Assembly (NCBI GenBank): GCA_018819225.1
Contig: JAHJQN010000005.1
Span: forward strand, 1-64,000
Source: Candidatus Micrarchaeota archaeon
Lineage (GTDB): Archaea; Micrarchaeota; Micrarchaeia; Norongarragalinales; SBBD01
Direction of reading: 5' to 3'
Length of the DNA: 64,000 nucleotides
The first letter of the stretch is position 1; each line of letters opens with the position of its first letter. The notes under the pieces were generated by a model. It did not search any database and was not told where the DNA came from. It saw nothing but the letters and a program-made list of their open reading frames with translations. Positions 1 through 64,000 of this stretch are shown here, in pieces. The position numbers and the translations under genes were made by a program.

Positions 1-2183
1 ACCTCCGGTTCGAAACCCTGCCAGTCAACAGTCGGCGAAGGCGTATCCGTACCCGTGCCCGAAGTAGGAGTCGGCGCCGTCGTCGGAGTAGACGTGCCCG
101 TTGTTCCACCCGTATACCCACCATCATCTCCACAAATATTCGCATGCGAACACGCGCCATCAGAACACGAATCACTCGTGCAGCTATTTCCATCGTCACA
201 ATCAATGCCACAACACAAATCATTTTTCACGCAAACACTCCAAAAACCACTCCCGCAAACACGCGTTCCCCCACACCCACTCACATCACACACCTCCTCT
301 TCCCCTTCAACACTGCAAGGCTCGGGAGTCGGCGTAATCGTAACCGTAGGCGTCGGAGTATCCGTCACCGAAGGACAATCGTTATCATTCGATGAATCGC
401 ATTCCTCTGGACACTGATCATCGCCGTCAATGCAAACGTCTTCAATGGGCGTGTAGAAACAAACCGCTTGACAGGTCAAAGGCGCCATACATTCGTCTTG
501 CGAAGCGGGATCGCCATCGTCGCAATCCGAATCGTCATCGCATGGATCGAACGGCTCGCGTTTGACGCTTCCGGGAACCGTACAGCAAAAGGTCTCTCCG
601 TCCGGTTCGATGACGTCATTCCCGCACATGCAGGTCTCAACAATCAGCGCCCCTTGCGTGCATTGCAGTATTGGTTCCGTGACTTTCAGTAAAATGACGC
701 CATCCGTCGGAGGCAACACAACCGAACTGACGATGGCGCCTCCTTCCGCTGTGAAATACTCCGTCACATCCAGAATTTTATATGGCTCGGGAAGCGCTAC
801 CGTTTTTTCATCGTATCCGGGATTCACGAGAACCATACCCGAATCGTAATCCCTACGGTACACTTTCGGAGGCCACGTGTCCCTGCATTGCGTGAGCGCC
901 CCGTTGTCTTCAATGACTTTACACGGACCTTGCGGATATCCCAAGTAGTACCTCTGCGCCCCTCCGTTATCATATTCGGGTATCCACCAGAATTCGTTGT
1001 TCGGAGGGTCTTTCTTCATGAAGTTGATGTCCGCGTCTCCAAGCAACCCCGTGGCGAAACCGAAACGCTTGACGCGATGGAATTCTTGTTGGTCTGCTTC
1101 CGTCGGCTGCTGGCCCGGAGCGCATTGAACGCCGTTGCAGCACGCGGTCGCATCTCTCCCACTTCCGCACTTCCAGTGCACGTCCACCCAGAAGCGGTTG
1201 AACGGCAGGGGGTATACCGCCGCCAGTCGATGGATGTATCCGTTGGTCGGCCGGAACAAGGCGCGCATCCATTGATACGGATCGCAATTGGTTTCTCCGG
1301 GAGGGCATTCGTACGGCTGCCAGAAAACGCGCCCGCCCAATAAATTCTCGATTTGAAAACCGTTGACGTACGGCAGCCAATCTCCGCCTCCGTTGATGTG
1401 AATGAAGTGCTCGTCCCCCGCGTATTCCCGCAGGCGGGAAAACAATTGGACGCCTCCCGCGGACCACCAGGAATTAAATTGATTTTCTTCGTCGGGAATC
1501 CCGTTTCCGTCCGCGTCCGGCGGATGCCCTTCCCCATCGTAATAATTTTCCCAAGCATCACTCGTCCAATACGGGCTTCCCGCGCAGTCAAAATGCACGC
1601 CGTCGAAGTAATCCACTTGCGGAACGTCTTTTATTTTCAGGAAAACGGCGTCGTTCAGAAGGTCGGCATAAAAATGTTGATATTGCCGGTTATCGCTATC
1701 CAAGGGACAAAACAAGGTCATGCTCGCTCCCCACAAGTTATCCCACGTATAGAAGTGCTGGCCGTCCGCATTGTTCAACCAACAGGAATTGTCTTCCACC
1801 CAACGATACAACTCGCATTGCACGAAATTGTTGTCGTACACCAACGGCGTATCGGGATTCCAGCAGTCCTCGTAGAAGTTGGGGTTCCCCCAACCACTTG
1901 GGGGAACGATGCCGCAAAAACCGTAGTGCGGAAGAAGGAGATTGTCCAGATTCTTATTCCGCAACTCCTGAAGGGTACCCAACTTTACGTTCGCGGGGAC
2001 GAGCACGGAATCGTATTTCGCTAAATGGTCGAGAGGTTCGCCCGTCGCGTCGATGTCCTGCAGCCAAGCCGCGATGCGCGGAAAAGGGGGGGTGGGTTCG
2101 AACGCGTTGGCATTCGGAATCATGAAGAAAAATAATCCGATGAAACAAGCCATTATCCCTAAACGTTTCCACCGCTTTCCCAT
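1..2183 (-). CDS. Secreted putative glycoside hydrolase (GHL15-like) with Cys-rich and Thr/Pro linker C-terminal region; 3' end lies outside the window
   Basis: Manual translation from ATG 2183 (MGKRWKRLGIMACFIGLFFFMIPNANA signal peptide), read open to the window edge and therefore absent from the ORF track. Motifs FDGVHFD, NGFQIEN and VYRRDYDSGMVLVNP, then CDDG-type Cys repeats and TPTPT linkers. Confidence 0.75.
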   Translation of the reverse strand, partial: MGKRWKRLGIMACFIGLFFFMIPNANAFEPTPPFPRIAAWLQDIDATGEPLDHLAKYDSVLVPANVKLGTLQELRNKNLDNLLLPHYGFCGIVPPSGWGNPNFYEDCWNPDTPLVYDNNFVQCELYRWVEDNSCWLNNADGQHFYTWDNLWGASMTLFCPLDSDNRQYQHFYADLLNDAVFLKIKDVPQVDYFDGVHFDCAGSPYWTSDAWENYYDGEGHPPDADGNGIPDEENQFNSWWSAGGVQLFSRLREYAGDEHFIHINGGGDWLPYVNGFQIENLLGGRVFWQPYECPPGETNCDPYQWMRALFRPTNGYIHRLAAVYPLPFNRFWVDVHWKCGSGRDATACCNGVQCAPGQQPTEADQQEFHRVKRFGFATGLLGDADINFMKKDPPNNEFWWIPEYDNGGAQRYYLGYPQGPCKVIEDNGALTQCRDTWPPKVYRRDYDSGMVLVNPGYDEKTVALPEPYKILDVTEYFTAEGGAIVSSVVLPPTDGVILLKVTEPILQCTQGALIVETCMCGNDVIEPDGETFCCTVPGSVKREPFDPCDDDSDCDDGDPASQDECMAPLTCQAVCFYTPIEDVCIDGDDQCPEECDSSNDNDCPSVTDTPTPTVTITPTPEPCSVEGEEEVCDVSGCGGTRVCGSGFWSVCVKNDLCCGIDCDDGNSCTSDSCSDGACSHANICGDDGGYTGGTTGTSTPTTAPTPTSGTGTDTPSPTVDWQGFEPE

Positions 2184-2383
2184 GAAATGCAGTACGATAA
2201 CCCCCTATAAATAAGAATGCGATTGTCCAGAACCCGTGCTCATCTCAACGAATCAACGAAGAGTCATCTAGAACTTCCGCCAACTTACGTCGTGCCCGAC
2301 TAAATGGTTAGGCATCAGTGCCTTAATTGAAAGTTATGCGTGACCATTAGGATTAAGAAAAAACGAATAAAAGAAAAAGGAAA

Positions 2384-2794
2384 TTAATGAATTCCGTCGC
2401 TTTCGTCTCCATCAGTGCAGATGACGTCATCCGAAGTCGCTCCATCCAACGTACCAACAAGGTTACGTTCTTGTCCAACTAACGTATAACCAATCGGGTC
2501 TGCGAGCGATGCCACTTCGCCTGACGCGCCCATTTCACTACCATCCAAGGGTTCAATGACTCCCCAAGTCGTCGCCTCCTCCATTACTATCCATCCACTA
2601 TCCGATATGCCATCTAGGGCGATGAGGTTGCTTTCTTCGCGCACCATGTTTTTCATCCCGCCATCGTCTAATCCGCCAGCAATAGGAGTGACGCTATACC
2701 AAGAACAGCGTGAGAGGGCAACGAAATAATTATCGTAATGAACAAACCGAGCAATAATCGACGCATACAACCACCTAAAAACAAATTCTTTCAA
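2384..2794 (-). CDS. Hypothetical acidic protein (start uncertain)
   Basis: ORF track; Asp/Gly-rich C-terminal half with repeated LDG; no family recognised. Confidence 0.35.
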   Translation of the reverse strand: MKEFVFRWLYASIIARFVHYDNYFVALSRCSWYSVTPIAGGLDDGGMKNMVREESNLIALDGISDSGWIVMEEATTWGVIEPLDGSEMGASGEVASLADPIGYTLVGQERNLVGTLDGATSDDVICTDGDESDGIH

Positions 2795-2845
2795 GAGGTT
2801 AATTAATGTATCGAAAATGAGTCAGGCAGTTGTACAACAAGCAAG

Positions 2846-2886
2846 GCGCCTATGGCGGGATTTGAACACCACGTACAGATGCCTTA
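2846..2886 (-). repeat. Degenerate copy of tRNA-Met 3' end (att-like site 1)
   Basis: gcgcctatggcgggatttgaacac matches 21/24 nt of gtgcctagggcgagatttgaacac at 12331; second tgcctta motif at 2880. Confidence 0.8.
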
Positions 2887-2905
2887 CTGAATTAAAACAA
2901 ACCGC

Positions 2906-3979
2906 TTAGGTTGGATTTTCAAATTGAAATGCAGATTTGTTCATCTTCATTATTTTTACCAGTGAGAGCATTACGGGGACTTCAACAAGGACTCCTACAA
3001 CGGTAGCCAAGGTTGCTCCAGAATTCATTCCGAATAATATTAGTGCAACGGCAACGGCAAGTTCAAAGAAGTTGCTTGCCCCAATGAATACGGAGGGAGC
3101 TGCTTCATTAAAGGGTATTTGGAGTTTTTTTGCTCCCAGGTATCCAATGAAAAAAACGAGATACGTTTGCAATATTAACGGAATTGCAATGAGCAGAATG
3201 TGCAACGGGTAATTGATTATCTTGTCCCCCTGGAAAATGAATATTAGAACTAATGTTACCAGTAAACCTGCAGGGGTAATCCACTCAATTTTTTTAATAA
3301 ATTGATTCTCGAGCCAATCCACGCCTTTTTTCTGAATAATGACGTGTCGGGTTACTGCTGCTAATAATAGAGGAATTCCAACGTAAAACAGAACCGATAG
3401 GAATATGGTGTCAAATGGAACTGGAAATTCAGTGGTTATTCCAAGGAGAAGCATACCTAATGGGGCAAATAAGACGAGGATGATGAGGTCATTGATGGAT
3501 ACTTGCACTAAAGCGTAGTTAATATTGGCTTTTGCAAGGGAAGTCCATACGAGCACCATGGCAGTGCATGGAGCTAGTCCGAGTAGTATCATTCCGGCTA
3601 TGTATTCCGTTTGAAGCGTCTCGGGAATAATCGATGAAAAGATGAGTCTCATAAACAGCCATGCTATTAGAGCCATAGTAAAGGGCTTGATAGCCCAGTT
3701 CACGATTATTGTTAGCCATAATGGCTTTACGTTCCTCTGGACGTTTAATACTTCATTGAAATTGATTTTGATCATTATAGGGTACATCATGACCAGAAGC
3801 ACGAATGCAACGGGTATGGAAACATTGGCTACCTCAAATTCTCCGAGCGAGGTGGCGAGCCCTGGGAAAAAGTATCCAATGCCGGTTCCAAGGATTATGC
3901 AAATGGCTACCCATAGTGTAAGGTATTTGCTGAAAAAGTCTAGTTCCTCTTGCGTTTGCCCCATTAATTCTTTAAGCAT
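2906..3979 (-). CDS. acr3: ACR3-family arsenite efflux transporter
   Basis: MMYP, VNWAIKPFTM, GLAPCTAMVLVW, GASNFFELAVAVA and GVLVEVPVML motifs; about 10 TM segments; AT-rich. Confidence 0.95.
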   Translation of the reverse strand: MLKELMGQTQEELDFFSKYLTLWVAICIILGTGIGYFFPGLATSLGEFEVANVSIPVAFVLLVMMYPIMIKINFNEVLNVQRNVKPLWLTIIVNWAIKPFTMALIAWLFMRLIFSSIIPETLQTEYIAGMILLGLAPCTAMVLVWTSLAKANINYALVQVSINDLIILVLFAPLGMLLLGITTEFPVPFDTIFLSVLFYVGIPLLLAAVTRHVIIQKKGVDWLENQFIKKIEWITPAGLLVTLVLIFIFQGDKIINYPLHILLIAIPLILQTYLVFFIGYLGAKKLQIPFNEAAPSVFIGASNFFELAVAVALILFGMNSGATLATVVGVLVEVPVMLSLVKIMKMNKSAFQFENPT

Positions 3980-3994
3980 TGAATATTAAAGAAG

Positions 3995-4035
3995 GTACCT
4001 AGGGCGAGCATTAAACGTGAAGTAACAATGCCCAA
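3995..4035 (-). repeat. Degenerate copy of tRNA-Met 3' end (att-like site 2)
   Basis: gtacctagggcgagcattaaac matches 18/22 nt of the tRNA 3' end; tgcccaa at 4029. Confidence 0.65.
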
Positions 4036-4073
4036 AAGTTTGTGTTTATAAAAGTAAATGGAGAAGCAGTAGT

Positions 4074-4277
4074 ATGGCTGTTAATTTCTCAAATAAAGCG
4101 TTAAGCAAAGTCTTATTTGGACTTGGTTTATTTTTCATTATTAGCTCTGCGATTTCATTAAATATATTAGGCGGCCCACCAATAGAACTTTTACTAGTAT
4201 TATTAGTATTAGCATTGCTTGCAATAATAATGGGCATCATTTATTCAAAAAAATCCGAAATTACAAATGGGCGTTGA
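4074..4277 (+). CDS. Small two-TM membrane protein
   Basis: 67 aa with two hydrophobic helices; GGAG upstream; very AT-rich; lies between two att-like sites. Confidence 0.6.
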   Translation: MAVNFSNKALSKVLFGLGLFFIISSAISLNILGGPPIELLLVLLVLALLAIIMGIIYSKKSEITNGR

Positions 4278-4289
4278 TAATAAATCAAT

Positions 4290-4332
4290 GTGCCTAGGGC
4301 GGGCGCGGAGACCTGGTCTGCGTGCCTAAGCA
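4290..4332 (-). repeat. Degenerate copy of tRNA-Met 3' end (att-like site 3) within an imperfect hairpin
   Basis: gtgcctagggcggg matches 13/14 nt of the tRNA 3' end; tgcctaa at 4323; ggcgcggagacc/ggtctgcgtgcc inverted repeat (10/12). Confidence 0.65.
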
Positions 4333-4538
4333 ACCTCGGAGACCGAAAAAAACGCGAAAGGAAGCGACTCGCATAGAGAAAACGAACGCAGTACTCAGGA
4401 AGCAACGGAAAGACTTAATGACAAGGATGACAAAGTTGACAAATACCGGGTCCAGAGGAAAGACCAAAAAAACCAGTGCCGTGGGTGATCGCTAAGCATG
4501 CCCCCCATACGTACACCTAGTAGAACAAGTTGCACGAT

Positions 4539-5444
4539 TCATTTTGTGGCAGGAAGGTCCAAGCCCCCAATATATTTTTCCAGTTTTTCTGCAAAGGATT
4601 GCAAGGCTTTCAAATCGGGCTTCTCAATGAAAACAGGATCAAACGTGGTTTGCACGGAGAGTTCCTGCAAGTGCTTTCCAAGATTCTCCATGTTCTTTCG
4701 GTATTCCTTTACGTATGCTGGCGTCTTCATTGCCAAAGCCATCTTAGCCCTGACCGCTTCAGCAGGAGCAACTCGGTAGAGGCTAGACCCTTCGACCATT
4801 TTATAAAGATCGAATAAATCCCGGGAGCGAGCCGGCTGGAGTCTTCGAGTCAATACCGCCCGGACTTTCTCAGCTCCAATCTCTTGAATCGAGTAACACG
4901 GCAATTCCAGAGACGAGAAGTACGCCTTGGCCAAGTGACCAAACATGGCTTCGAGCTCGCGCTCCTTGTCTTTTGGCACTTCAAGGCGTTTGAGCTTCAT
5001 TCTTTTCGCAGGAAACGCCAATCGCTCGTCAAAAGCAACCGTCACCTTGAGCTTTCCCCCGTTTTTCGGTGTGAGAAAGAAGTAGTTCATCACCTTGCCA
5101 CTGTGTGTTCCCGCGATACCGGTCTTTACCCGATCATGAAAATCCCATTGCAACCCGAGTCCAGCCATGAGTTTCCCGATGACGTTTTTCCTGAACGCGT
5201 GTTCCTTGATTTCCCCGTTCGCCCAAGTCAAATCAATGTCTTCACTGAACCGGAAATACCCGAGATAGGCCCTGACGAGGCATGTTCCACCCTTGAAAAC
5301 CAAATACCTTGATTCGGGAAAAGAGAAAATCTCCCGCAAAGAGTACGTAATCCAAATGTCCTTCTCGACAAGCCCTACGGGTAGCTTGCTGGAAGCCGCG
5401 ATGATTTCCGCGAGCTCACGCACTTTCGCGGGAGGGTACGTCAT
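4539..5444 (-). CDS. AbiEii/AbiGii-family nucleotidyltransferase toxin (type IV TA)
   Basis: VEKD, LVFKGGTCL, YFRFSEDIDL, AEKVRA and RDLFDL motifs. Confidence 0.92.
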   Translation of the reverse strand: MTYPPAKVRELAEIIAASSKLPVGLVEKDIWITYSLREIFSFPESRYLVFKGGTCLVRAYLGYFRFSEDIDLTWANGEIKEHAFRKNVIGKLMAGLGLQWDFHDRVKTGIAGTHSGKVMNYFFLTPKNGGKLKVTVAFDERLAFPAKRMKLKRLEVPKDKERELEAMFGHLAKAYFSSLELPCYSIQEIGAEKVRAVLTRRLQPARSRDLFDLYKMVEGSSLYRVAPAEAVRAKMALAMKTPAYVKEYRKNMENLGKHLQELSVQTTFDPVFIEKPDLKALQSFAEKLEKYIGGLDLPATK

Positions 5445-5445
5445 A

Positions 5446-6120
5446 TCAATCCTCGAAGAACCTTCTTAAAAAAATAGAGTACAGATTAGGATATTTCCGA
5501 ATGATCGTGCCAATTCGGTTTAACTGCCGGTCCCTGCCTCCGGCTTTATTTGAAACATCTTCCAATACGGCCTTGACGAACTCGCGCATCTTCTCATTGC
5601 GAGCCCCGAAATAGGCATAATCGACGATGGTTCTGCTGGGATCGCTGAACCGGATATGCCCTTTTTTTCTGATATGATAATCAAACGGGACTCCCGAAAG
5701 CTGCTTGAATTCGATATTCATTCCGGCAAAAGCTTTCCTATACCCCCTTATTCTTTTCTTGGTAATAACGGTAATCGTTGTTTGGGTTTGCTGTTCGGAT
5801 ATTCCCCCAACCTTCAGGGCAGTCGCGAGGCCAAAATACCAGTTCTTTTTCAGCTTGAGATTGCATGCTCTTGCCACGACATTAATGGCTTCTTCCTTAA
5901 TGGTTCCCAAATCACGCTCCTCTCTGTCTTTGACATAATAAACTCCTCGAAAAACGACGGGCACGATCGCCTCCGCGCGGGCAAGCCCCGCCTGAGCCGT
6001 ACTGAATTCAACGCCTGAGACCTTACACGCCGTCCTAATATGATCACTGGAAACAACCCGGTCATGCCTGGAAAGTAAAATGTTGTAAATTTTTCCCGCT
6101 TCGCTTTCCCAAAACGCCAT
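5446..6120 (-). CDS. AbiEi-like antitoxin / transcriptional regulator
   Basis: Directly upstream of AbiEii (1-nt gap); FRGVYY, YFGLATAL and SDPSRTIVD motifs. Confidence 0.8.
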   Translation of the reverse strand: MAFWESEAGKIYNILLSRHDRVVSSDHIRTACKVSGVEFSTAQAGLARAEAIVPVVFRGVYYVKDREERDLGTIKEEAINVVARACNLKLKKNWYFGLATALKVGGISEQQTQTTITVITKKRIRGYRKAFAGMNIEFKQLSGVPFDYHIRKKGHIRFSDPSRTIVDYAYFGARNEKMREFVKAVLEDVSNKAGGRDRQLNRIGTIIRKYPNLYSIFLRRFFED

Positions 6121-6242
6121 AGGGATACCTATTGAGTCCTTAAAACTACTAAATTGTTGAAATAATACCGTAATATAAGCCTTTTGGTTGCCATTTTCAA
6201 TGGAAACGCGGCGTAGTAACGCGCGACACGCTCCGCCGTTAC

Positions 6243-7541
6243 TTGAAGAAAATGGGCGCTCATTACGTCAAAGCCATTCTCGCGTACGAGGAAGCCGACT
6301 TGAAAAAACAGGCGGAATTCGCTCGCGATTTCCTCGCGATTTTACGAGGTAAAAACCGTGCCGTCGCCGTATTTTTTCAGGACGAAATGAGCGCCGAAAC
6401 GACGGCGCGAAAAGGCTACGGCTGGACGTTTGAAAAACGCTTGGTCGTCAGAGCGCCGCAAGCGGCGTGGGAAAAAGTGAACGCGTTCGGCGCCGTCAAC
6501 CCGTTTACAGGCGAAGTCGTCGAACTGGCGAGCGCGGACGCCAAAGCGCCCTCGTTCATCCGTTTGCTCCGCAAGCTCTTGATTCAACACCCGCGCAAGC
6601 GGGTGTTATTGTGTTTGGATAACTCGCGAGTGCACCACTCGCGGATGCTCCAAAAGTTTTTGGAAAAGCATCCGCGTCTGCAAGTGAAGTATCTTCCGGC
6701 ATACTCGCCGGAATTGAATCCGAAGGAATACTGGCACGCGTTCGTGAGGAAGAAACTGCTCAATAATCGGAGTTTTACGAGCGCCAGAGCAGTGGCGCTC
6801 GCGCTGAATCGTTTTGCCAGAAACACGCCGAAGGAGGTCGAAAAGGAAGTCTATGGAGACCAATCCGAGTTCTGCCGTGAATCCGACCGCGTTCGCAAAG
6901 AAGAACAAAGGGAAATCGAACGCCAGGAAGCCAAGGAAGAAGCCGAGCGTTTGAAGGAAGTCGAGCGCATAAAACGGAAAGAGCGCAAGGAACGCGAGAT
7001 GGCAGCAAAACAAGCGCTTTTAGAGGCCAAGCAGCCGTTGTTTGAAGGCGGCAATTGCATCCAAGAAAAGGGTTTATCGAAACGGCAAAAGGACCACTTG
7101 CTAAGCGAGGAATATTCTCGCATTAAGGTTAGTCCGTTTGGTGATTCTGGTGCGGCGTTTTATTGGGTTAAGCCACGTTGGCCTGAAAGCAAGGAACACG
7201 CCTTCTTCTGCTACCTCATCGAAGGCCTCGCAAAAAAACACGACGCCGAAGACATTACTTTGAACGTGAACGACGGCCCTGATATCGTATTCGAACACGA
7301 CAAAAGCACGTACGCCATTGAAGTAGAAACCGGGGGCAACTTAAGAAGAAACGAAAAATACTTGCAGAAAAAGTTTTACCTCAACGAAAGACATTACGAC
7401 CACTCCTTCGTCTTCGTAACCAGCAAAAAACTCAAGTACAAGTACGGCAAATACGCCCACGTCATAACCCGAGGAACCCTCAAAAAAACACTGAAACAAA
7501 TCTTCAACAAAAACAAGCAAACACCTTCAGATAGTTTATAG
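6243..7541 (+). CDS. 5'-truncated IS630-family DDE transposase fused in frame to a coiled coil and a PD-(D/E)XK nuclease-like domain
   Basis: FQDE, LDN and LPAYSPELNPKE catalytic motifs; only the end of the HTH remains upstream (TLRRYLKKMG); C-terminal GPDIVF...AIEVETG. Confidence 0.8.
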   Translation: MKKMGAHYVKAILAYEEADLKKQAEFARDFLAILRGKNRAVAVFFQDEMSAETTARKGYGWTFEKRLVVRAPQAAWEKVNAFGAVNPFTGEVVELASADAKAPSFIRLLRKLLIQHPRKRVLLCLDNSRVHHSRMLQKFLEKHPRLQVKYLPAYSPELNPKEYWHAFVRKKLLNNRSFTSARAVALALNRFARNTPKEVEKEVYGDQSEFCRESDRVRKEEQREIERQEAKEEAERLKEVERIKRKERKEREMAAKQALLEAKQPLFEGGNCIQEKGLSKRQKDHLLSEEYSRIKVSPFGDSGAAFYWVKPRWPESKEHAFFCYLIEGLAKKHDAEDITLNVNDGPDIVFEHDKSTYAIEVETGGNLRRNEKYLQKKFYLNERHYDHSFVFVTSKKLKYKYGKYAHVITRGTLKKTLKQIFNKNKQTPSDSL

Positions 7542-7692
7542 GCCAATAATATACATATATTATGGAGCGCTGTAGGCGGCAAATAACGAAAGCCACGTCA
7601 GAATACAAAAACACGATTTGCGCCAAATAATTTAAGGGATTGACCAGGAGACGATCACTGGCCCTTAAATTTAACGGCAAAAAACGCCAGGT

Positions 7693-8004
7693 TTGCGGTC
7701 GGGGTTCGGGAGCGAGTGCAAGCTCATGGTGTTCCACAGCAAGGCGTTCATGGGCTTCGAGGACGCGGACGTGGAGTGCATGGCCGGCGGGCTATTGGAC
7801 CACAGTTTCAAGGGCTTGGAGAAGCAATCGGAGCGCCTGCACAAAGCCTACAAGAAGCGGAAGGTCACGAAGCGGCGCCTGGCGAAGCTGCTGCTGAAGT
7901 TCGAGGATCTTGCTAAGTACGACAAGCGCGAGTTCCACTCGACGGCGAGGCTCGTGGCCCAGCAGAAGATGTTCGAATTCGAGAAGGAGCTCGCCAAGGA
8001 CTGA
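7693..8004 (+). CDS. Hypothetical basic helical protein (start may be ATG 7726)
   Basis: Strong GC3 codon bias in this frame; no family recognised. Confidence 0.55.
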   Translation: MRSGFGSECKLMVFHSKAFMGFEDADVECMAGGLLDHSFKGLEKQSERLHKAYKKRKVTKRRLAKLLLKFEDLAKYDKREFHSTARLVAQQKMFEFEKELAKD

Positions 8005-8015
8005 GCAAAGCCTGA

Positions 8016-9245
8016 TTAGCCGCTTAAAATGCTTACGAAAGGCGGCCAGCGCCAAAGTGAAAACGCGTTCTCGAAGAACGCTTCCACGGGAGCATAGAAC
8101 GCCTTGCTGGCGGAAACAGTCACGTTGTACAAGCCTTCAGGCAAGGGACGCAGCTCGCGAGGAGGCACCGCGCACGCATACGTAGCGTTTACCCCCTCAA
8201 CAGCCTTGCAGCCCACCCAAGCATACTCATGCGAAGCATTAAACGCCAAGTCAGCGCCCGAAACGCCTTCCCCGCACTCGTTGCCTAGAACCGCCTCGAA
8301 CTCCAAAGGCTCGTCCTTCGGATGCGGACCGCGCGGCTTCATTAGCGCGGGCTCCAGAATCGCCGTGATGTTGTACGAAACATGGGTCGAATTGGCGCTG
8401 AAATAGCAGCTTCCCTGGCTTTGCGTGAATTCGGTAAGCCAGAGCTGGTTTCCCACCTCGTACGAGCAGTCCGGGTTGAAGAGATACCGCACGTGTCCCG
8501 TGCCGTTCGTGAACGCGATCTGCGTTGCCGTGAAGTTATGACCGTCTTGAGTCAGGTGGAAGTACGCCTCGAAACCTGCTCCCAATGGCGTGTTCGTATC
8601 GTCATCCCAGATTCGAGCCGTTAGGTTGCGTGCGTCGAATCCTGGACGGAAAATGCTGACGTTGGCTCCGCTCACGATTTCAATGCGAATGTCGTCGGGC
8701 TCCAGCGAATACGGAATGACCGCCGTGCTCGCGTTCCAGCCGTCTCCGCTGGCGTTCCATTTGAACTCGCGAGCATTCTCACTCAAATATATGCCGCACG
8801 AACCAAACACGTACGGGAAGCTTACCGTGTCATTGAATCTCTCTTCCACGAAAGTCGAAAAAAGCAGTCTAAAGGGCAGGCCGGTCTGGTTGCGTTCCCA
8901 CAGCTGCACGGTCGCCCCGCCTTTTGGAGCCATGACGTCCACAGAATACGTGAACGTCTCTCCCCAACCCCCCGACTCGGGCGACACCAAAGGATTTTCC
9001 AACACGTAAGGAAGAAGCGCAGGCGAAATAATGGAACCAGCTAAAGAGGACTTTGAAAATAGAGTAGTAAGGCCAACGTCGTATGGAACTACGCTGTTTG
9101 CCAAGAACACTACGGCAAGCAGTGTAATTGCAAGAAAGCCATACTTCATGACGGAACGCCGCTTTATTCTTGCACCAAAAAAATTATAACCCTTACTACT
9201 ATGATGCCCTCCGTTATCTTTGCGGGATTTCGCAAAAGGTTTCAT
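8016..9245 (-). CDS. Secreted or surface glycoprotein with Ig-like beta domains (alternative start 9149)
   Basis: Hydrophobic signal MKYGFLAITLLAVVFLA; many N-x-S/T sequons; beta-rich. Confidence 0.75.
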   Translation of the reverse strand: MKPFAKSRKDNGGHHSSKGYNFFGARIKRRSVMKYGFLAITLLAVVFLANSVVPYDVGLTTLFSKSSLAGSIISPALLPYVLENPLVSPESGGWGETFTYSVDVMAPKGGATVQLWERNQTGLPFRLLFSTFVEERFNDTVSFPYVFGSCGIYLSENAREFKWNASGDGWNASTAVIPYSLEPDDIRIEIVSGANVSIFRPGFDARNLTARIWDDDTNTPLGAGFEAYFHLTQDGHNFTATQIAFTNGTGHVRYLFNPDCSYEVGNQLWLTEFTQSQGSCYFSANSTHVSYNITAILEPALMKPRGPHPKDEPLEFEAVLGNECGEGVSGADLAFNASHEYAWVGCKAVEGVNATYACAVPPRELRPLPEGLYNVTVSASKAFYAPVEAFFENAFSLWRWPPFVSILSG

Positions 9246-9247
9246 TT

Positions 9248-12004
9248 TTACGCGGCCGGAAGAACCAAGTGGAACACTTGGCTGGAAGTCACATTGACAA
9301 GAGAGCTGTTGAAGCCGTAGTCAGGAGACTTAATTCCCGATACATTGTGCGGCGTATAGCAAGTTAGATTGCTCTGATCCACACAGCCGTTCGTATAAGC
9401 GTAAGCGCCCGTTGCGATATACTCCGTAAGAGCAAACCAACCGGCAAGTCCGTTTGCGGTTGTGGTTGTTTGAATCATCGGTGTTGAAGACGTGGCATTC
9501 ATGATATTCACCGATGCAGAATCGATCGGGCTTTCGCTAGAGTTTGTAACGTTAACCATCAACCAATACCCTACCGTCAAGTTTTGGGTTCCGCCAGCCC
9601 ACGACACCGAACTCCTGTTGAAGGAAACATTCAAAAATGAAATGTCCCAGACGCCAGTATCTAACCGGACGTCCGCATAGTTATCATCACAATCAGATGA
9701 GCAGGCTATAATCGTATCATTCGCAAAGGTGTGGTTGGACGCGGTACTCAACTGGAGGCCGTATTTTTTTCCTGTCCAAGTATTATTAATCATGGAATTG
9801 TTTGTATAGATGGTATGGTTTCCAACCAAGTGCAATCCGGCGCCTCCAGCTTGCACTACCCTATTGTTTTCTATTACGCTATTCCCGGTTGTTTGTAACA
9901 CTACCGCAGATCGGGCGGTATTAGTTGTTACATTGAACGTGTTATTGATTATTCGCAATCCTATACTGTCGGTAGAAAACAGGCCTGGTGAAGATGCCTG
10001 TGTTGCTGCAATAGTAATTTGATTGTTTTCAATCAAGGAGTTTGTTGCGGTAAGCGCAATGCCGATATTCAGTATGTTTACTGGATTAAGTTGTTGAATC
10101 TTGCAGTTTTTTACTTCTATATTAGAAACACTAAATGCTGTTACGCCATAAAAAGAGCCGCCATCGAGGTTTGCGGTCGAAAAATGAATCGTATGGCCGT
10201 TACAGTCGAGTTTTAGATCGGATGCCGCAACTGTAAAGCAGGTACCGGTGGAAGAGACGTCGTTTTTAAGAGTATAATCGCCATAAAGCGTGCCGCACGA
10301 GGACATCCATTCGGAGGTGAAGTTGACGCCGCTCGGCTTCGGTTTGGAGTCATAGTACAATTGGTTGGTTGTGCTGGCGGAGGGCTTCCAGCTGATGCTT
10401 ACTTTGATCGTGGAATTGAAGCGGAACACGTGGCCTTCTATAGGAATGCCTGAGTAGGTAAACTTCTGAATCGTGGAGTTCCAAGTCTCTGCCGAAAAGG
10501 CTTTGGAAACTTGCCAGATGTCAGTGCCGTCCTGCTGCCGTTCCGTGACCGTGATGTTGACTTCCTGCGTGGTAGAGGCATCCGAAGAACCCCATATCGT
10601 AATGGAAGCGTCCGAGGTTGCATTCAAGCCTTCCGACAAGAGCGGGTATAAGTAGAACAAGGTCGGGTCCGACCACTGGCTCGCGGTTACGGACACGTCG
10701 AGCACATCGTCCACACTGTCTTGCGGGGGAACGGAGTCCATGAGATTGCGCGTGTTTTCATTCACGTTTGTGACGTTCTGCGGAGAAGCGTTATGGAGGT
10801 AGTAGGGAGGCACTTGAGTAGGCGCGTACGTCACGTTTAAGACCGGGCCCGTAGAGGTATAGGGTTCCAGGCCGCGGACACGAACTTCCGCGTAGTGCTT
10901 GGTCTGATTCGTCCAGTTCTCGACGTCGCTCTTCAGCCGGTAGTCCGTAAATCCGTCGAGATCCAGATTGGAAACCGCCACGGTCTTATTGTGGTAGCCA
11001 TTCGCGTTCCAGTCGGCGTCGAACAGCCAGCCTTCGGCGGTCGTGCAGGCCTCCCAGTCCGACGTATCCAGTGCGCCTTCCAGGCAGTCATGACCTGAAG
11101 TCACGTTGAGGTTTATTGCGTCGCCGTAGGTCTTGGAAACGTAGAACCAAAGCGCTGCATCCAACAATTCGGTTCCCGCCGGAATCTCCGACGTGTCGAA
11201 CGAGTAATAGACGCGGTAGTTGTTAAAATCAACATCATGAGGGCAGAATGCATTTTGTGTGAGCGCCTCTACGCCGAGCTTGGCCATCCCACTGAGGTTG
11301 TTCGACGTCATCGAAGTAACGGGAACGCAGTCTTCCCCCGTATAATCATACACCACGGTCTGCCGGATGTACCCGTCCCTAACGTTTCCTTGGAGCTTGA
11401 AAATCGGGTCTAAAAACAGGGCGTCTTGCTCTTGAACGCCCGAGACCACGAACCCCGTTGAATCCACGGAGGAAAGCGGAAACCCCGAAGCCGGCAAATC
11501 GGTCAAGTCGAGCATGGCGTCTTCCTTGAAGTACAGCACCTCGCCTTCCGAACGAATTTCGTGGGCTTCAATCCCCTGCATGGACATGATTTTCATGCCC
11601 GCCGCCTCCAAACGGTTCCGAAGCCCTGCAGGAATATTTGAAAGCGTTAACGCGAACTTCCAATTTTTCCCTTTCGTGAGGTCTATGCCTCCCTCAACTC
11701 CCGGCCAGGCTTCCTGAAGTTGGGCTAGCGACATTTGCTCGCCACCCACCACGAAAACGTACTCAAATCTGACGGAGTACGTGGGCGCACGGAACAAGAG
11801 TTCCCCGTTTGCATATACCAACCCATACACATCGGAAAAAGCCTGCCAGCTTCCTTCATGAAAAACATTAACCGGATAGGAATACAGGGTAAGCGCATGG
11901 GAGCTGCCAGCAAGCTCGGGTTCATCAGCAGTTGCAGAAATGGGTTCCGCGCCAACCCAAGCACTGACAACTAGCACCATAAAAATAGCGTAAAACAACC
12001 GCAT
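9248..12004 (-). CDS. Large secreted surface protein with DNRLRE-like and right-handed beta-helix (NosD-like) domains
   Basis: Start MRLFYAIF at 12004 after a GGGGGTGA RBS. FDTSEIP...LDAALWFY, L..D....GTCF.....LDCNGH and IENN repeats; paralogous to 55782-60341. Confidence 0.85.
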   Translation of the reverse strand: MRLFYAIFMVLVVSAWVGAEPISATADEPELAGSSHALTLYSYPVNVFHEGSWQAFSDVYGLVYANGELLFRAPTYSVRFEYVFVVGGEQMSLAQLQEAWPGVEGGIDLTKGKNWKFALTLSNIPAGLRNRLEAAGMKIMSMQGIEAHEIRSEGEVLYFKEDAMLDLTDLPASGFPLSSVDSTGFVVSGVQEQDALFLDPIFKLQGNVRDGYIRQTVVYDYTGEDCVPVTSMTSNNLSGMAKLGVEALTQNAFCPHDVDFNNYRVYYSFDTSEIPAGTELLDAALWFYVSKTYGDAINLNVTSGHDCLEGALDTSDWEACTTAEGWLFDADWNANGYHNKTVAVSNLDLDGFTDYRLKSDVENWTNQTKHYAEVRVRGLEPYTSTGPVLNVTYAPTQVPPYYLHNASPQNVTNVNENTRNLMDSVPPQDSVDDVLDVSVTASQWSDPTLFYLYPLLSEGLNATSDASITIWGSSDASTTQEVNITVTERQQDGTDIWQVSKAFSAETWNSTIQKFTYSGIPIEGHVFRFNSTIKVSISWKPSASTTNQLYYDSKPKPSGVNFTSEWMSSCGTLYGDYTLKNDVSSTGTCFTVAASDLKLDCNGHTIHFSTANLDGGSFYGVTAFSVSNIEVKNCKIQQLNPVNILNIGIALTATNSLIENNQITIAATQASSPGLFSTDSIGLRIINNTFNVTTNTARSAVVLQTTGNSVIENNRVVQAGGAGLHLVGNHTIYTNNSMINNTWTGKKYGLQLSTASNHTFANDTIIACSSDCDDNYADVRLDTGVWDISFLNVSFNRSSVSWAGGTQNLTVGYWLMVNVTNSSESPIDSASVNIMNATSSTPMIQTTTTANGLAGWFALTEYIATGAYAYTNGCVDQSNLTCYTPHNVSGIKSPDYGFNSSLVNVTSSQVFHLVLPAA

Positions 12005-12331
12005 ACCTTTCACCCCCTCAGGAAGATGAAAGAAAGCAGCACAGCCTCCTATAAAAAGTTTGTGATGGCGTGGCTCCGGAATCCCAAACCACACTATATC
12101 TACCGCATTAAATAAATCCTATTGCGTCCGAGCTCTTTCTTTTCTTTATCCATCCAAATCGAGTTATCGATTATAAGCTTTGGTCCGAAACGAATCTTCT
12201 TTCGTCTCCTGCCAAACGGAGCAGCGATTAAAAAGACTGGCCCGGTTATTGGATGCGGACATGCGGCGTTTGCTTTCGTGCCCGGCGAGTATGTTGGGTT
12301 TGCGAGGAGAGGAACGTAGACGGGGTCTGAG

Positions 12332-12475
12332 TGCCTAGGGCGAGATTTGAACACGCGACCTCCAGATTTCACGAAGAAATCATTTGTTTAGTCATTGCCC
12401 TATAACGCGGGCTCTTTACTCATGAAGATTCGATCTTTATGAGTCTGGCGCTCTAACCAACTGAGCTACCTAGGC
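12332..12475 (-). tRNA. tRNA-Met(CAT), probably elongator, with a 70-nt anticodon-loop intron (12368-12437)
   Basis: GCCTAGG/CCTAGGC acceptor stem, D arm GCTC/GAGC, anticodon stem CCAGA/TCTGG with CT-CAT-A, T loop TTCAAAT. G1-C72 argues against the initiator. Confidence 0.92.
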
Positions 12476-12560
12476 GTGAAAGAATTTGAGCAGCCCAATA
12501 AATAAAAAGGGAGTGCGTACTACAGGCTAGCATAAACGGAGTGAAGAGGTTTCAAGTAAT

Positions 12561-13583
12561 ATGACCGACCTATTCCTGCAGACTGCCGTACTGCTTGAAA
12601 CCAACTACGTGTTCATCCTTCCCGTTCTAGCGGTCATCGCGCTCACGTTCACCAACAAACGCGCCGTTTTTCTCATGGCGTTGCTTGCAACGGTGCTCCT
12701 CATCGGACCATTGAAGTTGCTCCATCAAGAGGACCGGCCGTGCGAATACATGCAATCCATCGTGTTATGCGATGGAACCTTCGGATTCCCCAGCGGGCAC
12801 GCGTCCACCGCGTTCGTACTCGCGCTCGGAACACTTGGAACGTACGCGTTCTTCTTTTTCATGCCCCTCGCGCTCTTCATCGCGTATACGCGCATGTACC
12901 TCGTCGTGCATACGTTGACGCAAGTCACGGCAGGCATAGGACTCGGAGCGCTGGTTTTCGCTATAGTAGATAGCTTGTGGCAAGCCCGCATGGGAAAAGA
13001 AGAAAAGAAACGCGTGTTGAAACGCAAGGAATGGAAGCGGCAAGCTTTTCACGCCGCGTTCGGTATCGCCGTCATCGCCCTCGTATTCGTTCTGGAATGG
13101 GAAACCGTTCTTTTGCTGTTGATTGCCGGCCTTTTCTTCGGGGGGATTACGTTGAACGCGTCCATGCTCAAGATTAATACGAGTATCATCGATCGTCTCG
13201 TGCACTTGTTTGAACGCAAAAGCGCGCCGTTTCCAGGGAAAGGAGCGTTTTATTACTTGACGGGCGTGTTGGTGCTGCTCACGTTCTCGCGCACCCTGGA
13301 ATTCGGTTTGGCGGGCATCGCGATTCTCGCGATCGCGGACGCGTTAAGCACGCTGATCGGAATTCATTTGGGTAAGCACGCGCTGGCGTGGAACCCGAGC
13401 AAGAGCCGGGAAGGCCTGATCGCGTTCTTTGTTTCCGGAACCGTGGTCGCGTTCCCGTTCATTGGAATAACAAGCCTATTATTCGCGATCGTCCTAGCAT
13501 TTGTGGAAACCATTGATTTTCATTTGGATGACAACCTATTGATTTCCGTGGCAGCAGTGGTTCTCAGTTTCCTGTTGGCGTGA
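12561..13583 (+). CDS. PAP2 phosphatase fused to a dolichol/phytol-kinase (CTP-dependent polyprenol kinase) domain
   Basis: N-terminal K....EDRP, FPSGHA and TRMYLVVH; C-terminal RQAFH, ADALSTLIG, KSREG and DDNL. Confidence 0.85.
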   Translation: MTDLFLQTAVLLETNYVFILPVLAVIALTFTNKRAVFLMALLATVLLIGPLKLLHQEDRPCEYMQSIVLCDGTFGFPSGHASTAFVLALGTLGTYAFFFFMPLALFIAYTRMYLVVHTLTQVTAGIGLGALVFAIVDSLWQARMGKEEKKRVLKRKEWKRQAFHAAFGIAVIALVFVLEWETVLLLLIAGLFFGGITLNASMLKINTSIIDRLVHLFERKSAPFPGKGAFYYLTGVLVLLTFSRTLEFGLAGIAILAIADALSTLIGIHLGKHALAWNPSKSREGLIAFFVSGTVVAFPFIGITSLLFAIVLAFVETIDFHLDDNLLISVAAVVLSFLLA

Positions 13584-13587
13584 TAAC

Positions 13588-14241
13588 ATGAAAGGAAAGC
13601 TCATTGTTTTGGAGGGAGTGGACGCGAGCGGCAAGCACACGCAAGCGCTGCTCTTGAAAAAAAACTTGGATAAGGAAGGCTATGGAACCGAAATCATTGC
13701 GTTTCCAACTTACGATACCTCCATGGGGAGTTTAGTCAAGAAATACTTGCACGGAGAATTCGGGGATTTGGAGTCGTTACCTCCGGAAATACCCGCCATG
13801 CTTTACGCGGCGGACCGCATGCAGCACAAGCAAGCGATTCAGAATCGATTATCGGCAGGTAAAATCTTGATCGCCGATCGTTACGTTCAAAGCAATCTGT
13901 ATCAAGCCGCTAAAATTCAAGGGGAACAATCACAAGGAGCATTTATTCAATGGCTGAAACAACTGGAGGCGAGTTTACCGGCTGCGGATCAAGTGATTTT
14001 CTTTAACGTTCCAACTTCTCACGCTAGGAAGCTCATGGAGCTCCGCGGAAGGAAACCAGATTTGCATGAGCAGGATGAAGCGTTCTTGGAACGCGTCCGC
14101 CAGTTGTACTTGAAGGAAGCCAAGCGACTGAATTGGATCGTCATTGATGGATTTCAGGGAAATGCGTTGAGAAGTAAAGAAGATATTGCGGAGGATGTCC
14201 TGCGAGTCGTCAAACCCGTTTTAACGAATAAGAAGACTTAA
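13588..14241 (+). CDS. tmk: Thymidylate kinase
   Basis: EGVDASGKHTQ P-loop; YAADR; ADRY. Confidence 0.95.
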   Translation: MKGKLIVLEGVDASGKHTQALLLKKNLDKEGYGTEIIAFPTYDTSMGSLVKKYLHGEFGDLESLPPEIPAMLYAADRMQHKQAIQNRLSAGKILIADRYVQSNLYQAAKIQGEQSQGAFIQWLKQLEASLPAADQVIFFNVPTSHARKLMELRGRKPDLHEQDEAFLERVRQLYLKEAKRLNWIVIDGFQGNALRSKEDIAEDVLRVVKPVLTNKKT

Positions 14242-15473
14242 TAGCGAATAACGAGTTTGTCCCCCACGTGCGTGATGTGGTCGAACACGAAATCGATTTT
14301 CTGGCCCGTAGAGGTTTGCACGAGAAACGTTTCCTGGCGCTTGTTAACTCCCACGATCTTTCCAATGAATCCGCCGACTTCCGTATACACTTGCTTGCCT
14401 TCCAAGTTCATTTTCGATATGAAGCCGTTCTTGAACTCGCGCGCAAGATAGATGACGAGGTACATGGCCACGATGGTGAAAAGCAGTGAAAGGAAGAACT
14501 CGGAAAAACTGAGCGTGCCGATCACCCAATCCGCTGCATTCGTGGCAATCATCCATAAAAGCACGACCGCCATCGCGGAAACGGCGAATCCCGGCAGGCG
14601 ATAGCGCTGGTTGTGCACGTACTCGCTCAAGTTTTCGACGAGCTGGCCTCCAATAATCAAGATAAGGGATATGGGGAATAACAACAAGAAGTCCTTCAAT
14701 ACGTACGCGCCAATGCGCGCGATATTCGTCACGCCTTCCTTTTGCAAGGTTCCAAAACGCGAAGCCGCCAGATAGATGGATACGAGCACCAAACTGGCGG
14801 CCGCAAAATAGAATATGAACGATGCGCGCTCCAGAGAAAACTCGGTTCGGGACGCGCCTCGAAATAACCGGTCCTCGAACCCGAACCCTTTGAAGATGAG
14901 GTACGCGCCAAGCAATCCCACGAAAATACGCAATCCCAACTCTTGGAAAAAGAACACTAGAATCAACAGCAATCCCGGAATGCCGAACACGATGCGCGCG
15001 AAATGCGGCTCCTTCAACTTCTCCAGCAAAACGAAATACGTTTTCTCGAGTTCCTTGGTTTGCTTGACGACGACGTTGCGCACGCTGTTGATGCGCACAC
15101 GCGATTGAATTAATGGAATGACTTGGTCGTCGCTCGCGCCATCGGATACGAATACGCACGCTTCCGGGCGCAAGCGCTCAATGACTTTCTCCAATTGTTT
15201 CACGACTTCCCGGTCCGCGTAATACCCGAGCCGCGAACTCCCCGTAATCGTTACTACTTCCGCCTGCAAACCCTGTTTCTGCAGATCGTCAGCGGTTTTA
15301 ACGGCCTCGAAAATAGTGTTTCCGTCGGTATCCGTGGGATCTGCGATCGCGAACTTGGTGGCCGCATCAATATTCGCTTTTTTTCCGATCACGGGTCCTT
15401 TCACGCGGGCCTTCTCACCGAGATCGTTGTCCCAGTCCACGTTCAAAACCATTAATCGCTTGGGTTCCGCCAT
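14238..15473 (-). CDS. DUF373-family membrane protein with C-terminal PRC-barrel
   Basis: VDWDNDLG, DPTDTDGN, SDGASDD and VVVKQ motifs; multiple TM segments; C-terminal LEGKQVYTEVGGFIGKI...VGDKLVI. Confidence 0.85.
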   Translation of the reverse strand: MAEPKRLMVLNVDWDNDLGEKARVKGPVIGKKANIDAATKFAIADPTDTDGNTIFEAVKTADDLQKQGLQAEVVTITGSSRLGYYADREVVKQLEKVIERLRPEACVFVSDGASDDQVIPLIQSRVRINSVRNVVVKQTKELEKTYFVLLEKLKEPHFARIVFGIPGLLLILVFFFQELGLRIFVGLLGAYLIFKGFGFEDRLFRGASRTEFSLERASFIFYFAAASLVLVSIYLAASRFGTLQKEGVTNIARIGAYVLKDFLLLFPISLILIIGGQLVENLSEYVHNQRYRLPGFAVSAMAVVLLWMIATNAADWVIGTLSFSEFFLSLLFTIVAMYLVIYLAREFKNGFISKMNLEGKQVYTEVGGFIGKIVGVNKRQETFLVQTSTGQKIDFVFDHITHVGDKLVIRY

Positions 15474-15547
15474 GACTATCTCCCGATCGTTCAAGCTTCA
15501 AAAGAAAAAAGCGCGACGAGGTATTTATATGCAAGGGTTTTCTGCAC

Positions 15548-18500
15548 TCATGAACCGGGCTTCAATTTGATGACTCCGCGAAAAGGCGTTCGCTGAACCG
15601 CTTGTCCTTGCTTGTTGATGTCGTACCAGAACCGGCCGAAGCCCACGGAATTGCCTTGCGCATCCCAACCGCGAACCGCGATATACAACTTCTTTCCATT
15701 CGCACCGAACTTGCTGGAAATTTGCGAATAATCGATGAAGAAGCGGCCGAACGGATCCTTTCCGGTTTCTACTTTGCGTCCGGGTTTCAGCTTGTTCGCG
15801 GAACTCGTCAGAACGTCACTCTGGGTTACCGATAGCTTCGATTGCTCGAAAGCAAATGCGTATACGTACGTGTTGACAACAGGACCCATTCCAGGTGTCG
15901 TCGATCTCAGTTGCCGGAATAGCTCATTCATCTTCGTCGTATCGAGATCAACCGTAATGCACATGCGATTGTCTTTAGGTACTTCCAGAACGCCATCGGG
16001 TTTCTTCACAGCGGGATCGTCGCTTTTCAATGCGCCATTCTCGCACTTTACTTTGAACTTGTCCTTCCCGCCCTCGATTATCTTTTCAGGATCCATGACC
16101 CAAATGTTCTTGATCACTCCCGTTATGGCGGGCGCTGATTGCGGGAAGTCATGGAACGTAGGCGTTGACTGGGGGGGCTCCTGCTGCGAAGGAGGTTCTT
16201 CTGGTGCGGGGGGAGTAGATGGCACCGGAGGACTTTCAGGGGGCGCAAGCAAAGCCTCTGGAGGACCGCCAGGCGCTTCCGGAGTCTCCACTTTCTGGTC
16301 TCCTGGAGGCGTTTTTTCGCCGAAGATGTTTTTCACGCTCGCATTGGTCTCATCCATGATGTACTTGAAAAGCATCTTGAGGTCCGCAAGGCTTTGCGTA
16401 GAATAATCGGTTCCGCCTATCACTTTTCCGGCAGCAATGGCATACATGGTTTTCCTATCGCGATCAATGCGGATCGTAGTCGACAAGGAGTAGTCGAATT
16501 CTCCATCCGTGCAGACGTCTTCGCGGCACAACTCGTCGACTTTCGTCAGGTCGTCCCATTTGCTGACAACGTCTGCAGGACACGATTTATCCCGCGTGGA
16601 AGTCTTTGCAACCACTCCTCCGTCTCCCTTGTCTTCAAAGTCCATGTAGCAGCTGACGAGTTTGACTGCGCGTCCATCGTTTTCCGAGGCAGGGATGTGC
16701 GGAATATCGCTGGTGAGCAAGCCCAGTTCATCCTTTTCCTTATTGATTGGATACTTGTTGACGGTAGCCAGACTTAATCCGTCCGTGAAGCGAATCGAGA
16801 TGTCGTCGTTTTCATTATAGAGGAACGGATACCACGGAGCTTCGCGGCTGCCTTCCTTTCGGATGGCGCGCATGCCGTCATCCGTCACCGTGTTGGATGA
16901 ATCGGGTATGTATGTGACATCTTCGTGGCTCCACGGATTAGTGATTTCCTCTTCCGTTTCATCTCGGTTCGATGATTGCACCCATTGCTCTAAACTCATG
17001 AAGCCCGCTTTGTCTTGAGAGCTTCCCGGTGAAATCAATGGGTAATCCATGAGCACGAATCCCTGCGAATCCGTTCCGTCTGCCGCTCGCTTATACAGCA
17101 CGGATATCTTGTAATCGCGTAAATCAACAATGGGCTTCGTGTTCATGCGCGTCGGACCCATTCCAACAATCGAGGAAAGTTTCTGGAAGATGAGTTGGTG
17201 CAGCAGGCCGTAGTTGCGCGTCTGCAGCAATCCATCCAATTGGTTATAGATTTGCGTGTCGCACAAACCGGCCTCGAATTCATTTGCGAAGACACTCCAA
17301 ATCTCGTTTCCATCTATTGAATCATCGCAGTGCTCGCCCTCGTAACACCAATCATTTTCATACGGATTAGAACCCCTGGAATTGCAGACGTCCAGGATAG
17401 CGCGTGTTCCGCCGCAGCTCCTGAATTGCGCTTGATCCGTCACGTAATCCGCGAGCGTCGCAACCAAAGCGCGCGCAATGGCTTCAGCAGTCGCGTCGCC
17501 GAACGTATTGAAATCGATTTCCTGCACTTTCATGCTGTCAAGAATGTCGCTGCGCACGCGCGAGTTCACGGAACTGAAGTCTTCAACTGAACAGAAGTTG
17601 TTCTCCCAGCACGTGGTTCCCGATCCTTTCGGCGCGTTTCCAATGACATCAAAACTGGCACGCGGATCCGGCAAATTGTTCGGGGGAACGCGTATGGTTC
17701 CTTGCGCAATGTCTCCGGTCTTGCCCATCTTGCTTTCGAATTGGTACGGAACATTTGAACCTGCGATTCCCGGCAAATACAGTACTTTATTCTTTCCGGA
17801 ATCGGGTTTGAGGTTCTTGGCTTCCTGGCTATCAATCCGCACGATGGATTTGGGAATGTTGTTGACCACGAATACGGGTTCCTTCGCTCCCGGATCTTCA
17901 TCGAACAATCGCACGAACACTTCGCTGGAAGCTGGCACGACTTGCAAGGCGTACTTCGCAGCGGAAACATCGTTGTCGATCTCGAAGTCTAGGTTCATGG
18001 TAAAGGGCGAAACCGTTAATCCCACCATGGCCATCTGCAGTTCTTGGTGAAGGCGTTCGCCGTCTCCCTTGAACTTGAGTTTAAGCTCGTTGCCTTCCAC
18101 GTAATAATCCACGCACTCGGGTTTCAAGAGCAGTATGAACGTGGAGTAGCGAGGCGCAATGCCAATGAACTCGCTGAGCTCTTGCACTAACCCGACGAGA
18201 ACTCCTGACGCGCCGCTGCGGTCGACATAAACTCCGCGCAAGCATTCCGTCTTGCTGCCTCCGGATACCTGCAGCTGGGAAGGCGAGCCCGTCATCAACG
18301 CGAAATCATTAATGATGGTAAACGCTACGCCGTTTACAGGCAGCAAGGGATTGATGGGGATCTTGCAGTTGTACGTGCTTCCCGAAGGCGTGCATAGACC
18401 GGGATCAGGCGCGAATTGTCCGAAGGAATTGCCTGCAGGATTTTGGTTGAAGTATTGCTGTGCGGGCTGTCCGAACGGATTGTATTGTTGGTTCCAGGGA

Positions 18501-21500
18501 TTCTGTCCAGGGAATGAAGACTGCGGGAATCCGAGGCCCGGAATTTGGCCAGTGGTCACGCTGCCGTCCCGATTAATGTAGAACTTGTACGCTGACGAAG
18601 CCGCAATGTCTTGTCCTCTTCCCGGATAATCGAAGTAGCCAAGTAATGGACGCGCCAGATGTTGTGCAAAGCGCTTCGCGAAATAGCGGGGGTTGCGGTA
18701 ACGGCATAATCCGGCTTCGTGTCCAACGGTAATGGATCCCGTTACCCCTGAACGCGTGCCGTCGGAATACAGGAAGACGCCGGGCTCGTTGAACGAGTGA
18801 GTGAACGATTTACCGGGCTGGATATTACCGCTATTGAACAATCCGTTTTGACGCGACACAACGGATCGATCCGTATTATCCAAGTTGATCCACGTGACTT
18901 CGCCGCCGATGATCACGTTCTTGTTCTGCGGCCGGAAACCTGTAGACGTAATGAGAATGGTGGCCGACAGATCGTAGTCATCCCACGCGCGAGCGGGTCC
19001 GTAAACTTTTACTACCCGCGTCAAACTCGGGCGGACGCGCTTGCGGATGTATAAACGGCCCGTGTGAATGAGCGTGTCATCGGAGGATGAGAACGTCAGA
19101 ACGTCTTCATTAGAAAGTGATTCGTAATTGGAGAAGGATAGAGCACTGTAATCTCCTCGATACACGTTGCCTTGACGGCAAGCCGGATTGTAGGAATCGT
19201 ATACGGGGCATTGCGGATTGTAATTGCCGCCTCCGCCGTACGGGTTCCCATAACCATATTGATTAGCGCATGCAGGGTTCTGGGGGTCGTAGTTCGTGCA
19301 GTACGGATCGTATCCTCCACCTTCATCTTCAGGAATCACGGGTTCTTCCGTGTAGAACGGGTGATCGGAATAATCCGCTGACAAGCGAATCACTTTTCCT
19401 TCCTCCAGCGTTTCGTCGCATTCCTGGGAAAGGAAGAACAATTGCATGCGCGCGTCCGAATTGGAGTCGCTGCTGATGACCTCACAATTCGTGATGTCTC
19501 CCAAGCCGTCATCCTCGTTCAAGGAATAGGTTTGTTCCCAGCGAAGCTGGTCATCCAAATGAACTTCAATAACCGTTGGGAGCGCTGGCCATTGCATCTT
19601 GGCTTGGCAAACCCCGTTTTCATCACAGTAGTTGTTTGAATCATCGCAGAGATCATTGGATGAGCACTCGGGCTTGACGCACTGGTTTGACGTCGGGTCG
19701 CAATACCAGCCGTCGAATACGCAGTCGTTATCGTTTTGACATAAGAGGGGCTCGCACAAGCGGGGGTGCTCTTCCCTACAAACATAGCCGTCGAAACCTA
19801 AGGCATCGCATTCGGAATTGCTCGTGCATTGCGGGGTATAACAGCTCACTGTTTCGGTATTGCAGAGTTGCGTACCAGGACACGCGTCGATTTCATCGCA
19901 AGTCTTCTGGACGCAAATGTGGTTTTCGCACTTCCATTTGGAGGGATCGCTTCCGCAGTCTGCAGGGAAGTTGCAGGTTTGTTCGACTTCGCCTTCAATG
20001 CAGCGTCCATTAGCGCAAACGTACGGGTCTTGGCACAAGAGCTCGCCGCCAGACGGACAACATAATTCCCCAATGTCTCCGCAGATCGTGGGCGCAACGC
20101 AGCATTCCGTGTCATCGCATCCTTGCGCTACTCGAGCAGGGTCGCACGTTAAACCAAGAGGGCATTCGACTTCCGCGCAACTCGTGGGAAGAGGATCCAG
20201 ACAAACGTTGTTTCGGCACTCGAGATCGTTAAAGCAGGGCAGGCTGGGCGGGAACACGCAGCACGTTTGGCTGTCGTGACCGCAGTTCGGGTCAACGGCC
20301 ACGCAAGATGCTCGTCCGCCTTGAATGACGCAGTATTCGAGGTCGGGATCGCAGTTCGGGCACTCCACGGGAGGCGCGGCGCACTCGAATTCAGAGAGCG
20401 CGCAACCCATTTGCAAATCGGAACTGCGGAGACAGCAGACTTCCGTGTCCGTGCAGACCTCGTCTTCGCAAACGATGCCGTTACCGCACGTGTTCGTCTG
20501 CAGATCGCATTGCAAGTATCCGTAACACCGGTCGCCTTCGCAGCACGCTTGGCCTGTATCCCCGCATTGCGGAATATCCGCGCATACCAATTCGATGGAG
20601 TCGCAGTATTGACCGTCTGCACAGGAAAGGTCTTCGCAGGTCTTGAGGCGGCAAATATTTCCTGATTCCGTGTCGCACATATAGCGTTGATCATTGTATT
20701 GTGCTTGACAAAACGCGTCGTTCGTGCAGGGTTCGGGTCCGGGCATGTAACATGAACTGTTGTCAATATTGCAGGTTTCTCCTTCCGGACAATCCTCGTT
20801 CGAATCGCACGTCGTCGGTAAATCATTGCAAGCCACTTGAACGGATACGGTTTCCTGATCGCTTTGTCCGTTGGGCAGAGTCGCACTAAATCCTAGGTTG
20901 CAGGCACTTCCTCGTCGCACAGGCATGACTTGAAGCGCTTTCGTTTTTTGTTTGTTTAAGCGAATCGTCCAAGACGTATCCGACGTTTGAGTGGTTTCGG
21001 AATCCGGTAATAATTGCACGCAATTCGACGTTGCGAACACCGTTATTTCGGCATTCAATAAATTCGTGATATCGAGGGTGGCTCCGCTGCAGGTAACATA
21101 GAGAGAGCTAGTGGAAAGTTCCATGAAGTCCGAGATTTCGACGTTTACTATAGAGGAAGCGGACCGGAACCCTTCGCGGGACGCGTGAACGCTAAATGTT
21201 CCGGATCCGTACGGATGCACGCTGCGGAACCGGTACAAGCCGTTTTCGCCTAAATCCGGCGAGTTGTCTCCGACGATGGATGGAGGCATCGCGCCTTCGA
21301 ATACCATGCCCTCTTCTTCTTCAATGGAAAGCACTGCATCCACCATGGGGGACTCGTCGATCGCGTTCGTGACCGTGGCCACCAGATTCGTGTCCTGGTT
21401 TCCGGGAAGTGATTCCGGATTAATGCGCAAGGTCAGCACGCCGGTTCCTTGAATCACGACCGAACCTTCCATGCGCTGGACTTCCCCGCTGCCGTCGCCG

Positions 21501-24268
21501 AAAAGGACTTCCACGTTTGAGTACGGCGTGGGAATCGTGCCTTTCATGCGGATGCTGCCTTCAGCAGTCTCCCCTTCATCCAAATGAGATAATTGAATCG
21601 TGACATCGTTTCGTCCTTGCGCGTCGCCGGTTGCGGGAGGCAAGTTTTCGCTTTCCACGAGGTACTCGAACAACTGCACTTCATCGTCCACGCTGATTTT
21701 GATCCACGGGGAATCCTGGAACGGCTCTAAAGCGCGCACGCTGAAATAACTGTTGAACGCGCTGCCGAGATCGGCCGTGTACGAGCGGGACATGCGCGGC
21801 GCACCGTCGTTTTCAGCGAACTGGAGCGACATGCAGGAACGCGATGTGCAAACGAAGTTTCCGGTATTAATGTCGTAGCGCTGAACGAAGGCTTCCGCGT
21901 AACACGAGTCCTTGGACGGAATGCTTTCCGCTTGTTCGAGTTCCGTATCTTCTGGCGTGCGGAAGTAAATGCCGCCCTTGGAAGCGTAACCGCGGTAATG
22001 CAAGGAAATGGCGTCCTGCGCAGACGCATTCGGAGTAATAAAGAATTTGACTTTGAAGCTCTTGCCGCCAATTTCGTTTACGAATTTCGCATCCACCCAT
22101 TTGATCGCACGCGAGGAATACTGTTCTTCTGCAACCGTATCGACGGAGCAATCGCCGCCAGGAGTATACGTGGAAGCGGACGTGATTGACGCCGTGGGAG
22201 GCGCGTCAACGTTTCGAATGAACGCAATATCATCTGCGGCGGGATACCCGAGTCCTTCCACTCGCGCAAAGAATCCGCCTTCCTCGGAACCCGGCGGAAT
22301 GTTGAGGGAGAATTTCGCGACGTAGAAAGAAGCGCGACTCAGCGAGGAAAGGTTTTTTGAATAGAGTTGTTCGCTGGAGTCCGCGAGACGCACGCCCTCG
22401 AAATCGACGCGCAATTCATTCGCGAGCGCTTCCGGCAATAACGCCACGTCAACGGAAAACGTTCCTTCGGCTTCGACAACGAGTGCCTCCGATTCCTTGG
22501 AAACGTATCCGTCCGCGGTCACCAGGAGATAGATTTCCATGTTCGCGGGAACTTTCAGCAAGCATTCGATGTCCGTAGTACATTCGCCGACGAGTTCGTT
22601 GCCGCGCTTGACGAACGCCTGGACATTCGCCGTAATATTCTCGTCATTGGTTTGATCCGACGCGTATACGAGCAAGAATCCCGTGGGTCGCTCCAAGTTA
22701 ATGGTGATCCGTTTCACGTCCCCGACATCGATCGTAAAATCAGAGGAAGTGCCCGCCACCGGAGGCTTGGAGGCCACCGCGCGGTATAACGGCTCGACAT
22801 CCAATTGGTAAAAGGAAGCCACGCCGTCTTCCATGGAATACGCGTCCGGAACGCCGATGAAGAATCCTTCGCCGTCCATCAAAGCCACTTTCGCGCCTTC
22901 CACGCGATTCGAGTCTGCATCGAGCACTTGAACCTCCAAATCCCCGTTGTTGCCCTCGACAGCGGAAAACATGGTGACCGTGACGTCGTCGCCTGCACTC
23001 AATTCCGACTCGCGGGCCGCCAAATAGCCATCCCGATACAAGGTCGCGTAAACCGTTCGATCCGTCGTAAACACGACTTCTCCGGTCTCATCCGTTTTCT
23101 TATCCGCGAGCTTGGCGTTGGTTTCCTGGTTGTAAATAGTGACGTGCACGTTTTCCAAGAAGGATTCGTCGTCGTAATCCATGGCGCGAACGACGAGATC
23201 GTAATTGACGCCTTCTTCTTTCTCTAGAAGGGTCACGTGAAACTCGAGCACGTCGTCCACGCGCAGCTTGGCGGCATCGGCACTGCCGTCATACGGCAGG
23301 TATTGTTCTTCGAGCGGGTCCACGACCACGTACACGAATGCCCCAACCGCATCCACTTCCCCAAACCGGACTTTACCGGATTCGTACGTGCGTTGAACAT
23401 CCATTTCCGAATCCGACTCGGCTAGATACAAATAGACTTTCGCGTCGACGGGTTCGCCCGACTCATCCGTGACTTCCACTGCGACCGTGCCTTTCGGCGG
23501 CACGCGTCCCCCGTCATCCGGAGGCAACGTGCGCGTGCTTTGCAAGTGAACGGTCAACGTACGCTGCGCGGAAACCAGAATGGTTCCCGAATACTCCTGG
23601 AATCCATCCTTCGAAATCGTGAAACTCAGCGAGGATTCGCCGCTGGCCGCCGAGAGTTTGGCGACCCCGTTCGCATCCGTCGTGGCTTGCTTGTACTCGC
23701 CGGACGCGGAATCAAAATACGATATTTGCACGCCGCCCAACGGAATCCCGTTCTCCTCCACGACTTTCAAGGTCACTCGCTGCGATTGCGGTTCCGATTC
23801 CAAGCCCTGCAGGCTCGCGGTAATGCGCTGAACGCCTTTTCCGATCACGAACGTTTTCACGAAGGTCTCGAAGCCATCCTGTTCAACGCGCAACGTCGCC
23901 TTTTTTCCGACGGGTACGCCTTCAAATAAAGCGAATCCGTCCTTATCGGATTGAACCGTCGCGAACTCCTCCCCTTCCAATAATAGGGTGACGGGTATGT
24001 TGGCTAACGGTTGATCGCCGGATTGGACTAATACGCGAAGATTCGTATTGCCGGGGAATAACGTGATGAGCGCTACCGCTAGGGCACTGAACATGATCAA
24101 CACAAGCAGGATAGCCACCGGGAAGGAGGGGACGCCGTTGCTTTCAATGGGCGTCACGAATTTGTCGTAGACCGGAAGGCCCACGTTGTTTTCCATATAG
24201 TCGCAAAACGCGTAGTACTTGTCCTCTATCTTGAAATAGAGGTCTTTCAGGCTTTCCACGAGACCCAT
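15548..24268 (-). CDS. Giant (2906 aa) membrane-anchored surface protein: carboxypeptidase-regulatory-like repeats, Cys-rich array, cupredoxin-like domain
   Basis: N-terminal TM anchor; repeated T(D/N)..G.A.F beta-sandwich units; about 400-aa Cys-rich tract; Pro-rich linker. Confidence 0.9.
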   Translation of the reverse strand: MGLVESLKDLYFKIEDKYYAFCDYMENNVGLPVYDKFVTPIESNGVPSFPVAILLVLIMFSALAVALITLFPGNTNLRVLVQSGDQPLANIPVTLLLEGEEFATVQSDKDGFALFEGVPVGKKATLRVEQDGFETFVKTFVIGKGVQRITASLQGLESEPQSQRVTLKVVEENGIPLGGVQISYFDSASGEYKQATTDANGVAKLSAASGESSLSFTISKDGFQEYSGTILVSAQRTLTVHLQSTRTLPPDDGGRVPPKGTVAVEVTDESGEPVDAKVYLYLAESDSEMDVQRTYESGKVRFGEVDAVGAFVYVVVDPLEEQYLPYDGSADAAKLRVDDVLEFHVTLLEKEEGVNYDLVVRAMDYDDESFLENVHVTIYNQETNAKLADKKTDETGEVVFTTDRTVYATLYRDGYLAARESELSAGDDVTVTMFSAVEGNNGDLEVQVLDADSNRVEGAKVALMDGEGFFIGVPDAYSMEDGVASFYQLDVEPLYRAVASKPPVAGTSSDFTIDVGDVKRITINLERPTGFLLVYASDQTNDENITANVQAFVKRGNELVGECTTDIECLLKVPANMEIYLLVTADGYVSKESEALVVEAEGTFSVDVALLPEALANELRVDFEGVRLADSSEQLYSKNLSSLSRASFYVAKFSLNIPPGSEEGGFFARVEGLGYPAADDIAFIRNVDAPPTASITSASTYTPGGDCSVDTVAEEQYSSRAIKWVDAKFVNEIGGKSFKVKFFITPNASAQDAISLHYRGYASKGGIYFRTPEDTELEQAESIPSKDSCYAEAFVQRYDINTGNFVCTSRSCMSLQFAENDGAPRMSRSYTADLGSAFNSYFSVRALEPFQDSPWIKISVDDEVQLFEYLVESENLPPATGDAQGRNDVTIQLSHLDEGETAEGSIRMKGTIPTPYSNVEVLFGDGSGEVQRMEGSVVIQGTGVLTLRINPESLPGNQDTNLVATVTNAIDESPMVDAVLSIEEEEGMVFEGAMPPSIVGDNSPDLGENGLYRFRSVHPYGSGTFSVHASREGFRSASSIVNVEISDFMELSTSSLYVTCSGATLDITNLLNAEITVFATSNCVQLLPDSETTQTSDTSWTIRLNKQKTKALQVMPVRRGSACNLGFSATLPNGQSDQETVSVQVACNDLPTTCDSNEDCPEGETCNIDNSSCYMPGPEPCTNDAFCQAQYNDQRYMCDTESGNICRLKTCEDLSCADGQYCDSIELVCADIPQCGDTGQACCEGDRCYGYLQCDLQTNTCGNGIVCEDEVCTDTEVCCLRSSDLQMGCALSEFECAAPPVECPNCDPDLEYCVIQGGRASCVAVDPNCGHDSQTCCVFPPSLPCFNDLECRNNVCLDPLPTSCAEVECPLGLTCDPARVAQGCDDTECCVAPTICGDIGELCCPSGGELLCQDPYVCANGRCIEGEVEQTCNFPADCGSDPSKWKCENHICVQKTCDEIDACPGTQLCNTETVSCYTPQCTSNSECDALGFDGYVCREEHPRLCEPLLCQNDNDCVFDGWYCDPTSNQCVKPECSSNDLCDDSNNYCDENGVCQAKMQWPALPTVIEVHLDDQLRWEQTYSLNEDDGLGDITNCEVISSDSNSDARMQLFFLSQECDETLEEGKVIRLSADYSDHPFYTEEPVIPEDEGGGYDPYCTNYDPQNPACANQYGYGNPYGGGGNYNPQCPVYDSYNPACRQGNVYRGDYSALSFSNYESLSNEDVLTFSSSDDTLIHTGRLYIRKRVRPSLTRVVKVYGPARAWDDYDLSATILITSTGFRPQNKNVIIGGEVTWINLDNTDRSVVSRQNGLFNSGNIQPGKSFTHSFNEPGVFLYSDGTRSGVTGSITVGHEAGLCRYRNPRYFAKRFAQHLARPLLGYFDYPGRGQDIAASSAYKFYINRDGSVTTGQIPGLGFPQSSFPGQNPWNQQYNPFGQPAQQYFNQNPAGNSFGQFAPDPGLCTPSGSTYNCKIPINPLLPVNGVAFTIINDFALMTGSPSQLQVSGGSKTECLRGVYVDRSGASGVLVGLVQELSEFIGIAPRYSTFILLLKPECVDYYVEGNELKLKFKGDGERLHQELQMAMVGLTVSPFTMNLDFEIDNDVSAAKYALQVVPASSEVFVRLFDEDPGAKEPVFVVNNIPKSIVRIDSQEAKNLKPDSGKNKVLYLPGIAGSNVPYQFESKMGKTGDIAQGTIRVPPNNLPDPRASFDVIGNAPKGSGTTCWENNFCSVEDFSSVNSRVRSDILDSMKVQEIDFNTFGDATAEAIARALVATLADYVTDQAQFRSCGGTRAILDVCNSRGSNPYENDWCYEGEHCDDSIDGNEIWSVFANEFEAGLCDTQIYNQLDGLLQTRNYGLLHQLIFQKLSSIVGMGPTRMNTKPIVDLRDYKISVLYKRAADGTDSQGFVLMDYPLISPGSSQDKAGFMSLEQWVQSSNRDETEEEITNPWSHEDVTYIPDSSNTVTDDGMRAIRKEGSREAPWYPFLYNENDDISIRFTDGLSLATVNKYPINKEKDELGLLTSDIPHIPASENDGRAVKLVSCYMDFEDKGDGGVVAKTSTRDKSCPADVVSKWDDLTKVDELCREDVCTDGEFDYSLSTTIRIDRDRKTMYAIAAGKVIGGTDYSTQSLADLKMLFKYIMDETNASVKNIFGEKTPPGDQKVETPEAPGGPPEALLAPPESPPVPSTPPAPEEPPSQQEPPQSTPTFHDFPQSAPAITGVIKNIWVMDPEKIIEGGKDKFKVKCENGALKSDDPAVKKPDGVLEVPKDNRMCITVDLDTTKMNELFRQLRSTTPGMGPVVNTYVYAFAFEQSKLSVTQSDVLTSSANKLKPGRKVETGKDPFGRFFIDYSQISSKFGANGKKLYIAVRGWDAQGNSVGFGRFWYDINKQGQAVQRTPFRGVIKLKPGS

Positions 24269-24400
24269 AGCATCACGTTAACAGCTAAGTCTGCATAGTA
24301 ATAAAAGGTTTTGTTTCTCCGGAAACATTTCTCGACGATTTTCGATTCAAAAAAAAGGGAAAACGCGAGCGTTAAAAACCCCACTTTCCTAACGGATTTC

Positions 24401-24820
24401 ATGGCAACGGACGTTTTAGCCGGACAGGAATCCGTATGGGATGCCGTGCTCGTACTGCTATCCCTGGTATTGCTTTACTTAATTTGGTCCCGGCGAATCT
24501 TCGAGTTTCGCTCGCGACCGCACGCGCTCGCCAGAAAAAAAAAGGCGTTTAAAAGCTTGCAGGAGAAAGCCGCTTTCGAAATCGATGAACTGAAAAACAA
24601 GCGCAAGGAAGTCATGGGCAAAGTCGCGGAATCCCGGAAAAAGTACATGAAAGGGAACTTGAATTACCCGACGTACATGGATTTGAGCCGTCGGTACGAT
24701 GCCGAGCTCGTCGAACTGGACGCGCAACTATCCGCCTTATCCGAGATCGCCGGAGGAAAGAAAGGAAAAAGGGGATTGAGCAGCGGCATCTTAAAGGAAA
24801 TGCTCTCCGATGATGCCTGA
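24401..24820 (+). CDS. Hypothetical single-TM coiled-coil protein
   Basis: TM segment AVLVLLSLVLLYLIW followed by charged helices. Confidence 0.7.
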   Translation: MATDVLAGQESVWDAVLVLLSLVLLYLIWSRRIFEFRSRPHALARKKKAFKSLQEKAAFEIDELKNKRKEVMGKVAESRKKYMKGNLNYPTYMDLSRRYDAELVELDAQLSALSEIAGGKKGKRGLSSGILKEMLSDDA

Positions 24821-24890
24821 ATGAGTTGAGCGCATCCGTGAAAAACATGCAATAAAAAAGGGGCACGTGCATAGATAACGTGAGACGAAG

Positions 24891-25754
24891 ATGGCCCAAC
24901 TCATCGACGGAAAAAAAGTCGCGGAACGCGTGATCGCCGAAGTGCAAGCGGAAGTGAAAACGCTGAAGAAGAACGGCGTGGTGCCGACACTGGCCGTCGT
25001 GCTCGTCGGAAACGATCCGGCTTCCCGCATTTACGTATCCAATAAAGAAAGGAAAGCGAAGCAAATCGGCATTGAAACCCGCGAGCACGTTTTGCCGGAG
25101 TCCACGAGCGAAAGCGAATTACTCGTTCTCGTCGACCAATTGAATCGCGATAACAAAGTGAGCGGAATTCTCGTGCAATTCCCGTTGCCGAAACACATGA
25201 ATGAAGATCACGTACGGGAAGCCATTGCGCCGGAAAAGGACGTGGACGGATTGCACCCCGTGAACCAAGGAAAACTGCTTTCCGGAGATGAAACGCTGGT
25301 GCCGTGTACGCCGCGCGGAATCATTCGCTTGCTCGACGAATACCACATTGAATTGAAGGGAAAACACGCCGTCGTGATCGGAAGGAGCGCGCTCGTCGGC
25401 AAACCGTTGGCGCATTTACTGCTCAACCGGCATGCCACGGTCACGTTATGTCACTCGCGCACGCGACACCTGCACGAAATGGCTGCTCAAGCGGACCTAT
25501 TATGCGTCGCCGTCGGAAAATCAAGGCTCGTGAAAGAGAATTTCATCAAAAAAGGAGCGGTGGTGATCGACATAGGTATCAACCGCATCACCGAAAACGG
25601 GAAAATCAAGGTCGTGGGCGACGTGGATTTCGAGCCGGCAGAGAAAAAAGCCTCGTTCATTACGCCGGTGCCGGGAGGAGTCGGGCCCATGACGATCGCC
25701 ATGCTGTTGCTCAATACGGTGAACGCCGCAAAAAAGCAAGCGATGCCGCGTTAA
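24891..25754 (+). CDS. folD: Methylenetetrahydrofolate dehydrogenase/cyclohydrolase
   Basis: KDVDGLHP, PCTPRG, GRSALVGKP and TPVPGGVGPMT motifs. Confidence 0.97.
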   Translation: MAQLIDGKKVAERVIAEVQAEVKTLKKNGVVPTLAVVLVGNDPASRIYVSNKERKAKQIGIETREHVLPESTSESELLVLVDQLNRDNKVSGILVQFPLPKHMNEDHVREAIAPEKDVDGLHPVNQGKLLSGDETLVPCTPRGIIRLLDEYHIELKGKHAVVIGRSALVGKPLAHLLLNRHATVTLCHSRTRHLHEMAAQADLLCVAVGKSRLVKENFIKKGAVVIDIGINRITENGKIKVVGDVDFEPAEKKASFITPVPGGVGPMTIAMLLLNTVNAAKKQAMPR

Positions 25755-26575
25755 ATTTGAGTCGGAGGGCACGCGCCCTCCAACGCGCAAACGAATTTCT
25801 TGTGGACACGGGTATTGCTGGCGGCCAAACCGAACTTGCGCTTGCTCAAATCCACGTTGGAACCATCCAAGTGCGTGGCCTTTCCGCCGGCCTCCTGAAT
25901 CATCAGCAACCCGGCGCTCGCGTCCCAAATGAAAATAGAGTTGCTAAAGAACGCGTCGTACCTCCCGGCGGCCACGAAACACAAATCAATGGCCACGCTG
26001 CCCAGCGAACGAAGACGATGATGCAACGCAATCGGTTCTTCCACTACCAAGCTCTTTTCCACCAACGATTTGTCGGGTTGGCGTTCCACGGCAACCACCA
26101 AATCGTAAAAACGCTGTTTTCGGGATACGTGAATGCGTTTATTGTTTAGAAACGCGCCTTGACCGGCTTCCGCAACAAAGAGTTCGTCAAGCATCGGCAG
26201 GTACACGCCAGCGATTTCCACCTCATTATTACGCTGCAGCCCAATGGAAGTGCAGAAAATAGGGTTATTGTGCGCGAAATTGGATGTCCCGTCAATAGGA
26301 TCGACGACCCACGTGTACACCTCATCGGATTTGGGTTGCTTGAACGGTTGGCGTCCCCAATGTCGGGTGTAGCCGCTTTCCTCGCACAAGAAATGGTGAT
26401 CAAGTCCCGCATCCTTTACCCGCTGGAACACCAGTTTTTCCACGGCGTGATCCGCGTCCGTGACCACGTCCCGAACCCCCTTGATTCGAACGTGCTTTTC
26501 CAAATAGAATCGTTCCCGCAACAACTCCCCGCTCTCGCGCAGAATGGAATTCAGCAAGTGCTTATGCGGGTGCAT
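25751..26575 (-). CDS. suhB: Inositol monophosphatase family protein
   Basis: VTDAD, EE, WVVDPIDGTSNF and WDASAG motifs. Confidence 0.93.
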   Translation of the reverse strand: MHPHKHLLNSILRESGELLRERFYLEKHVRIKGVRDVVTDADHAVEKLVFQRVKDAGLDHHFLCEESGYTRHWGRQPFKQPKSDEVYTWVVDPIDGTSNFAHNNPIFCTSIGLQRNNEVEIAGVYLPMLDELFVAEAGQGAFLNNKRIHVSRKQRFYDLVVAVERQPDKSLVEKSLVVEEPIALHHRLRSLGSVAIDLCFVAAGRYDAFFSNSIFIWDASAGLLMIQEAGGKATHLDGSNVDLSKRKFGLAASNTRVHKKFVCALEGACPPTQI

Positions 26576-26705
26576 GACGCGGTTAGATCACCAAGTTTTA
26601 AAATCCTTTGAGTTAAAAGCATGAAAAGCGGGAAAATTCAAGCAAAGCTTATTAAGGCTTACTCGTCTAATCAGCAAACAAAGAAGCTCAATTTAGGTGA
26701 TTGGT

Positions 26706-27071
26706 ATGGGAGTCTTCTCTTCAATGAGCCGGGCGCTCGGATTCACGAAAGACATTAATGTAGAAGAATTCATGACAGCCGCCGAAGCGGAAGAAGTCGA
26801 CATCATGCATCAGTCGGCCGACTTTTACGTCAAGCCGATTGCATTGCAGAACGATTCGGACGTGAAAGCCGTGCAGGAAGAGCTCAACCAGAAAAACATC
26901 GTGCTCCTCAACTTTTCGCCCATCATGCGCAACCCCACGAAGCTCAAGGCCGTCGTAGGCGAACTCAAGTCGTTCACCAACGGCATCAACGGAGACATCG
27001 CGCGCATTGATGAGGACAAGATCTTGCTGACGCCTTCAAACGTCAAGATCGTCAAGAAGCGCAAGGGTTAG
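26706..27071 (+). CDS. sepF: Cell division protein SepF (archaeal)
   Basis: NIVLLN...GDIARI...ILLTPSNVKI C-terminal SepF signature. Confidence 0.85.
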   Translation: MGVFSSMSRALGFTKDINVEEFMTAAEAEEVDIMHQSADFYVKPIALQNDSDVKAVQEELNQKNIVLLNFSPIMRNPTKLKAVVGELKSFTNGINGDIARIDEDKILLTPSNVKIVKKRKG

Positions 27072-27098
27072 AAAAAAACCCGTCCGTTTTCTTTTCAT

Positions 27099-27713
27099 TC
27101 ATTTTTCTTGCGCGAGCTGTTTTCCGAAGAAGGGCTTGATGTGCAGTTGGCCCTTGGACTTCCCGGCCGGCTTAATGGCGGTTTTGTGAGACGAACGCGT
27201 TTTCTTCTGGGACCGCGGCAAGTGCCGCTTCAAGAACCGCGTCAATTGATCGATCGCTTCATTCGTGATCACGAGATTGTAATTGATTTTCGGCAAATCC
27301 AGTTGCTCCTGCTCGCTGAACGCCGTAAAAAGAATGAAATGCCCTAAATCCGTGAGCATGACAAAATACGGAGGAACTTTCGGATCGGAAAGGTGCTTGA
27401 CGCCTTCAAACACGCGGGGCGAGCGCGTGTTCAACGCCAACCAATCCGCTGCCCCTTCCCCGAAAGAAAGCGTGGTCACCGCCAGAGCGCTCTTCGGGAT
27501 ATGCCGCTGGAAATAAGAATAAAGGGAATGATCAATGACCCCCAAAAACAATCCCTCCAACGGCTGATCGAACAAAACCAGTTTCACGGAAATGGGTTTG
27601 CCGATGTAGCGCGAATACAGCAAACGCGTATTCAAGACGAGCGGATAATAGAAATCGTCTTCTTCCGAGAACAGTTTGGGGTAACGCTGCTTGTGAACCA
27701 GAAACAGTTCCAT
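27099..27713 (-). CDS. Hypothetical protein
   Basis: 204-aa ORF filling the gap between sepF and nadA; GGGG RBS; basic tail. Confidence 0.65.
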   Translation of the reverse strand: MELFLVHKQRYPKLFSEEDDFYYPLVLNTRLLYSRYIGKPISVKLVLFDQPLEGLFLGVIDHSLYSYFQRHIPKSALAVTTLSFGEGAADWLALNTRSPRVFEGVKHLSDPKVPPYFVMLTDLGHFILFTAFSEQEQLDLPKINYNLVITNEAIDQLTRFLKRHLPRSQKKTRSSHKTAIKPAGKSKGQLHIKPFFGKQLAQEK

Positions 27714-27851
27714 AATTCAATCCCCCCACAAACCCTTTCCAACCACGATTTAAATAGATTTGCACGCCCTCCATCGGCAATGAGCGTACGACGACCTATT
27801 TTAAAATTTAAATGACCAGAAATAGAAATGCGGATCTCCGGGTGAGAGGAA

Positions 27852-28865
27852 ATGGAAAAAACGCCGCTGTTTACGGATGCGGAAATCGAGGAAGAAACCA
27901 ATCGCTTGCAGCGACAGCTCGCCCGTTTGAATTGGAGCCCGGAAGCCTGCCGTATTTACGCGCCCATGACCCTGGAAATCCATCAGCTCAAAAAGAAAAA
28001 GAATGCCGTGATTCTCGCGCACTCCTATCAAACCCCGGACATCATTTACGGGGTCGCGGATTTCGTCGGGGACTCGTACGGGCTCAGCGTGCAAGCCTCA
28101 AAAACCTCTGCGGACACCATCGTTTTCTGCGGAGTGCGCTTCATGGCGGAAACCGCTAAAATTCTGAGCCCGCAAAAAACGGTTATTCTTCCCGCTCCCG
28201 ATGCCGGATGCTCGCTCGCGGAATCCATAACGGGCGCGGACGTTCGAAAACTGAAACAAGAGCATCCGAATGCGGGCGTGGTATGCTACGTCAATACGAA
28301 CGCGGACGTGAAAGCCGAGTGCGACGTGATTTGTACGTCCGCCAATGCGCTCAAAATCGTGGAAGCCATGCCGCAGAACGAAATCCTGTTCCTTCCCGAT
28401 GAATACATGGCGAAAAACATCGCCCGGGAAACGGAAAAAAAGATTATTTCGTGGAAGGGAAGATGCATCGTTCACGAAGAATTTAATGAACGGAAAATCA
28501 AGGCCGTGAAAAAACAGTATCCCGGCGTCAAGATTCTCGTGCACACGGAATGCGCCCCATCCGTCATACGCGAAGCGGATCTGGCCGGAGGAACGAGTGA
28601 CATGGTGCGGTACGCGAAAACCTCGGACGCCCGCCAATTCATGCTCGTAACCGAGTGCGGGCTCTCGGATCGCATGCGCGTGGAAATGCCGGAAAAAGAA
28701 TTTGTGGGAACCTGTAATTTGTGCCCGTACATGAAACGGGTGTCGCTCTCGCGCATCCAACAGGCACTGGAAAACCCGCAACCCGACCAATTCGTTTACG
28801 TGAACGAACCGATTCGCGGACAGGCTTTTCGATCTCTGAAAAAAATGCTGGAAATCGGTTCGTAA
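27852..28865 (+). CDS. nadA: Quinolinate synthase
   Basis: ILAHSYQ, GDS, FCGVRFMAETAKIL, GCSLA, CIVH and CPYMK motifs. Confidence 0.97.
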   Translation: MEKTPLFTDAEIEEETNRLQRQLARLNWSPEACRIYAPMTLEIHQLKKKKNAVILAHSYQTPDIIYGVADFVGDSYGLSVQASKTSADTIVFCGVRFMAETAKILSPQKTVILPAPDAGCSLAESITGADVRKLKQEHPNAGVVCYVNTNADVKAECDVICTSANALKIVEAMPQNEILFLPDEYMAKNIARETEKKIISWKGRCIVHEEFNERKIKAVKKQYPGVKILVHTECAPSVIREADLAGGTSDMVRYAKTSDARQFMLVTECGLSDRMRVEMPEKEFVGTCNLCPYMKRVSLSRIQQALENPQPDQFVYVNEPIRGQAFRSLKKMLEIGS

Positions 28866-28921
28866 GCGCTTAAAAAAAACCGCGCCATTAAAATACGGGG
28901 AGATTGAGAAGGTTTAAGGCC

Positions 28922-30451
28922 ATGAACTATTCGTACGATTTTATTGTCATTGGATCCGGCATTTCCGGGCTTCGACTCGCATTGGAAGCCGCCAAAAGCG
29001 GGCGCGTCGTCGTGCTCACGAAACGGCGCATGTTTGACTCGAACACTGACTATGCGCAAGGCGGCGTCGCAGCCGTAACTCAGGCCAGTGATGATCAGGC
29101 GCTTCACGTGAAAGATACGCTGGATTCGGGCGCAGGATTATGCGATGTGAAAGCCGTTAACCTATTGGCGCAGCACGTGCTGACCCGCGTGAAAGAATTG
29201 CAAAAAATGGGCGTGAAATTCGAGAAAAAAGAAAACGGCCCCGTTTTGACGCGGGAAGGCGGGCATTCGCGCAATCGCATCTGGTTCTCCGGAGACATGA
29301 CCGGAAGAGAAATTGAAGGCGCGTTAGTCAAAGAAGTGCGTTCGCATCGGAATATTGAAGTGTATGAAAACAACGTGGCGTTCCGGTTGATTACGAAAGG
29401 GAATGCGGGGTATGGGGTTCAAGTCCTGAACTTGGGGCGCAACCGAGTCGACAATTATTTCGGGAAAGCCACGGTTCTCGCGACCGGCGGGCTGGGCGCG
29501 CTCTACTGGGAAACCACGAATCCGGAAGTGGCTACGGGAGACGGGTTTGCGCTCGCGTACGAAGCCGGAGCCGTGCTCCGCGATATGGAGTTCGTGCAGT
29601 TTCATCCAACGAAACTCGCCTTGCCCATGGAAGAACCGTTCCTGATCTCGGAAACGCTGCGAGGAGAAGGCGGCATTCTGCGAAACTGGATGGGTAAACC
29701 GTTCATGAAAAAGTACGACGCGCGAGCGGAAATGGCCACGAGAGATATTGTCGCGCGGGCCATCTTTCGAGAGCTTAGGAAAGGAAAAGTGTTCTTGGAC
29801 GTTACCGGACTCCGGAAAAACTACTTGAAAAAACGGTTTTACAACATTTATCGCACGTGCATGCGGGAAGGACTCGATATCGGCAACACGTGGATTCCCG
29901 TGACGCCTGCCGCCCATTACAGCTGCGGAGGAATTCTAACCGATCTTCAAGGGAAAACGCGCGTAAAAAACGTGTACGCGATCGGAGAGGTGTCGAGTAC
30001 GGGCGTGCACGGAGCCAATCGGCTCGCGAGCAATTCCATGGCGGAAGGACTCGTGTTTAGCATGGAGGCCGCACGATCCGCCCGATTCAAACAGGGAAAC
30101 GCGATGGAATTAAGCGTACATAATCCGCGCGTCGTATCATCGAAAGGCAAGGAGAAAGTGTTGCGTTCGCAACTTCAAGACATCATGTGGGAAAAAGTCG
30201 GTATCATTCGAAAAGAAAAGGAGCTCAAGAAAGCCCTCGCCGACCTCAAGAAAATTAAAAAGAAAGCGGAAATACTGTACTCAAAAGGTTTGAGTTACGA
30301 ATCCATTGAATTGCGGCACATGACGACGACGGCCATCCTGGTCACGCAATCCGCACTCCAACGAAAAGAAAGCCGGGGCGCCCACTACCTCGTTGACCAC
30401 CCTGAAACCGACGCAAAAGCGCGGCATACCCTGTTGATGCGTACGCGTTAG
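28922..30451 (+). CDS. nadB: L-aspartate oxidase
   Basis: GSGISG, YAQGGVA, REGGHSRNRI, EFVQFHPT and GVHGANRLASNS motifs; follows nadA. Confidence 0.95.
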   Translation: MNYSYDFIVIGSGISGLRLALEAAKSGRVVVLTKRRMFDSNTDYAQGGVAAVTQASDDQALHVKDTLDSGAGLCDVKAVNLLAQHVLTRVKELQKMGVKFEKKENGPVLTREGGHSRNRIWFSGDMTGREIEGALVKEVRSHRNIEVYENNVAFRLITKGNAGYGVQVLNLGRNRVDNYFGKATVLATGGLGALYWETTNPEVATGDGFALAYEAGAVLRDMEFVQFHPTKLALPMEEPFLISETLRGEGGILRNWMGKPFMKKYDARAEMATRDIVARAIFRELRKGKVFLDVTGLRKNYLKKRFYNIYRTCMREGLDIGNTWIPVTPAAHYSCGGILTDLQGKTRVKNVYAIGEVSSTGVHGANRLASNSMAEGLVFSMEAARSARFKQGNAMELSVHNPRVVSSKGKEKVLRSQLQDIMWEKVGIIRKEKELKKALADLKKIKKKAEILYSKGLSYESIELRHMTTTAILVTQSALQRKESRGAHYLVDHPETDAKARHTLLMRTR

Positions 30452-33400
30452 ATCCATCTCCGGTAACGCACCACTGCAACCCCTAACACAATGGATGAAA
30501 TCAATACCAGCGCCAGCAGCGCATGGTTATCGGGGATCGAAGGAACGGAAAGCAAACTATTCTGACTCGAGTCCCCCGTACCCGTGCGTCTGGCTGGAGC
30601 AAACAAATCGCTTCCAGGAACGCCGCGCGCCCCATCCTCCGAATTAAAGTAGCCCAAACCCTGATTCGCGAAATCCGGATTCCACGGAATGTCTTGTCCG
30701 TTAAACGCGTACCATAATCCCGTGCGCGGATCGAAAGCGAGAATGCCGTTGGGTCCTTGAGCCGCCAACAACGCGGCAATATCCCGGTATCCGTCCGGTC
30801 CCGTGGCTTGCACGAACGGCTGTCCGTCCTGCTGAGTCAACGCAATGCGGAACTCGCCTTGATCCGTGGGAAACACGATGTCCTCGCCGTCCCGGTACGG
30901 TTCGCCCGTAATCGCGTACTCCTTCACGTTCTCTCCGATCACGCGTTCGATCGTCGACGTCGTGCCATCGGGATTCGTGACGGTTTGCGACTCCTTGATT
31001 TTCTCGCGTACTTCCAGCGTCGGCTGACCCGTTGTCTCGTTATGCGACAAGATATAGCGCGCATTCTCCGTCTCAATGACTTGGAATCCGCCGGGTCCGC
31101 CCGTCGTGATATCTCGCTGGATTTCCCTCAACGCGTCATTGAATTCCTTGACTTCTTTCTCGGAACCGACGTTCGGAATCACGTTCTGGATATTGATCGC
31201 GGGAACCTCGTTCCCGTTCTCATCAACAAGGGTTCCCGGCGCAGGAGTAATATCCCGAACCGCTTCCTTGGCCGGAATCACGCTAATCGAGTATATCGTG
31301 GCGACTAACCTCCGTCCCACGGCATCGTACTCGATTTTGCCGTGTTCGGTGATAATGGTACGCAATTCCCCGAGCTCGCTGGTCTCGGTTTGCGAAGTAC
31401 TTGAACCCGTGTAACCATCCAACACCACTTTCCCGTTTCCAAGAATCGATAACTTGTTTCCGGGAAGCGGGGTTCCGCCTGCAGCCGCCAACGCATCCAA
31501 GCTCGGCGCCTGAATCTCGGTTCCCCGCAAGCTTTCTTCCGTGTCCCCTATGCCCAGGAAGCCTCCGGTCTGCTGGGTTCCGCTCGTGCGAGAGAAACGA
31601 ATCAAACCATCCTTAGCAGTCGCAATGCCTTCCGTCGTATACATGGCCGTGACCGCGCCGAAACCGGACTCCGTTAGATCCACGCTCGTTCCCCTTCCCG
31701 TAATGGCCGACAGTTGATTGAGCATGCAGTCCATGGCCCCGCACGAGGAATCCGTGACCGCCAGCTTTCCTCCCAAGCGATCCGGAATCACGCGCAACAC
31801 TTCCTTGTCTCCGCAATCCAGCGGCGTTTCAATCATCTTGTTGGGAACAATCGTCTTCGCGAGCTCCTGATTGGCTTGCACGAATAACGCTCGATCAACG
31901 TCATCGCTCAACACCGTCGTTTCGCCGGTTTCCTTACTGTGATGCAGCAATCCCCGCGAATCAGCGGTGACCGAGCTCTTTTCATCATCGTGCACGAGCT
32001 TGAAACAGCCTTGACCGTTCAACGTATCATAAACGCCCCACCATTGCTGGGCCGCTCCGTCCAAATGGAGGTAGAACAGGTCTTGAGGCGTCAACAGGCC
32101 TTGTTCCTCGTTGTGATAACCCCGCAAATTCAGGATTTCGTTGAGCTGCGCCACATCGGCTTTTTCCCCCAACCCGTACAACAAACTTGAGACGTTCAGG
32201 CTCTTGAAGTTCTTGAGCGGGTCCAACTTGTCCTTGATGCTTCCGGACACGAGTCCCGGTGAAATCTTCTGGTACGCCATGATCTTGTAAGACGTGTCCT
32301 TGCACGTGGTCGCGTACTCCATGGCTTGGCTTCCCACAACGGTCTTGCCCATTTGCACGGGATCGATGAGCAGCAATCCCTTATACACTCTCCCGAGCGC
32401 TTTCTCGAACATGCCATAGCCCGGTTGCGACGGATTGATGAGCTTTCCATATTCTGTACGCAAGTTTGTTTTTTCCTGGACTGCCTTCCCGACTCTTGCA
32501 ATGTCTATGTTTAATTTATCCAATTGCGAGAAAGAGCCGGTCAGTGAAGGATGAAGTGTAGCATCTCGAAGAATGTCGCTTTGACCGGGAGCGATTCGAT
32601 TCGCATCGGCATAGGATTGAATCTGGTGGGAAATATCGAGTTGTTCACGACGTACGGTACCGGCCTGTTGCATCAATTTCGGAATCTCTTCATCCAAATC
32701 GGCATGGCGTTGCGAGGCATACACTTGTGACTGGATTTTTTCCCACGATTTCAGACCGGATATAGGCGTGCCACCGGCTTCGGCGGCTTTAATGGCAGGA
32801 GGCAAGCTTTTCTCCATACTTTTTGCGAGTAACAACTTGGCTTTACTCCCCAAAAAGGGAAGCAAATTACTGCTGGGATTCATGGTCAGGAAAACGGATT
32901 GACCAATGGATAGCCCAGTCCAAAACTTGTACCAGTTCAAGAAATCGTCCATATCCTCATCGTTGCACAGTTCATCTTGAGAAAACTGCGTGGGGTCCAC
33001 GAATCCGGTAATCACAAGATCAGCAATACCCAAACGACCGAGGGTCGCGACGGAGACCGGAAGATATTCAGCGGAAGCCCGGAAAATCGCCATATTCAAG
33101 AATGCGGCAGCAATCGTGAGAGCGCGATAGTATTTCGCCATGTCCTCGCGGTTCTTCAACGTGGTTCCTAGAGCTAAGTTGTTGCTGTAAAGCGCGAGAC
33201 TCGTATAATCCCGTTGCGCGCGAATGTCTTCGAACACCGTATTTTCCGAGCGGCCAGTCCACGCGACGCGAATATTCCAACCCTCATCCCCGCGACTGAA
33301 ACTCGTCACGCTTCCTGAGCTCAATTGCTCAGGAGTCACGTCGCGGTTGATGAAGAACATTTTGCCGGCACGAAATGCCTTCCGGGGAGCGCCCCCTTCG

Positions 33401-34746
33401 ATGAAATCGGAAATAAAGTCGGTTGCTAGACCGGTCCCGAATACGTCGGTTCGCGTGCGGAATTCCTCCGCGAATTGATCATTGTTAACGTATAATTGCA
33501 AGTAATTGTCATTCCATTTAGGATCGGATGATATCGATGACAGAATGATTTGGTTGCTGGCAGATAACCCGAAGCGCGCAGGTCCGAGCCAACCAACACC
33601 GTACAAGAAGATGAAAATAGGTCGGTTGAAGTTCACGGCAGAAGCGAAATTGATTTTTCGGAGGTCACGCTCCATGCGTAATATTTCCGCATCGTAGTCC
33701 AGTTCTCTTAATCGAATCGCTTCAGTACTGGGACCTTGCCCGAAGCTTCCTGATGATTTCGCGAGACGTTCGTGCGATTCCTTCAATTCCTTGATCTCTT
33801 GCTTGAGACCAGTGGGACTGGTTTTGGCGAGCGCAATGCTGGCTGCACCTAAAATGGAGGCCCACATTTCGTACGAGTTCCATTGTCCAATCGTATTTAC
33901 CGCTTTTTCGTAGTTGCGCGGCAGAATCATGGTTCCGGCATAATTGTTTAGAGCAACCGTTGTGGATTGGGAAGTCAAGTGCTGATTGCTTTTCATGGCC
34001 GTAGGCGATTGATCGAATCCGACGAACAAGTCTTTGTCCAGCAAGGCCATGAACGTGGTTTTTCCTTGAATGTGCGTTCGATCCAACAAACAATTGTTGT
34101 CCTTGTTTTGCGGAACCAGGTTCATGATCTCAAAAAGCGGAACTTCTTCTCCGGAAGGAAGCAAGACCTTGAATTGCTCGTAAGGCTGGGAATCCACCTT
34201 GGGTTTTCCGGAAATGCCGGATACTCCGGATAGAATTTGGCCGATGGTATCCGCGCGAGCCGGGTCTTGCGAGGCAATCGCCCTCATCTGTTCGAAGGTG
34301 AGAACGCCGTATTCTGGGTCTACATTGAACTCTTTTGCAAGCTTTTCACGGTCTTCATCCGAATATCCGAGAGCGTCCGTAATGGTTTTTATCGGGTAAA
34401 TGGCTTGCTGGGCGACGTTGACGTTGATGTTCAGGACTTGATCGGTCTGCGTCTTGTTCGCGGGATTGTATTCACGCAGTTTTTCTTCGGGAACCGACGA
34501 GATTTCCTGGGTCTGAAAGTCCTTGAGCAAGTCCAGGAAACGATTGTATTCGTTCACGTCCATTTGCTTGAGGTTGCAAGAGTACGAACGGGGAATCGTC
34601 GTGACGATGGGCGCGGTGGTCGGAGGAGTCGTGGGAGTAGGAGAAGCGAACGACAGCGACTCCGCGTACACGAATGGGGCGTTCATCTGGAGGACGAGAA
34701 ACAAGGAAATGACGAAGGTGAATACCTTGCTGACTGCGGGCCGCAT
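30448..34746 (-). CDS. Large (about 1430 aa) secreted/membrane protein with C-terminal TM anchor
   Basis: Signal peptide, internal hydrophobic helices, C-terminal TM followed by RYRRW. Confidence 0.85.
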   Translation of the reverse strand: MRPAVSKVFTFVISLFLVLQMNAPFVYAESLSFASPTPTTPPTTAPIVTTIPRSYSCNLKQMDVNEYNRFLDLLKDFQTQEISSVPEEKLREYNPANKTQTDQVLNINVNVAQQAIYPIKTITDALGYSDEDREKLAKEFNVDPEYGVLTFEQMRAIASQDPARADTIGQILSGVSGISGKPKVDSQPYEQFKVLLPSGEEVPLFEIMNLVPQNKDNNCLLDRTHIQGKTTFMALLDKDLFVGFDQSPTAMKSNQHLTSQSTTVALNNYAGTMILPRNYEKAVNTIGQWNSYEMWASILGAASIALAKTSPTGLKQEIKELKESHERLAKSSGSFGQGPSTEAIRLRELDYDAEILRMERDLRKINFASAVNFNRPIFIFLYGVGWLGPARFGLSASNQIILSSISSDPKWNDNYLQLYVNNDQFAEEFRTRTDVFGTGLATDFISDFIEGGAPRKAFRAGKMFFINRDVTPEQLSSGSVTSFSRGDEGWNIRVAWTGRSENTVFEDIRAQRDYTSLALYSNNLALGTTLKNREDMAKYYRALTIAAAFLNMAIFRASAEYLPVSVATLGRLGIADLVITGFVDPTQFSQDELCNDEDMDDFLNWYKFWTGLSIGQSVFLTMNPSSNLLPFLGSKAKLLLAKSMEKSLPPAIKAAEAGGTPISGLKSWEKIQSQVYASQRHADLDEEIPKLMQQAGTVRREQLDISHQIQSYADANRIAPGQSDILRDATLHPSLTGSFSQLDKLNIDIARVGKAVQEKTNLRTEYGKLINPSQPGYGMFEKALGRVYKGLLLIDPVQMGKTVVGSQAMEYATTCKDTSYKIMAYQKISPGLVSGSIKDKLDPLKNFKSLNVSSLLYGLGEKADVAQLNEILNLRGYHNEEQGLLTPQDLFYLHLDGAAQQWWGVYDTLNGQGCFKLVHDDEKSSVTADSRGLLHHSKETGETTVLSDDVDRALFVQANQELAKTIVPNKMIETPLDCGDKEVLRVIPDRLGGKLAVTDSSCGAMDCMLNQLSAITGRGTSVDLTESGFGAVTAMYTTEGIATAKDGLIRFSRTSGTQQTGGFLGIGDTEESLRGTEIQAPSLDALAAAGGTPLPGNKLSILGNGKVVLDGYTGSSTSQTETSELGELRTIITEHGKIEYDAVGRRLVATIYSISVIPAKEAVRDITPAPGTLVDENGNEVPAINIQNVIPNVGSEKEVKEFNDALREIQRDITTGGPGGFQVIETENARYILSHNETTGQPTLEVREKIKESQTVTNPDGTTSTIERVIGENVKEYAITGEPYRDGEDIVFPTDQGEFRIALTQQDGQPFVQATGPDGYRDIAALLAAQGPNGILAFDPRTGLWYAFNGQDIPWNPDFANQGLGYFNSEDGARGVPGSDLFAPARRTGTGDSSQNSLLSVPSIPDNHALLALVLISSIVLGVAVVRYRRWI

Positions 34747-34937
34747 AAACCAACCAACGATTTGAAGCAAGGGTTAATATAAAATGGTTACTGCCTTTGA
34801 AGCGGAAAAACGGCTGAAATAGCGGAAAATAGGGGGGTCGAAGTGGCAATATTTAAAAATTCACTGTTCCTGTAACTAATTCGCTCTGTAAAACAGCGAA
34901 TGAAGAAAGGGTTGAAACTTATTCTTGGGTGAGTAGA

Positions 34938-36029
34938 ATGGAGGGAATCGTATCAGATGCTTTGAAGCACGCGCAAACGGGTAAAATCGAAAACGAAGAG
35001 TACTTCGAAACCCCGCGCATTATGGTGATTGGTAGCGGGGGCGCCGGATGCAATTCGGTTAACCGGTTGGCTAAAGCCGGTATTAAGGGCGCGGAACTCG
35101 TGTCCATTAACACGGACCGCATGCATTTGACCATGATCTCGGAATCCGTCAAGAAAATTCTTATTGGCGCGAGCATCACCCGAGGACTCGGAGCAGGCGG
35201 TTACCCGGAAGTGGGAGCCAAATGCGCGGACGTCAGCCGCGATGCGCTTGAAAAACTCTTGAATGGTGCGGACCTCGTCTTCCTCACGTGCGGAATGGGC
35301 GGAGGAACCGGAACGGGAAGCGCGCCCATCATCGCGGAAATCGCTAAAAATCAAGGCGCGATCGTCATAGCCATTGTGACGTATCCGTTCGCGTTGGAAC
35401 GCGCGCGATTAGAGAAAGCGGATGCGGGTATTGAAGCATTGAAGGCGCAAGCCGATACCATTATCGTGATTGATAACAACCGGCTCGTGCAAATTGTTCC
35501 GAACCTGCCGATCGACCAGGCGTTCAACGTGGCGGACGAGATCATCGCCCGCGCCGTACGCGGCATCACGGAAACCATCACCACGCCGTCACTCATCAAC
35601 CTCGACTTCGCGGACGTGCGCGCCATCATGAGCAACGGAGGCGTCAGCATGATCGCCGTCGGCGAATCCAAGGGAACCGGGCGCGCGGAAGAAGTCGTCA
35701 GCAACACCCTCAACCACTCGCTATTGGACGTGGACTACTCGGGGGCGACGGGCGTGCTCTTGCACATTACGGGAGGCCCGGACATGACGCTCGGAGAATG
35801 CAATCAAATCGGGGAATCGTTAACGGAGCGAGTGGATCCGAACGCGACCGTCATCTGGGGTTCGCGGTTGGACCCGAACTTTGAAGGAAAAATTGAAGCG
35901 ATTGCCATCTTTACGGGCATTCAGAGCCCGTACGTGCTCGGAAAAGCGGGCAAGCCCGCATCGTTTTCTGCCACGGCTTCCAGAGGAAAATCGGGAAGCA
36001 TGGGCATGGACGACGTCGAATTCATCTAG
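34938..36029 (+). CDS. ftsZ: Cell division protein FtsZ
   Basis: [15 protein letters not shown] and NLDFAD motifs. Confidence 0.98.
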
Positions 36030-36066
36030 AATCCGGCGCCTTTGTTTTTAGAACGAGTAGCGCGAG

Positions 36067-36708
36067 CTATTTCGATGCGGAAAGAACGCGAGACGCGAAT
36101 TCCTCGAGAGTAAAGAGCACGTGCTCTCCTTTTTTTTCCTTCTTTCGGTCCAGATAAAACGCATGCACGCCCACTTTCCTCGGAATTTGATAATCAAATT
36201 CCCAGTGATCCCCGACGTGAACGAGTTCGTGAGGTTGAATGTTAAGTTGATCCAACACGCACTGAAATCCCTGATGCTTCAATGCCTTGAAATCCGTTGG
36301 AAGCGAGTACACGTGCTGGAAATGCGCCTGCAGACCATCCACGCGAATCTTGAATTGAATGAAATCGCGCGTCGCATTCGAGATCACGATCAACGGAAAT
36401 TGTTTTCCGAGCTTTTCGAGAGCCGGAAGCGTGTCCGGATACAGGCGAATCACGTGGCTCACGTCCCGAAGGGCCTCTAAAGGATCGGCTTTAAGTTTAA
36501 AACGTCGGAACCAGTGCCGAATGTCGTACCATTCCACGCGCTCATCTCCAACCGCCGCGAATTCCCGGTTCACGAATTGCAACGCCTCATTGAATGACAA
36601 ACCGTATTGCTCGGCATACAAACGCGGGATCTCTTTCCGCCAGACCAGCGTTTCGAAATTGAGGTCTGCGAGCGTACCGTCTAAATCAAACGAAACGTAT
36701 CGGATCAT
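36067..36708 (-). CDS. HAD-superfamily hydrolase
   Basis: FDLDGTL, ISN and HVGDHWEFD motifs. Confidence 0.9.
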   Translation of the reverse strand: MIRYVSFDLDGTLADLNFETLVWRKEIPRLYAEQYGLSFNEALQFVNREFAAVGDERVEWYDIRHWFRRFKLKADPLEALRDVSHVIRLYPDTLPALEKLGKQFPLIVISNATRDFIQFKIRVDGLQAHFQHVYSLPTDFKALKHQGFQCVLDQLNIQPHELVHVGDHWEFDYQIPRKVGVHAFYLDRKKEKKGEHVLFTLEEFASRVLSASK

Positions 36709-36754
36709 AAATTCTTCCTCAATTCTCGTCAATCATTCATTTCCAGTTCAAGTC

Positions 36755-37222
36755 CTAGAACGAGAACTCGTCTTCGGAATAGACTTTCTCACAGTAATCG
36801 CATTGAAGCTTCAACGGCGAGTGCTCCCGTATGTGCAGGCGCGGCCGGCCTTCCTTGTTCGAGATACACGTCGGATTCGGGCACGGCACCACGTCCTCCA
36901 CCACCTCCGGTAATTTCGCCTTGAATTTCTGAGCCACCACGTACCCCCGGATCACGTTCAACGTGGCACTGGGGGCCACTAAGGCAATGCGCTCTAATTC
37001 GCGTTCGGATAGCTCGCGGCCTTCGATCTTGATGATGTCCTTCAAACCCGTGCTGGAGCTGGGCACGTTCATCAGCAAACTGACCGTGGCTTGATTCGAT
37101 TCATCCAACCCGAGAATGCGGGCAACGCGCAAGCTGTTTCCTTGCGGAATATGATCGATAACGATGCCGCTCTCGATTTTTCGGACGCGCAAGAATTCGT
37201 CTTTTTGAGTATCAGGGGTCAT
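36755..37222 (-). CDS. pyrI: Aspartate carbamoyltransferase regulatory subunit
   Basis: GIVIDHI, KDIIKIE and CPNPTCI...CDYCE motifs. Confidence 0.97.
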   Translation of the reverse strand: MTPDTQKDEFLRVRKIESGIVIDHIPQGNSLRVARILGLDESNQATVSLLMNVPSSSTGLKDIIKIEGRELSERELERIALVAPSATLNVIRGYVVAQKFKAKLPEVVEDVVPCPNPTCISNKEGRPRLHIREHSPLKLQCDYCEKVYSEDEFSF

Positions 37223-38139
37223 GAACGATCGCCTAGAATCATGGATAAAACAGCCATGCGCACCGGAACCCCGTTCGATTCCTGCTCCAAGTATTTCGCT
37301 CGGGGATCGCGATCCACTTCAACGGCAATTTCGTCGACGCGAGGCAGGGGATGCATGAGAATCGCATCCTCTTTAGCGTGCTTCATGACCTCCAAATCGA
37401 TGCGGTAAGAGGCTTTACGGTATTCTTCGGGATCCGAAATGCGCTCTTTCTGTATGCGGGTCGCATAGATGACGTCCGCGTCCGCTAAGTTCATGGAATC
37501 CAGCTCTTGCACCTTCACGAACTCCCGCAAGTCTTTCAACATGAATGAGGGCATGCGGAGCGTGGACGGCGAGTAAAACTGGAGCGTGATGCCGTCGAAT
37601 TTGGATAAGGCATAGGCAAGGGAGTGAACGGTTCGTCCGTATTTCAAATCACCGGCCAGCAATACGGTGAGGCCATCCAGTTTTTTCTTGTTTTGTTGAA
37701 TCGTGAATAAATCGAGCAGAGCCTGCGTAGGATGCTGATTGTTGCCATCGCCCGCGTTGATGACCGGCACGTCCGTGTTGGCAGCCGCCCATGCGGCAGC
37801 CCCTTCGTTCGGGTGCCGTATAACAAATACATCGACTTGCGTTTCAAGCGCCTTGACGGTGTCGTACAGGCTTTCCCCTTTCGCGGATGAAGAGGTTTTG
37901 GGATCGCCGAACGCCGTTTCTTCCCCGCCTAATAATCGCATCGCGGACTTGAAAGAGACGCGCGTGCGCGTCGAAGGCTCGAAAAACAAAGAGGCCATGA
38001 CCGTGCCATTTAACGTCGTCGAGCGTTGTTTCTTGCGGAACGCCACATTCATTTTTTCTGCCGTGGCGAGAACGGATTCCATGGCTTCGCGCTCCCAGTT
38101 CATCGTCGAAATGACGTCCTGACCTTTCCACGCATTCAT
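37219..38139 (-). CDS. pyrB: Aspartate carbamoyltransferase catalytic subunit
   Basis: FFEPSTRTR, HPTQ, TRIQKER and HPLPR motifs. Confidence 0.98.
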   Translation of the reverse strand: MNAWKGQDVISTMNWEREAMESVLATAEKMNVAFRKKQRSTTLNGTVMASLFFEPSTRTRVSFKSAMRLLGGEETAFGDPKTSSSAKGESLYDTVKALETQVDVFVIRHPNEGAAAWAAANTDVPVINAGDGNNQHPTQALLDLFTIQQNKKKLDGLTVLLAGDLKYGRTVHSLAYALSKFDGITLQFYSPSTLRMPSFMLKDLREFVKVQELDSMNLADADVIYATRIQKERISDPEEYRKASYRIDLEVMKHAKEDAILMHPLPRVDEIAVEVDRDPRAKYLEQESNGVPVRMAVLSMILGDRS

Positions 38140-38219
38140 GAATAGCCCCCTCAAGATTCGTTCAAGAGCACTAGAACATAACAAGGCAAGACAATGCTTT
38201 TAATCCTTCGGTGGACCCG

Positions 38220-39521
38220 TCAAAGCAAATCTTTCGCCACGATGCTCAGCACCTCGACTTCCCTGCGAAATTGGTGGGCGTGACGTAATGCAATGGCTTG
38301 CGCCACACTCGGCGCGAGTTCCTCGCCTTCCCGGAATCCGCGCTTGCGGGCGTACGCCAGAATCTCGTCCGATATGGTTTTTCCTGAAGACAGCATTTCG
38401 CGGAAGGGCTGCGCAAACATCGCTGAACCGTGATCTTTTTGGAAAGAGTATGCGAGCTTATGGAATGCCGTACAATACGCGCGCACGCGTGCATCCTCTA
38501 ATCCGTTCAGAGCCACCGCGGGAAGCAGCGTATTGGTGATATAGGAATGAGGAGGCACCAAGAGCACGTGGCCATCGAACTTGAACGGTTTCCGGATGCC
38601 GTCGTCGCTGGGACGCACCACAATCTCTTTCGCGTAAATGCGCTTGAGCACGGCGTTCAAGGCCGAAGAGGCGCCTAGCAAGACGCGCGGATGATTCGCG
38701 TCCATGCCGCGTTGTTCAATGGTTCCGAGTTTGTTGATGCGAACGGGACCCCAGAAAAAATTAAAGGGATTCGCGTTGCGGACGGATAAGGGCACTTTGC
38801 CCATCACCTCCCTAACGTTCGAAATGAATCGTTTTTTTCGGGTAGCCGTTAAATGATTCAAATCCGTCAACGTGGACGCGTAACGAGGCAAGCGGCCGAA
38901 TTCCGTCAATTCGTGGTAGACTCCCGCCAAATGCGAATGCTTCAAATCGCGGTATAAGAGCATGCGCGCATCCTTTCCAACATGTCGTCCTTCATAAAAG
39001 GGCGAGGATTGCAGGAAACAACTGACTGCAGGATCCGCGGCAATCAAGAAATTGTATTGCGAGATGACGGTGCGACGCGTCTCAGGTCCCTTGTAAATGC
39101 GCAGTAGCTTATCCTTATACAACATGGCGCCTTTCGGGAGATCGATGTGAAAATGAAAACCGCATACGCGTGACGCATACTGGCGAAACGCGGGTCCTAA
39201 TACCGCGTCTTGCACGCGGTACCACGGCTTGTTGACCATGAACGGCTCGGAACGACCGGGGTACGTGCCCAAAGGAAGCAGGTAGCCATCGCCTTTCAAC
39301 ATTTTCTCCACGCGGTTTACGTGGTAAAATAAATTGCGAATGGAACCCAGGGAACGCGCGTGGGGCATGGAATTGAATTCGAGCATGGAGTCCCCGACTT
39401 CCATAACAAACGGTTTTCGGGACTTGAAGCGTTTATGAATCCGACGCGCCCCGTTCATGAGGTTTCCGTCATCATCAATCAGGAATACTTCGAGTTCGAA
39501 ACCTACGGTGTGTCGTTTCAT
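38220..39521 (-). CDS. Glutamate-cysteine ligase (GCS2)-like carboxylate-amine ligase
   Basis: TVGFELEVFLID, GFHFH, SSPFYEG and VRIN..GTIEQRGMD motifs. Confidence 0.7.
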   Translation of the reverse strand: MKRHTVGFELEVFLIDDDGNLMNGARRIHKRFKSRKPFVMEVGDSMLEFNSMPHARSLGSIRNLFYHVNRVEKMLKGDGYLLPLGTYPGRSEPFMVNKPWYRVQDAVLGPAFRQYASRVCGFHFHIDLPKGAMLYKDKLLRIYKGPETRRTVISQYNFLIAADPAVSCFLQSSPFYEGRHVGKDARMLLYRDLKHSHLAGVYHELTEFGRLPRYASTLTDLNHLTATRKKRFISNVREVMGKVPLSVRNANPFNFFWGPVRINKLGTIEQRGMDANHPRVLLGASSALNAVLKRIYAKEIVVRPSDDGIRKPFKFDGHVLLVPPHSYITNTLLPAVALNGLEDARVRAYCTAFHKLAYSFQKDHGSAMFAQPFREMLSSGKTISDEILAYARKRGFREGEELAPSVAQAIALRHAHQFRREVEVLSIVAKDLL

Positions 39522-39590
39522 CAATGCCCCTCTTTTACAAAAATTGCGCGAAGGAGTATAATAAGGGAATCGGCCATCAGAAAAAAAGAC

Positions 39591-41024
39591 TCATCCTTTG
39601 ACGACGCCGAGAGGCACCAATCGAGCCACGGGTTTGCTGATTCCCGCCATGTGCACGGCTTTAACGACTTCGTCCACGTCCTTGTACGCGCCGCCCGCCT
39701 CCTCCGCCAGTGAACGCCAGGAAGTGGCGCGAACCGCCTGCCCTTTTTCCTCCATTTCTTTTTGCAATTGTTCTCCGCGGAAGCTTCGCAATGCTTGCTT
39801 ACGGGACATGACCCGCCCGGCTCCATGACACGAACTCCCAAAACTTTCTTTCGCACCAGGAAGGCCGACTAAAACGTAGGAAGCGGTATTCATGCTTCCG
39901 GGAATGATCACGGGTTGGCCGACGTTCCGGTAAGCAGTGGGAATTTCTTTGCGTCCTTTCCAGAACGCACGGGTCGCCCCCTTGCGGTGGATGCACACTT
40001 CCTGCATTTTTCCGTTGACTTCGTGTTCCTCGAATTTGGCGATGTTGTGGCAAACGTCGTACACGAGCTCCATGCCCAAGGACTCCCACGACTGCTTGAA
40101 GACGGATGCAAAGGTTTCGCGGGCCCAATGCGCCATGTAATGGCGATTACAGAATGCATAGTTGATGGCCGCGCGCATTTGTTTCAAATAATTTTGGGCT
40201 TCCGGAGAGGAAACGGGCGCGCAGCATAACTCGGGATCCGGCAAAGAAATGCCGTACTTTTTAGCGGCTTGCAACATGACGCGCAAGTTGTCGTCGCAAA
40301 CTTGGTGCCCGAAACCCCGCGAACCCGAGTGAATCATCATGGTAATCTGTCCTTCATGCGTCAAGCCGAACGCCTTCGCGGTTTCCGCATCATAGATGCG
40401 GTCGATTTTCTGCACTTCCGCGAAGTGGTTTCCGCTGCCGAGCGTACCGAACTGGGGTTTGCCGCGCTTGCGCGCCTTATCGGAAAGCAAGGAAAAATCC
40501 GCGCCTTCAAACACGCCGTTTTCCTCGCAATGCTCGGCATCCGCGGGCACCCCAAAACCCTGTTCGATGGGATACTGAACACCGGCCGTCACCGCCTCCT
40601 CAAGTTCTTGTTCCGTTAAGCGGACGCGTCCTTTCGTGCCGACTCCGCACGGAATGTTTTGAAAAAGCCCGTTCACGATTTCCTTGAGCCTGGGCTTCAC
40701 ATCCTCTTCAGAAAGACTCGTGCGCAGCAAACGCACGCCGCAATTAATGTCGTAACCCACGCCGCCCGGCGAAATCACGCCGTCCTCCATCGAAAACGCA
40801 GCCACGCCTCCAATGGGAAATCCGTATCCTTCATGGCCGTCGGGCATGACTTGAGCGGCCTCTAAAATTCCGGGCAGCTTCGCCACATTGGATGCTTGCC
40901 AGAGCGTGCGATCCGAATGCAATTTGTTCAGCATTTGAGGCGTGGAATAAACGCGCACGGGAACGCGCATGCCGTCCACTGCAGGCGCTTCGTATACTCC
41001 GTTTCGAATGAGTTTCAAATCCAT
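39591..41024 (-). CDS. rtcB: tRNA-splicing ligase RtcB
   Basis: MPDGHEGYGFPIG, DINCG, GSGNHF, HSGSRG, HRKGAT and HGAGR motifs; no intein seen. Confidence 0.98.
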   Translation of the reverse strand: MDLKLIRNGVYEAPAVDGMRVPVRVYSTPQMLNKLHSDRTLWQASNVAKLPGILEAAQVMPDGHEGYGFPIGGVAAFSMEDGVISPGGVGYDINCGVRLLRTSLSEEDVKPRLKEIVNGLFQNIPCGVGTKGRVRLTEQELEEAVTAGVQYPIEQGFGVPADAEHCEENGVFEGADFSLLSDKARKRGKPQFGTLGSGNHFAEVQKIDRIYDAETAKAFGLTHEGQITMMIHSGSRGFGHQVCDDNLRVMLQAAKKYGISLPDPELCCAPVSSPEAQNYLKQMRAAINYAFCNRHYMAHWARETFASVFKQSWESLGMELVYDVCHNIAKFEEHEVNGKMQEVCIHRKGATRAFWKGRKEIPTAYRNVGQPVIIPGSMNTASYVLVGLPGAKESFGSSCHGAGRVMSRKQALRSFRGEQLQKEMEEKGQAVRATSWRSLAEEAGGAYKDVDEVVKAVHMAGISKPVARLVPLGVVKG

Positions 41025-41136
41025 GAGGTATATCCACCGGTCGCCCATCATCGTTCAATAAAAAAGGAGAACAGATTTATAGAAGAGAGCGTATTTTAAT
41101 GTTGTCTTGGTTATGCGCCTTCCAAAGGAAAAACCC

Positions 41137-41658
41137 ATGTTCAGAAAACGCTTCAGTATGGTTATGGCGTTGGCGCTATTGAGTACTGGATGCCTCATTA
41201 GCTTGGAAGGGACTCAACTTGAAAGCGATAAAACGAGTTATACCACTTCGGAAAACGTGTTGTTGAGTGCGAAAGGAGACGGATCGAAGTACGCGTGGCA
41301 AGGCAGTAATATCACGGAAATCCGGTATTATAATGCGCCGTACAACAAATGGATGGTTCTGGATTTGGGCGAGATTCCGAATCCTTATCAAGTCTGTTTG
41401 CCTTCCGGGACGTTGGTCGAACGCTTTGAGATGTACACGCCCGAAAACGAGAATTCGTGCAAGCGTCTATTGAATGCCGAATTTAGTTGGAACGGACTGC
41501 AGTTAATGAAACAAGAGCTTGATTGCAATGGCCAACCGTACACGCATTACCAGAAATTCGCGAAAAAAGGGAAATTCAAAGCCGTTCTTAAAACGTACAA
41601 CGACGCCGGTTGTTCTTCGCTGAATCAAACGCTGGAAGTGGAGTTTGAGGTTCAATAG
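41137..41658 (+). CDS. Putative lipoprotein
   Basis: MFRKRF n-region, hydrophobic core and lipobox LSTGC. Confidence 0.75.
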   Translation: MFRKRFSMVMALALLSTGCLISLEGTQLESDKTSYTTSENVLLSAKGDGSKYAWQGSNITEIRYYNAPYNKWMVLDLGEIPNPYQVCLPSGTLVERFEMYTPENENSCKRLLNAEFSWNGLQLMKQELDCNGQPYTHYQKFAKKGKFKAVLKTYNDAGCSSLNQTLEVEFEVQ

Positions 41659-41670
41659 GCGTTCAGCGCG

Positions 41671-42105
41671 CTACGCTTTCTTGAGTTTAACGCGTTCGAG
41701 GATGATGGTGGGCGAGATTTTGGTGACGCCATCCATCACCGAAATTTTCTCGTTGATGAAGCGCGTCACCTCTTCTTGGTTATGCATCCACACTTCCATT
41801 AGCACCATGTGCTCGCCCGTTGAAGTTGCCAGATACGAGATTTCATTCAAACGGGCAAGCGCCTCCACGACTTTCAAAAACTTGAGCGGTTCGATATTCA
41901 AACCAATAAACGCCACGGAATCGAAACCGATCTTGCGAGGATCTACAATGGCTTGATACTGAAGGATCACGCCTTGTTTTTCAAGGTTTCGCACGCGATT
42001 CCGAACGGTGGCTTCGCTGACATCCAATTCCTCAGCGATCTTGAGGTATCGGACGCGACCATTTGAACGCAACGCCTTGACAATGCCTTGATCGAGTTCA
42101 TCCAC
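41671..42105 (-). CDS. Lrp/AsnC family transcriptional regulator
   Basis: DELD..IV..L..NGR....IA..L.VSEATVRNRV HTH, followed by an AsnC ligand domain. Confidence 0.95.
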   Translation of the reverse strand: MDELDQGIVKALRSNGRVRYLKIAEELDVSEATVRNRVRNLEKQGVILQYQAIVDPRKIGFDSVAFIGLNIEPLKFLKVVEALARLNEISYLATSTGEHMVLMEVWMHNQEEVTRFINEKISVMDGVTKISPTIILERVKLKKA

Positions 42106-42165
42106 GAAGAATACCCAAAGCCCCTACAAATTGCGAATTCCGCAGGGTTGATACTGAATAACGAA

Positions 42166-42198
42166 AAAATATAAGCATTATTCTGAATTTCTTCAGAA
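42166..42198 (-). promoter_or_regulatory. TATA box and adjacent inverted repeat upstream of the Lrp gene (candidate operator)
   Basis: CTTATATTTT on the minus strand at 42166-42175; TTCTGAA-N4-TTCAGAA at 42181-42198. Confidence 0.45.
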
Positions 42199-42316
42199 TT
42201 ATTCTAATTTTCGTCCCGTTTTCCATGAAGATTTACCGGAAATCTTAAAAAAACTATAAAATAAAAAAATTAAAAATATGAAAATGGCACTAAAAAGTGC
42301 CAATTTCATACTAAAA

Positions 42317-42928
42317 CTAAGTCAAATCGTACCAAATGTCGTACGCGTTGTAGTTAGGGGTCTTGGCTACAACGATCTCGTAGTTGATCCGACCGAAGCT
42401 GCTAGTAATGAAGTTGCTGAGGTTCGTGCAGAACCCATAGTTCTCCGTTCCCGCACCAGTGGAATCGAAGATGATGGCCGTGCTGCGCGAGTCCGTTGTG
42501 TTTAACACGCGCATGTTCAACGCACTCCCGCACTGTCCGTCGGATGCGGAAGAATCGAAGTGATTCGCGGTCACGTAATATCCCGTGAGAGAGAAGTTGC
42601 CGTCCGTGGTGCTGTTCGTTGAGGCGTTCACGAACGGTTCCGATGGAGTGACGCCGGTCTCAAAGAAGTACAGTACTCCTGAAGAAACGGGTTTCGTGTA
42701 CAACACGTTGCCTACGGCGGTATTGTTCCGGACTTGCAGAGTCAAATTTCCGTAGAAACCAACGTACTGCTCCATGCGTCCTGTAACGGTCAAGTTGCTG
42801 GACGTTCCGTTATCAGTTGGTGCGGCTACGTTCGTGTTATCCGATTGCTGAATGGCAAATACCATGGTCGCAGCAATAGATATTAAAAACAGAAATACTA
42901 CGACGAATCTCTTATTTATATTCCTCAT
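42317..42928 (-). CDS. Secreted beta-rich glycoprotein
   Basis: Signal peptide; QYVGFYGNLT motif; many N-x-S/T sequons; TTTATATA promoter near 43011-43018; AT-rich flanks. Confidence 0.8.
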   Translation of the reverse strand: MRNINKRFVVVFLFLISIAATMVFAIQQSDNTNVAAPTDNGTSSNLTVTGRMEQYVGFYGNLTLQVRNNTAVGNVLYTKPVSSGVLYFFETGVTPSEPFVNASTNSTTDGNFSLTGYYVTANHFDSSASDGQCGSALNMRVLNTTDSRSTAIIFDSTGAGTENYGFCTNLSNFITSSFGRINYEIVVAKTPNYNAYDIWYDLT

Positions 42929-43206
42929 TTCCCAACAACACCCCTCGATTTATTGATTTAGATTTAGCATATTCAAAAAAAATATACGAAAATCGTAATA
43001 ATATAGACATATATAAATCTTTCCATTGAGTAAATTAGCTATTATAATAAGAATAAACTAAATCAAATGTGGTTATTACGTTAAAATAGGATAAGAATTG
43101 GATGTAAAGGGGATTAATGACGCGATGGAATAAATTGAAAGCAAGGACTCAAACGATAAGCTAAAAAGTAATCAAAGGCAATAAGGAAAGGAGGTGTAAA
43201 TCGTTC

Positions 43207-43857
43207 ATGAAACTATTTATCGATACCGCTGATCTCAAGGAAATACAGGAGGCTGCACAATGGGGCGTCATTGATGGCGTCACCACCAATCCGTCCCTGG
43301 TAGCGAAAACCGGGAACAAGGATTTCAAACAAGTCGTGCAAGAAATCACGAAGCTCATTGACGGGCCTATTTCAGCTGAAACCATCAGTTCCGATGCCAA
43401 AGGCATGGTTGAAGAAGGACAAAAATACGCGAAGTGGCATAAGAATATCGTCATCAAGGTGCCGATGACGGAGGACGGCATTCAAGCGTGCAAGAAGCTC
43501 GCTGACGAAGGCATTCGAGTCAACGTGACCCTTGTTTTCTCAGCGAACCAAGCTTTGTTGGCAGCCAAGGCCGGAGCGTATTTCGTTAGCCCGTTTGTAG
43601 GCCGAATCGATGACGCAGGAGCTGACGGCATGCAGCTCGTTCGGGACATCGTGCAGATCTACAAGAATTACGGGTTCAAGACGCAGGTTCTCGCAGCCAG
43701 CATTCGCCACCCCGTGCACGTGCTCGATACGGCTAAGGCAGGAGCCGATGTGGCGACGTGCCCGTATAAGGTATTGAAGCAGCTGTTTCGACATCCCCTG
43801 ACGGATAAGGGAGTACGCCAGTTCCTGGATGACTGGAAGAAGCTGCAGAGCGGATAG
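43207..43857 (+). CDS. tal: Transaldolase (short FSA/TalC type)
   Basis: [25 protein letters not shown] and AASIR motifs; AGGAGGTG RBS. Confidence 0.95.
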
Positions 43858-44054
43858 TACAAGCAAGCGCGTTTTAGGAAAATGGCTTAAATATCGTTTC
43901 CAGAACGTGAGATCTGAAACACCCATATTTTTATGGATTTCGAAGCCCATTAAGGCAAATGACGGGTAAAACGTTAAATACTTTGAAATCAAGAATAGGT
44001 TGGGAAGAGAAAACGCAAGAAGGGTTTCGCCTCTTTTAATAAGAGGTGATGAAG

Positions 44055-44180
44055 ATGACGATGGAAGAACTAGTGTTACTTCTAGTCCTCTTGCTCGCCG
44101 CCGTGGTCCTGATTCCGAGATTCTTCGAAAAACAAGGGTCCAGCTCGGCTTTCAAAAAAGGTGAATTACCGCGCTTCTAG
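44055..44180 (+). CDS. 41-aa single-TM micro-protein
   Basis: GAGGTGA RBS; MTMEELVLLLVLLLAAVVLIPRFFEKQGSSSAFKKGELPRF. Confidence 0.6.
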   Translation: MTMEELVLLLVLLLAAVVLIPRFFEKQGSSSAFKKGELPRF

Positions 44181-44204
44181 TGTTCGCGCTATAAAAGGGA
44201 TTGC

Positions 44205-44288
44205 ATGGAAGGAACATTGTTTTTGGGACTGCTCGTCGCCGGATGGATTATTAGCAGCTCGGACTTTGGAGACGCTGCAGTCATATAA
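44205..44288 (+). CDS. 27-aa hydrophobic micro-protein
   Basis: AAGGGA upstream; MEGTLFLGLLVAGWIISSSDFGDAAVI. Confidence 0.4.
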   Translation: MEGTLFLGLLVAGWIISSSDFGDAAVI

Positions 44289-44415
44289 CCGCCCATCGGA
44301 TGAAAAGGAGCGTTAGTTGCAGCATGACCGGGACCAATAAAACATCACCGCGCATCCGCGGAGAATAGTTGAATATTAGTTACCATATATTAGTAGTAAC
44401 AATCAAGGTAGGAGT

Positions 44416-44475
44416 ATGATCTTTGAACTGATGGCCGTTGGATTCTTGGGCGTTATTCTATACTCCCCGGTCTGA
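44416..44475 (+). CDS. 19-aa hydrophobic micro-peptide
   Basis: AGGTAGGAG upstream; MIFELMAVGFLGVILYSPV. Confidence 0.35.
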   Translation: MIFELMAVGFLGVILYSPV

Positions 44476-44585
44476 CCGATGACCACGCCGGAAAAGAGAG
44501 TCCGCTCATGAAAAGCGAACTCCCGCGATACTAACGACCTTTTTCAAACAAGGTCGATAAAAAAATCTAGGAGCATTAAAAAAAG

Positions 44586-44705
44586 TGGGGCCGCCGAGAT
44601 TTGAACTCGGATCGCTGCCACTCCGGCCTTCACGCGCCTTGCAGCTTTTGGCAGAGCGAGGGAAGGTCCCCAAGGCAGTAGGATGCCAGGTTACCCCACG
44701 GCCCC
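44586..44705 (-). tRNA. tRNA-Pro(GGG) with a 47-nt intron at 37/38 (44621-44667)
   Basis: GGGGCCG/CGGCCCC acceptor; CTGCC/GGCAG anticodon stem; BHB with bulges GGA and AGT and helix TTGG/CCGG; conserved position downstream of rpoN. Confidence 0.93.
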
Positions 44706-44717
44706 CCCAAAAAAAAC

Positions 44718-44933
44718 TTAGAAGCGCGGATAATGAATGATTTCGTCCACAAGGTCTTCCTGCGAAAGCAGCATTCGGCGGCAGCAATAACGATCAAAAC
44801 CAAACCGGTCCATTGTCTTGCCCGCATCCGCTTCCTTACCCAGTTCCTTGGCACGCTCCAAATCCTCGCGGTACTCGTAATACTTGTCTGCCACGACCTT
44901 ACCGCACGTAAAACAACGAACCGGACACATCAT
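44718..44933 (-). CDS. rpoN: RNA polymerase subunit Rpo10 (N)
   Basis: PVRCFTCG...RYCCRRM. Confidence 0.97.
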   Translation of the reverse strand: MMCPVRCFTCGKVVADKYYEYREDLERAKELGKEADAGKTMDRFGFDRYCCRRMLLSQEDLVDEIIHYPRF

Positions 44934-45124
44934 CGTTTCTTTCGCCTCTTTTTAAGAAAATCCTTCAACCCCTTTTCTTCAACATTCAATGGAACACCTC
45001 TCCAAAGACATTCATCGCACTCATAAACGCCCATGTGTTCGACGACGCCTGGTACAGCCACGTCGCTGAACGAAGGCGTGCGGAGTTTCGTACTCCAACA
45101 TTCCGGGCAGACATTGATTCTCAT
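44930..45124 (-). CDS. Small zinc-ribbon protein
   Basis: CPEC...CDEC and a basic tail; translationally coupled between rps9 and rpoN. Confidence 0.75.
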   Translation of the reverse strand: MRINVCPECWSTKLRTPSFSDVAVPGVVEHMGVYECDECLWRGVPLNVEEKGLKDFLKKRRKKR

Positions 45125-45127
45125 GGT

Positions 45128-45553
45128 TTAACGGTACGACTTTGTAAATCTCGCGCGCGCTTTCGGTCCCTTGAACTTTTTGGGTTCCACGCGTCGCGGG
45201 TCCTCGACGAGCAGTGACCGATCGTAAGTCATGAACTGCTCTCGCAACGAATCATTCTTCGAGTATTGAACGATTGCGCGGGCTACCGCGGTTCGGGCGG
45301 CTTGCGCCTGACCTGAAAATCCTCCGCCGCGCACGTTCACATGCACGTCGAAATCAGGATGGTCAATAAACTGCAACGGCTCGCTGACGACCTCACGCAT
45401 GAACGGCGAATCGTGGGCGGTCAGCAACAATCCATTGATGTAAATTTTTCCGCTTCCGGGTTGAATGGATGCACGCGCAATGGCTTCCTTTCGCTTGCCG
45501 CGCGTCACCAGGGACTTCTTCTTTTTTCGTTTCTTTTTCTCTTCATCGGTCAT
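45128..45553 (-). CDS. rps9: 30S ribosomal protein uS9
   Basis: GKRKEAIARA, GGGFSGQA and ARARFTKSYR motifs. Confidence 0.97.
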   Translation of the reverse strand: MTDEEKKKRKKKKSLVTRGKRKEAIARASIQPGSGKIYINGLLLTAHDSPFMREVVSEPLQFIDHPDFDVHVNVRGGGFSGQAQAARTAVARAIVQYSKNDSLREQFMTYDRSLLVEDPRRVEPKKFKGPKARARFTKSYR

Positions 45554-45567
45554 AATCGTTCCATCCT

Positions 45568-45972
45568 CTAAATGCGTGTGCACAATTCCTCCAAAGAAAT
45601 AAATCGACAGGTTAGGGAATCCGATACGGCCTTAAATCGTTTCGCCTTTCCCGCATACTCCGAAGGCGCGCCACGGTAAGCCATGACGCGCTTGAGGGCC
45701 TGCGTTCCACGTTCGGAATGCTTGGGGAGCATGCCCCTCACGATTCGCTTGAACAAATAGTCTTCACGCTTCGGCCACTTCGTGCTCTGATCCGGGTTGG
45801 CCTTGTTTTGAATGCGACGGCGCTTCATGTAGCGTTCAACGATCGCCTTGGGATCACCGGATAAAACGGCTTTCTCAATATGAATGATGATCACGTCTTC
45901 GCCTTCCAGCGCGGCCTTGGCCGCAGTGGCCGCCAAGCGTCCGACAATGGCTTGAGAAGCATCAATAATCAT
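45568..45972 (-). CDS. rpl13: 50S ribosomal protein uL13
   Basis: IIDA....GRLA and VRGMLP motifs. Confidence 0.95.
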   Translation of the reverse strand: MIIDASQAIVGRLAATAAKAALEGEDVIIIHIEKAVLSGDPKAIVERYMKRRRIQNKANPDQSTKWPKREDYLFKRIVRGMLPKHSERGTQALKRVMAYRGAPSEYAGKAKRFKAVSDSLTCRFISLEELCTRI

Positions 45973-46335
45973 TTATATCACGATGATAACGCGGGATCCC
46001 TTCGGATCTTTTTTTACGAGTTCGGGAATGGACATAACCGTACAGGACGCTTTCCGCAGTTTTTCTGCTGCGGGTTTCGCGATTTGATACGCGGCGACCG
46101 TGAATTTTTTCCGCAGGGTTCCATTGCCCAATACTTTTCCGGGAACCAATAATATTTTGTCATCATGCGCAAGAAGGTTCAGTTTGACGAGGTTGACTTC
46201 CACGCGGCGACGGCGCGGTCGGTTGAGTAATTCCACGGCGCGGTACCAGATGCCCGCCTTTTGCGCACTAGACGCTTTCGTCAACAAGCGTATCAACCGC
46301 CTGAGTTCCGGAATTTCCGTACCGCGTTTTACCAT
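45973..46335 (-). CDS. rpl18e: 50S ribosomal protein eL18
   Basis: RRVEVNL and VPGKVLGNG motifs; true start MVKRG at 46335. Confidence 0.95.
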   Translation of the reverse strand: MVKRGTEIPELRRLIRLLTKASSAQKAGIWYRAVELLNRPRRRRVEVNLVKLNLLAHDDKILLVPGKVLGNGTLRKKFTVAAYQIAKPAAEKLRKASCTVMSIPELVKKDPKGSRVIIVI

Positions 46336-46446
46336 TTTATTCACTTTTACAAATATTATTTTTGAATGCGACTTTTTGATCGACCTTTTTTGAAAAACAT
46401 CATTTTCTTTTGGTGAAGCTTTTCTTTTCGAAAGAAAAGGTTCGTA

Positions 46447-46566
46447 TGCAGGGGCGGGGATTTTCATCGTTTTTCTCGAACGGAAAAAAACGGTTTTGAA
46501 CCCCGGCATCCTCTACGGAACAGAGACCTCAACCCTGCGCATTTGACCAGACTCTGCCACCCCTGC
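46447..46566 (-). tRNA. tRNA-Leu(GAG) with a 34-nt T-loop intron at 59/60 (46461-46494)
   Basis: GCAGGGG/CCCCTGC acceptor; CAGGG-TT-GAG-GT-CTCTG anticodon arm; long variable arm; T arm CGGGG-TTCAAA|T-CCCCG split by a hairpin with BHB helix TTCA/TGAA. Confidence 0.92.
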
Positions 46567-46569
46567 ATC

Positions 46570-46818
46570 TCAGGTTATCATGATGCGTTGGATCGCGTCT
46601 TCGTCGGACATGCCCTCGAACTGAACCGCTTTCTTGCGGGTTTGAGCGCCTCGGATGAGACGCACGCGCGCTCCCGATCGCTTCTCCAGCTCGTGAAGAA
46701 GTTCCCGGTTGGCGCGTTCGTTGGTGGGCGGGCTTCGAAGCCAGACCTTCAAACCATTTTCGAAGGCGGCGACGGAAAACCGCTTGGCATTGGGCACGAC
46801 GCGAATGTTCATGATCAT
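46570..46818 (-). CDS. DUF167 (YggU) family protein
   Basis: IRVVPNAK, PP...RANREL and G.QTRKK motifs. Confidence 0.88.
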   Translation of the reverse strand: MIMNIRVVPNAKRFSVAAFENGLKVWLRSPPTNERANRELLHELEKRSGARVRLIRGAQTRKKAVQFEGMSDEDAIQRIMIT

Positions 46819-46860
46819 TTCCTTTCGATAAATTTTCACCAATTAATATTCTCAATTATT

Positions 46861-47511
46861 TTATTTGAGTTCTTTGACGGCTTCCAATGCGTCGAGTTTG
46901 GCTTGCAATAACGTGAGGGCGCGTTTGAGGTGATCCGCGGCACGCACATTGTTGTAACTTTCCACGAAGAAAATGTACTCGTCCTCCCGGAATTCTTCCG
47001 GAATGCCTTTCGAGTCGCTCTTATCCACTTCCGCCAATTCTTTGACGCTGCGTTTGAGGGGGACGAGGCTGTAGGACGCCAGCACGCTCTGAAATTTGGC
47101 ATGCTGTTTTCCCTTGCCTTTAATGGCGAATCCCTCAAAGCGCAAGCGCTGGTCGGCCGCCAATTTGATGATCGGAATGTTTTCGTTGAACACGCGAATT
47201 TTTTCGTCGTTGCTGCGCATATCCCGCGAGTACACCATGCACGGGCCTTCCGCGTTCATGGAAAACGTGACTTCAGCGTCGTCGGCAACGGATTCCTCCC
47301 AAGTCAGGGGAACGAGTCCGATGCGATTCGCCAAGTATTCGTTGAACATGGCGGAATTGTTTTCATAGAAATCCACGCGATCAATCGCATAGCTCTCGAG
47401 CTCGGATAGCATCGTGCGACGCAATGCGTTCATCAAGCCGACGCGGGTCTTCTTGACGTGAAGCTGCAGCTTAAAACCATCCTCTTTCAATACGTCCAAC
47501 TGCATTTTCAT
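46861..47511 (-). CDS. rpoD: RNA polymerase subunit Rpo3 (D), lacking the Fe-S domain
   Basis: NALRR, RIGLVPL and GKQHAKF motifs. Confidence 0.95.
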   Translation of the reverse strand: MKMQLDVLKEDGFKLQLHVKKTRVGLMNALRRTMLSELESYAIDRVDFYENNSAMFNEYLANRIGLVPLTWEESVADDAEVTFSMNAEGPCMVYSRDMRSNDEKIRVFNENIPIIKLAADQRLRFEGFAIKGKGKQHAKFQSVLASYSLVPLKRSVKELAEVDKSDSKGIPEEFREDEYIFFVESYNNVRAADHLKRALTLLQAKLDALEAVKELK

Positions 47512-47526
47512 ATCCACCCATGCGTT

Positions 47527-48069
47527 TTAAACTCGGCGACCCCTCTTTCCGCCGCGTCGTTTCGTGCTGTCGGTTGGAACCGGAGTCACGTCTTCAATTT
47601 TTCCGATGCGTAGCCCGCTTCGCGCCAACGCTCGAATCGCGGCTTGGGCACCGCTTCCCGGCGTCTTGGTTCGGTGTCCGCCGGGGGCGCGAACGCGAAT
47701 ATTTATGCCCACGAGTCCCCGTTCCTTGGCTTTCTCGGCGCACTTGAATGAGGCTTGCATCGCCGCGTACGGAGAACCTTCTTCGCGGTCGTTCTTGACG
47801 ACCATTCCTCCGCTCGCCACGGCAATGGTTTCGGCCCCGCTTAAGTCCGTGACCGTGATAATCGTGTCGTTCTTGCTGCTGAAAATGTGGGCAACGCCCC
47901 ACCGGCCTTCTTTCTGAATGTACTTGCGATCGAATCGGTCGCGAGAACTACCTGAACGACCGGAAAAGCTTCGGCTCGATGCACTGGCGGGTCGCGTCGG
48001 CAGCGACGCACGCGAAGGGGCCGCGGTTTCCGGTTTAATGGGTTCTTTGATTGAATCGTCTTCGGCCAT
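47527..48069 (-). CDS. rps11: 30S ribosomal protein uS11 with N-terminal extension
   Basis: [11 protein letters not shown] and IEDVTPVP...RGRRV motifs. Confidence 0.97.
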
Positions 48070-48074
48070 GAGGT

Positions 48075-48635
48075 TCACGCTGCAGTCTTTTCAAGTTGCT
48101 TCACGTCCGAAATGTCGGGAGTGAGAGGTTCGTCTTCTGGTTTCGGGACCGGTTCCACGTTGATTTTGTGTCCGTGCCAATTGATTTCATCTTCCTCCAC
48201 GTATTTCACGAGGTAGGAAGGAGAAGAAATGCGCTTTCCTTTAACGGTCAAATGCCCGTGCGAAATGAATTGACGGCTTTGTTTGATGGTTTTCGCGAAA
48301 TGTTTCTTGTGCGCAATGGTTTGCAATCTCCGATCGAGCACGTCTCGAACCGTCAATGAAAGCACGTCATCGAGCGTGGGGGTTTCTTTGCGAATCAGGA
48401 AGCCCTTCATGCGTTTGATCAACTGTTCTTTTCGGCGCTCCACATCCTTACCGCGCGCGGAAAGCAATCGGCGGGCTTCACGGCGGATCTTTCGAAGTAA
48501 CGTCTGCATTTTCCACAATTCTTTTGCGTTCTTTAAACCGTATTCCTCGCGCAGTTTGCTCTCGCTCTCGATTCGCTGCTTGTCCCACAGCCTACGCGGC
48601 TTCTCATATTGTTTTCGCAAGCGCTTGGCTCCCAT
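48075..48635 (-). CDS. rps4: 30S ribosomal protein uS4
   Basis: YGLKN..E.W, RRLQT and RQFISHGH motifs. Confidence 0.97.
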
Positions 48636-48640
48636 TCAAC

Positions 48641-49225
48641 TCACTTCTTTTCCTTCTTCTCTTCGCCACCCGCTGCGGCAGCCGCCTTTTGTTCCTTAAT
48701 GGATTTGCGCAGGACGCCGACGGTCATTCCGCTTCGGCCGGTGGTCCGCGTGTGCTGGCCGCGCACTTTTTGGCCGAGGGAGTGTCTCCAGCCTCTCCAC
48801 GAACGCATGTCCTTTTCTTTCTGCACATCGGTTCGGACGGCAAACACTAAATCGTTCATGAGCACGTGTTGGGCCCTGCCGGTTTCGGCCGATTTGCTTC
48901 GGTTCAACGAGAACTCGGGAATCCCGTGCTGGGAAGGCATTCTCAACATTTCATCAATTTTATCGATCTGTTCGTCCGTCAAGTCCCCGCAACGCATTTG
49001 GAGCGGTAACTTCAATTCGTTTCGGATGACGCGTTCCATGGCATAAGCGAGATTGGATCCCACGCCGCGTACGCGCAATAGTCCTCGGTACAACAGCATG
49101 TGGCCGTCAACGTCCTTTCCGGCGATACGAATGACGCCTCGAAAATTCTCGTCCTCTGCCTTTTCGGGCTTCGCTTGCACGGAAGGCGCGCGCGGGCCTT
49201 TTTTCTTAAATTCTTTCTTCGCCAT
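48641..49225 (-). CDS. rps13: 30S ribosomal protein uS13
   Basis: RIAGKD and SWRGWRH..GQKVRGQHTRTTGR motifs. Confidence 0.97.
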   Translation of the reverse strand: MAKKEFKKKGPRAPSVQAKPEKAEDENFRGVIRIAGKDVDGHMLLYRGLLRVRGVGSNLAYAMERVIRNELKLPLQMRCGDLTDEQIDKIDEMLRMPSQHGIPEFSLNRSKSAETGRAQHVLMNDLVFAVRTDVQKEKDMRSWRGWRHSLGQKVRGQHTRTTGRSGMTVGVLRKSIKEQKAAAAAGGEEKKEKK

Positions 49226-49244
49226 ACTTCATCAAAACATCAAG

Positions 49245-49464
49245 CGCCGGGACTGGGATTTACGCCCCTCTCTCTATTGGCGCGATCAACGCAATGGCTT
49301 TCTTCAGGGAATATACCATTCCCGGAAACAGCGTTTGAGGCAACCTCTTGAGTCAGAGGATTCGAACCCAGGAGTCCTTGCGGACACCAGCTCTCCCACG
49401 TTTTCTGCCTGCTCGGGAGAAATACGTTTCCAGGCTGGCGCTTTAACCACTCAGCCATCCCGGC
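49245..49464 (-). tRNA. tRNA-Ser(GGA) with two introns: 35 nt at 37/38 (49393-49427) and 102 nt at 59/60 (49259-49360)
   Basis: GCCGGGA/TCCCGGC-G73 acceptor; CCAGC/GCTGG anticodon stem; long variable arm; T arm CTGGG-TTCGAA|T-CCCAG. The spliced product is an 83-nt cloverleaf; conserved position upstream of rps13. Confidence 0.9.
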
Positions 49465-49517
49465 ACGTGAACTAACATTCTTCCAACCTACCTTTATAAG
49501 GTTATCGACTCCCGGGC

Positions 49518-49961
49518 ATGAAAAAGCGATTTAAAGCCTGCGTCCGTTATTTTGACGTGGACCTCAAGGAAAAGGATATCCGGCTGAAAAAGCTGTGGAA
49601 AAAGTTGAACGACGCCCTATTAGTCGTGGAAGGAAAGCATGACGTAGCGGCTTTGAGGGAAGTGGGCGTGTACGCACCCGTGATCACCGCGAATGGAAAA
49701 CCCGAGCGCATCGTCCAAAAAGTGATTGCGCAGGCGCGAGGTAAGCCCGTCGTATTATTGTTTGATTACGATCGGGAAGGCACGCGCAAGACGCTGTTTT
49801 ACAACGAATTATTTTTCGCGGAGGACTGCAACGCGGACCTGCAGCCGCACAAGCAGTTGAAACAACTGCTGCCGTTAAACACGATCGAGGATTTGCCGAC
49901 GGCGTACTACGACGTGATGGAAGAGATTGCTCTCGAGAAACGCGTCCGAAAAAACGTTTAG
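49518..49961 (+). CDS. Small Toprim-domain protein
   Basis: VVEGKHD and LFDYDREG motifs. Confidence 0.88.
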   Translation: MKKRFKACVRYFDVDLKEKDIRLKKLWKKLNDALLVVEGKHDVAALREVGVYAPVITANGKPERIVQKVIAQARGKPVVLLFDYDREGTRKTLFYNELFFAEDCNADLQPHKQLKQLLPLNTIEDLPTAYYDVMEEIALEKRVRKNV

Positions 49962-50395
49962 AGAATGCGAATGACGCGACGCGCTTGCTCTCTGGAAAGC
50001 CCGAAAAACGTGACGGCAACGGATTCCCATTCCCGCGCACTGCGCTCGTCTTCCTTCGCCTGCGGTTCCGATACGAGAACGAACGCCGCATTCAAGCGCA
50101 AGCACAGCGAAAGAAATCGACGGTATTTATAGAGGCGGCGCGCGCGCGGACCGATAGGCAAATGCAACAATGAAGTCAACGGTAATTCTATGGAAACCCG
50201 TGCTTCCTTGGCGAGTTGAACGAAACCGTTTTCCCGGTGAAATGAAGGCACGCGCGTTGGATTGACGGAGGCCGGATGGCGGCGTAGGGCTTCTTTCAGC
50301 CATTCGATGTGCTCGCTTTCCACGCGCGCGTGAGGGGGTAAGCGATGCACGTCCGCCCGCGATGTTAGAAATATTACACTATTTTTTTGGTGCAC
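49958..50395 (-). CDS. rnp3: Ribonuclease P protein component 3 (Rpp30), divergent and short; start uncertain
   Basis: LAKE..V.IE, VLVS.....DERS..E and FGL....A pattern; synteny with rpl15e. Confidence 0.65.
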   Translation of the reverse strand: MHQKNSVIFLTSRADVHRLPPHARVESEHIEWLKEALRRHPASVNPTRVPSFHRENGFVQLAKEARVSIELPLTSLLHLPIGPRARRLYKYRRFLSLCLRLNAAFVLVSEPQAKEDERSAREWESVAVTFFGLSREQARRVIRIL

Positions 50396-51008
50396 GCCAA
50401 CCCCTTTTTTTCGCAGCGTCTTCGATGAGTCGCTCAAAGGCGCCGTGCCTCATGGATTCAAGCGTATGATGAATTTCGGGATAAAACCGCCAATGGTTAT
50501 GATGCGCCAGCGTTCCCAAAACAGCATTGAAGAAATCGTGAGAGTGCTTTGGACCCATATTCGAAATGATGCTCAATGCTCGCTTTTTTTGAATAAGAGA
50601 CCTTTGAGGTTCAAGCAGGGTTCGAAGAGCGGTTCCCGCGAATCGTGCGTCGGGTCCAAAACGTTTTAATGCCCTTTCCGCTTCGTGCTGCACCTGTTCA
50701 TTGCCATATAATAAAATCCATCCAGCGCTGAGTGCGAGTCGTTGGTCTCCTAATGCTCGAATGGTGCGCGCTATTCGAACCACTTCCTCATGCTGGTGGT
50801 TGCGAATCATGGGAGCCATTAACCGATTAATCCTTTCATTGACTTGAAGAATACCGTGTTGTTCGATTTCTCCACTCAGAAATTCTCGTGCATCCGCCAG
50901 TATTCTTCCAGTAATCCGGCGGGAATGCAATCGAGAATAGGATGCTTGAAGTCTCTCGGGAAGCTTCCGAATCCCGCTTAACGGTAAGTCAACAATACGG
51001 TCGTCCAT
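50379..51008 (-). CDS. Hypothetical helical-repeat (HEAT-like) protein
   Basis: Repeats of the type AERALKRFGP / ALSIISNMGP; lower GC than neighbours. Confidence 0.6.
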   Translation of the reverse strand: MDDRIVDLPLSGIRKLPERLQASYSRLHSRRITGRILADAREFLSGEIEQHGILQVNERINRLMAPMIRNHQHEEVVRIARTIRALGDQRLALSAGWILLYGNEQVQHEAERALKRFGPDARFAGTALRTLLEPQRSLIQKKRALSIISNMGPKHSHDFFNAVLGTLAHHNHWRFYPEIHHTLESMRHGAFERLIEDAAKKRGWRAPKK

Positions 51009-51014
51009 AACGCG

Positions 51015-51422
51015 TTATGCGTTGGGGATCTTTAAAATGACTTCGAAATACGCGTGCACGCCGTCCGACCCCACTAAATAGGAATTGATGGGCACCATGT
51101 TTCGAAAACGTTTCCGCGCCTTTTGTTCCGCGTAATACGACATGGTTCGTCCCGGGTTCTGGAACTTGACGTTGCGGCCCGGCTTGCGTCCGAGGTCCGC
51201 CTTTCTTCGAGCGCGCTTGCCGCGGTGAATTTTCACGCGGGCAATGGCATAGCCCTTCTTCGCCTTGTAGCCTAAACTGCGCGCGCGGTAGGGGTTGGAA
51301 GGCTTTTCCGCCCGCTCAACGGTTTTCTCTTTCCGCCATTTCGCGAGTCGTTTTCGGAACGAGGGAAGGCGTTCGCCGTAGCTCTTAGAAAAAGAGTCCT
51401 GAACATGTCGATAAGCTCCCAT
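51015..51422 (-). CDS. rpl15e: 50S ribosomal protein eL15 (C-terminally short)
   Basis: WRKE, ARSLGYKAKKG, NSYLVGSDG...YFEVIL motifs. Confidence 0.95.
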   Translation of the reverse strand: MGAYRHVQDSFSKSYGERLPSFRKRLAKWRKEKTVERAEKPSNPYRARSLGYKAKKGYAIARVKIHRGKRARRKADLGRKPGRNVKFQNPGRTMSYYAEQKARKRFRNMVPINSYLVGSDGVHAYFEVILKIPNA

Positions 51423-51439
51423 TCTTCATCACCGTATTC

Positions 51440-51467
51440 TGGTCCCTGCGGATGGCAGGGAAATCCA
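51440..51467 (-). promoter_or_regulatory. Candidate eL15 r-protein leader hairpin
   Basis: TGG-ATT-TCCCTGC-CATCC-GCAGGGA-CCA stem-loop just upstream of the GGTGA RBS of rpl15e. Confidence 0.45.
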
Positions 51468-51531
51468 ACATCCATCTACTAGTACGCAGGAAGCCATTTT
51501 TAACGCTTTTGGGATTGGATGAAGCCCTGCA

Positions 51532-52329
51532 TTAACGCCGGAGCACGCGGCGGAAGATGCGCCACACGCGGCCGAAGAATCCTTCACGGGCATGCATGGG
51601 TTCCGTGCTCCCCGTAATAATGCCCACGCCTTCCTTGAGAACGCGCGCCGCAGGCGAAGAACCCTTGTAGAGTACGATGGGCGTTCGGGCGGCAATGCTT
51701 TCCGGAATCAAGTGATCTTCCGGAATCGAGAAAATAACAGGGACTTCCGCCATCGTCTCAATTTCCTTATTGGATAACTCGAACGGGGAACCCGTCGAGC
51801 GATTGACGACGATGCCGCGCACGCGCGTCTTCTTGTCCTGGCACAACGAAACCACTTTCGCTGCCGATGTGGAGGAAGGCACATCCGGCGTCGTGATCAC
51901 GATGACTTCATCGCACGTCTCCAGAATATATTCGACGTCGGACGTGATACCCGGAGGGGAGTCGACGATGATGTAGTCGTAAGCCGTCATGCTCCACAAC
52001 ACGTTTTTCAAATTTTTCAAGCTCACGTCCGGATGGTACTTGAGACTCGCCGGAAGCACGCGGATGCCCGTTTGCGGTTGGACGACGACGGCTTCCGAAA
52101 CCTTGTTCTTGCCCTGAAGGACTTCTTGAATTCCAACGGCGCCGTAAGATAACCCGAGGTGGAGTCCAGTCGACGGATTGCTCAAATCGCAATCGACGAT
52201 AATGGAATTGCGGCCCATGCGCTTGAGAATCGCCGTCGTATTGACGGCTACAACGCTTTTTCCAACGCCTCCTTTACCGGATACGACCCCGATAATCTTA
52301 TTCTTACGATTAGTGTTTGCAGCTGGCAT
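51532..52329 (-). CDS. minD: MinD/ParA-family ATPase
   Basis: SGKGGVGKS deviant Walker A; VDSPPG; VVNR. Confidence 0.9.
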   Translation of the reverse strand: MPAANTNRKNKIIGVVSGKGGVGKSVVAVNTTAILKRMGRNSIIVDCDLSNPSTGLHLGLSYGAVGIQEVLQGKNKVSEAVVVQPQTGIRVLPASLKYHPDVSLKNLKNVLWSMTAYDYIIVDSPPGITSDVEYILETCDEVIVITTPDVPSSTSAAKVVSLCQDKKTRVRGIVVNRSTGSPFELSNKEIETMAEVPVIFSIPEDHLIPESIAARTPIVLYKGSSPAARVLKEGVGIITGSTEPMHAREGFFGRVWRIFRRVLRR

Positions 52330-52390
52330 ACCTCATTCTCCAAACACTAGACAACAAGCCCTTTTAAATGAGTTTGGGCAAGTGGTTAAA

Positions 52391-54118
52391 CTACTCCATC
52401 ATTTGCTTGAGTTGCCCCAAATAATCGGAGCGGTCTTGCCGGAACTGTTTGCGGGCATGCGCATCATCGCGTTTTTTGCGGAAGGAAACGAACATGGCGG
52501 CCGCCGCCACAATCGAAACACCGATGATGGCCGCGACCTCCGGTGGAAAACGCGCGATCAACGTGCTCACGGAATCGTCTTCGCGTTTGCGCACTTGAAC
52601 GGGCGTGCTTTTCGCATTCAAACCGTCTTCGGTAAACAAACGGAACGTGAACAAGTGCGACCCCGCGCTTCCAACGGGCGGGGTGACCCGGAAACCAAAC
52701 CGCGTAATGCCTCTCGGGAGCAATGGTTTTTGGATTTCCAAGGGCTGTAATTCAAAATCAACGGGCACTTCCAGCGCGGCTTGCACGTGCAGCGGTTGAA
52801 TCCCGGAATAAAACACGTCAACCGCCACTTCCCCTTCTTCCCCCTCGAATAATTCGGGGGCGAACAATCCTTTGACTTCCACGAATTCCAAGAGGCGCAA
52901 CTTTTCCTGCGTGACCGCTACCTGGTCGGTCTGCCAATCCACGTACGTGGAATACGTGGGGAGGACAAGGGGAAGGACGTACGTGGCGTACGCGATTTCG
53001 TTGGGATTCAAATTCAAAAACTCCCATCGAACCTTTAACGGCCGTTCTTGAATGATTTCTCCGGGTTTATCGAGAAAACGAATGTCTTGCGAGGTCACAT
53101 CCATGAGAGTGGGAATGGATTCGTAGACGTTGACGACGGGTATGGCTTTCGTGCCCAGATTGCGCACGTTGAGCGCGACCGTGGTTTCGCGCGCGAGCCG
53201 ATCAATGCGGATGTGTCGCAATACGACGGGGTAGGGGTATTCGCGCGGAAAGCTCTTGACGCGCAATACCATGTATTCAATCGTAGGGCGCGTGCTATGA
53301 ACCTCTAATTTCAGTAAATAATCGCCGGCCAACGCGTAATTCGGAACGGATAAACCGAAATTGATGATGCGTTCTTCTCCGGGGCGTAACGTCGTTTCCT
53401 TGGGCTGGAACGATACCCAGGATTCGGAAGTCCCGGTCACGAGCAAGCGAATGGTTTTCTCGGTTCCGCCGTCGTTGCGAATCGTAAAGGATTCGAATGC
53501 GCTCGTGCCCGCCAAGAGCTCTCTGAGAACCGTGTGGCGCAAGAACTTGATGTCCCCTTCAACGGGAATGATTTCATCCGGCAGGGGTTTCGGGGGCGTG
53601 AAATTATCGGTGGGCGGAATGAAAAATCCTCCGGACGAGCCACCCCCTCCCGGGGATTGCGGAGGAGGAGTCACCGGCGGATTCACGACGGAAAAGCATT
53701 CAGAAAACACTTCGCTTTGGTTCGCGTAATCGTCGTAATACGCGGTGGCGTTCGCGCAGTATATGCCGATGGGAAGCGTGCCCGTGCTCCAGCTCTTGAT
53801 GAGAATCACTTGCGAAAAACGCGAGATGAGCGTCGGCGAGTAATTGAACGAGTCCACGAGGTCATCCGTCGTGTTGAAGATGAGGACTTCCGCGGTCGCG
53901 TTCGCTTGAACGGTTCCGTTGTTGTAAAGCGTGAGAACGAAGTCGCCGCTGGCCCCTGAATAAATGGGATCGGGAGCTACGGTCAGGTTTTGGATCGTGA
54001 CGTTCGTGTAATTAGGCAAGTCGGACCGGAACCACGTCAGCGTGTCCGCGTAATCGGCGTGAGCGAGACTACTCAATAAGAAAAGAATAAAAAATAAAAA
54101 AAAGGTTTCATGGCTCAC
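52391..54118 (-). CDS. Surface protein with Ig-like domains, Pro/Gly linker and C-terminal TM anchor
   Basis: Signal peptide FFLFFILFLLSSLAHA; GTG start overlapping the upstream stop; TM followed by RKKR. Confidence 0.8.
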   Translation of the reverse strand: MSHETFFLFFILFLLSSLAHADYADTLTWFRSDLPNYTNVTIQNLTVAPDPIYSGASGDFVLTLYNNGTVQANATAEVLIFNTTDDLVDSFNYSPTLISRFSQVILIKSWSTGTLPIGIYCANATAYYDDYANQSEVFSECFSVVNPPVTPPPQSPGGGGSSGGFFIPPTDNFTPPKPLPDEIIPVEGDIKFLRHTVLRELLAGTSAFESFTIRNDGGTEKTIRLLVTGTSESWVSFQPKETTLRPGEERIINFGLSVPNYALAGDYLLKLEVHSTRPTIEYMVLRVKSFPREYPYPVVLRHIRIDRLARETTVALNVRNLGTKAIPVVNVYESIPTLMDVTSQDIRFLDKPGEIIQERPLKVRWEFLNLNPNEIAYATYVLPLVLPTYSTYVDWQTDQVAVTQEKLRLLEFVEVKGLFAPELFEGEEGEVAVDVFYSGIQPLHVQAALEVPVDFELQPLEIQKPLLPRGITRFGFRVTPPVGSAGSHLFTFRLFTEDGLNAKSTPVQVRKREDDSVSTLIARFPPEVAAIIGVSIVAAAAMFVSFRKKRDDAHARKQFRQDRSDYLGQLKQMME

Positions 54119-55074
54119 GTGACCTCGAAGAACATCGTGTACCATGTTTGTCCGATGCTTCCGCCTCCCGTGCCGATGTAGTCCAGTTTGTACTTGTAGA
54201 ACCATTCATCGTTCTTCGCCCCGGACGGCGGCGTGATGTTGATTCCGACGATGTATCGGCCGGGTTTCACGTCCTTAGCCCTTACTTTAACCGTAATCTT
54301 TTGGGTCCAACCCGATTGGAAGACGGGAAATGCCGGTTCCAGCAAGACGTCTACCGGATCCACTGAAACGTCAAAGTACTTTTTGGTTTCCTCGGGGTCG
54401 ACGTCGACGGTACGCGTGCCATCCGCGAACTCGCTTAACTTGAGCTCGCCGTGCGGCGGGTATTCAACCGAGAAGGCCATGCCCTGATAGGTCTGCACGA
54501 GCCACGTGGAATGGATGAAGAAATGCGTTTCGTATTCGTCGTTTCGTCTGGATAGCACGATGACTTCGCTCGGGAACGTTCCGTAACCGACTGCGGCCCA
54601 GCGGTCCGTCGGAGGATACTGGTACAATTTGCACCCGCTTTCATCGAACATGGGATACCATTCGGGCTGTTTCCAATAATTTTCCCCGAAATAGTTGGTG
54701 TCCGAAATTTTTCCGAGGTGGAACAACAGCTTTTGGACGTAGAAATCTTCAGGGAACGGAGGGACCTCGGCATACACTTGGGGAGGCAAGTCGCATCGCC
54801 GCTTGGCGATCTCGAACGGATCTTCCTGGTATTGCTGCAGGCGAACCATCAAGTCCGGGTACTTGGTCCAGAACGGATCCTCGGTCGGCGTCGGGGTTGT
54901 GGCCACTGTTATGGCCGTTGGAATGATTGTAGGCACCGGAGCCGGAGGAGCAAACGCGTCCTGCAACGGTCCCAAGAAATACAGTGCGAGCACCGCGATC
55001 ACGGCCAATCCAATCCACACTTCCTTGCCCATTTTCTTTCCGTGATGCGACGTGCTATGAGGCTTCTTCTTCAT
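54115..55074 (-). CDS. N-terminally anchored extracellular protein with Pro/Thr linker
   Basis: Basic n-region, TM, PTPT linker and a beta-rich domain. Confidence 0.8.
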   Translation of the reverse strand: MKKKPHSTSHHGKKMGKEVWIGLAVIAVLALYFLGPLQDAFAPPAPVPTIIPTAITVATTPTPTEDPFWTKYPDLMVRLQQYQEDPFEIAKRRCDLPPQVYAEVPPFPEDFYVQKLLFHLGKISDTNYFGENYWKQPEWYPMFDESGCKLYQYPPTDRWAAVGYGTFPSEVIVLSRRNDEYETHFFIHSTWLVQTYQGMAFSVEYPPHGELKLSEFADGTRTVDVDPEETKKYFDVSVDPVDVLLEPAFPVFQSGWTQKITVKVRAKDVKPGRYIVGINITPPSGAKNDEWFYKYKLDYIGTGGGSIGQTWYTMFFEVT

Positions 55075-55094
55075 GATCTTTCCCCCTCTTATGC

Positions 55095-55694
55095 TTAGTT
55101 CGCGTTCGTGCTGTTGTGCGTGATCAAACGCTGTTCCACGAGACCGGATACGGACGTGAAGTTCGCGTACAACGTCACGTTAATCGAACAACATGCGGGT
55201 GAAGCCGTGGTATTGAGTTCCTGGAAAATCATTGCTTCCATGGAATTGTTCAACGGAATCTCTGGACCAATAGTTACCGCGTTGTTACCCACTCCACTTG
55301 CAGAACTGTTCACGCCCACCGTAATACCCGATGGAAGCGATGAATTGAATATGAGCGTCATGCTGAGATTCACGTTTCCGGCATTCGTGTACTGGAAAAT
55401 AGGTACCGCTGCTCCGGCTTGACACGAACCGCCGAATGCGGTGGTCAAACACGGTTCGACTCGCGTGCACGTTCCGGTGACGCAGGTAAAGTTAATGTCT
55501 GCAGTTGCGGGGCCGGGATCGGATGCACTCGAAGCATTCGCTTCACCGGCTCCCAACGGTAATGTAATCGTGAAACCCGTGTCCACCGGGACATTGAAGA
55601 TGACGGCGGTATTCGCCCATTCCGCTAACGGCATGGCAGCCAACGCAATAAATGCGGCAACAAAAACAATCAAGCGAAAGTGTTTCCAAACCAT
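55095..55694 (-). CDS. Small secreted beta-sandwich protein; candidate filament subunit
   Basis: Signal peptide; GGTG RBS; homologous to the C-terminal domain of 55782-60341. Confidence 0.8.
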   Translation of the reverse strand: MVWKHFRLIVFVAAFIALAAMPLAEWANTAVIFNVPVDTGFTITLPLGAGEANASSASDPGPATADINFTCVTGTCTRVEPCLTTAFGGSCQAGAAVPIFQYTNAGNVNLSMTLIFNSSLPSGITVGVNSSASGVGNNAVTIGPEIPLNNSMEAMIFQELNTTASPACCSINVTLYANFTSVSGLVEQRLITHNSTNAN

Positions 55695-55750
55695 TGCGTC
55701 CACCTTTTAATTATACGAAGCGGGGATATGAATCCGTGACGTTTAAGGCC

Positions 55751-55766
55751 TATATAAAGCTTTCTG
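55751..55766 (-). promoter_or_regulatory. BRE-TATA promoter
   Basis: CAGAAAGC-TTTATATA on the minus strand, about 57 nt upstream of ATG 55694. Confidence 0.6.
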
Positions 55767-55781
55767 CGAGGGAAAAAATAA

Positions 55782-58700
55782 CTATTGTGATGCGGTGGCG
55801 TTGTGAGTAATTTCCACCCACTCGGCCATGCCTCCGCTGACGCCGCTGAAATCAGCCCAGCACCATAACTGTTCCCCTTCGCCCGTTGGAACCGTCGTAT
55901 TCACGAGGAACGGATCCGCCGCACTCGTATTGGTATTAATGGTGTGAGAGCTTCCGTAACCTGCGCCGGAATTGTGACATTTGAGGGTCACCCCCGTTGG
56001 AGGCGTTGCATTCAAGTAAATACTCCAATTGAGATTTGCATCCCCCGTATTATTGAAAATAAAGAACGGATTATCATTGTTTTGACAATTCGCGGTATAT
56101 CCGACGCATGGATGCACCTCCGTTTGATCGCCCGTCAAACTCGTGAAGTTCATGTCCAAGGTAAATGCAGGCGTGTAGTTGATGTGCAAGGCTGGTTTAT
56201 TATTTAGTGAGTGGTTTGCAGAAGAGATCACAAAACGTTCTGTTCCTGAATCGGGCACAGATACCGCACCGAAGATGGAAATCCATTCCGGGTGATTCAA
56301 TATTTGGGCATGGGCGATCGCTGGATCCAACGTGAAGTTCTTGTAACCGGTACTCTCGAATAATGCGGCAGTGGAATTCCAGGTATTCGAAGCATCATTA
56401 GAATGCATGGCTTTACAAGATATTAACTGCACGCGACTGACAACATGACCACCCAAAAGTCCATTGTTTTCTCCTGGATTGGTAGCAGTGGAAACATATA
56501 ATTCTGCTAGAATTTCATTGAAAATAATTCCGGATCCATTCGTTAATCCGGTTTCAAAATCCATATGCCATTTTCCGGATGCCCCTATCCCAAGGGTTTG
56601 GTTGGCTTCAATCAATTCATCTCCTTCCGGCGTACAAGCCGCATTTCCTGCATTTCCATACTCTGCAATATCAAAACTGGGGTAAACCGCTATAGTTCGA
56701 GAATAGTTCGCAGTAGAACCAACGGCTCCCCTTCCGGGAATCGTTAACGTAAACGATGTGACGGCTGGCACGGTCCAAGGCATACGGATGTGCACCTCGC
56801 GGTTCGTGCTCAACGTGATGTTTCGAATCGATGAATTGTCGGTATAACCCGGCGAACTGGCATTGAAGTAATGAGGCGTGTAATCCGTTTGCGTGTTCGT
56901 TCCGTCCGGCGCGTTGACGATCGTAAAAGCAGTGAGGGTCTGCCAAGGAGTCATTCCGTTCGAGTCCGTGGTGATTCCCGTGAGCATTTCCGTGCCAGAC
57001 GTGTAATTGGTGATCGAAACCGTGGCGCCGTTCATGGGATCGTCGGTCACGTTGGTGACATTCACCAACAAAAACCATTGCCGCGTGTAATTGTTTTCAT
57101 TTCCCCCGAACGTGACCAGGAGGTCATCAAACGAACTGTTGCGGAACACGTGGCCTTGCGAACCGCTGGAGAGGAATAAATCCTTGTTCTGCGTGTCACG
57201 GATGGTGTTGTTGATCCACAGGCTGTTGTTGGAGGCCACGATATGGATGCTGTTGTTGGAATGGTTTTGAATCGTGTTGTTCGTGAAATTGTTGAAATCG
57301 GAGTTGATGATCCTCACGCCCCGCGGTCCTCCCGTAAAGTTGTTGTTCTCGACGACGTGGTCGGTACGCGTTCCCGCAGAAACGGACCAAATACCTAATG
57401 CTTCCCCGTAACCGTCGCCATTATCTTTCATTTCCTCCACTGTATTGTTCCGAACGACGCACCACGCATTGTCGCCGGTCCCCTCGTAACCCAGCGCCAT
57501 GCCGTACGGAGACTGGTTGACGTAATTGTTTTCTATCGTGCAGTTATCGGAGTGGCCGTAGAAGAGGACGGAAAAATCAGCTCCTGACGGCGTGTGAACC
57601 GTGTTGTTTCGGAAAATGGTGTTGTTGGACGAGTCCTTGATTTGGATGGCTCCATAACCCTGCGTGCTGAAATTGTTGTTTCGGATGGTCGTATCGTATG
57701 CGAACGAAGCCAATACGCCATGCCGATATCCGTAAAAGGAACAGTTCGCGACGTCGGTTTCGTTAAAGTTTGTAATCGATACATGCGTTCCAACGCGTCC
57801 TACTCGGCTGATCGTATGGCCGTCGCAGTCGAGCGTCAACGTATTTGCCGCGATGGTGAAACAGGATCCGGGGGGGGCCGTCAGGTCGTTGTTCAACAAG
57901 ACGCTTTGTTTAATGGTTCCGCAACTCCCGTTTACAATCGCCGTAAAATTGTTTTTGTCAGTATCCGTTAAACCCCACTCGTCGGATCCGATGCAATTCC
58001 AGATGTATTTATTCGGAGGCAACCCAAAAACATTAAACGCGGTATTCGTCGCATTCTGTAAACCCGTAGCGCTCGTATTCGAGAAGTTGGCGGCCCAAAC
58101 TCCGGAAAAGTTGCCCCATAACGTTAGATTTTGAGGAGTTCCGGTGTCCACATCGATACTGCAGTTGAACGTAACCATCGCTTGGGCACTGCTGGAAACC
58201 GTGGTATTATCGGTCGCAGGACTAATCAATACCACGTCAGGGGGCTCGGAGTAATTGACATATAGATAAACCTGCGATAACGCATCTTGGGAAGAGATGG
58301 GATCCCGATCCTTACGATCTTCATCCTTGATGCCAAATCCGAAGAAATTAGTTCCAAGTCCATTTTCCATGTCCGTATGAGCTGCGTCTATAAGGGTATA
58401 ATTCGTCCACTGTAACCCTGGAACCGAAGCCACTCCGGTATGATAAATAGTCGAAGAATTCACGTAATCCCACGGCGAATCCGAACTACCGCAGGAAAAA
58501 CTGGATAACGGTTTGTTGATCGCGCGAATGGTATGGTTACTCGCATGAACAGTATTCCAGTACAACGAAGCCGTGATGTTGAAAATTTGTGCAGTACCTG
58601 GAATGCTGGTGGTGTCCCAGTCAATTGCAGGCCGGTAATCAATATCGTTATAATAGGTTGCAGTCGCATTCGTGCACGAAGTACTCGTAAGATTTCCTAC

Positions 58701-60341
58701 GATAAGAGAAAAAGCGCTGTCGACAGCACAACCGTAATAATTGTCGACAGTCGTACAACCAATACCCGAATAATTTATGGTGCGCCAGAACGTGGTATCG
58801 TTATTGTTTTCAGCAGCGGCATATCGCACAAACGGATCCAAGAATAACTGTTTGCCTTGCAAATTGGAGATGCGCAGCTCCGTTTGATTCGTCATCGAGA
58901 GCGAAAAGCCTTCCTCAATCAAGTCGTTGAAATCCAAAACGATATCGCCCGGTAACATGATGGAATGATCCTCGACGTAAACCGTGCTCCAATCCATTTC
59001 ATCCGATGAGAGCCGTAATCCGATGGACTGAATCTTGTCGTGAATGGGTTGCGGCGAATCCCGGAAATCCAAAGCGAACTTCGGATGTTTTTCGTTGCGC
59101 ACCTGACCGCGGAAGTTAACCCCTAATCCCTGCTTGATTTCGTGAACGCTTTGATCGCGATTCTCGAATACGATGAAGGGATCCAGTTTCACCGTGTAAT
59201 TGGGGGCTTGCAGTTGGAAGTGCGGGTTTTCCCACGTAAACGAAATGTATTCGTTGAAGCCCATCCACTTTCCGAAGAAGAACACGTTGACGGGTTTCTG
59301 ATACAAAATCGCGGTCTTGTATCCGTTGCCGCTTTCGATCACGTCCGCTTTCGCGCCAACGGCTTTCCCCGTCACCGGCAAGTCGGATTCGAATAATTTG
59401 ACTCCGCGCGGTTCAATTAATGCGGGAACAAGTGTGGGCATAGGAGTGGCATTTGCGGTGGGCGACGCGCTAACAGATGGCGTGGGGGTCATCGTGGCGT
59501 TCGGGGTTGGAGTCATGGTCGCGTTTGGAGTCGGCGTGGGAGCCGGTGTGGAAAACGAATACCCGTCTTCCCGCGAGCAGTTTTCAGAATTACAGCTTTC
59601 AACTGAGAAGAAATACTGCGTGGATGCCAGGAGACTGGAAAGGGTTAGCGAATGCGTTTGCACGAGCGAGGAATCCGATTCAATGAGACTGAGATCGATG
59701 TCTTGACCGTAATAGACCGTGGAATTCGCGGGCTGGTCGGTATCCCAGGAGATGAGCGCGCTGCTGGTTTGGGGTTCTGCAGTCACATTATCGATGATGG
59801 GAAAATCAGGGTAAGGCGTTGCCGTAGGCGTTGGAGTCGGAGTCGCTTCCAATTCGCAGGCGGTAGCGCAACACGTGCCGGAGTCGGAAGCATTGAGCCA
59901 TTGATCGCCAGGACAAATTTCTCCCTCTAAACAAATCGTTCCGTTTTGTTCCGCGCAAGTCGGTTCAGGGGTCGGAGTCGGTTCTTCCGTGGGAGTAGGT
60001 GTCGGGGATTCGCAGGCAACCGCACAACACAAACCGGTATCCGAAGCGTTGAGCCATTGATCGCCAGGACAAATTTCTTCCTCAGAACAAACGAACCCTC
60101 CTTGTTCCGCGCACGTGGGATCGGGAGTGGGCGTGGGCGCTTCAGTTGCAGTAGGAGTAGGGGTTTCCGTTGGAGTCGGCGTAGGAGTAGCAGTAGGAGT
60201 AGGCGTTTCCGTTGGAGAAGGAGTAGGGGTGGGCGTAGGATCGTCGGCCCCGGCAACCGCAGCCAGTAAAAAGACAATAACCACTAACAATCCAATGTTC
60301 GCGAGCAGGAAACTCCCACGGAAACGGGAGGGAAACGGCAT
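55782..60341 (-). CDS. 1519-aa multidomain secreted adhesin-like protein (PT linkers, Cys repeats, FN3-like, DNRLRE-like, beta-helix, C-terminal subunit-like domain)
   Basis: Signal peptide; WDTDQPANSTVYYG FN3-like motif; LDCDGH and NN repeats; no C-terminal TM. Confidence 0.9.
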   Translation of the reverse strand: MPFPSRFRGSFLLANIGLLVVIVFLLAAVAGADDPTPTPTPSPTETPTPTATPTPTPTETPTPTATEAPTPTPDPTCAEQGGFVCSEEEICPGDQWLNASDTGLCCAVACESPTPTPTEEPTPTPEPTCAEQNGTICLEGEICPGDQWLNASDSGTCCATACELEATPTPTPTATPYPDFPIIDNVTAEPQTSSALISWDTDQPANSTVYYGQDIDLSLIESDSSLVQTHSLTLSSLLASTQYFFSVESCNSENCSREDGYSFSTPAPTPTPNATMTPTPNATMTPTPSVSASPTANATPMPTLVPALIEPRGVKLFESDLPVTGKAVGAKADVIESGNGYKTAILYQKPVNVFFFGKWMGFNEYISFTWENPHFQLQAPNYTVKLDPFIVFENRDQSVHEIKQGLGVNFRGQVRNEKHPKFALDFRDSPQPIHDKIQSIGLRLSSDEMDWSTVYVEDHSIMLPGDIVLDFNDLIEEGFSLSMTNQTELRISNLQGKQLFLDPFVRYAAAENNNDTTFWRTINYSGIGCTTVDNYYGCAVDSAFSLIVGNLTSTSCTNATATYYNDIDYRPAIDWDTTSIPGTAQIFNITASLYWNTVHASNHTIRAINKPLSSFSCGSSDSPWDYVNSSTIYHTGVASVPGLQWTNYTLIDAAHTDMENGLGTNFFGFGIKDEDRKDRDPISSQDALSQVYLYVNYSEPPDVVLISPATDNTTVSSSAQAMVTFNCSIDVDTGTPQNLTLWGNFSGVWAANFSNTSATGLQNATNTAFNVFGLPPNKYIWNCIGSDEWGLTDTDKNNFTAIVNGSCGTIKQSVLLNNDLTAPPGSCFTIAANTLTLDCDGHTISRVGRVGTHVSITNFNETDVANCSFYGYRHGVLASFAYDTTIRNNNFSTQGYGAIQIKDSSNNTIFRNNTVHTPSGADFSVLFYGHSDNCTIENNYVNQSPYGMALGYEGTGDNAWCVVRNNTVEEMKDNGDGYGEALGIWSVSAGTRTDHVVENNNFTGGPRGVRIINSDFNNFTNNTIQNHSNNSIHIVASNNSLWINNTIRDTQNKDLFLSSGSQGHVFRNSSFDDLLVTFGGNENNYTRQWFLLVNVTNVTDDPMNGATVSITNYTSGTEMLTGITTDSNGMTPWQTLTAFTIVNAPDGTNTQTDYTPHYFNASSPGYTDNSSIRNITLSTNREVHIRMPWTVPAVTSFTLTIPGRGAVGSTANYSRTIAVYPSFDIAEYGNAGNAACTPEGDELIEANQTLGIGASGKWHMDFETGLTNGSGIIFNEILAELYVSTATNPGENNGLLGGHVVSRVQLISCKAMHSNDASNTWNSTAALFESTGYKNFTLDPAIAHAQILNHPEWISIFGAVSVPDSGTERFVISSANHSLNNKPALHINYTPAFTLDMNFTSLTGDQTEVHPCVGYTANCQNNDNPFFIFNNTGDANLNWSIYLNATPPTGVTLKCHNSGAGYGSSHTINTNTSAADPFLVNTTVPTGEGEQLWCWADFSGVSGGMAEWVEITHNATASQ
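59854..60120 (-). repeat. Two intragenic copies of a 37-aa six-Cys module
   Basis: PTCAEQ.G..C...EICPGDQWLNASD.G.CCA.ACE occurs twice; ttgagccattgatcgccaggacaaatttct is identical in both copies. Confidence 0.9.
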
Positions 60342-60527
60342 GCGCGTATTACAGCGAAGTCATATTAAACCTTTTACAGAACCGGCGGGAAAAGAAACGC
60401 AAGTCTTTTAAAGCAGAAAGCGCATTGAAAGTGTTCCTTTGGGGAGTAAGCCGGTGCGGCTTGAGAACCAATTCAACTTGTTCTTGATTTCCTCATCGAT
60501 TGCGCATTCATTATCAGGTCATAGTTT

Positions 60528-60833
60528 ATGGACGTCAACAAATCCCTTCGATTGGTCGTGGATACGGGCAAAGTCGTGCTGGGCACGGACCGCGCCATGA
60601 AAACGGCGTTGCTGGGAAACGCGAAATTGATCGTGATTGCAAGTAATATGGCGAGGGATTCGCGACGCGATCTCGAGCAATACTGTAGGCTCGCCGGCAT
60701 TCCGACCATGGAATTCAATGGGACGAGCATCGAACTCGGAACCGTTTGCGGGAAACCGTTCCCGATTTCTGCATTGACGGTTCTCGAGGAAGGGGAATCC
60801 GGTATCTTGAAGGAGAGAGGCGACGCGTCATGA
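60528..60833 (+). CDS. rpl30e: 50S ribosomal protein eL30
   Basis: TGKVVLG and ELGTVCGKPF motifs. Confidence 0.97.
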   Translation: MDVNKSLRLVVDTGKVVLGTDRAMKTALLGNAKLIVIASNMARDSRRDLEQYCRLAGIPTMEFNGTSIELGTVCGKPFPISALTVLEEGESGILKERGDAS

Positions 60834-61258
60834 CGAAGCTCAGCATGGAAGACATTCAGAAAATGAACGCGATGGAGCAGATAACGGGAGCGAAAGCGCA
60901 AGACGTCGTGGACTTGCCGGACCGCATCATATTCATTGTTCCCAAGCAGGATTTGGGCAAGGCCATAGGAAAAGGCGGAAGTAACGTGTCTCGTTTGAAG
61001 CAAGGCCTCGGCAAACCCGTGGAAATCGTGGAAGCCGCCGACGAAGAAAAAGCGTTTTTTGCCGCGTTGTTTAAACCCGCGGTGGTTGATGATTATAGCG
61101 TGAATGAAAACGATGGCAAGCGTTCGTTGGACGTGCGCGTTCAGAACAAGGAGAGGGGCATTGCCATAGGACGAAATGGGGAAAAAATCAAGCGAGCGAA
61201 ATTGCTTGGAAAACGTTACTACGGATATGAAGACGTGCGCATCGTGACGCGAGGGTGA
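60830..61258 (+). CDS. nusA: Archaeal NusA
   Basis: Two KH motifs, AIGKGG and AIGRNG; ATGA overlap with rpl30e. Confidence 0.95.
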
Positions 61259-61262
61259 AAGC

Positions 61263-61691
61263 ATGGCAAGAGGAGAATTTGCTGGAAGGATTCTGAAATC
61301 GCGCCGCAAGCAAGCGCGGTGGTTGCGAAAGAAGTGGAAGCGCAAGGCATTGGGCTTGAAATTCAAGTTCGATCCGTTGGAAGGCGCGCCCCTCGCTAAA
61401 GGAATTGTTTTGAAAAAGGAAGGCAAGGAGCAGAAGCAACCGCACTCGGGAATCGTGAAAACCGTTAAAGTTCAATTGATCAAGAACGGAAAGAAAGTGG
61501 GCGCGCATTGTCCGCGCGACAAAGCCATTAATTTCATCGACGAGCACGACGAAGTGACGATTGCGGGGCTCGGCGGATCGCAGAGAGGTCAGATGGGTTC
61601 GATTCCGGGCATTCGGTATAAAGTCGTCGCCGTAAACGGGATTTCGCTCGACGAACTGCGCAAGGGCAAGAAAGAGAAGCCGAAGAGGTAG
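61263..61691 (+). CDS. rps12: 30S ribosomal protein uS12
   Basis: [14 protein letters not shown] and IPGIRYKV motifs. Confidence 0.97.
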
Positions 61692-61697
61692 AGAGGC

Positions 61698-62306
61698 ATG
61701 AACCCAGACGTCAAACTGTTCGGAAAATACGATTTCAACGTGCAAGTGCAGGACGTGAGTCTCGCGAAGTACATTAGCCTGAAGCCGGTGCGCTACCCGC
61801 ATACGTTCGCCCGTCACGGAAACAAGCAATTCGCGAAAGGAAAAGTCAATCTCGTGGAACGCTTGGTGAACAAGCTGATGCGCGGCGGAACCGGAGAAAA
61901 AATGGGGGGGAAAATCATTCGCACGCACGGTAAATTGCAGGGCAAGAAGACGCGCATGATCAAAACCGTGGAGAAAGCGTTCGCGGAAGTGCAAAAGCGC
62001 ACGAAACAGAATCCCGTGCAAGTGCTCGTTCAAGCCGTCGAAAACTCGGCACCGCGGGAAGATATTACGCGCGTGCGGTTCGGAGGAATTAGTTACCAGC
62101 TCGCCGTCGACATTTCAGCCCAACGCCGGTTGGATTTATCGCTTCGAAATATTGCGTTAGCGGCGATCATCAGCTCGTTCAAGAACCCGTTGACGCTCAC
62201 CGAAGCGCTTACGAACGAAATCGTGTTGGCAGCCACCAATGATCCCAACTCGTTCTCGATCAAGCGCAAGAACGAAGTCGAACGGGTCTCGCGAAGCGCG
62301 CGTTAA
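61698..62306 (+). CDS. rps7: 30S ribosomal protein uS7
   Basis: VERLVNKLM, NSAPRED and ERVSRSAR motifs. Confidence 0.97.
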   Translation: MNPDVKLFGKYDFNVQVQDVSLAKYISLKPVRYPHTFARHGNKQFAKGKVNLVERLVNKLMRGGTGEKMGGKIIRTHGKLQGKKTRMIKTVEKAFAEVQKRTKQNPVQVLVQAVENSAPREDITRVRFGGISYQLAVDISAQRRLDLSLRNIALAAIISSFKNPLTLTEALTNEIVLAATNDPNSFSIKRKNEVERVSRSAR

Positions 62307-62914
62307 TTGGCCTGCGCCCGCACCACGTAGCGCCCGCGGCGCTCAATTTCATCGAGGCGACCGAGCACCAGCCTGCACTTCTTTCGCGTCTTGCAATAAC
62401 CCGTTCGAAGGGCCGCGAACTGAAGAGGGGTTGAAGACTTTTTGAAGAGCAGTAAATCCGTGGCTTGATCCTCCAAACTCGCGGAAAAACGGCCTAACCC
62501 GAAATCAATGAACGCCATTTCCGATGAATACAATACGATCACGTTCGAGGTCGTGAAATCACCGTGCACGATTCCGTGGTCATGCAATAAAGCCAACGAT
62601 TGCCCTAGCTGTTCCAGCCGTTTTCGAGGAAGGGCGTGCGTTTTCAAATACGGGGCCAGCAAGGTTCCCCGGAGTTCTTCGAGAACGAGTTCGTGTTTCC
62701 CGCGACGCGCGCCTAATATCAAGGGACAGCGCACCCCCGCTTGCTTCGCGGCGGACAGGAGACGGGCTTCGTTTCGCGTGCGCGACGTCCGAATGGCTTG
62801 GTCGAGAGCCGGGACGCGGTAGTGTTTCCTCACACGGCGTTTGCAGAGCGCCTGCCGAGAGTGGAAACGAATCCGATACAATTCCGCTTCCGCGCCTTTA
62901 GCGACCCATTTCAT
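62303..62914 (-). CDS. bud32: KEOPS kinase Bud32 (standalone)
   Basis: KGAEA, K.R..K.YR, HGDFTTSN, IDFGL and RGRY motifs. Confidence 0.93.
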   Translation of the reverse strand: MKWVAKGAEAELYRIRFHSRQALCKRRVRKHYRVPALDQAIRTSRTRNEARLLSAAKQAGVRCPLILGARRGKHELVLEELRGTLLAPYLKTHALPRKRLEQLGQSLALLHDHGIVHGDFTTSNVIVLYSSEMAFIDFGLGRFSASLEDQATDLLLFKKSSTPLQFAALRTGYCKTRKKCRLVLGRLDEIERRGRYVVRAQAN

Positions 62915-62925
62915 CAAATCACGAA

Positions 62926-63363
62926 TTAAATGTCGAGAAGGATGCGAATGCGCCAGCGTCCGTTGGCTTGATGTTCGACGAGGGTTTGGTGGTGCGTCAC
63001 CGCTTTCACGTGCATTTCTCCTTTTTCCGGCGAATACGGTTCGCCGCGGGCCTCGCCAACGAGACGAAAACCGTGTTCCGTTTTCTGGAATTGTCGGACG
63101 TGAAAGCTCTTGAAAAACAGTTCGGAGGAATCGCTCTCGGATAAGACATCCGACAGAACGAAATTAGTGAGTTCTTCCAGCGATTCGGCTTCCGCCCGCA
63201 CCTCGAAACGATGGGATTCCTGCAAATCGTCGACGTGAGCGATCGTGGAAAACAAGGCGAGCGCGGCATGAGAAAGCGTTTCCTCGTACGTGGAACCGAA
63301 CGCCTCGAACAGGACATCCGCCGTATGATCCAAAAAACGGTATTTATCTCCGAGGACCAGCAT
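62926..63363 (-). CDS. Archease
   Basis: LDHTADV, VKAVTHH and C-terminal LDI. Confidence 0.93.
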   Translation of the reverse strand: MLVLGDKYRFLDHTADVLFEAFGSTYEETLSHAALALFSTIAHVDDLQESHRFEVRAEAESLEELTNFVLSDVLSESDSSELFFKSFHVRQFQKTEHGFRLVGEARGEPYSPEKGEMHVKAVTHHQTLVEHQANGRWRIRILLDI

Positions 63364-63417
63364 TTCCGAACACCATACCCATACGCTATAATAACTGCAA
63401 GGAACTAAAGCATTAAA

Positions 63418-63798
63418 ATGGTGTCTTCGAAAGGCGCTGCATACGAAAGGCAGCTCAAAAAAATGTTGGAAGGGAAAGGCTTTTTCGTGATTCGATCCGC
63501 AGGAAGCGGCGTGGACTCGACGTCGCCTGACTTGCTCGCGCTTTCTTCCGCGAAACGAATGGCGATCGAGTGCAAGGCCCGGAATTCCGGGTACGTTTGG
63601 ATTGAAGCCACTCGCATGCGGCGCATGAACGCCTTCGAGGAAAAAACCGCGATTCCGTACTATGTTGCGTGGAAGGTGGCGCGGGAGGAATGGCGGTTCT
63701 TTCCGCTGATCGCCCTCCGAGAAACGGCGAAAGCCTTCGTGATAGAGGAAAAGGACTTGCACAGCGGACTTTCTCTCGAGCAATTACTGAACCGCTAA
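63418..63798 (+). CDS. hjc: Holliday junction resolvase Hjc
   Basis: KG..YER.L...L...GF.VIRSAGSG, PDLLA and IECK motifs. Confidence 0.93.
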   Translation: MVSSKGAAYERQLKKMLEGKGFFVIRSAGSGVDSTSPDLLALSSAKRMAIECKARNSGYVWIEATRMRRMNAFEEKTAIPYYVAWKVAREEWRFFPLIALRETAKAFVIEEKDLHSGLSLEQLLNR

Positions 63799-64000
63799 TG
63801 GATGTAGCTTAACACGTCTTTCTTAGGGGTTTCCGGAATCGCGAAGCCTGCCTGTTCTTCTTTGCGGGCCTGCAATTCGATTTTCTTGAGAAAGTGCTCC
63901 GCTTTCTCGGCCTTTCCGCGAAGCGTCTTCGTATCGATGCGGTCGCCGAGCATCTTGGAGATCAAATCCAGGAGAACCGAAGCGCCGGTGGCGTCAATGG
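63795..64000 (-). CDS. Proteasome assembly chaperone (PAC2) family protein, 3' part
   Basis: Manual translation IDATGASVLLDLISKMLGDRIDTKTL...DVLSYIH*; begins outside the window. Confidence 0.75.
   Translation of the reverse strand, partial: IDATGASVLLDLISKMLGDRIDTKTLRGKAEKAEHFLKKIELQARKEEQAGFAIPETPKKDVLSYIH

Follow-up and report, generated by a model that had tools for sequence, protein, structure and literature searches.

A tRNA(CAU)-anchored array of integrase-less units, and its probable origin by serial integration, in a Micrarchaeota archaeon

In the genome of Candidatus Micrarchaeota archaeon (assembly GCA_018819225.1), the first 64,000 nt of contig JAHJQN010000005.1, which we refer to as the window, contain a tRNA(CAU) gene downstream of which three integrase-less units lie one behind another, each bounded on its far side by a degenerate copy of the tRNA 3' end. 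We read this locus as a tRNA-anchored genomic islet, produced by serial site-specific integration at the T-loop/3' end that would have left such units behind, and assign this reading a probability of about 0.6. An earlier note on the same DNA, made from the sequence alone, had proposed an integron-like platform at which minimal cassettes are inserted by a recombinase acting in trans. The array belongs to a class of genomic islands already described and does not amount to a novel integron-like machine.

Results

The tRNA gene on which the array is anchored occupies positions 12332-12475 on the minus strand (Rfam RF00005, 57 bits) and carries an intron of ~70-72 nt at 37/38, roughly 12367-12438; it was missed by ARAGORN at default settings and recovered with introns allowed (ARAGORN -i). 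The gene is called as tRNA-Met and could conceivably be of Ile2 identity instead. Its last ~24 nt, from T-loop to discriminator (12332-12355), form the attachment core, of which three same-orientation copies are present at 2846 (21/24 positions matching), 3995 (18/22) and 4290 (13/14), exactly as the earlier note had counted them and as a recount by hand agrees. The sequence GYRCCTAKGGCGRG, with at most one mismatch, is found at 2846, 3995, 4290 and 12331 and nowhere else, always on the plus strand; these 4 matches compare with 0.16 expected, and 4 were reached in 0 of 100 shuffles. In copy 1 the match extends from T-loop to discriminator, which is the block expected for a crossover in the T-loop, and core similarity shows no steady drop with distance from the tRNA.

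The likeness of the three boundaries extends beyond the tRNA-derived core. Boundary 1, the most distal (2826-2884, minus strand, nhmmer E 1.5e-12), consists of a core copy at 2847-2869, the motif TGCCTTA at 2880-2886 and a common flank at 2825-2846; boundary 2 (3976-4033, minus strand, E 6.5e-11) has its core copy at 3996-4016, TGCCCAA at 4029-4035 and its flank at 3974-3995, overlapping the start codon of acr3; and boundary 3 (4270-4328, minus strand, E 2e-10) has its core copy at 4291-4303 (12/13), TGCCTAA at 4323-4329 and its flank at 4269-4290, and holds a 32-nt internal tandem doublet with a hairpin. Past the tRNA end, the next 22 nt include 9 columns that are invariant among the three copies (P = 2e-5), and the present flank of the tRNA gene itself lacks this 22-nt sequence. 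Because flank, core and arm motif are all held in common, we regard the boundaries as homologous repeats of ~60 nt and thus as members of one att family rather than products of chance, which bears out the earlier view that they duplicate the tRNA 3' end in the manner of att sites. The second motif that the earlier note had pointed out, TGCCYWA, does stand at 2880, 4029 and 4323, at offsets of 34, 34 and 33, and its strength is modest: the motif by itself shows no enrichment across the window (25 matches against 19.9 expected), and its conservation at the three boundaries has P ~0.008 in a post-hoc test (any 7-nt window, at least 5 invariant columns, a shift of 1 allowed), making it suggestive rather than strong. 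At two of the three boundaries, the motif resembles a portion of another tRNA-tail copy, in tandem with the first and further decayed.

All three boundaries retain the core and both arms, with decay amounting to 1-3 mismatches in 13-24 nt of core and arms only about half identical. On either strand, boundaries 1 (z +0.5) and 2 (z +1.05) fold no better than shuffled sequences, whereas boundary 3 folds, with a hairpin at z -2.5; none of the boundaries has an Rfam match. A scan of other genomes for the boundary motif, as the earlier note had suggested, found the pattern in none of ~185,000 species genomes nor in the JGI metagenomes, and no intact element with these arms in the species genomes or metagenomes searched. 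The genus is represented by a single species genome, the only other record of the locus being an identical assembly, and metagenome contigs yielded no relative.

From the tRNA outward, the units measure 8041, 295 and 1149 bp (8.0, 0.3 and 1.15 kb), and their contents are mutually unrelated. Unit 1 holds a full-length acr3 gene for an ACR3 arsenite efflux transporter (2906-3979, minus strand; TIGR00832 2.7e-113, PF01758), which fills the unit to within ~20-45 nt of both boundaries. Its best homologues, 75-80% identical, are found in DPANN archaea, Methanosarcina and Patescibacteria; in DPANN genomes the gene is either alone or arsR-linked, in many unrelated contexts, and neither flank nor tRNA-like repeat is common to unit 1 and its homologues at 70% DNA identity. 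Unit 2 contains a candidate orphan ORF of 67 aa with two hydrophobic stretches in its translation (4074-4277, plus strand), for which the 400 genomes of the phylum gave borderline matches and no credible homologue; the public gene call takes an alternative ORF of 63-64 aa on the minus strand (4046-4240). While acr3 was thus described correctly in the earlier note, the membrane gene that it reported is only a candidate and perhaps not a real gene, in which case unit 2 would be microCIME-like. GC content across units 1 and 2 is 40-42% (3001-4500), as compared with ~51% for the genome.

Unit 3, which adjoins the tRNA, is composite and not minimal. It carries an abortive-infection type IV toxin-antitoxin pair, the toxin AbiEii at 4539-5444 (minus strand; PF08843 3.3e-23, PADLOC AbiEii 8.7e-37) and the antitoxin AbiEi at 5446-6120 (minus strand; PADLOC AbiEi 7.9e-23), followed by an IS630-family DDE chimera on the plus strand (6243-7541; PF13358 1.4e-25, NF033545 1.6e-34). 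In the chimera, residues 1-191 correspond to profile positions 105-294, so that the N-terminal part is missing, and are fused to ~240 unrelated residues, which points to rearrangement or decay within unit 3. Two further minus-strand genes encode a protein of 409 aa (8016-9245; 377 aa in the public call) without assignment to a family and one of 948 aa (9248-12094) whose only signal is a weak NosD-like beta-helix (TIGR04247, 7e-4). Neither protein has a match in Pfam, PHROG, PADLOC or PDB, and neither resembles a recombinase or replication protein. Between them and the tRNA, a 90-aa ORF whose start lies within the tRNA (12100-12372, minus strand) is probably not a gene; its first ~75 nt past the tRNA are similar to the tRNA-Met flank of one relative, G001. 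The adjacency of tRNA and PAP2 is kept in six relatives from the family (G001, G005, G006, G007, G009 and G010), and family relatives carry none of the unit genes at their tRNA-Met locus.

The array itself yielded no recombinase or transfer gene: no ORF in 2384-12372 has a Pfam integrase match, and tblastn with ten full-length integrases of relatives returned no fragment in or next to it (contig C3). The compact units therefore lack an integrase of their own, as had been claimed. Searched in all six frames with PF00589, the genome, which is 90% complete, gave one match, on another contig (C2:97226-98146) and none in the window, while serine recombinases and SSV-type integrases gave nothing above cut-off. 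The earlier note had advised a search for a tyrosine recombinase elsewhere in the genome; there is a single one, and in truncated form, without ~115-135 N-terminal residues. Its gene abuts tRNA-Ser(CGA) in a comparable array, and the truncation is direct evidence that such elements decay in this genome. In relatives, this integrase family numbers 0-4 full-length members (400-470 aa), which adjoin tRNA-Leu in G013 and G022 and tRNA-Thr(GGT) in G001.

Genome-wide, copies of tRNA tails are biased to positions downstream of their gene in the same orientation, with 21 such cases and 3, 4 and 3 in the respective control classes, and scars occur at a dozen or more of the ~35 tRNA genes examined. The layout of small tail-bounded units recurs at other tRNAs, for example behind tRNA-Thr(GGT), where two ~0.6-kb units each hold exactly one ParE-type toxin-antitoxin pair. 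At least 9 other tRNAs are followed, 43-118 nt behind, by a conserved hairpin of ~36 nt together with a tRNA-specific tail copy; the tRNA-Met boundaries have no copy of this hairpin. Doublets of the tail with a period of 32-34 nt are present at boundary 3, probably at boundary 1, and directly behind the tRNA-Met gene of G001.

Discussion

Serial integration would account for the array as follows. Mobile elements of one attachment-site family would have recombined successively with the segment of tRNA(CAU) from T-loop to 3' end, presumably by means of a tyrosine integrase of the kind still found beside tRNA genes in relatives. Each event would have rebuilt the tRNA and shifted the tail copy, joined to the element's arms, further downstream, the product being three units without recombination genes split by ~60-nt hybrid att sites. 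Alone, the units would be inert, to be remobilised only by an incoming integrase-bearing element with matching sites, and their cargo (arsenite efflux, AbiE toxin-antitoxin pair) may be kept by selection or addiction in a streamlined genome. Accretion is supported by the position of the smallest units, which are the most distal, a pattern matching that of CIMEs and microCIMEs (PMC7563491). The present flank of the tRNA differs from that of the three boundaries and resembles that of G001; an order with the newest unit nearest the tRNA thus holds only on a further assumption, namely that unit 3 derives from another type of element or that G001 has a related arm. An origin of the units by deletion from larger elements is suggested by the truncated tRNA-Ser integrase and the IS630 chimera; against it, the searches turned up nothing larger that is related to units 1 and 2. 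The lack of any integrase fragment in or beside the array speaks against accretion with decay, and, since acr3 fills its unit near-exactly and the 295-bp unit keeps both arms, random internal deletions are not an obvious route.

CIMEs and microCIMEs, which arise by site-specific accretion in streptococci and are att-flanked units without an integrase, either 1.2-13 kb or 130-220 bp in size, decayed from larger elements and known from the accretion-mobilization of ICESt3-type elements (PMC7563491), offer the closest likeness: tandem att-flanked units at the 3' end of a housekeeping gene, without integrase or transfer genes, in cargo-bearing and gene-less size classes, with metal resistance among the cargo and the most decayed units farthest out. 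The units described here, in which att sites are likewise kept on both sides and recombination and transfer genes are absent, may be an archaeal functional counterpart. They differ in residing in an archaeon (DPANN), in targeting a tRNA T-loop/3' end, in having no integrase-bearing partner in the array or genome, in that conjugation machinery is not expected, and in that descent from larger elements, known for CIMEs, is conjectural here. Tycheposon islands (10.1101/2020.12.28.424599) likewise show tandem integration along with partial tRNAs and fragmented integrases, and those of Prochlorococcus share with our locus a streamlined genome, a position next to a few of the tRNA genes, repeated integration pushing older elements outward, scattered partial tRNAs and integrase fragments, and adaptive or defensive cargo. 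Tycheposons, however, have integrases, replication modules and experimentally shown mobility, whereas the integrase-less units here are known from sequence. SSV- and pNOB8-type integration are archaeal forms of integration at tRNA genes. In archaea, too, tandem integration leaves partial tRNAs and fragmented integrases, with a tRNA 3' repeat marking the far end and re-use of the site giving tandem arrays, by way of tyrosine integrases and usually in elements of 9-23 kb or larger that encode one, as against 0.3-8 kb without one here (PMC6563490; PMC9897764). Of the traits of a genomic island, the locus has the same-orientation tRNA 3' repeat downstream of an intact tRNA, foreign GC and genes absent from the tRNA-Met locus of relatives, and it lacks an integrase gene inside the element.

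Integrons, which comprise IntI, attI and attC cassettes, have been reported in archaeal metagenome-assembled genomes too, and resemble our array in consisting of small units in a row, each with one gene or a toxin-antitoxin pair, between short recombination sites. That the units were born small, as a gene or operon with a ~60-nt site, and were captured and shuffled at the tRNA in integron fashion by a recombinase encoded elsewhere, on a passing element or virus, is possible but unlikely. Compact units with intact genes, such as full-length acr3 in 1149 bp and the single ParE-type pairs behind tRNA-Thr(GGT), would fit such cassettes, as would the retention of arms and core, the lack of any integrase remnant in the array and the varied DPANN contexts of acr3; weighing against them are the lack of any intact integrase in a 90%-complete genome, decayed boundaries that do not suggest recent activity, a boundary pattern and acr3 flanks that recur nowhere in our searches, and the composite 8-kb unit adjoining the tRNA. 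Nothing in the array is specific to integrons, there being no IntI-type tyrosine recombinase gene or attI adjoining it and no attC folding in its tRNA-derived boundaries other than the hairpin of boundary 3. To argue from units too small for an integrase to cassettes inserted in trans is moreover a non sequitur, as integrase-less att-flanked units arise by decay (PMC7563491). A wider form of the idea, which we hold to be rather doubtful, has the tyrosine integrase of a visiting element repeatedly capturing born-small cassettes at T-loop sites genome-wide, so that tRNA genes would act as a distributed integron-like capture system for a cell without its own recombinase, and the gene-less hairpin modules would be its empty form.

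The hairpin modules behind at least 9 tRNAs, and the 32-34-nt tail doublets, could also mean that tail copies arise by duplication of gene ends without a recombinase, through the hairpin-module process or local tandem duplication, and that foreign genes landed there later. We consider this improbable for the tRNA-Met array: its boundaries lack the conserved hairpin, its contents are unrelated to one another and unlike the genome in composition, which fits insertion better than duplication, and the analogous tRNA-Ser array has an integrase of the right family. Chance matching, favored by the shortness of copy 3 only, has a negligible probability: a 13-nt core with at most one mismatch has a calculated probability of ~0.006 per 10 kb, and a chance origin is refuted by the shuffles, the genome-wide bias and the common flanks.

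Little is known of the ways in which DPANN archaea, host-dependent and with tiny genomes, acquire adaptive genes. Under serial integration, arsenite resistance and an abortive-infection toxin-antitoxin pair would have entered this genome via tRNA-targeted integration, and because scars are this common among its tRNA genes, these genes stand out as the principal sites at which foreign DNA can be seen to have entered. As a mechanism this is nothing unusual; of more interest is that such small units may move as such.

Tail copies of tRNA-Met bound three units

The window, the first 64 kb of contig C3, belongs to a genome (1.37 Mb in 8 contigs, rated 90% complete) that contains many intron-bearing tRNAs. 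Within the range of the finding Rfam places a single tRNA, at 12332-12475 on the minus strand; its anticodon is CAU, and an intron of about 72 nt interrupts it at the canonical position. ARAGORN run with introns identifies the same interval as tRNA-Met; its default run reports no tRNA in the window on account of the long intron, the gene itself being present. Because the 3' end of tRNA-Met points to lower plus-strand coordinates, the stretch at 2846-12331 lies downstream of the gene. The degenerate copies of the tRNA tail that an earlier note had described in this stretch are borne out: within the window, a degenerate 14-mer matches only at 2846, 3995, 4290 and 12331, in one orientation (expected number 0.16), and the claimed identities of 21/24, 18/22 and 13/14 are correct against the sequence.

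We refer to the repeats at 2846, 3995 and 4290 as boundaries 1, 2 and 3. The copy in boundary 1 matches the tRNA from T-loop to discriminator, and in the integrase sublocation classes reportedly laid out by Williams in 2002, a crossover in the T-loop is expected to give a block like this one. Aligned with one another, the boundaries have in common an upstream arm (GGCA, then AC a few bases later; pattern GGCAYNNNKAC), a 22-nt flank past the end of the tRNA in which 9 columns are invariant (P = 2e-5 relative to shuffles; pattern CMTTSNTT), and a tRNA-derived core between arm and flank; the present flank of the tRNA-Met gene does not share the 22-nt sequence. A whole-genome search with the profile of about 60 nt returns the three boundaries and the tRNA only. 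Farther afield, the strict boundary pattern has 0 matches in about 185,000 species genomes and the JGI metagenome contigs, and a looser pattern has 4, all in unrelated organisms and taken as chance.

The second motif claimed for each boundary, TGCCYWA, does lie at offsets of 34, 34 and 33, with a P of about 0.008 once post-hoc choice is allowed for. In boundary 3 it looks like the last part of another tail copy, arranged in tandem 32-34 nt upstream and more decayed, and the same probably holds for boundary 1. A comparable repeat occurs in a relative of a related genus (genome G001, contig C57; L031:2490-2560 in our extracted regions, which carry their own coordinates), where the last 9 or so nt of tRNA-Met and about 15 nt of flank recur 34 nt downstream, the same period as that of the doublets inside the window's boundaries. 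We also observed that the T-stem of tRNA-Met (12332-12475) contains a U-U mismatch where boundary copies 1 and 3 read CCCGC and would pair normally; these two may retain an earlier or foreign form of the tail.

Cargo and genomic context of the units

Unit 1 (2846-3995; 1149 bp) is taken up almost entirely by a full-length gene for an ACR3 arsenite pump; its GC content is 40-42%, whereas the genome as a whole has about 51%. Unit 2 (3995-4290; 295 bp) contains solely an orphan ORF (67 aa, or 64 aa if the opposite strand is read); because this ORF has no credible homologue among 400 genomes of the phylum, the unit may be gene-less. The composite unit 3 (8041 bp, next to the tRNA) combines an AbiEii/AbiEi pair with an N-terminally truncated IS630 DDE domain, fused to unrelated sequence, and with two proteins without family (409 and 948 aa, the latter with a faint beta-helix signal). 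Relatives of the ACR3 protein, 75-80% identical, occur widely among DPANN, Methanosarcina and Patescibacteria. The idea that acr3 forms an att-flanked cassette in other genomes was rejected: similarity to other Micrarchaeota ends inside the ORF, and the contexts of these relatives are unrelated and devoid of tRNA-like flanks.

Exact-protein look-ups for a second strain return the same assembly only. The sole other record with the array's proteins is a 709-kb contig that is identical over 21 kb, and a search of JGI metagenomes with the PAP2 protein as query found no relative. The 10 kb to the left of boundary 1 contain no additional tail copy of tRNA-Met. On that public contig, from the same organism, the region to the left (L037:10642-20411) holds a 136-aa ORF and three larger proteins: two of 855 and 882 aa that belong to no family, and one of at least 1980 aa in which RHS/YD-repeat signals are faint. 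Family relatives keep the adjacency of tRNA-Met and the PAP2 gene, and none of the array's unit genes was found at their tRNA-Met locus. Delimiting the island by synteny failed: the gene that follows tRNA-Met in genus g4 encodes a Lon_C protein, and in the present genome that gene has housekeeping neighbours on a different contig, so the broken synteny sets no limit to the island.

Tail copies recur behind other tRNAs

For each of 34 tRNA genes, both strands of the 15 kb to either side were searched for repeats of its final 13-22 nt. Downstream copies in the same orientation number 21, compared with 3, 4 and 3 in three control classes, several of whose matches are other tRNAs; a stricter version gives 17 versus 0, 1 and 2. 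Kilobase-scale arrays like that of tRNA-Met occur at tRNA-Thr(GGT), tRNA-Ser(CGA) and tRNA-Arg(TCG). The tRNA-Thr(GGT) array (contig C2, C2:332082-335506; L064:183-3607) comprises three units closed by tail copies: one encodes a 695-aa DUF4185 protein, another a ParE toxin and its 64-aa partner, and the third an RHH antitoxin together with a ParE toxin. A 27-nt arm (25/27 identity) is found at two boundaries of this array, and an arm resembling GCTTTGCAC is common to the Thr, Arg and Ser arrays; the Met arms score no higher against these than the shuffle null.

A second class of tail copy, seen at a distance of 43-118 nt behind nine or more tRNAs, follows a conserved, roughly 36-nt hairpin: TTTGGTCGAGCTTTCTT-loop-AAGAAAGGTCGTTCGGAATCC, then the final 12-20 nt of the tRNA next to it. 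Such modules lie at C2:202399-202424 (L068:1244-1269) and C2:202656-202684 (L068:1501-1529), and behind tRNAs at C1:145601, C1:167954, C2:102805, C3:87760, C5:71290, C7:14811 and C7:91821. As the tail copies are tRNA-specific and the hairpin constant, the modules point to duplicative insertion or an intron-related process; their RNA folds show no clear splicing motif. Across 68 genomes of the order, a hairpin pattern with an over-tightly fixed loop length matched once, in the genome itself, and is thus uninformative on relatives. Related copies of the hairpin were also seen inside the tRNA-Thr(CGT) intron (L067:7915-7940) and downstream of the 16S rRNA start (C3:97489-97518). At the ends of two contigs (C1:268175-268297 and C6:34-156) the hairpin itself is repeated in tandem with a 47-nt unit, which probably caused the assembly breaks.

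A truncated integrase elsewhere in the genome

None of the array's ORFs has an integrase match, and profiles for SSV-type integrases and serine recombinases yielded nothing above cut-off. An SSV-type split integrase was dismissed after checking the ORFs that read through att copies, as a 90-aa ORF and the 948-aa protein lack integrase signal. A tyrosine recombinase elsewhere, which the earlier note had proposed to look for, does exist, but in truncated form: a six-frame genome search with PF00589 finds a single gene (C2:97226-98146; L066:3727-4647), which begins at residue 115-137 of ten homologues from relatives (400-470 aa) and has therefore lost its N-terminal domain. It belongs to the tRNA-Ser(CGA) array, ending inside the 3' end of that tRNA, two tail copies of which lie 2.0 and 2.9 kb downstream. 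In relatives the family is patchy and multi-copy (0-4 per genome); in G001 a full-length, 470-aa frame adjoins tRNA-Thr(GGT), and in G022 and G013 the neighbouring gene is tRNA-Leu. It is thus a mobile-element integrase family rather than a housekeeping Xer.

A casposon origin of the duplications was rejected, since the genome's only Cas1 adjoins a probable Cas2 and a CRISPR array. This array, at the start of C2 (L063:52-679; repeat about 37 nt, period about 73 nt), lies beside a 99-aa ORF, probably Cas2, and a 558-aa ORF containing Cas1 (L063:1064-3036).

Origin of the array

We favor accretion and decay as the origin of the tRNA-Met array, with a probability of roughly 0.6. The simplest account would be that elements of one att family integrated one after another, site-specifically, at the tRNA T-loop/3' end and left behind units that lack an integrase. 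Units 1 and 2 could instead have been born small and moved in trans, as tight packing, intact genes, preserved arms and the absence of integrase debris would suggest; we consider this less likely. Decay from larger elements is favoured by worn boundaries, by a truncated integrase and an IS chimera nearby, and by the absence of an active recombinase and of matching sites elsewhere. The more specific proposal of an integron-like platform gained no specific support: neither strand of boundary 1 or 2 folds better than its shuffles (boundary 3 alone forms a hairpin), no recombinase is adjacent, and Rfam gives no match. Less probable still is a duplication process independent of any recombinase as the source of the tail copies; the conserved hairpin found behind other tRNAs is absent from the Met boundaries.

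Accretion and decay would also place the array among known islands. It resembles bacterial CIMEs and microCIMEs (PMC7563491) in size classes, cargo and polarity, and agrees with the island-building reported for tycheposons (10.1101/2020.12.28.424599) and for archaeal integrated elements (PMC6563490; PMC9897764).
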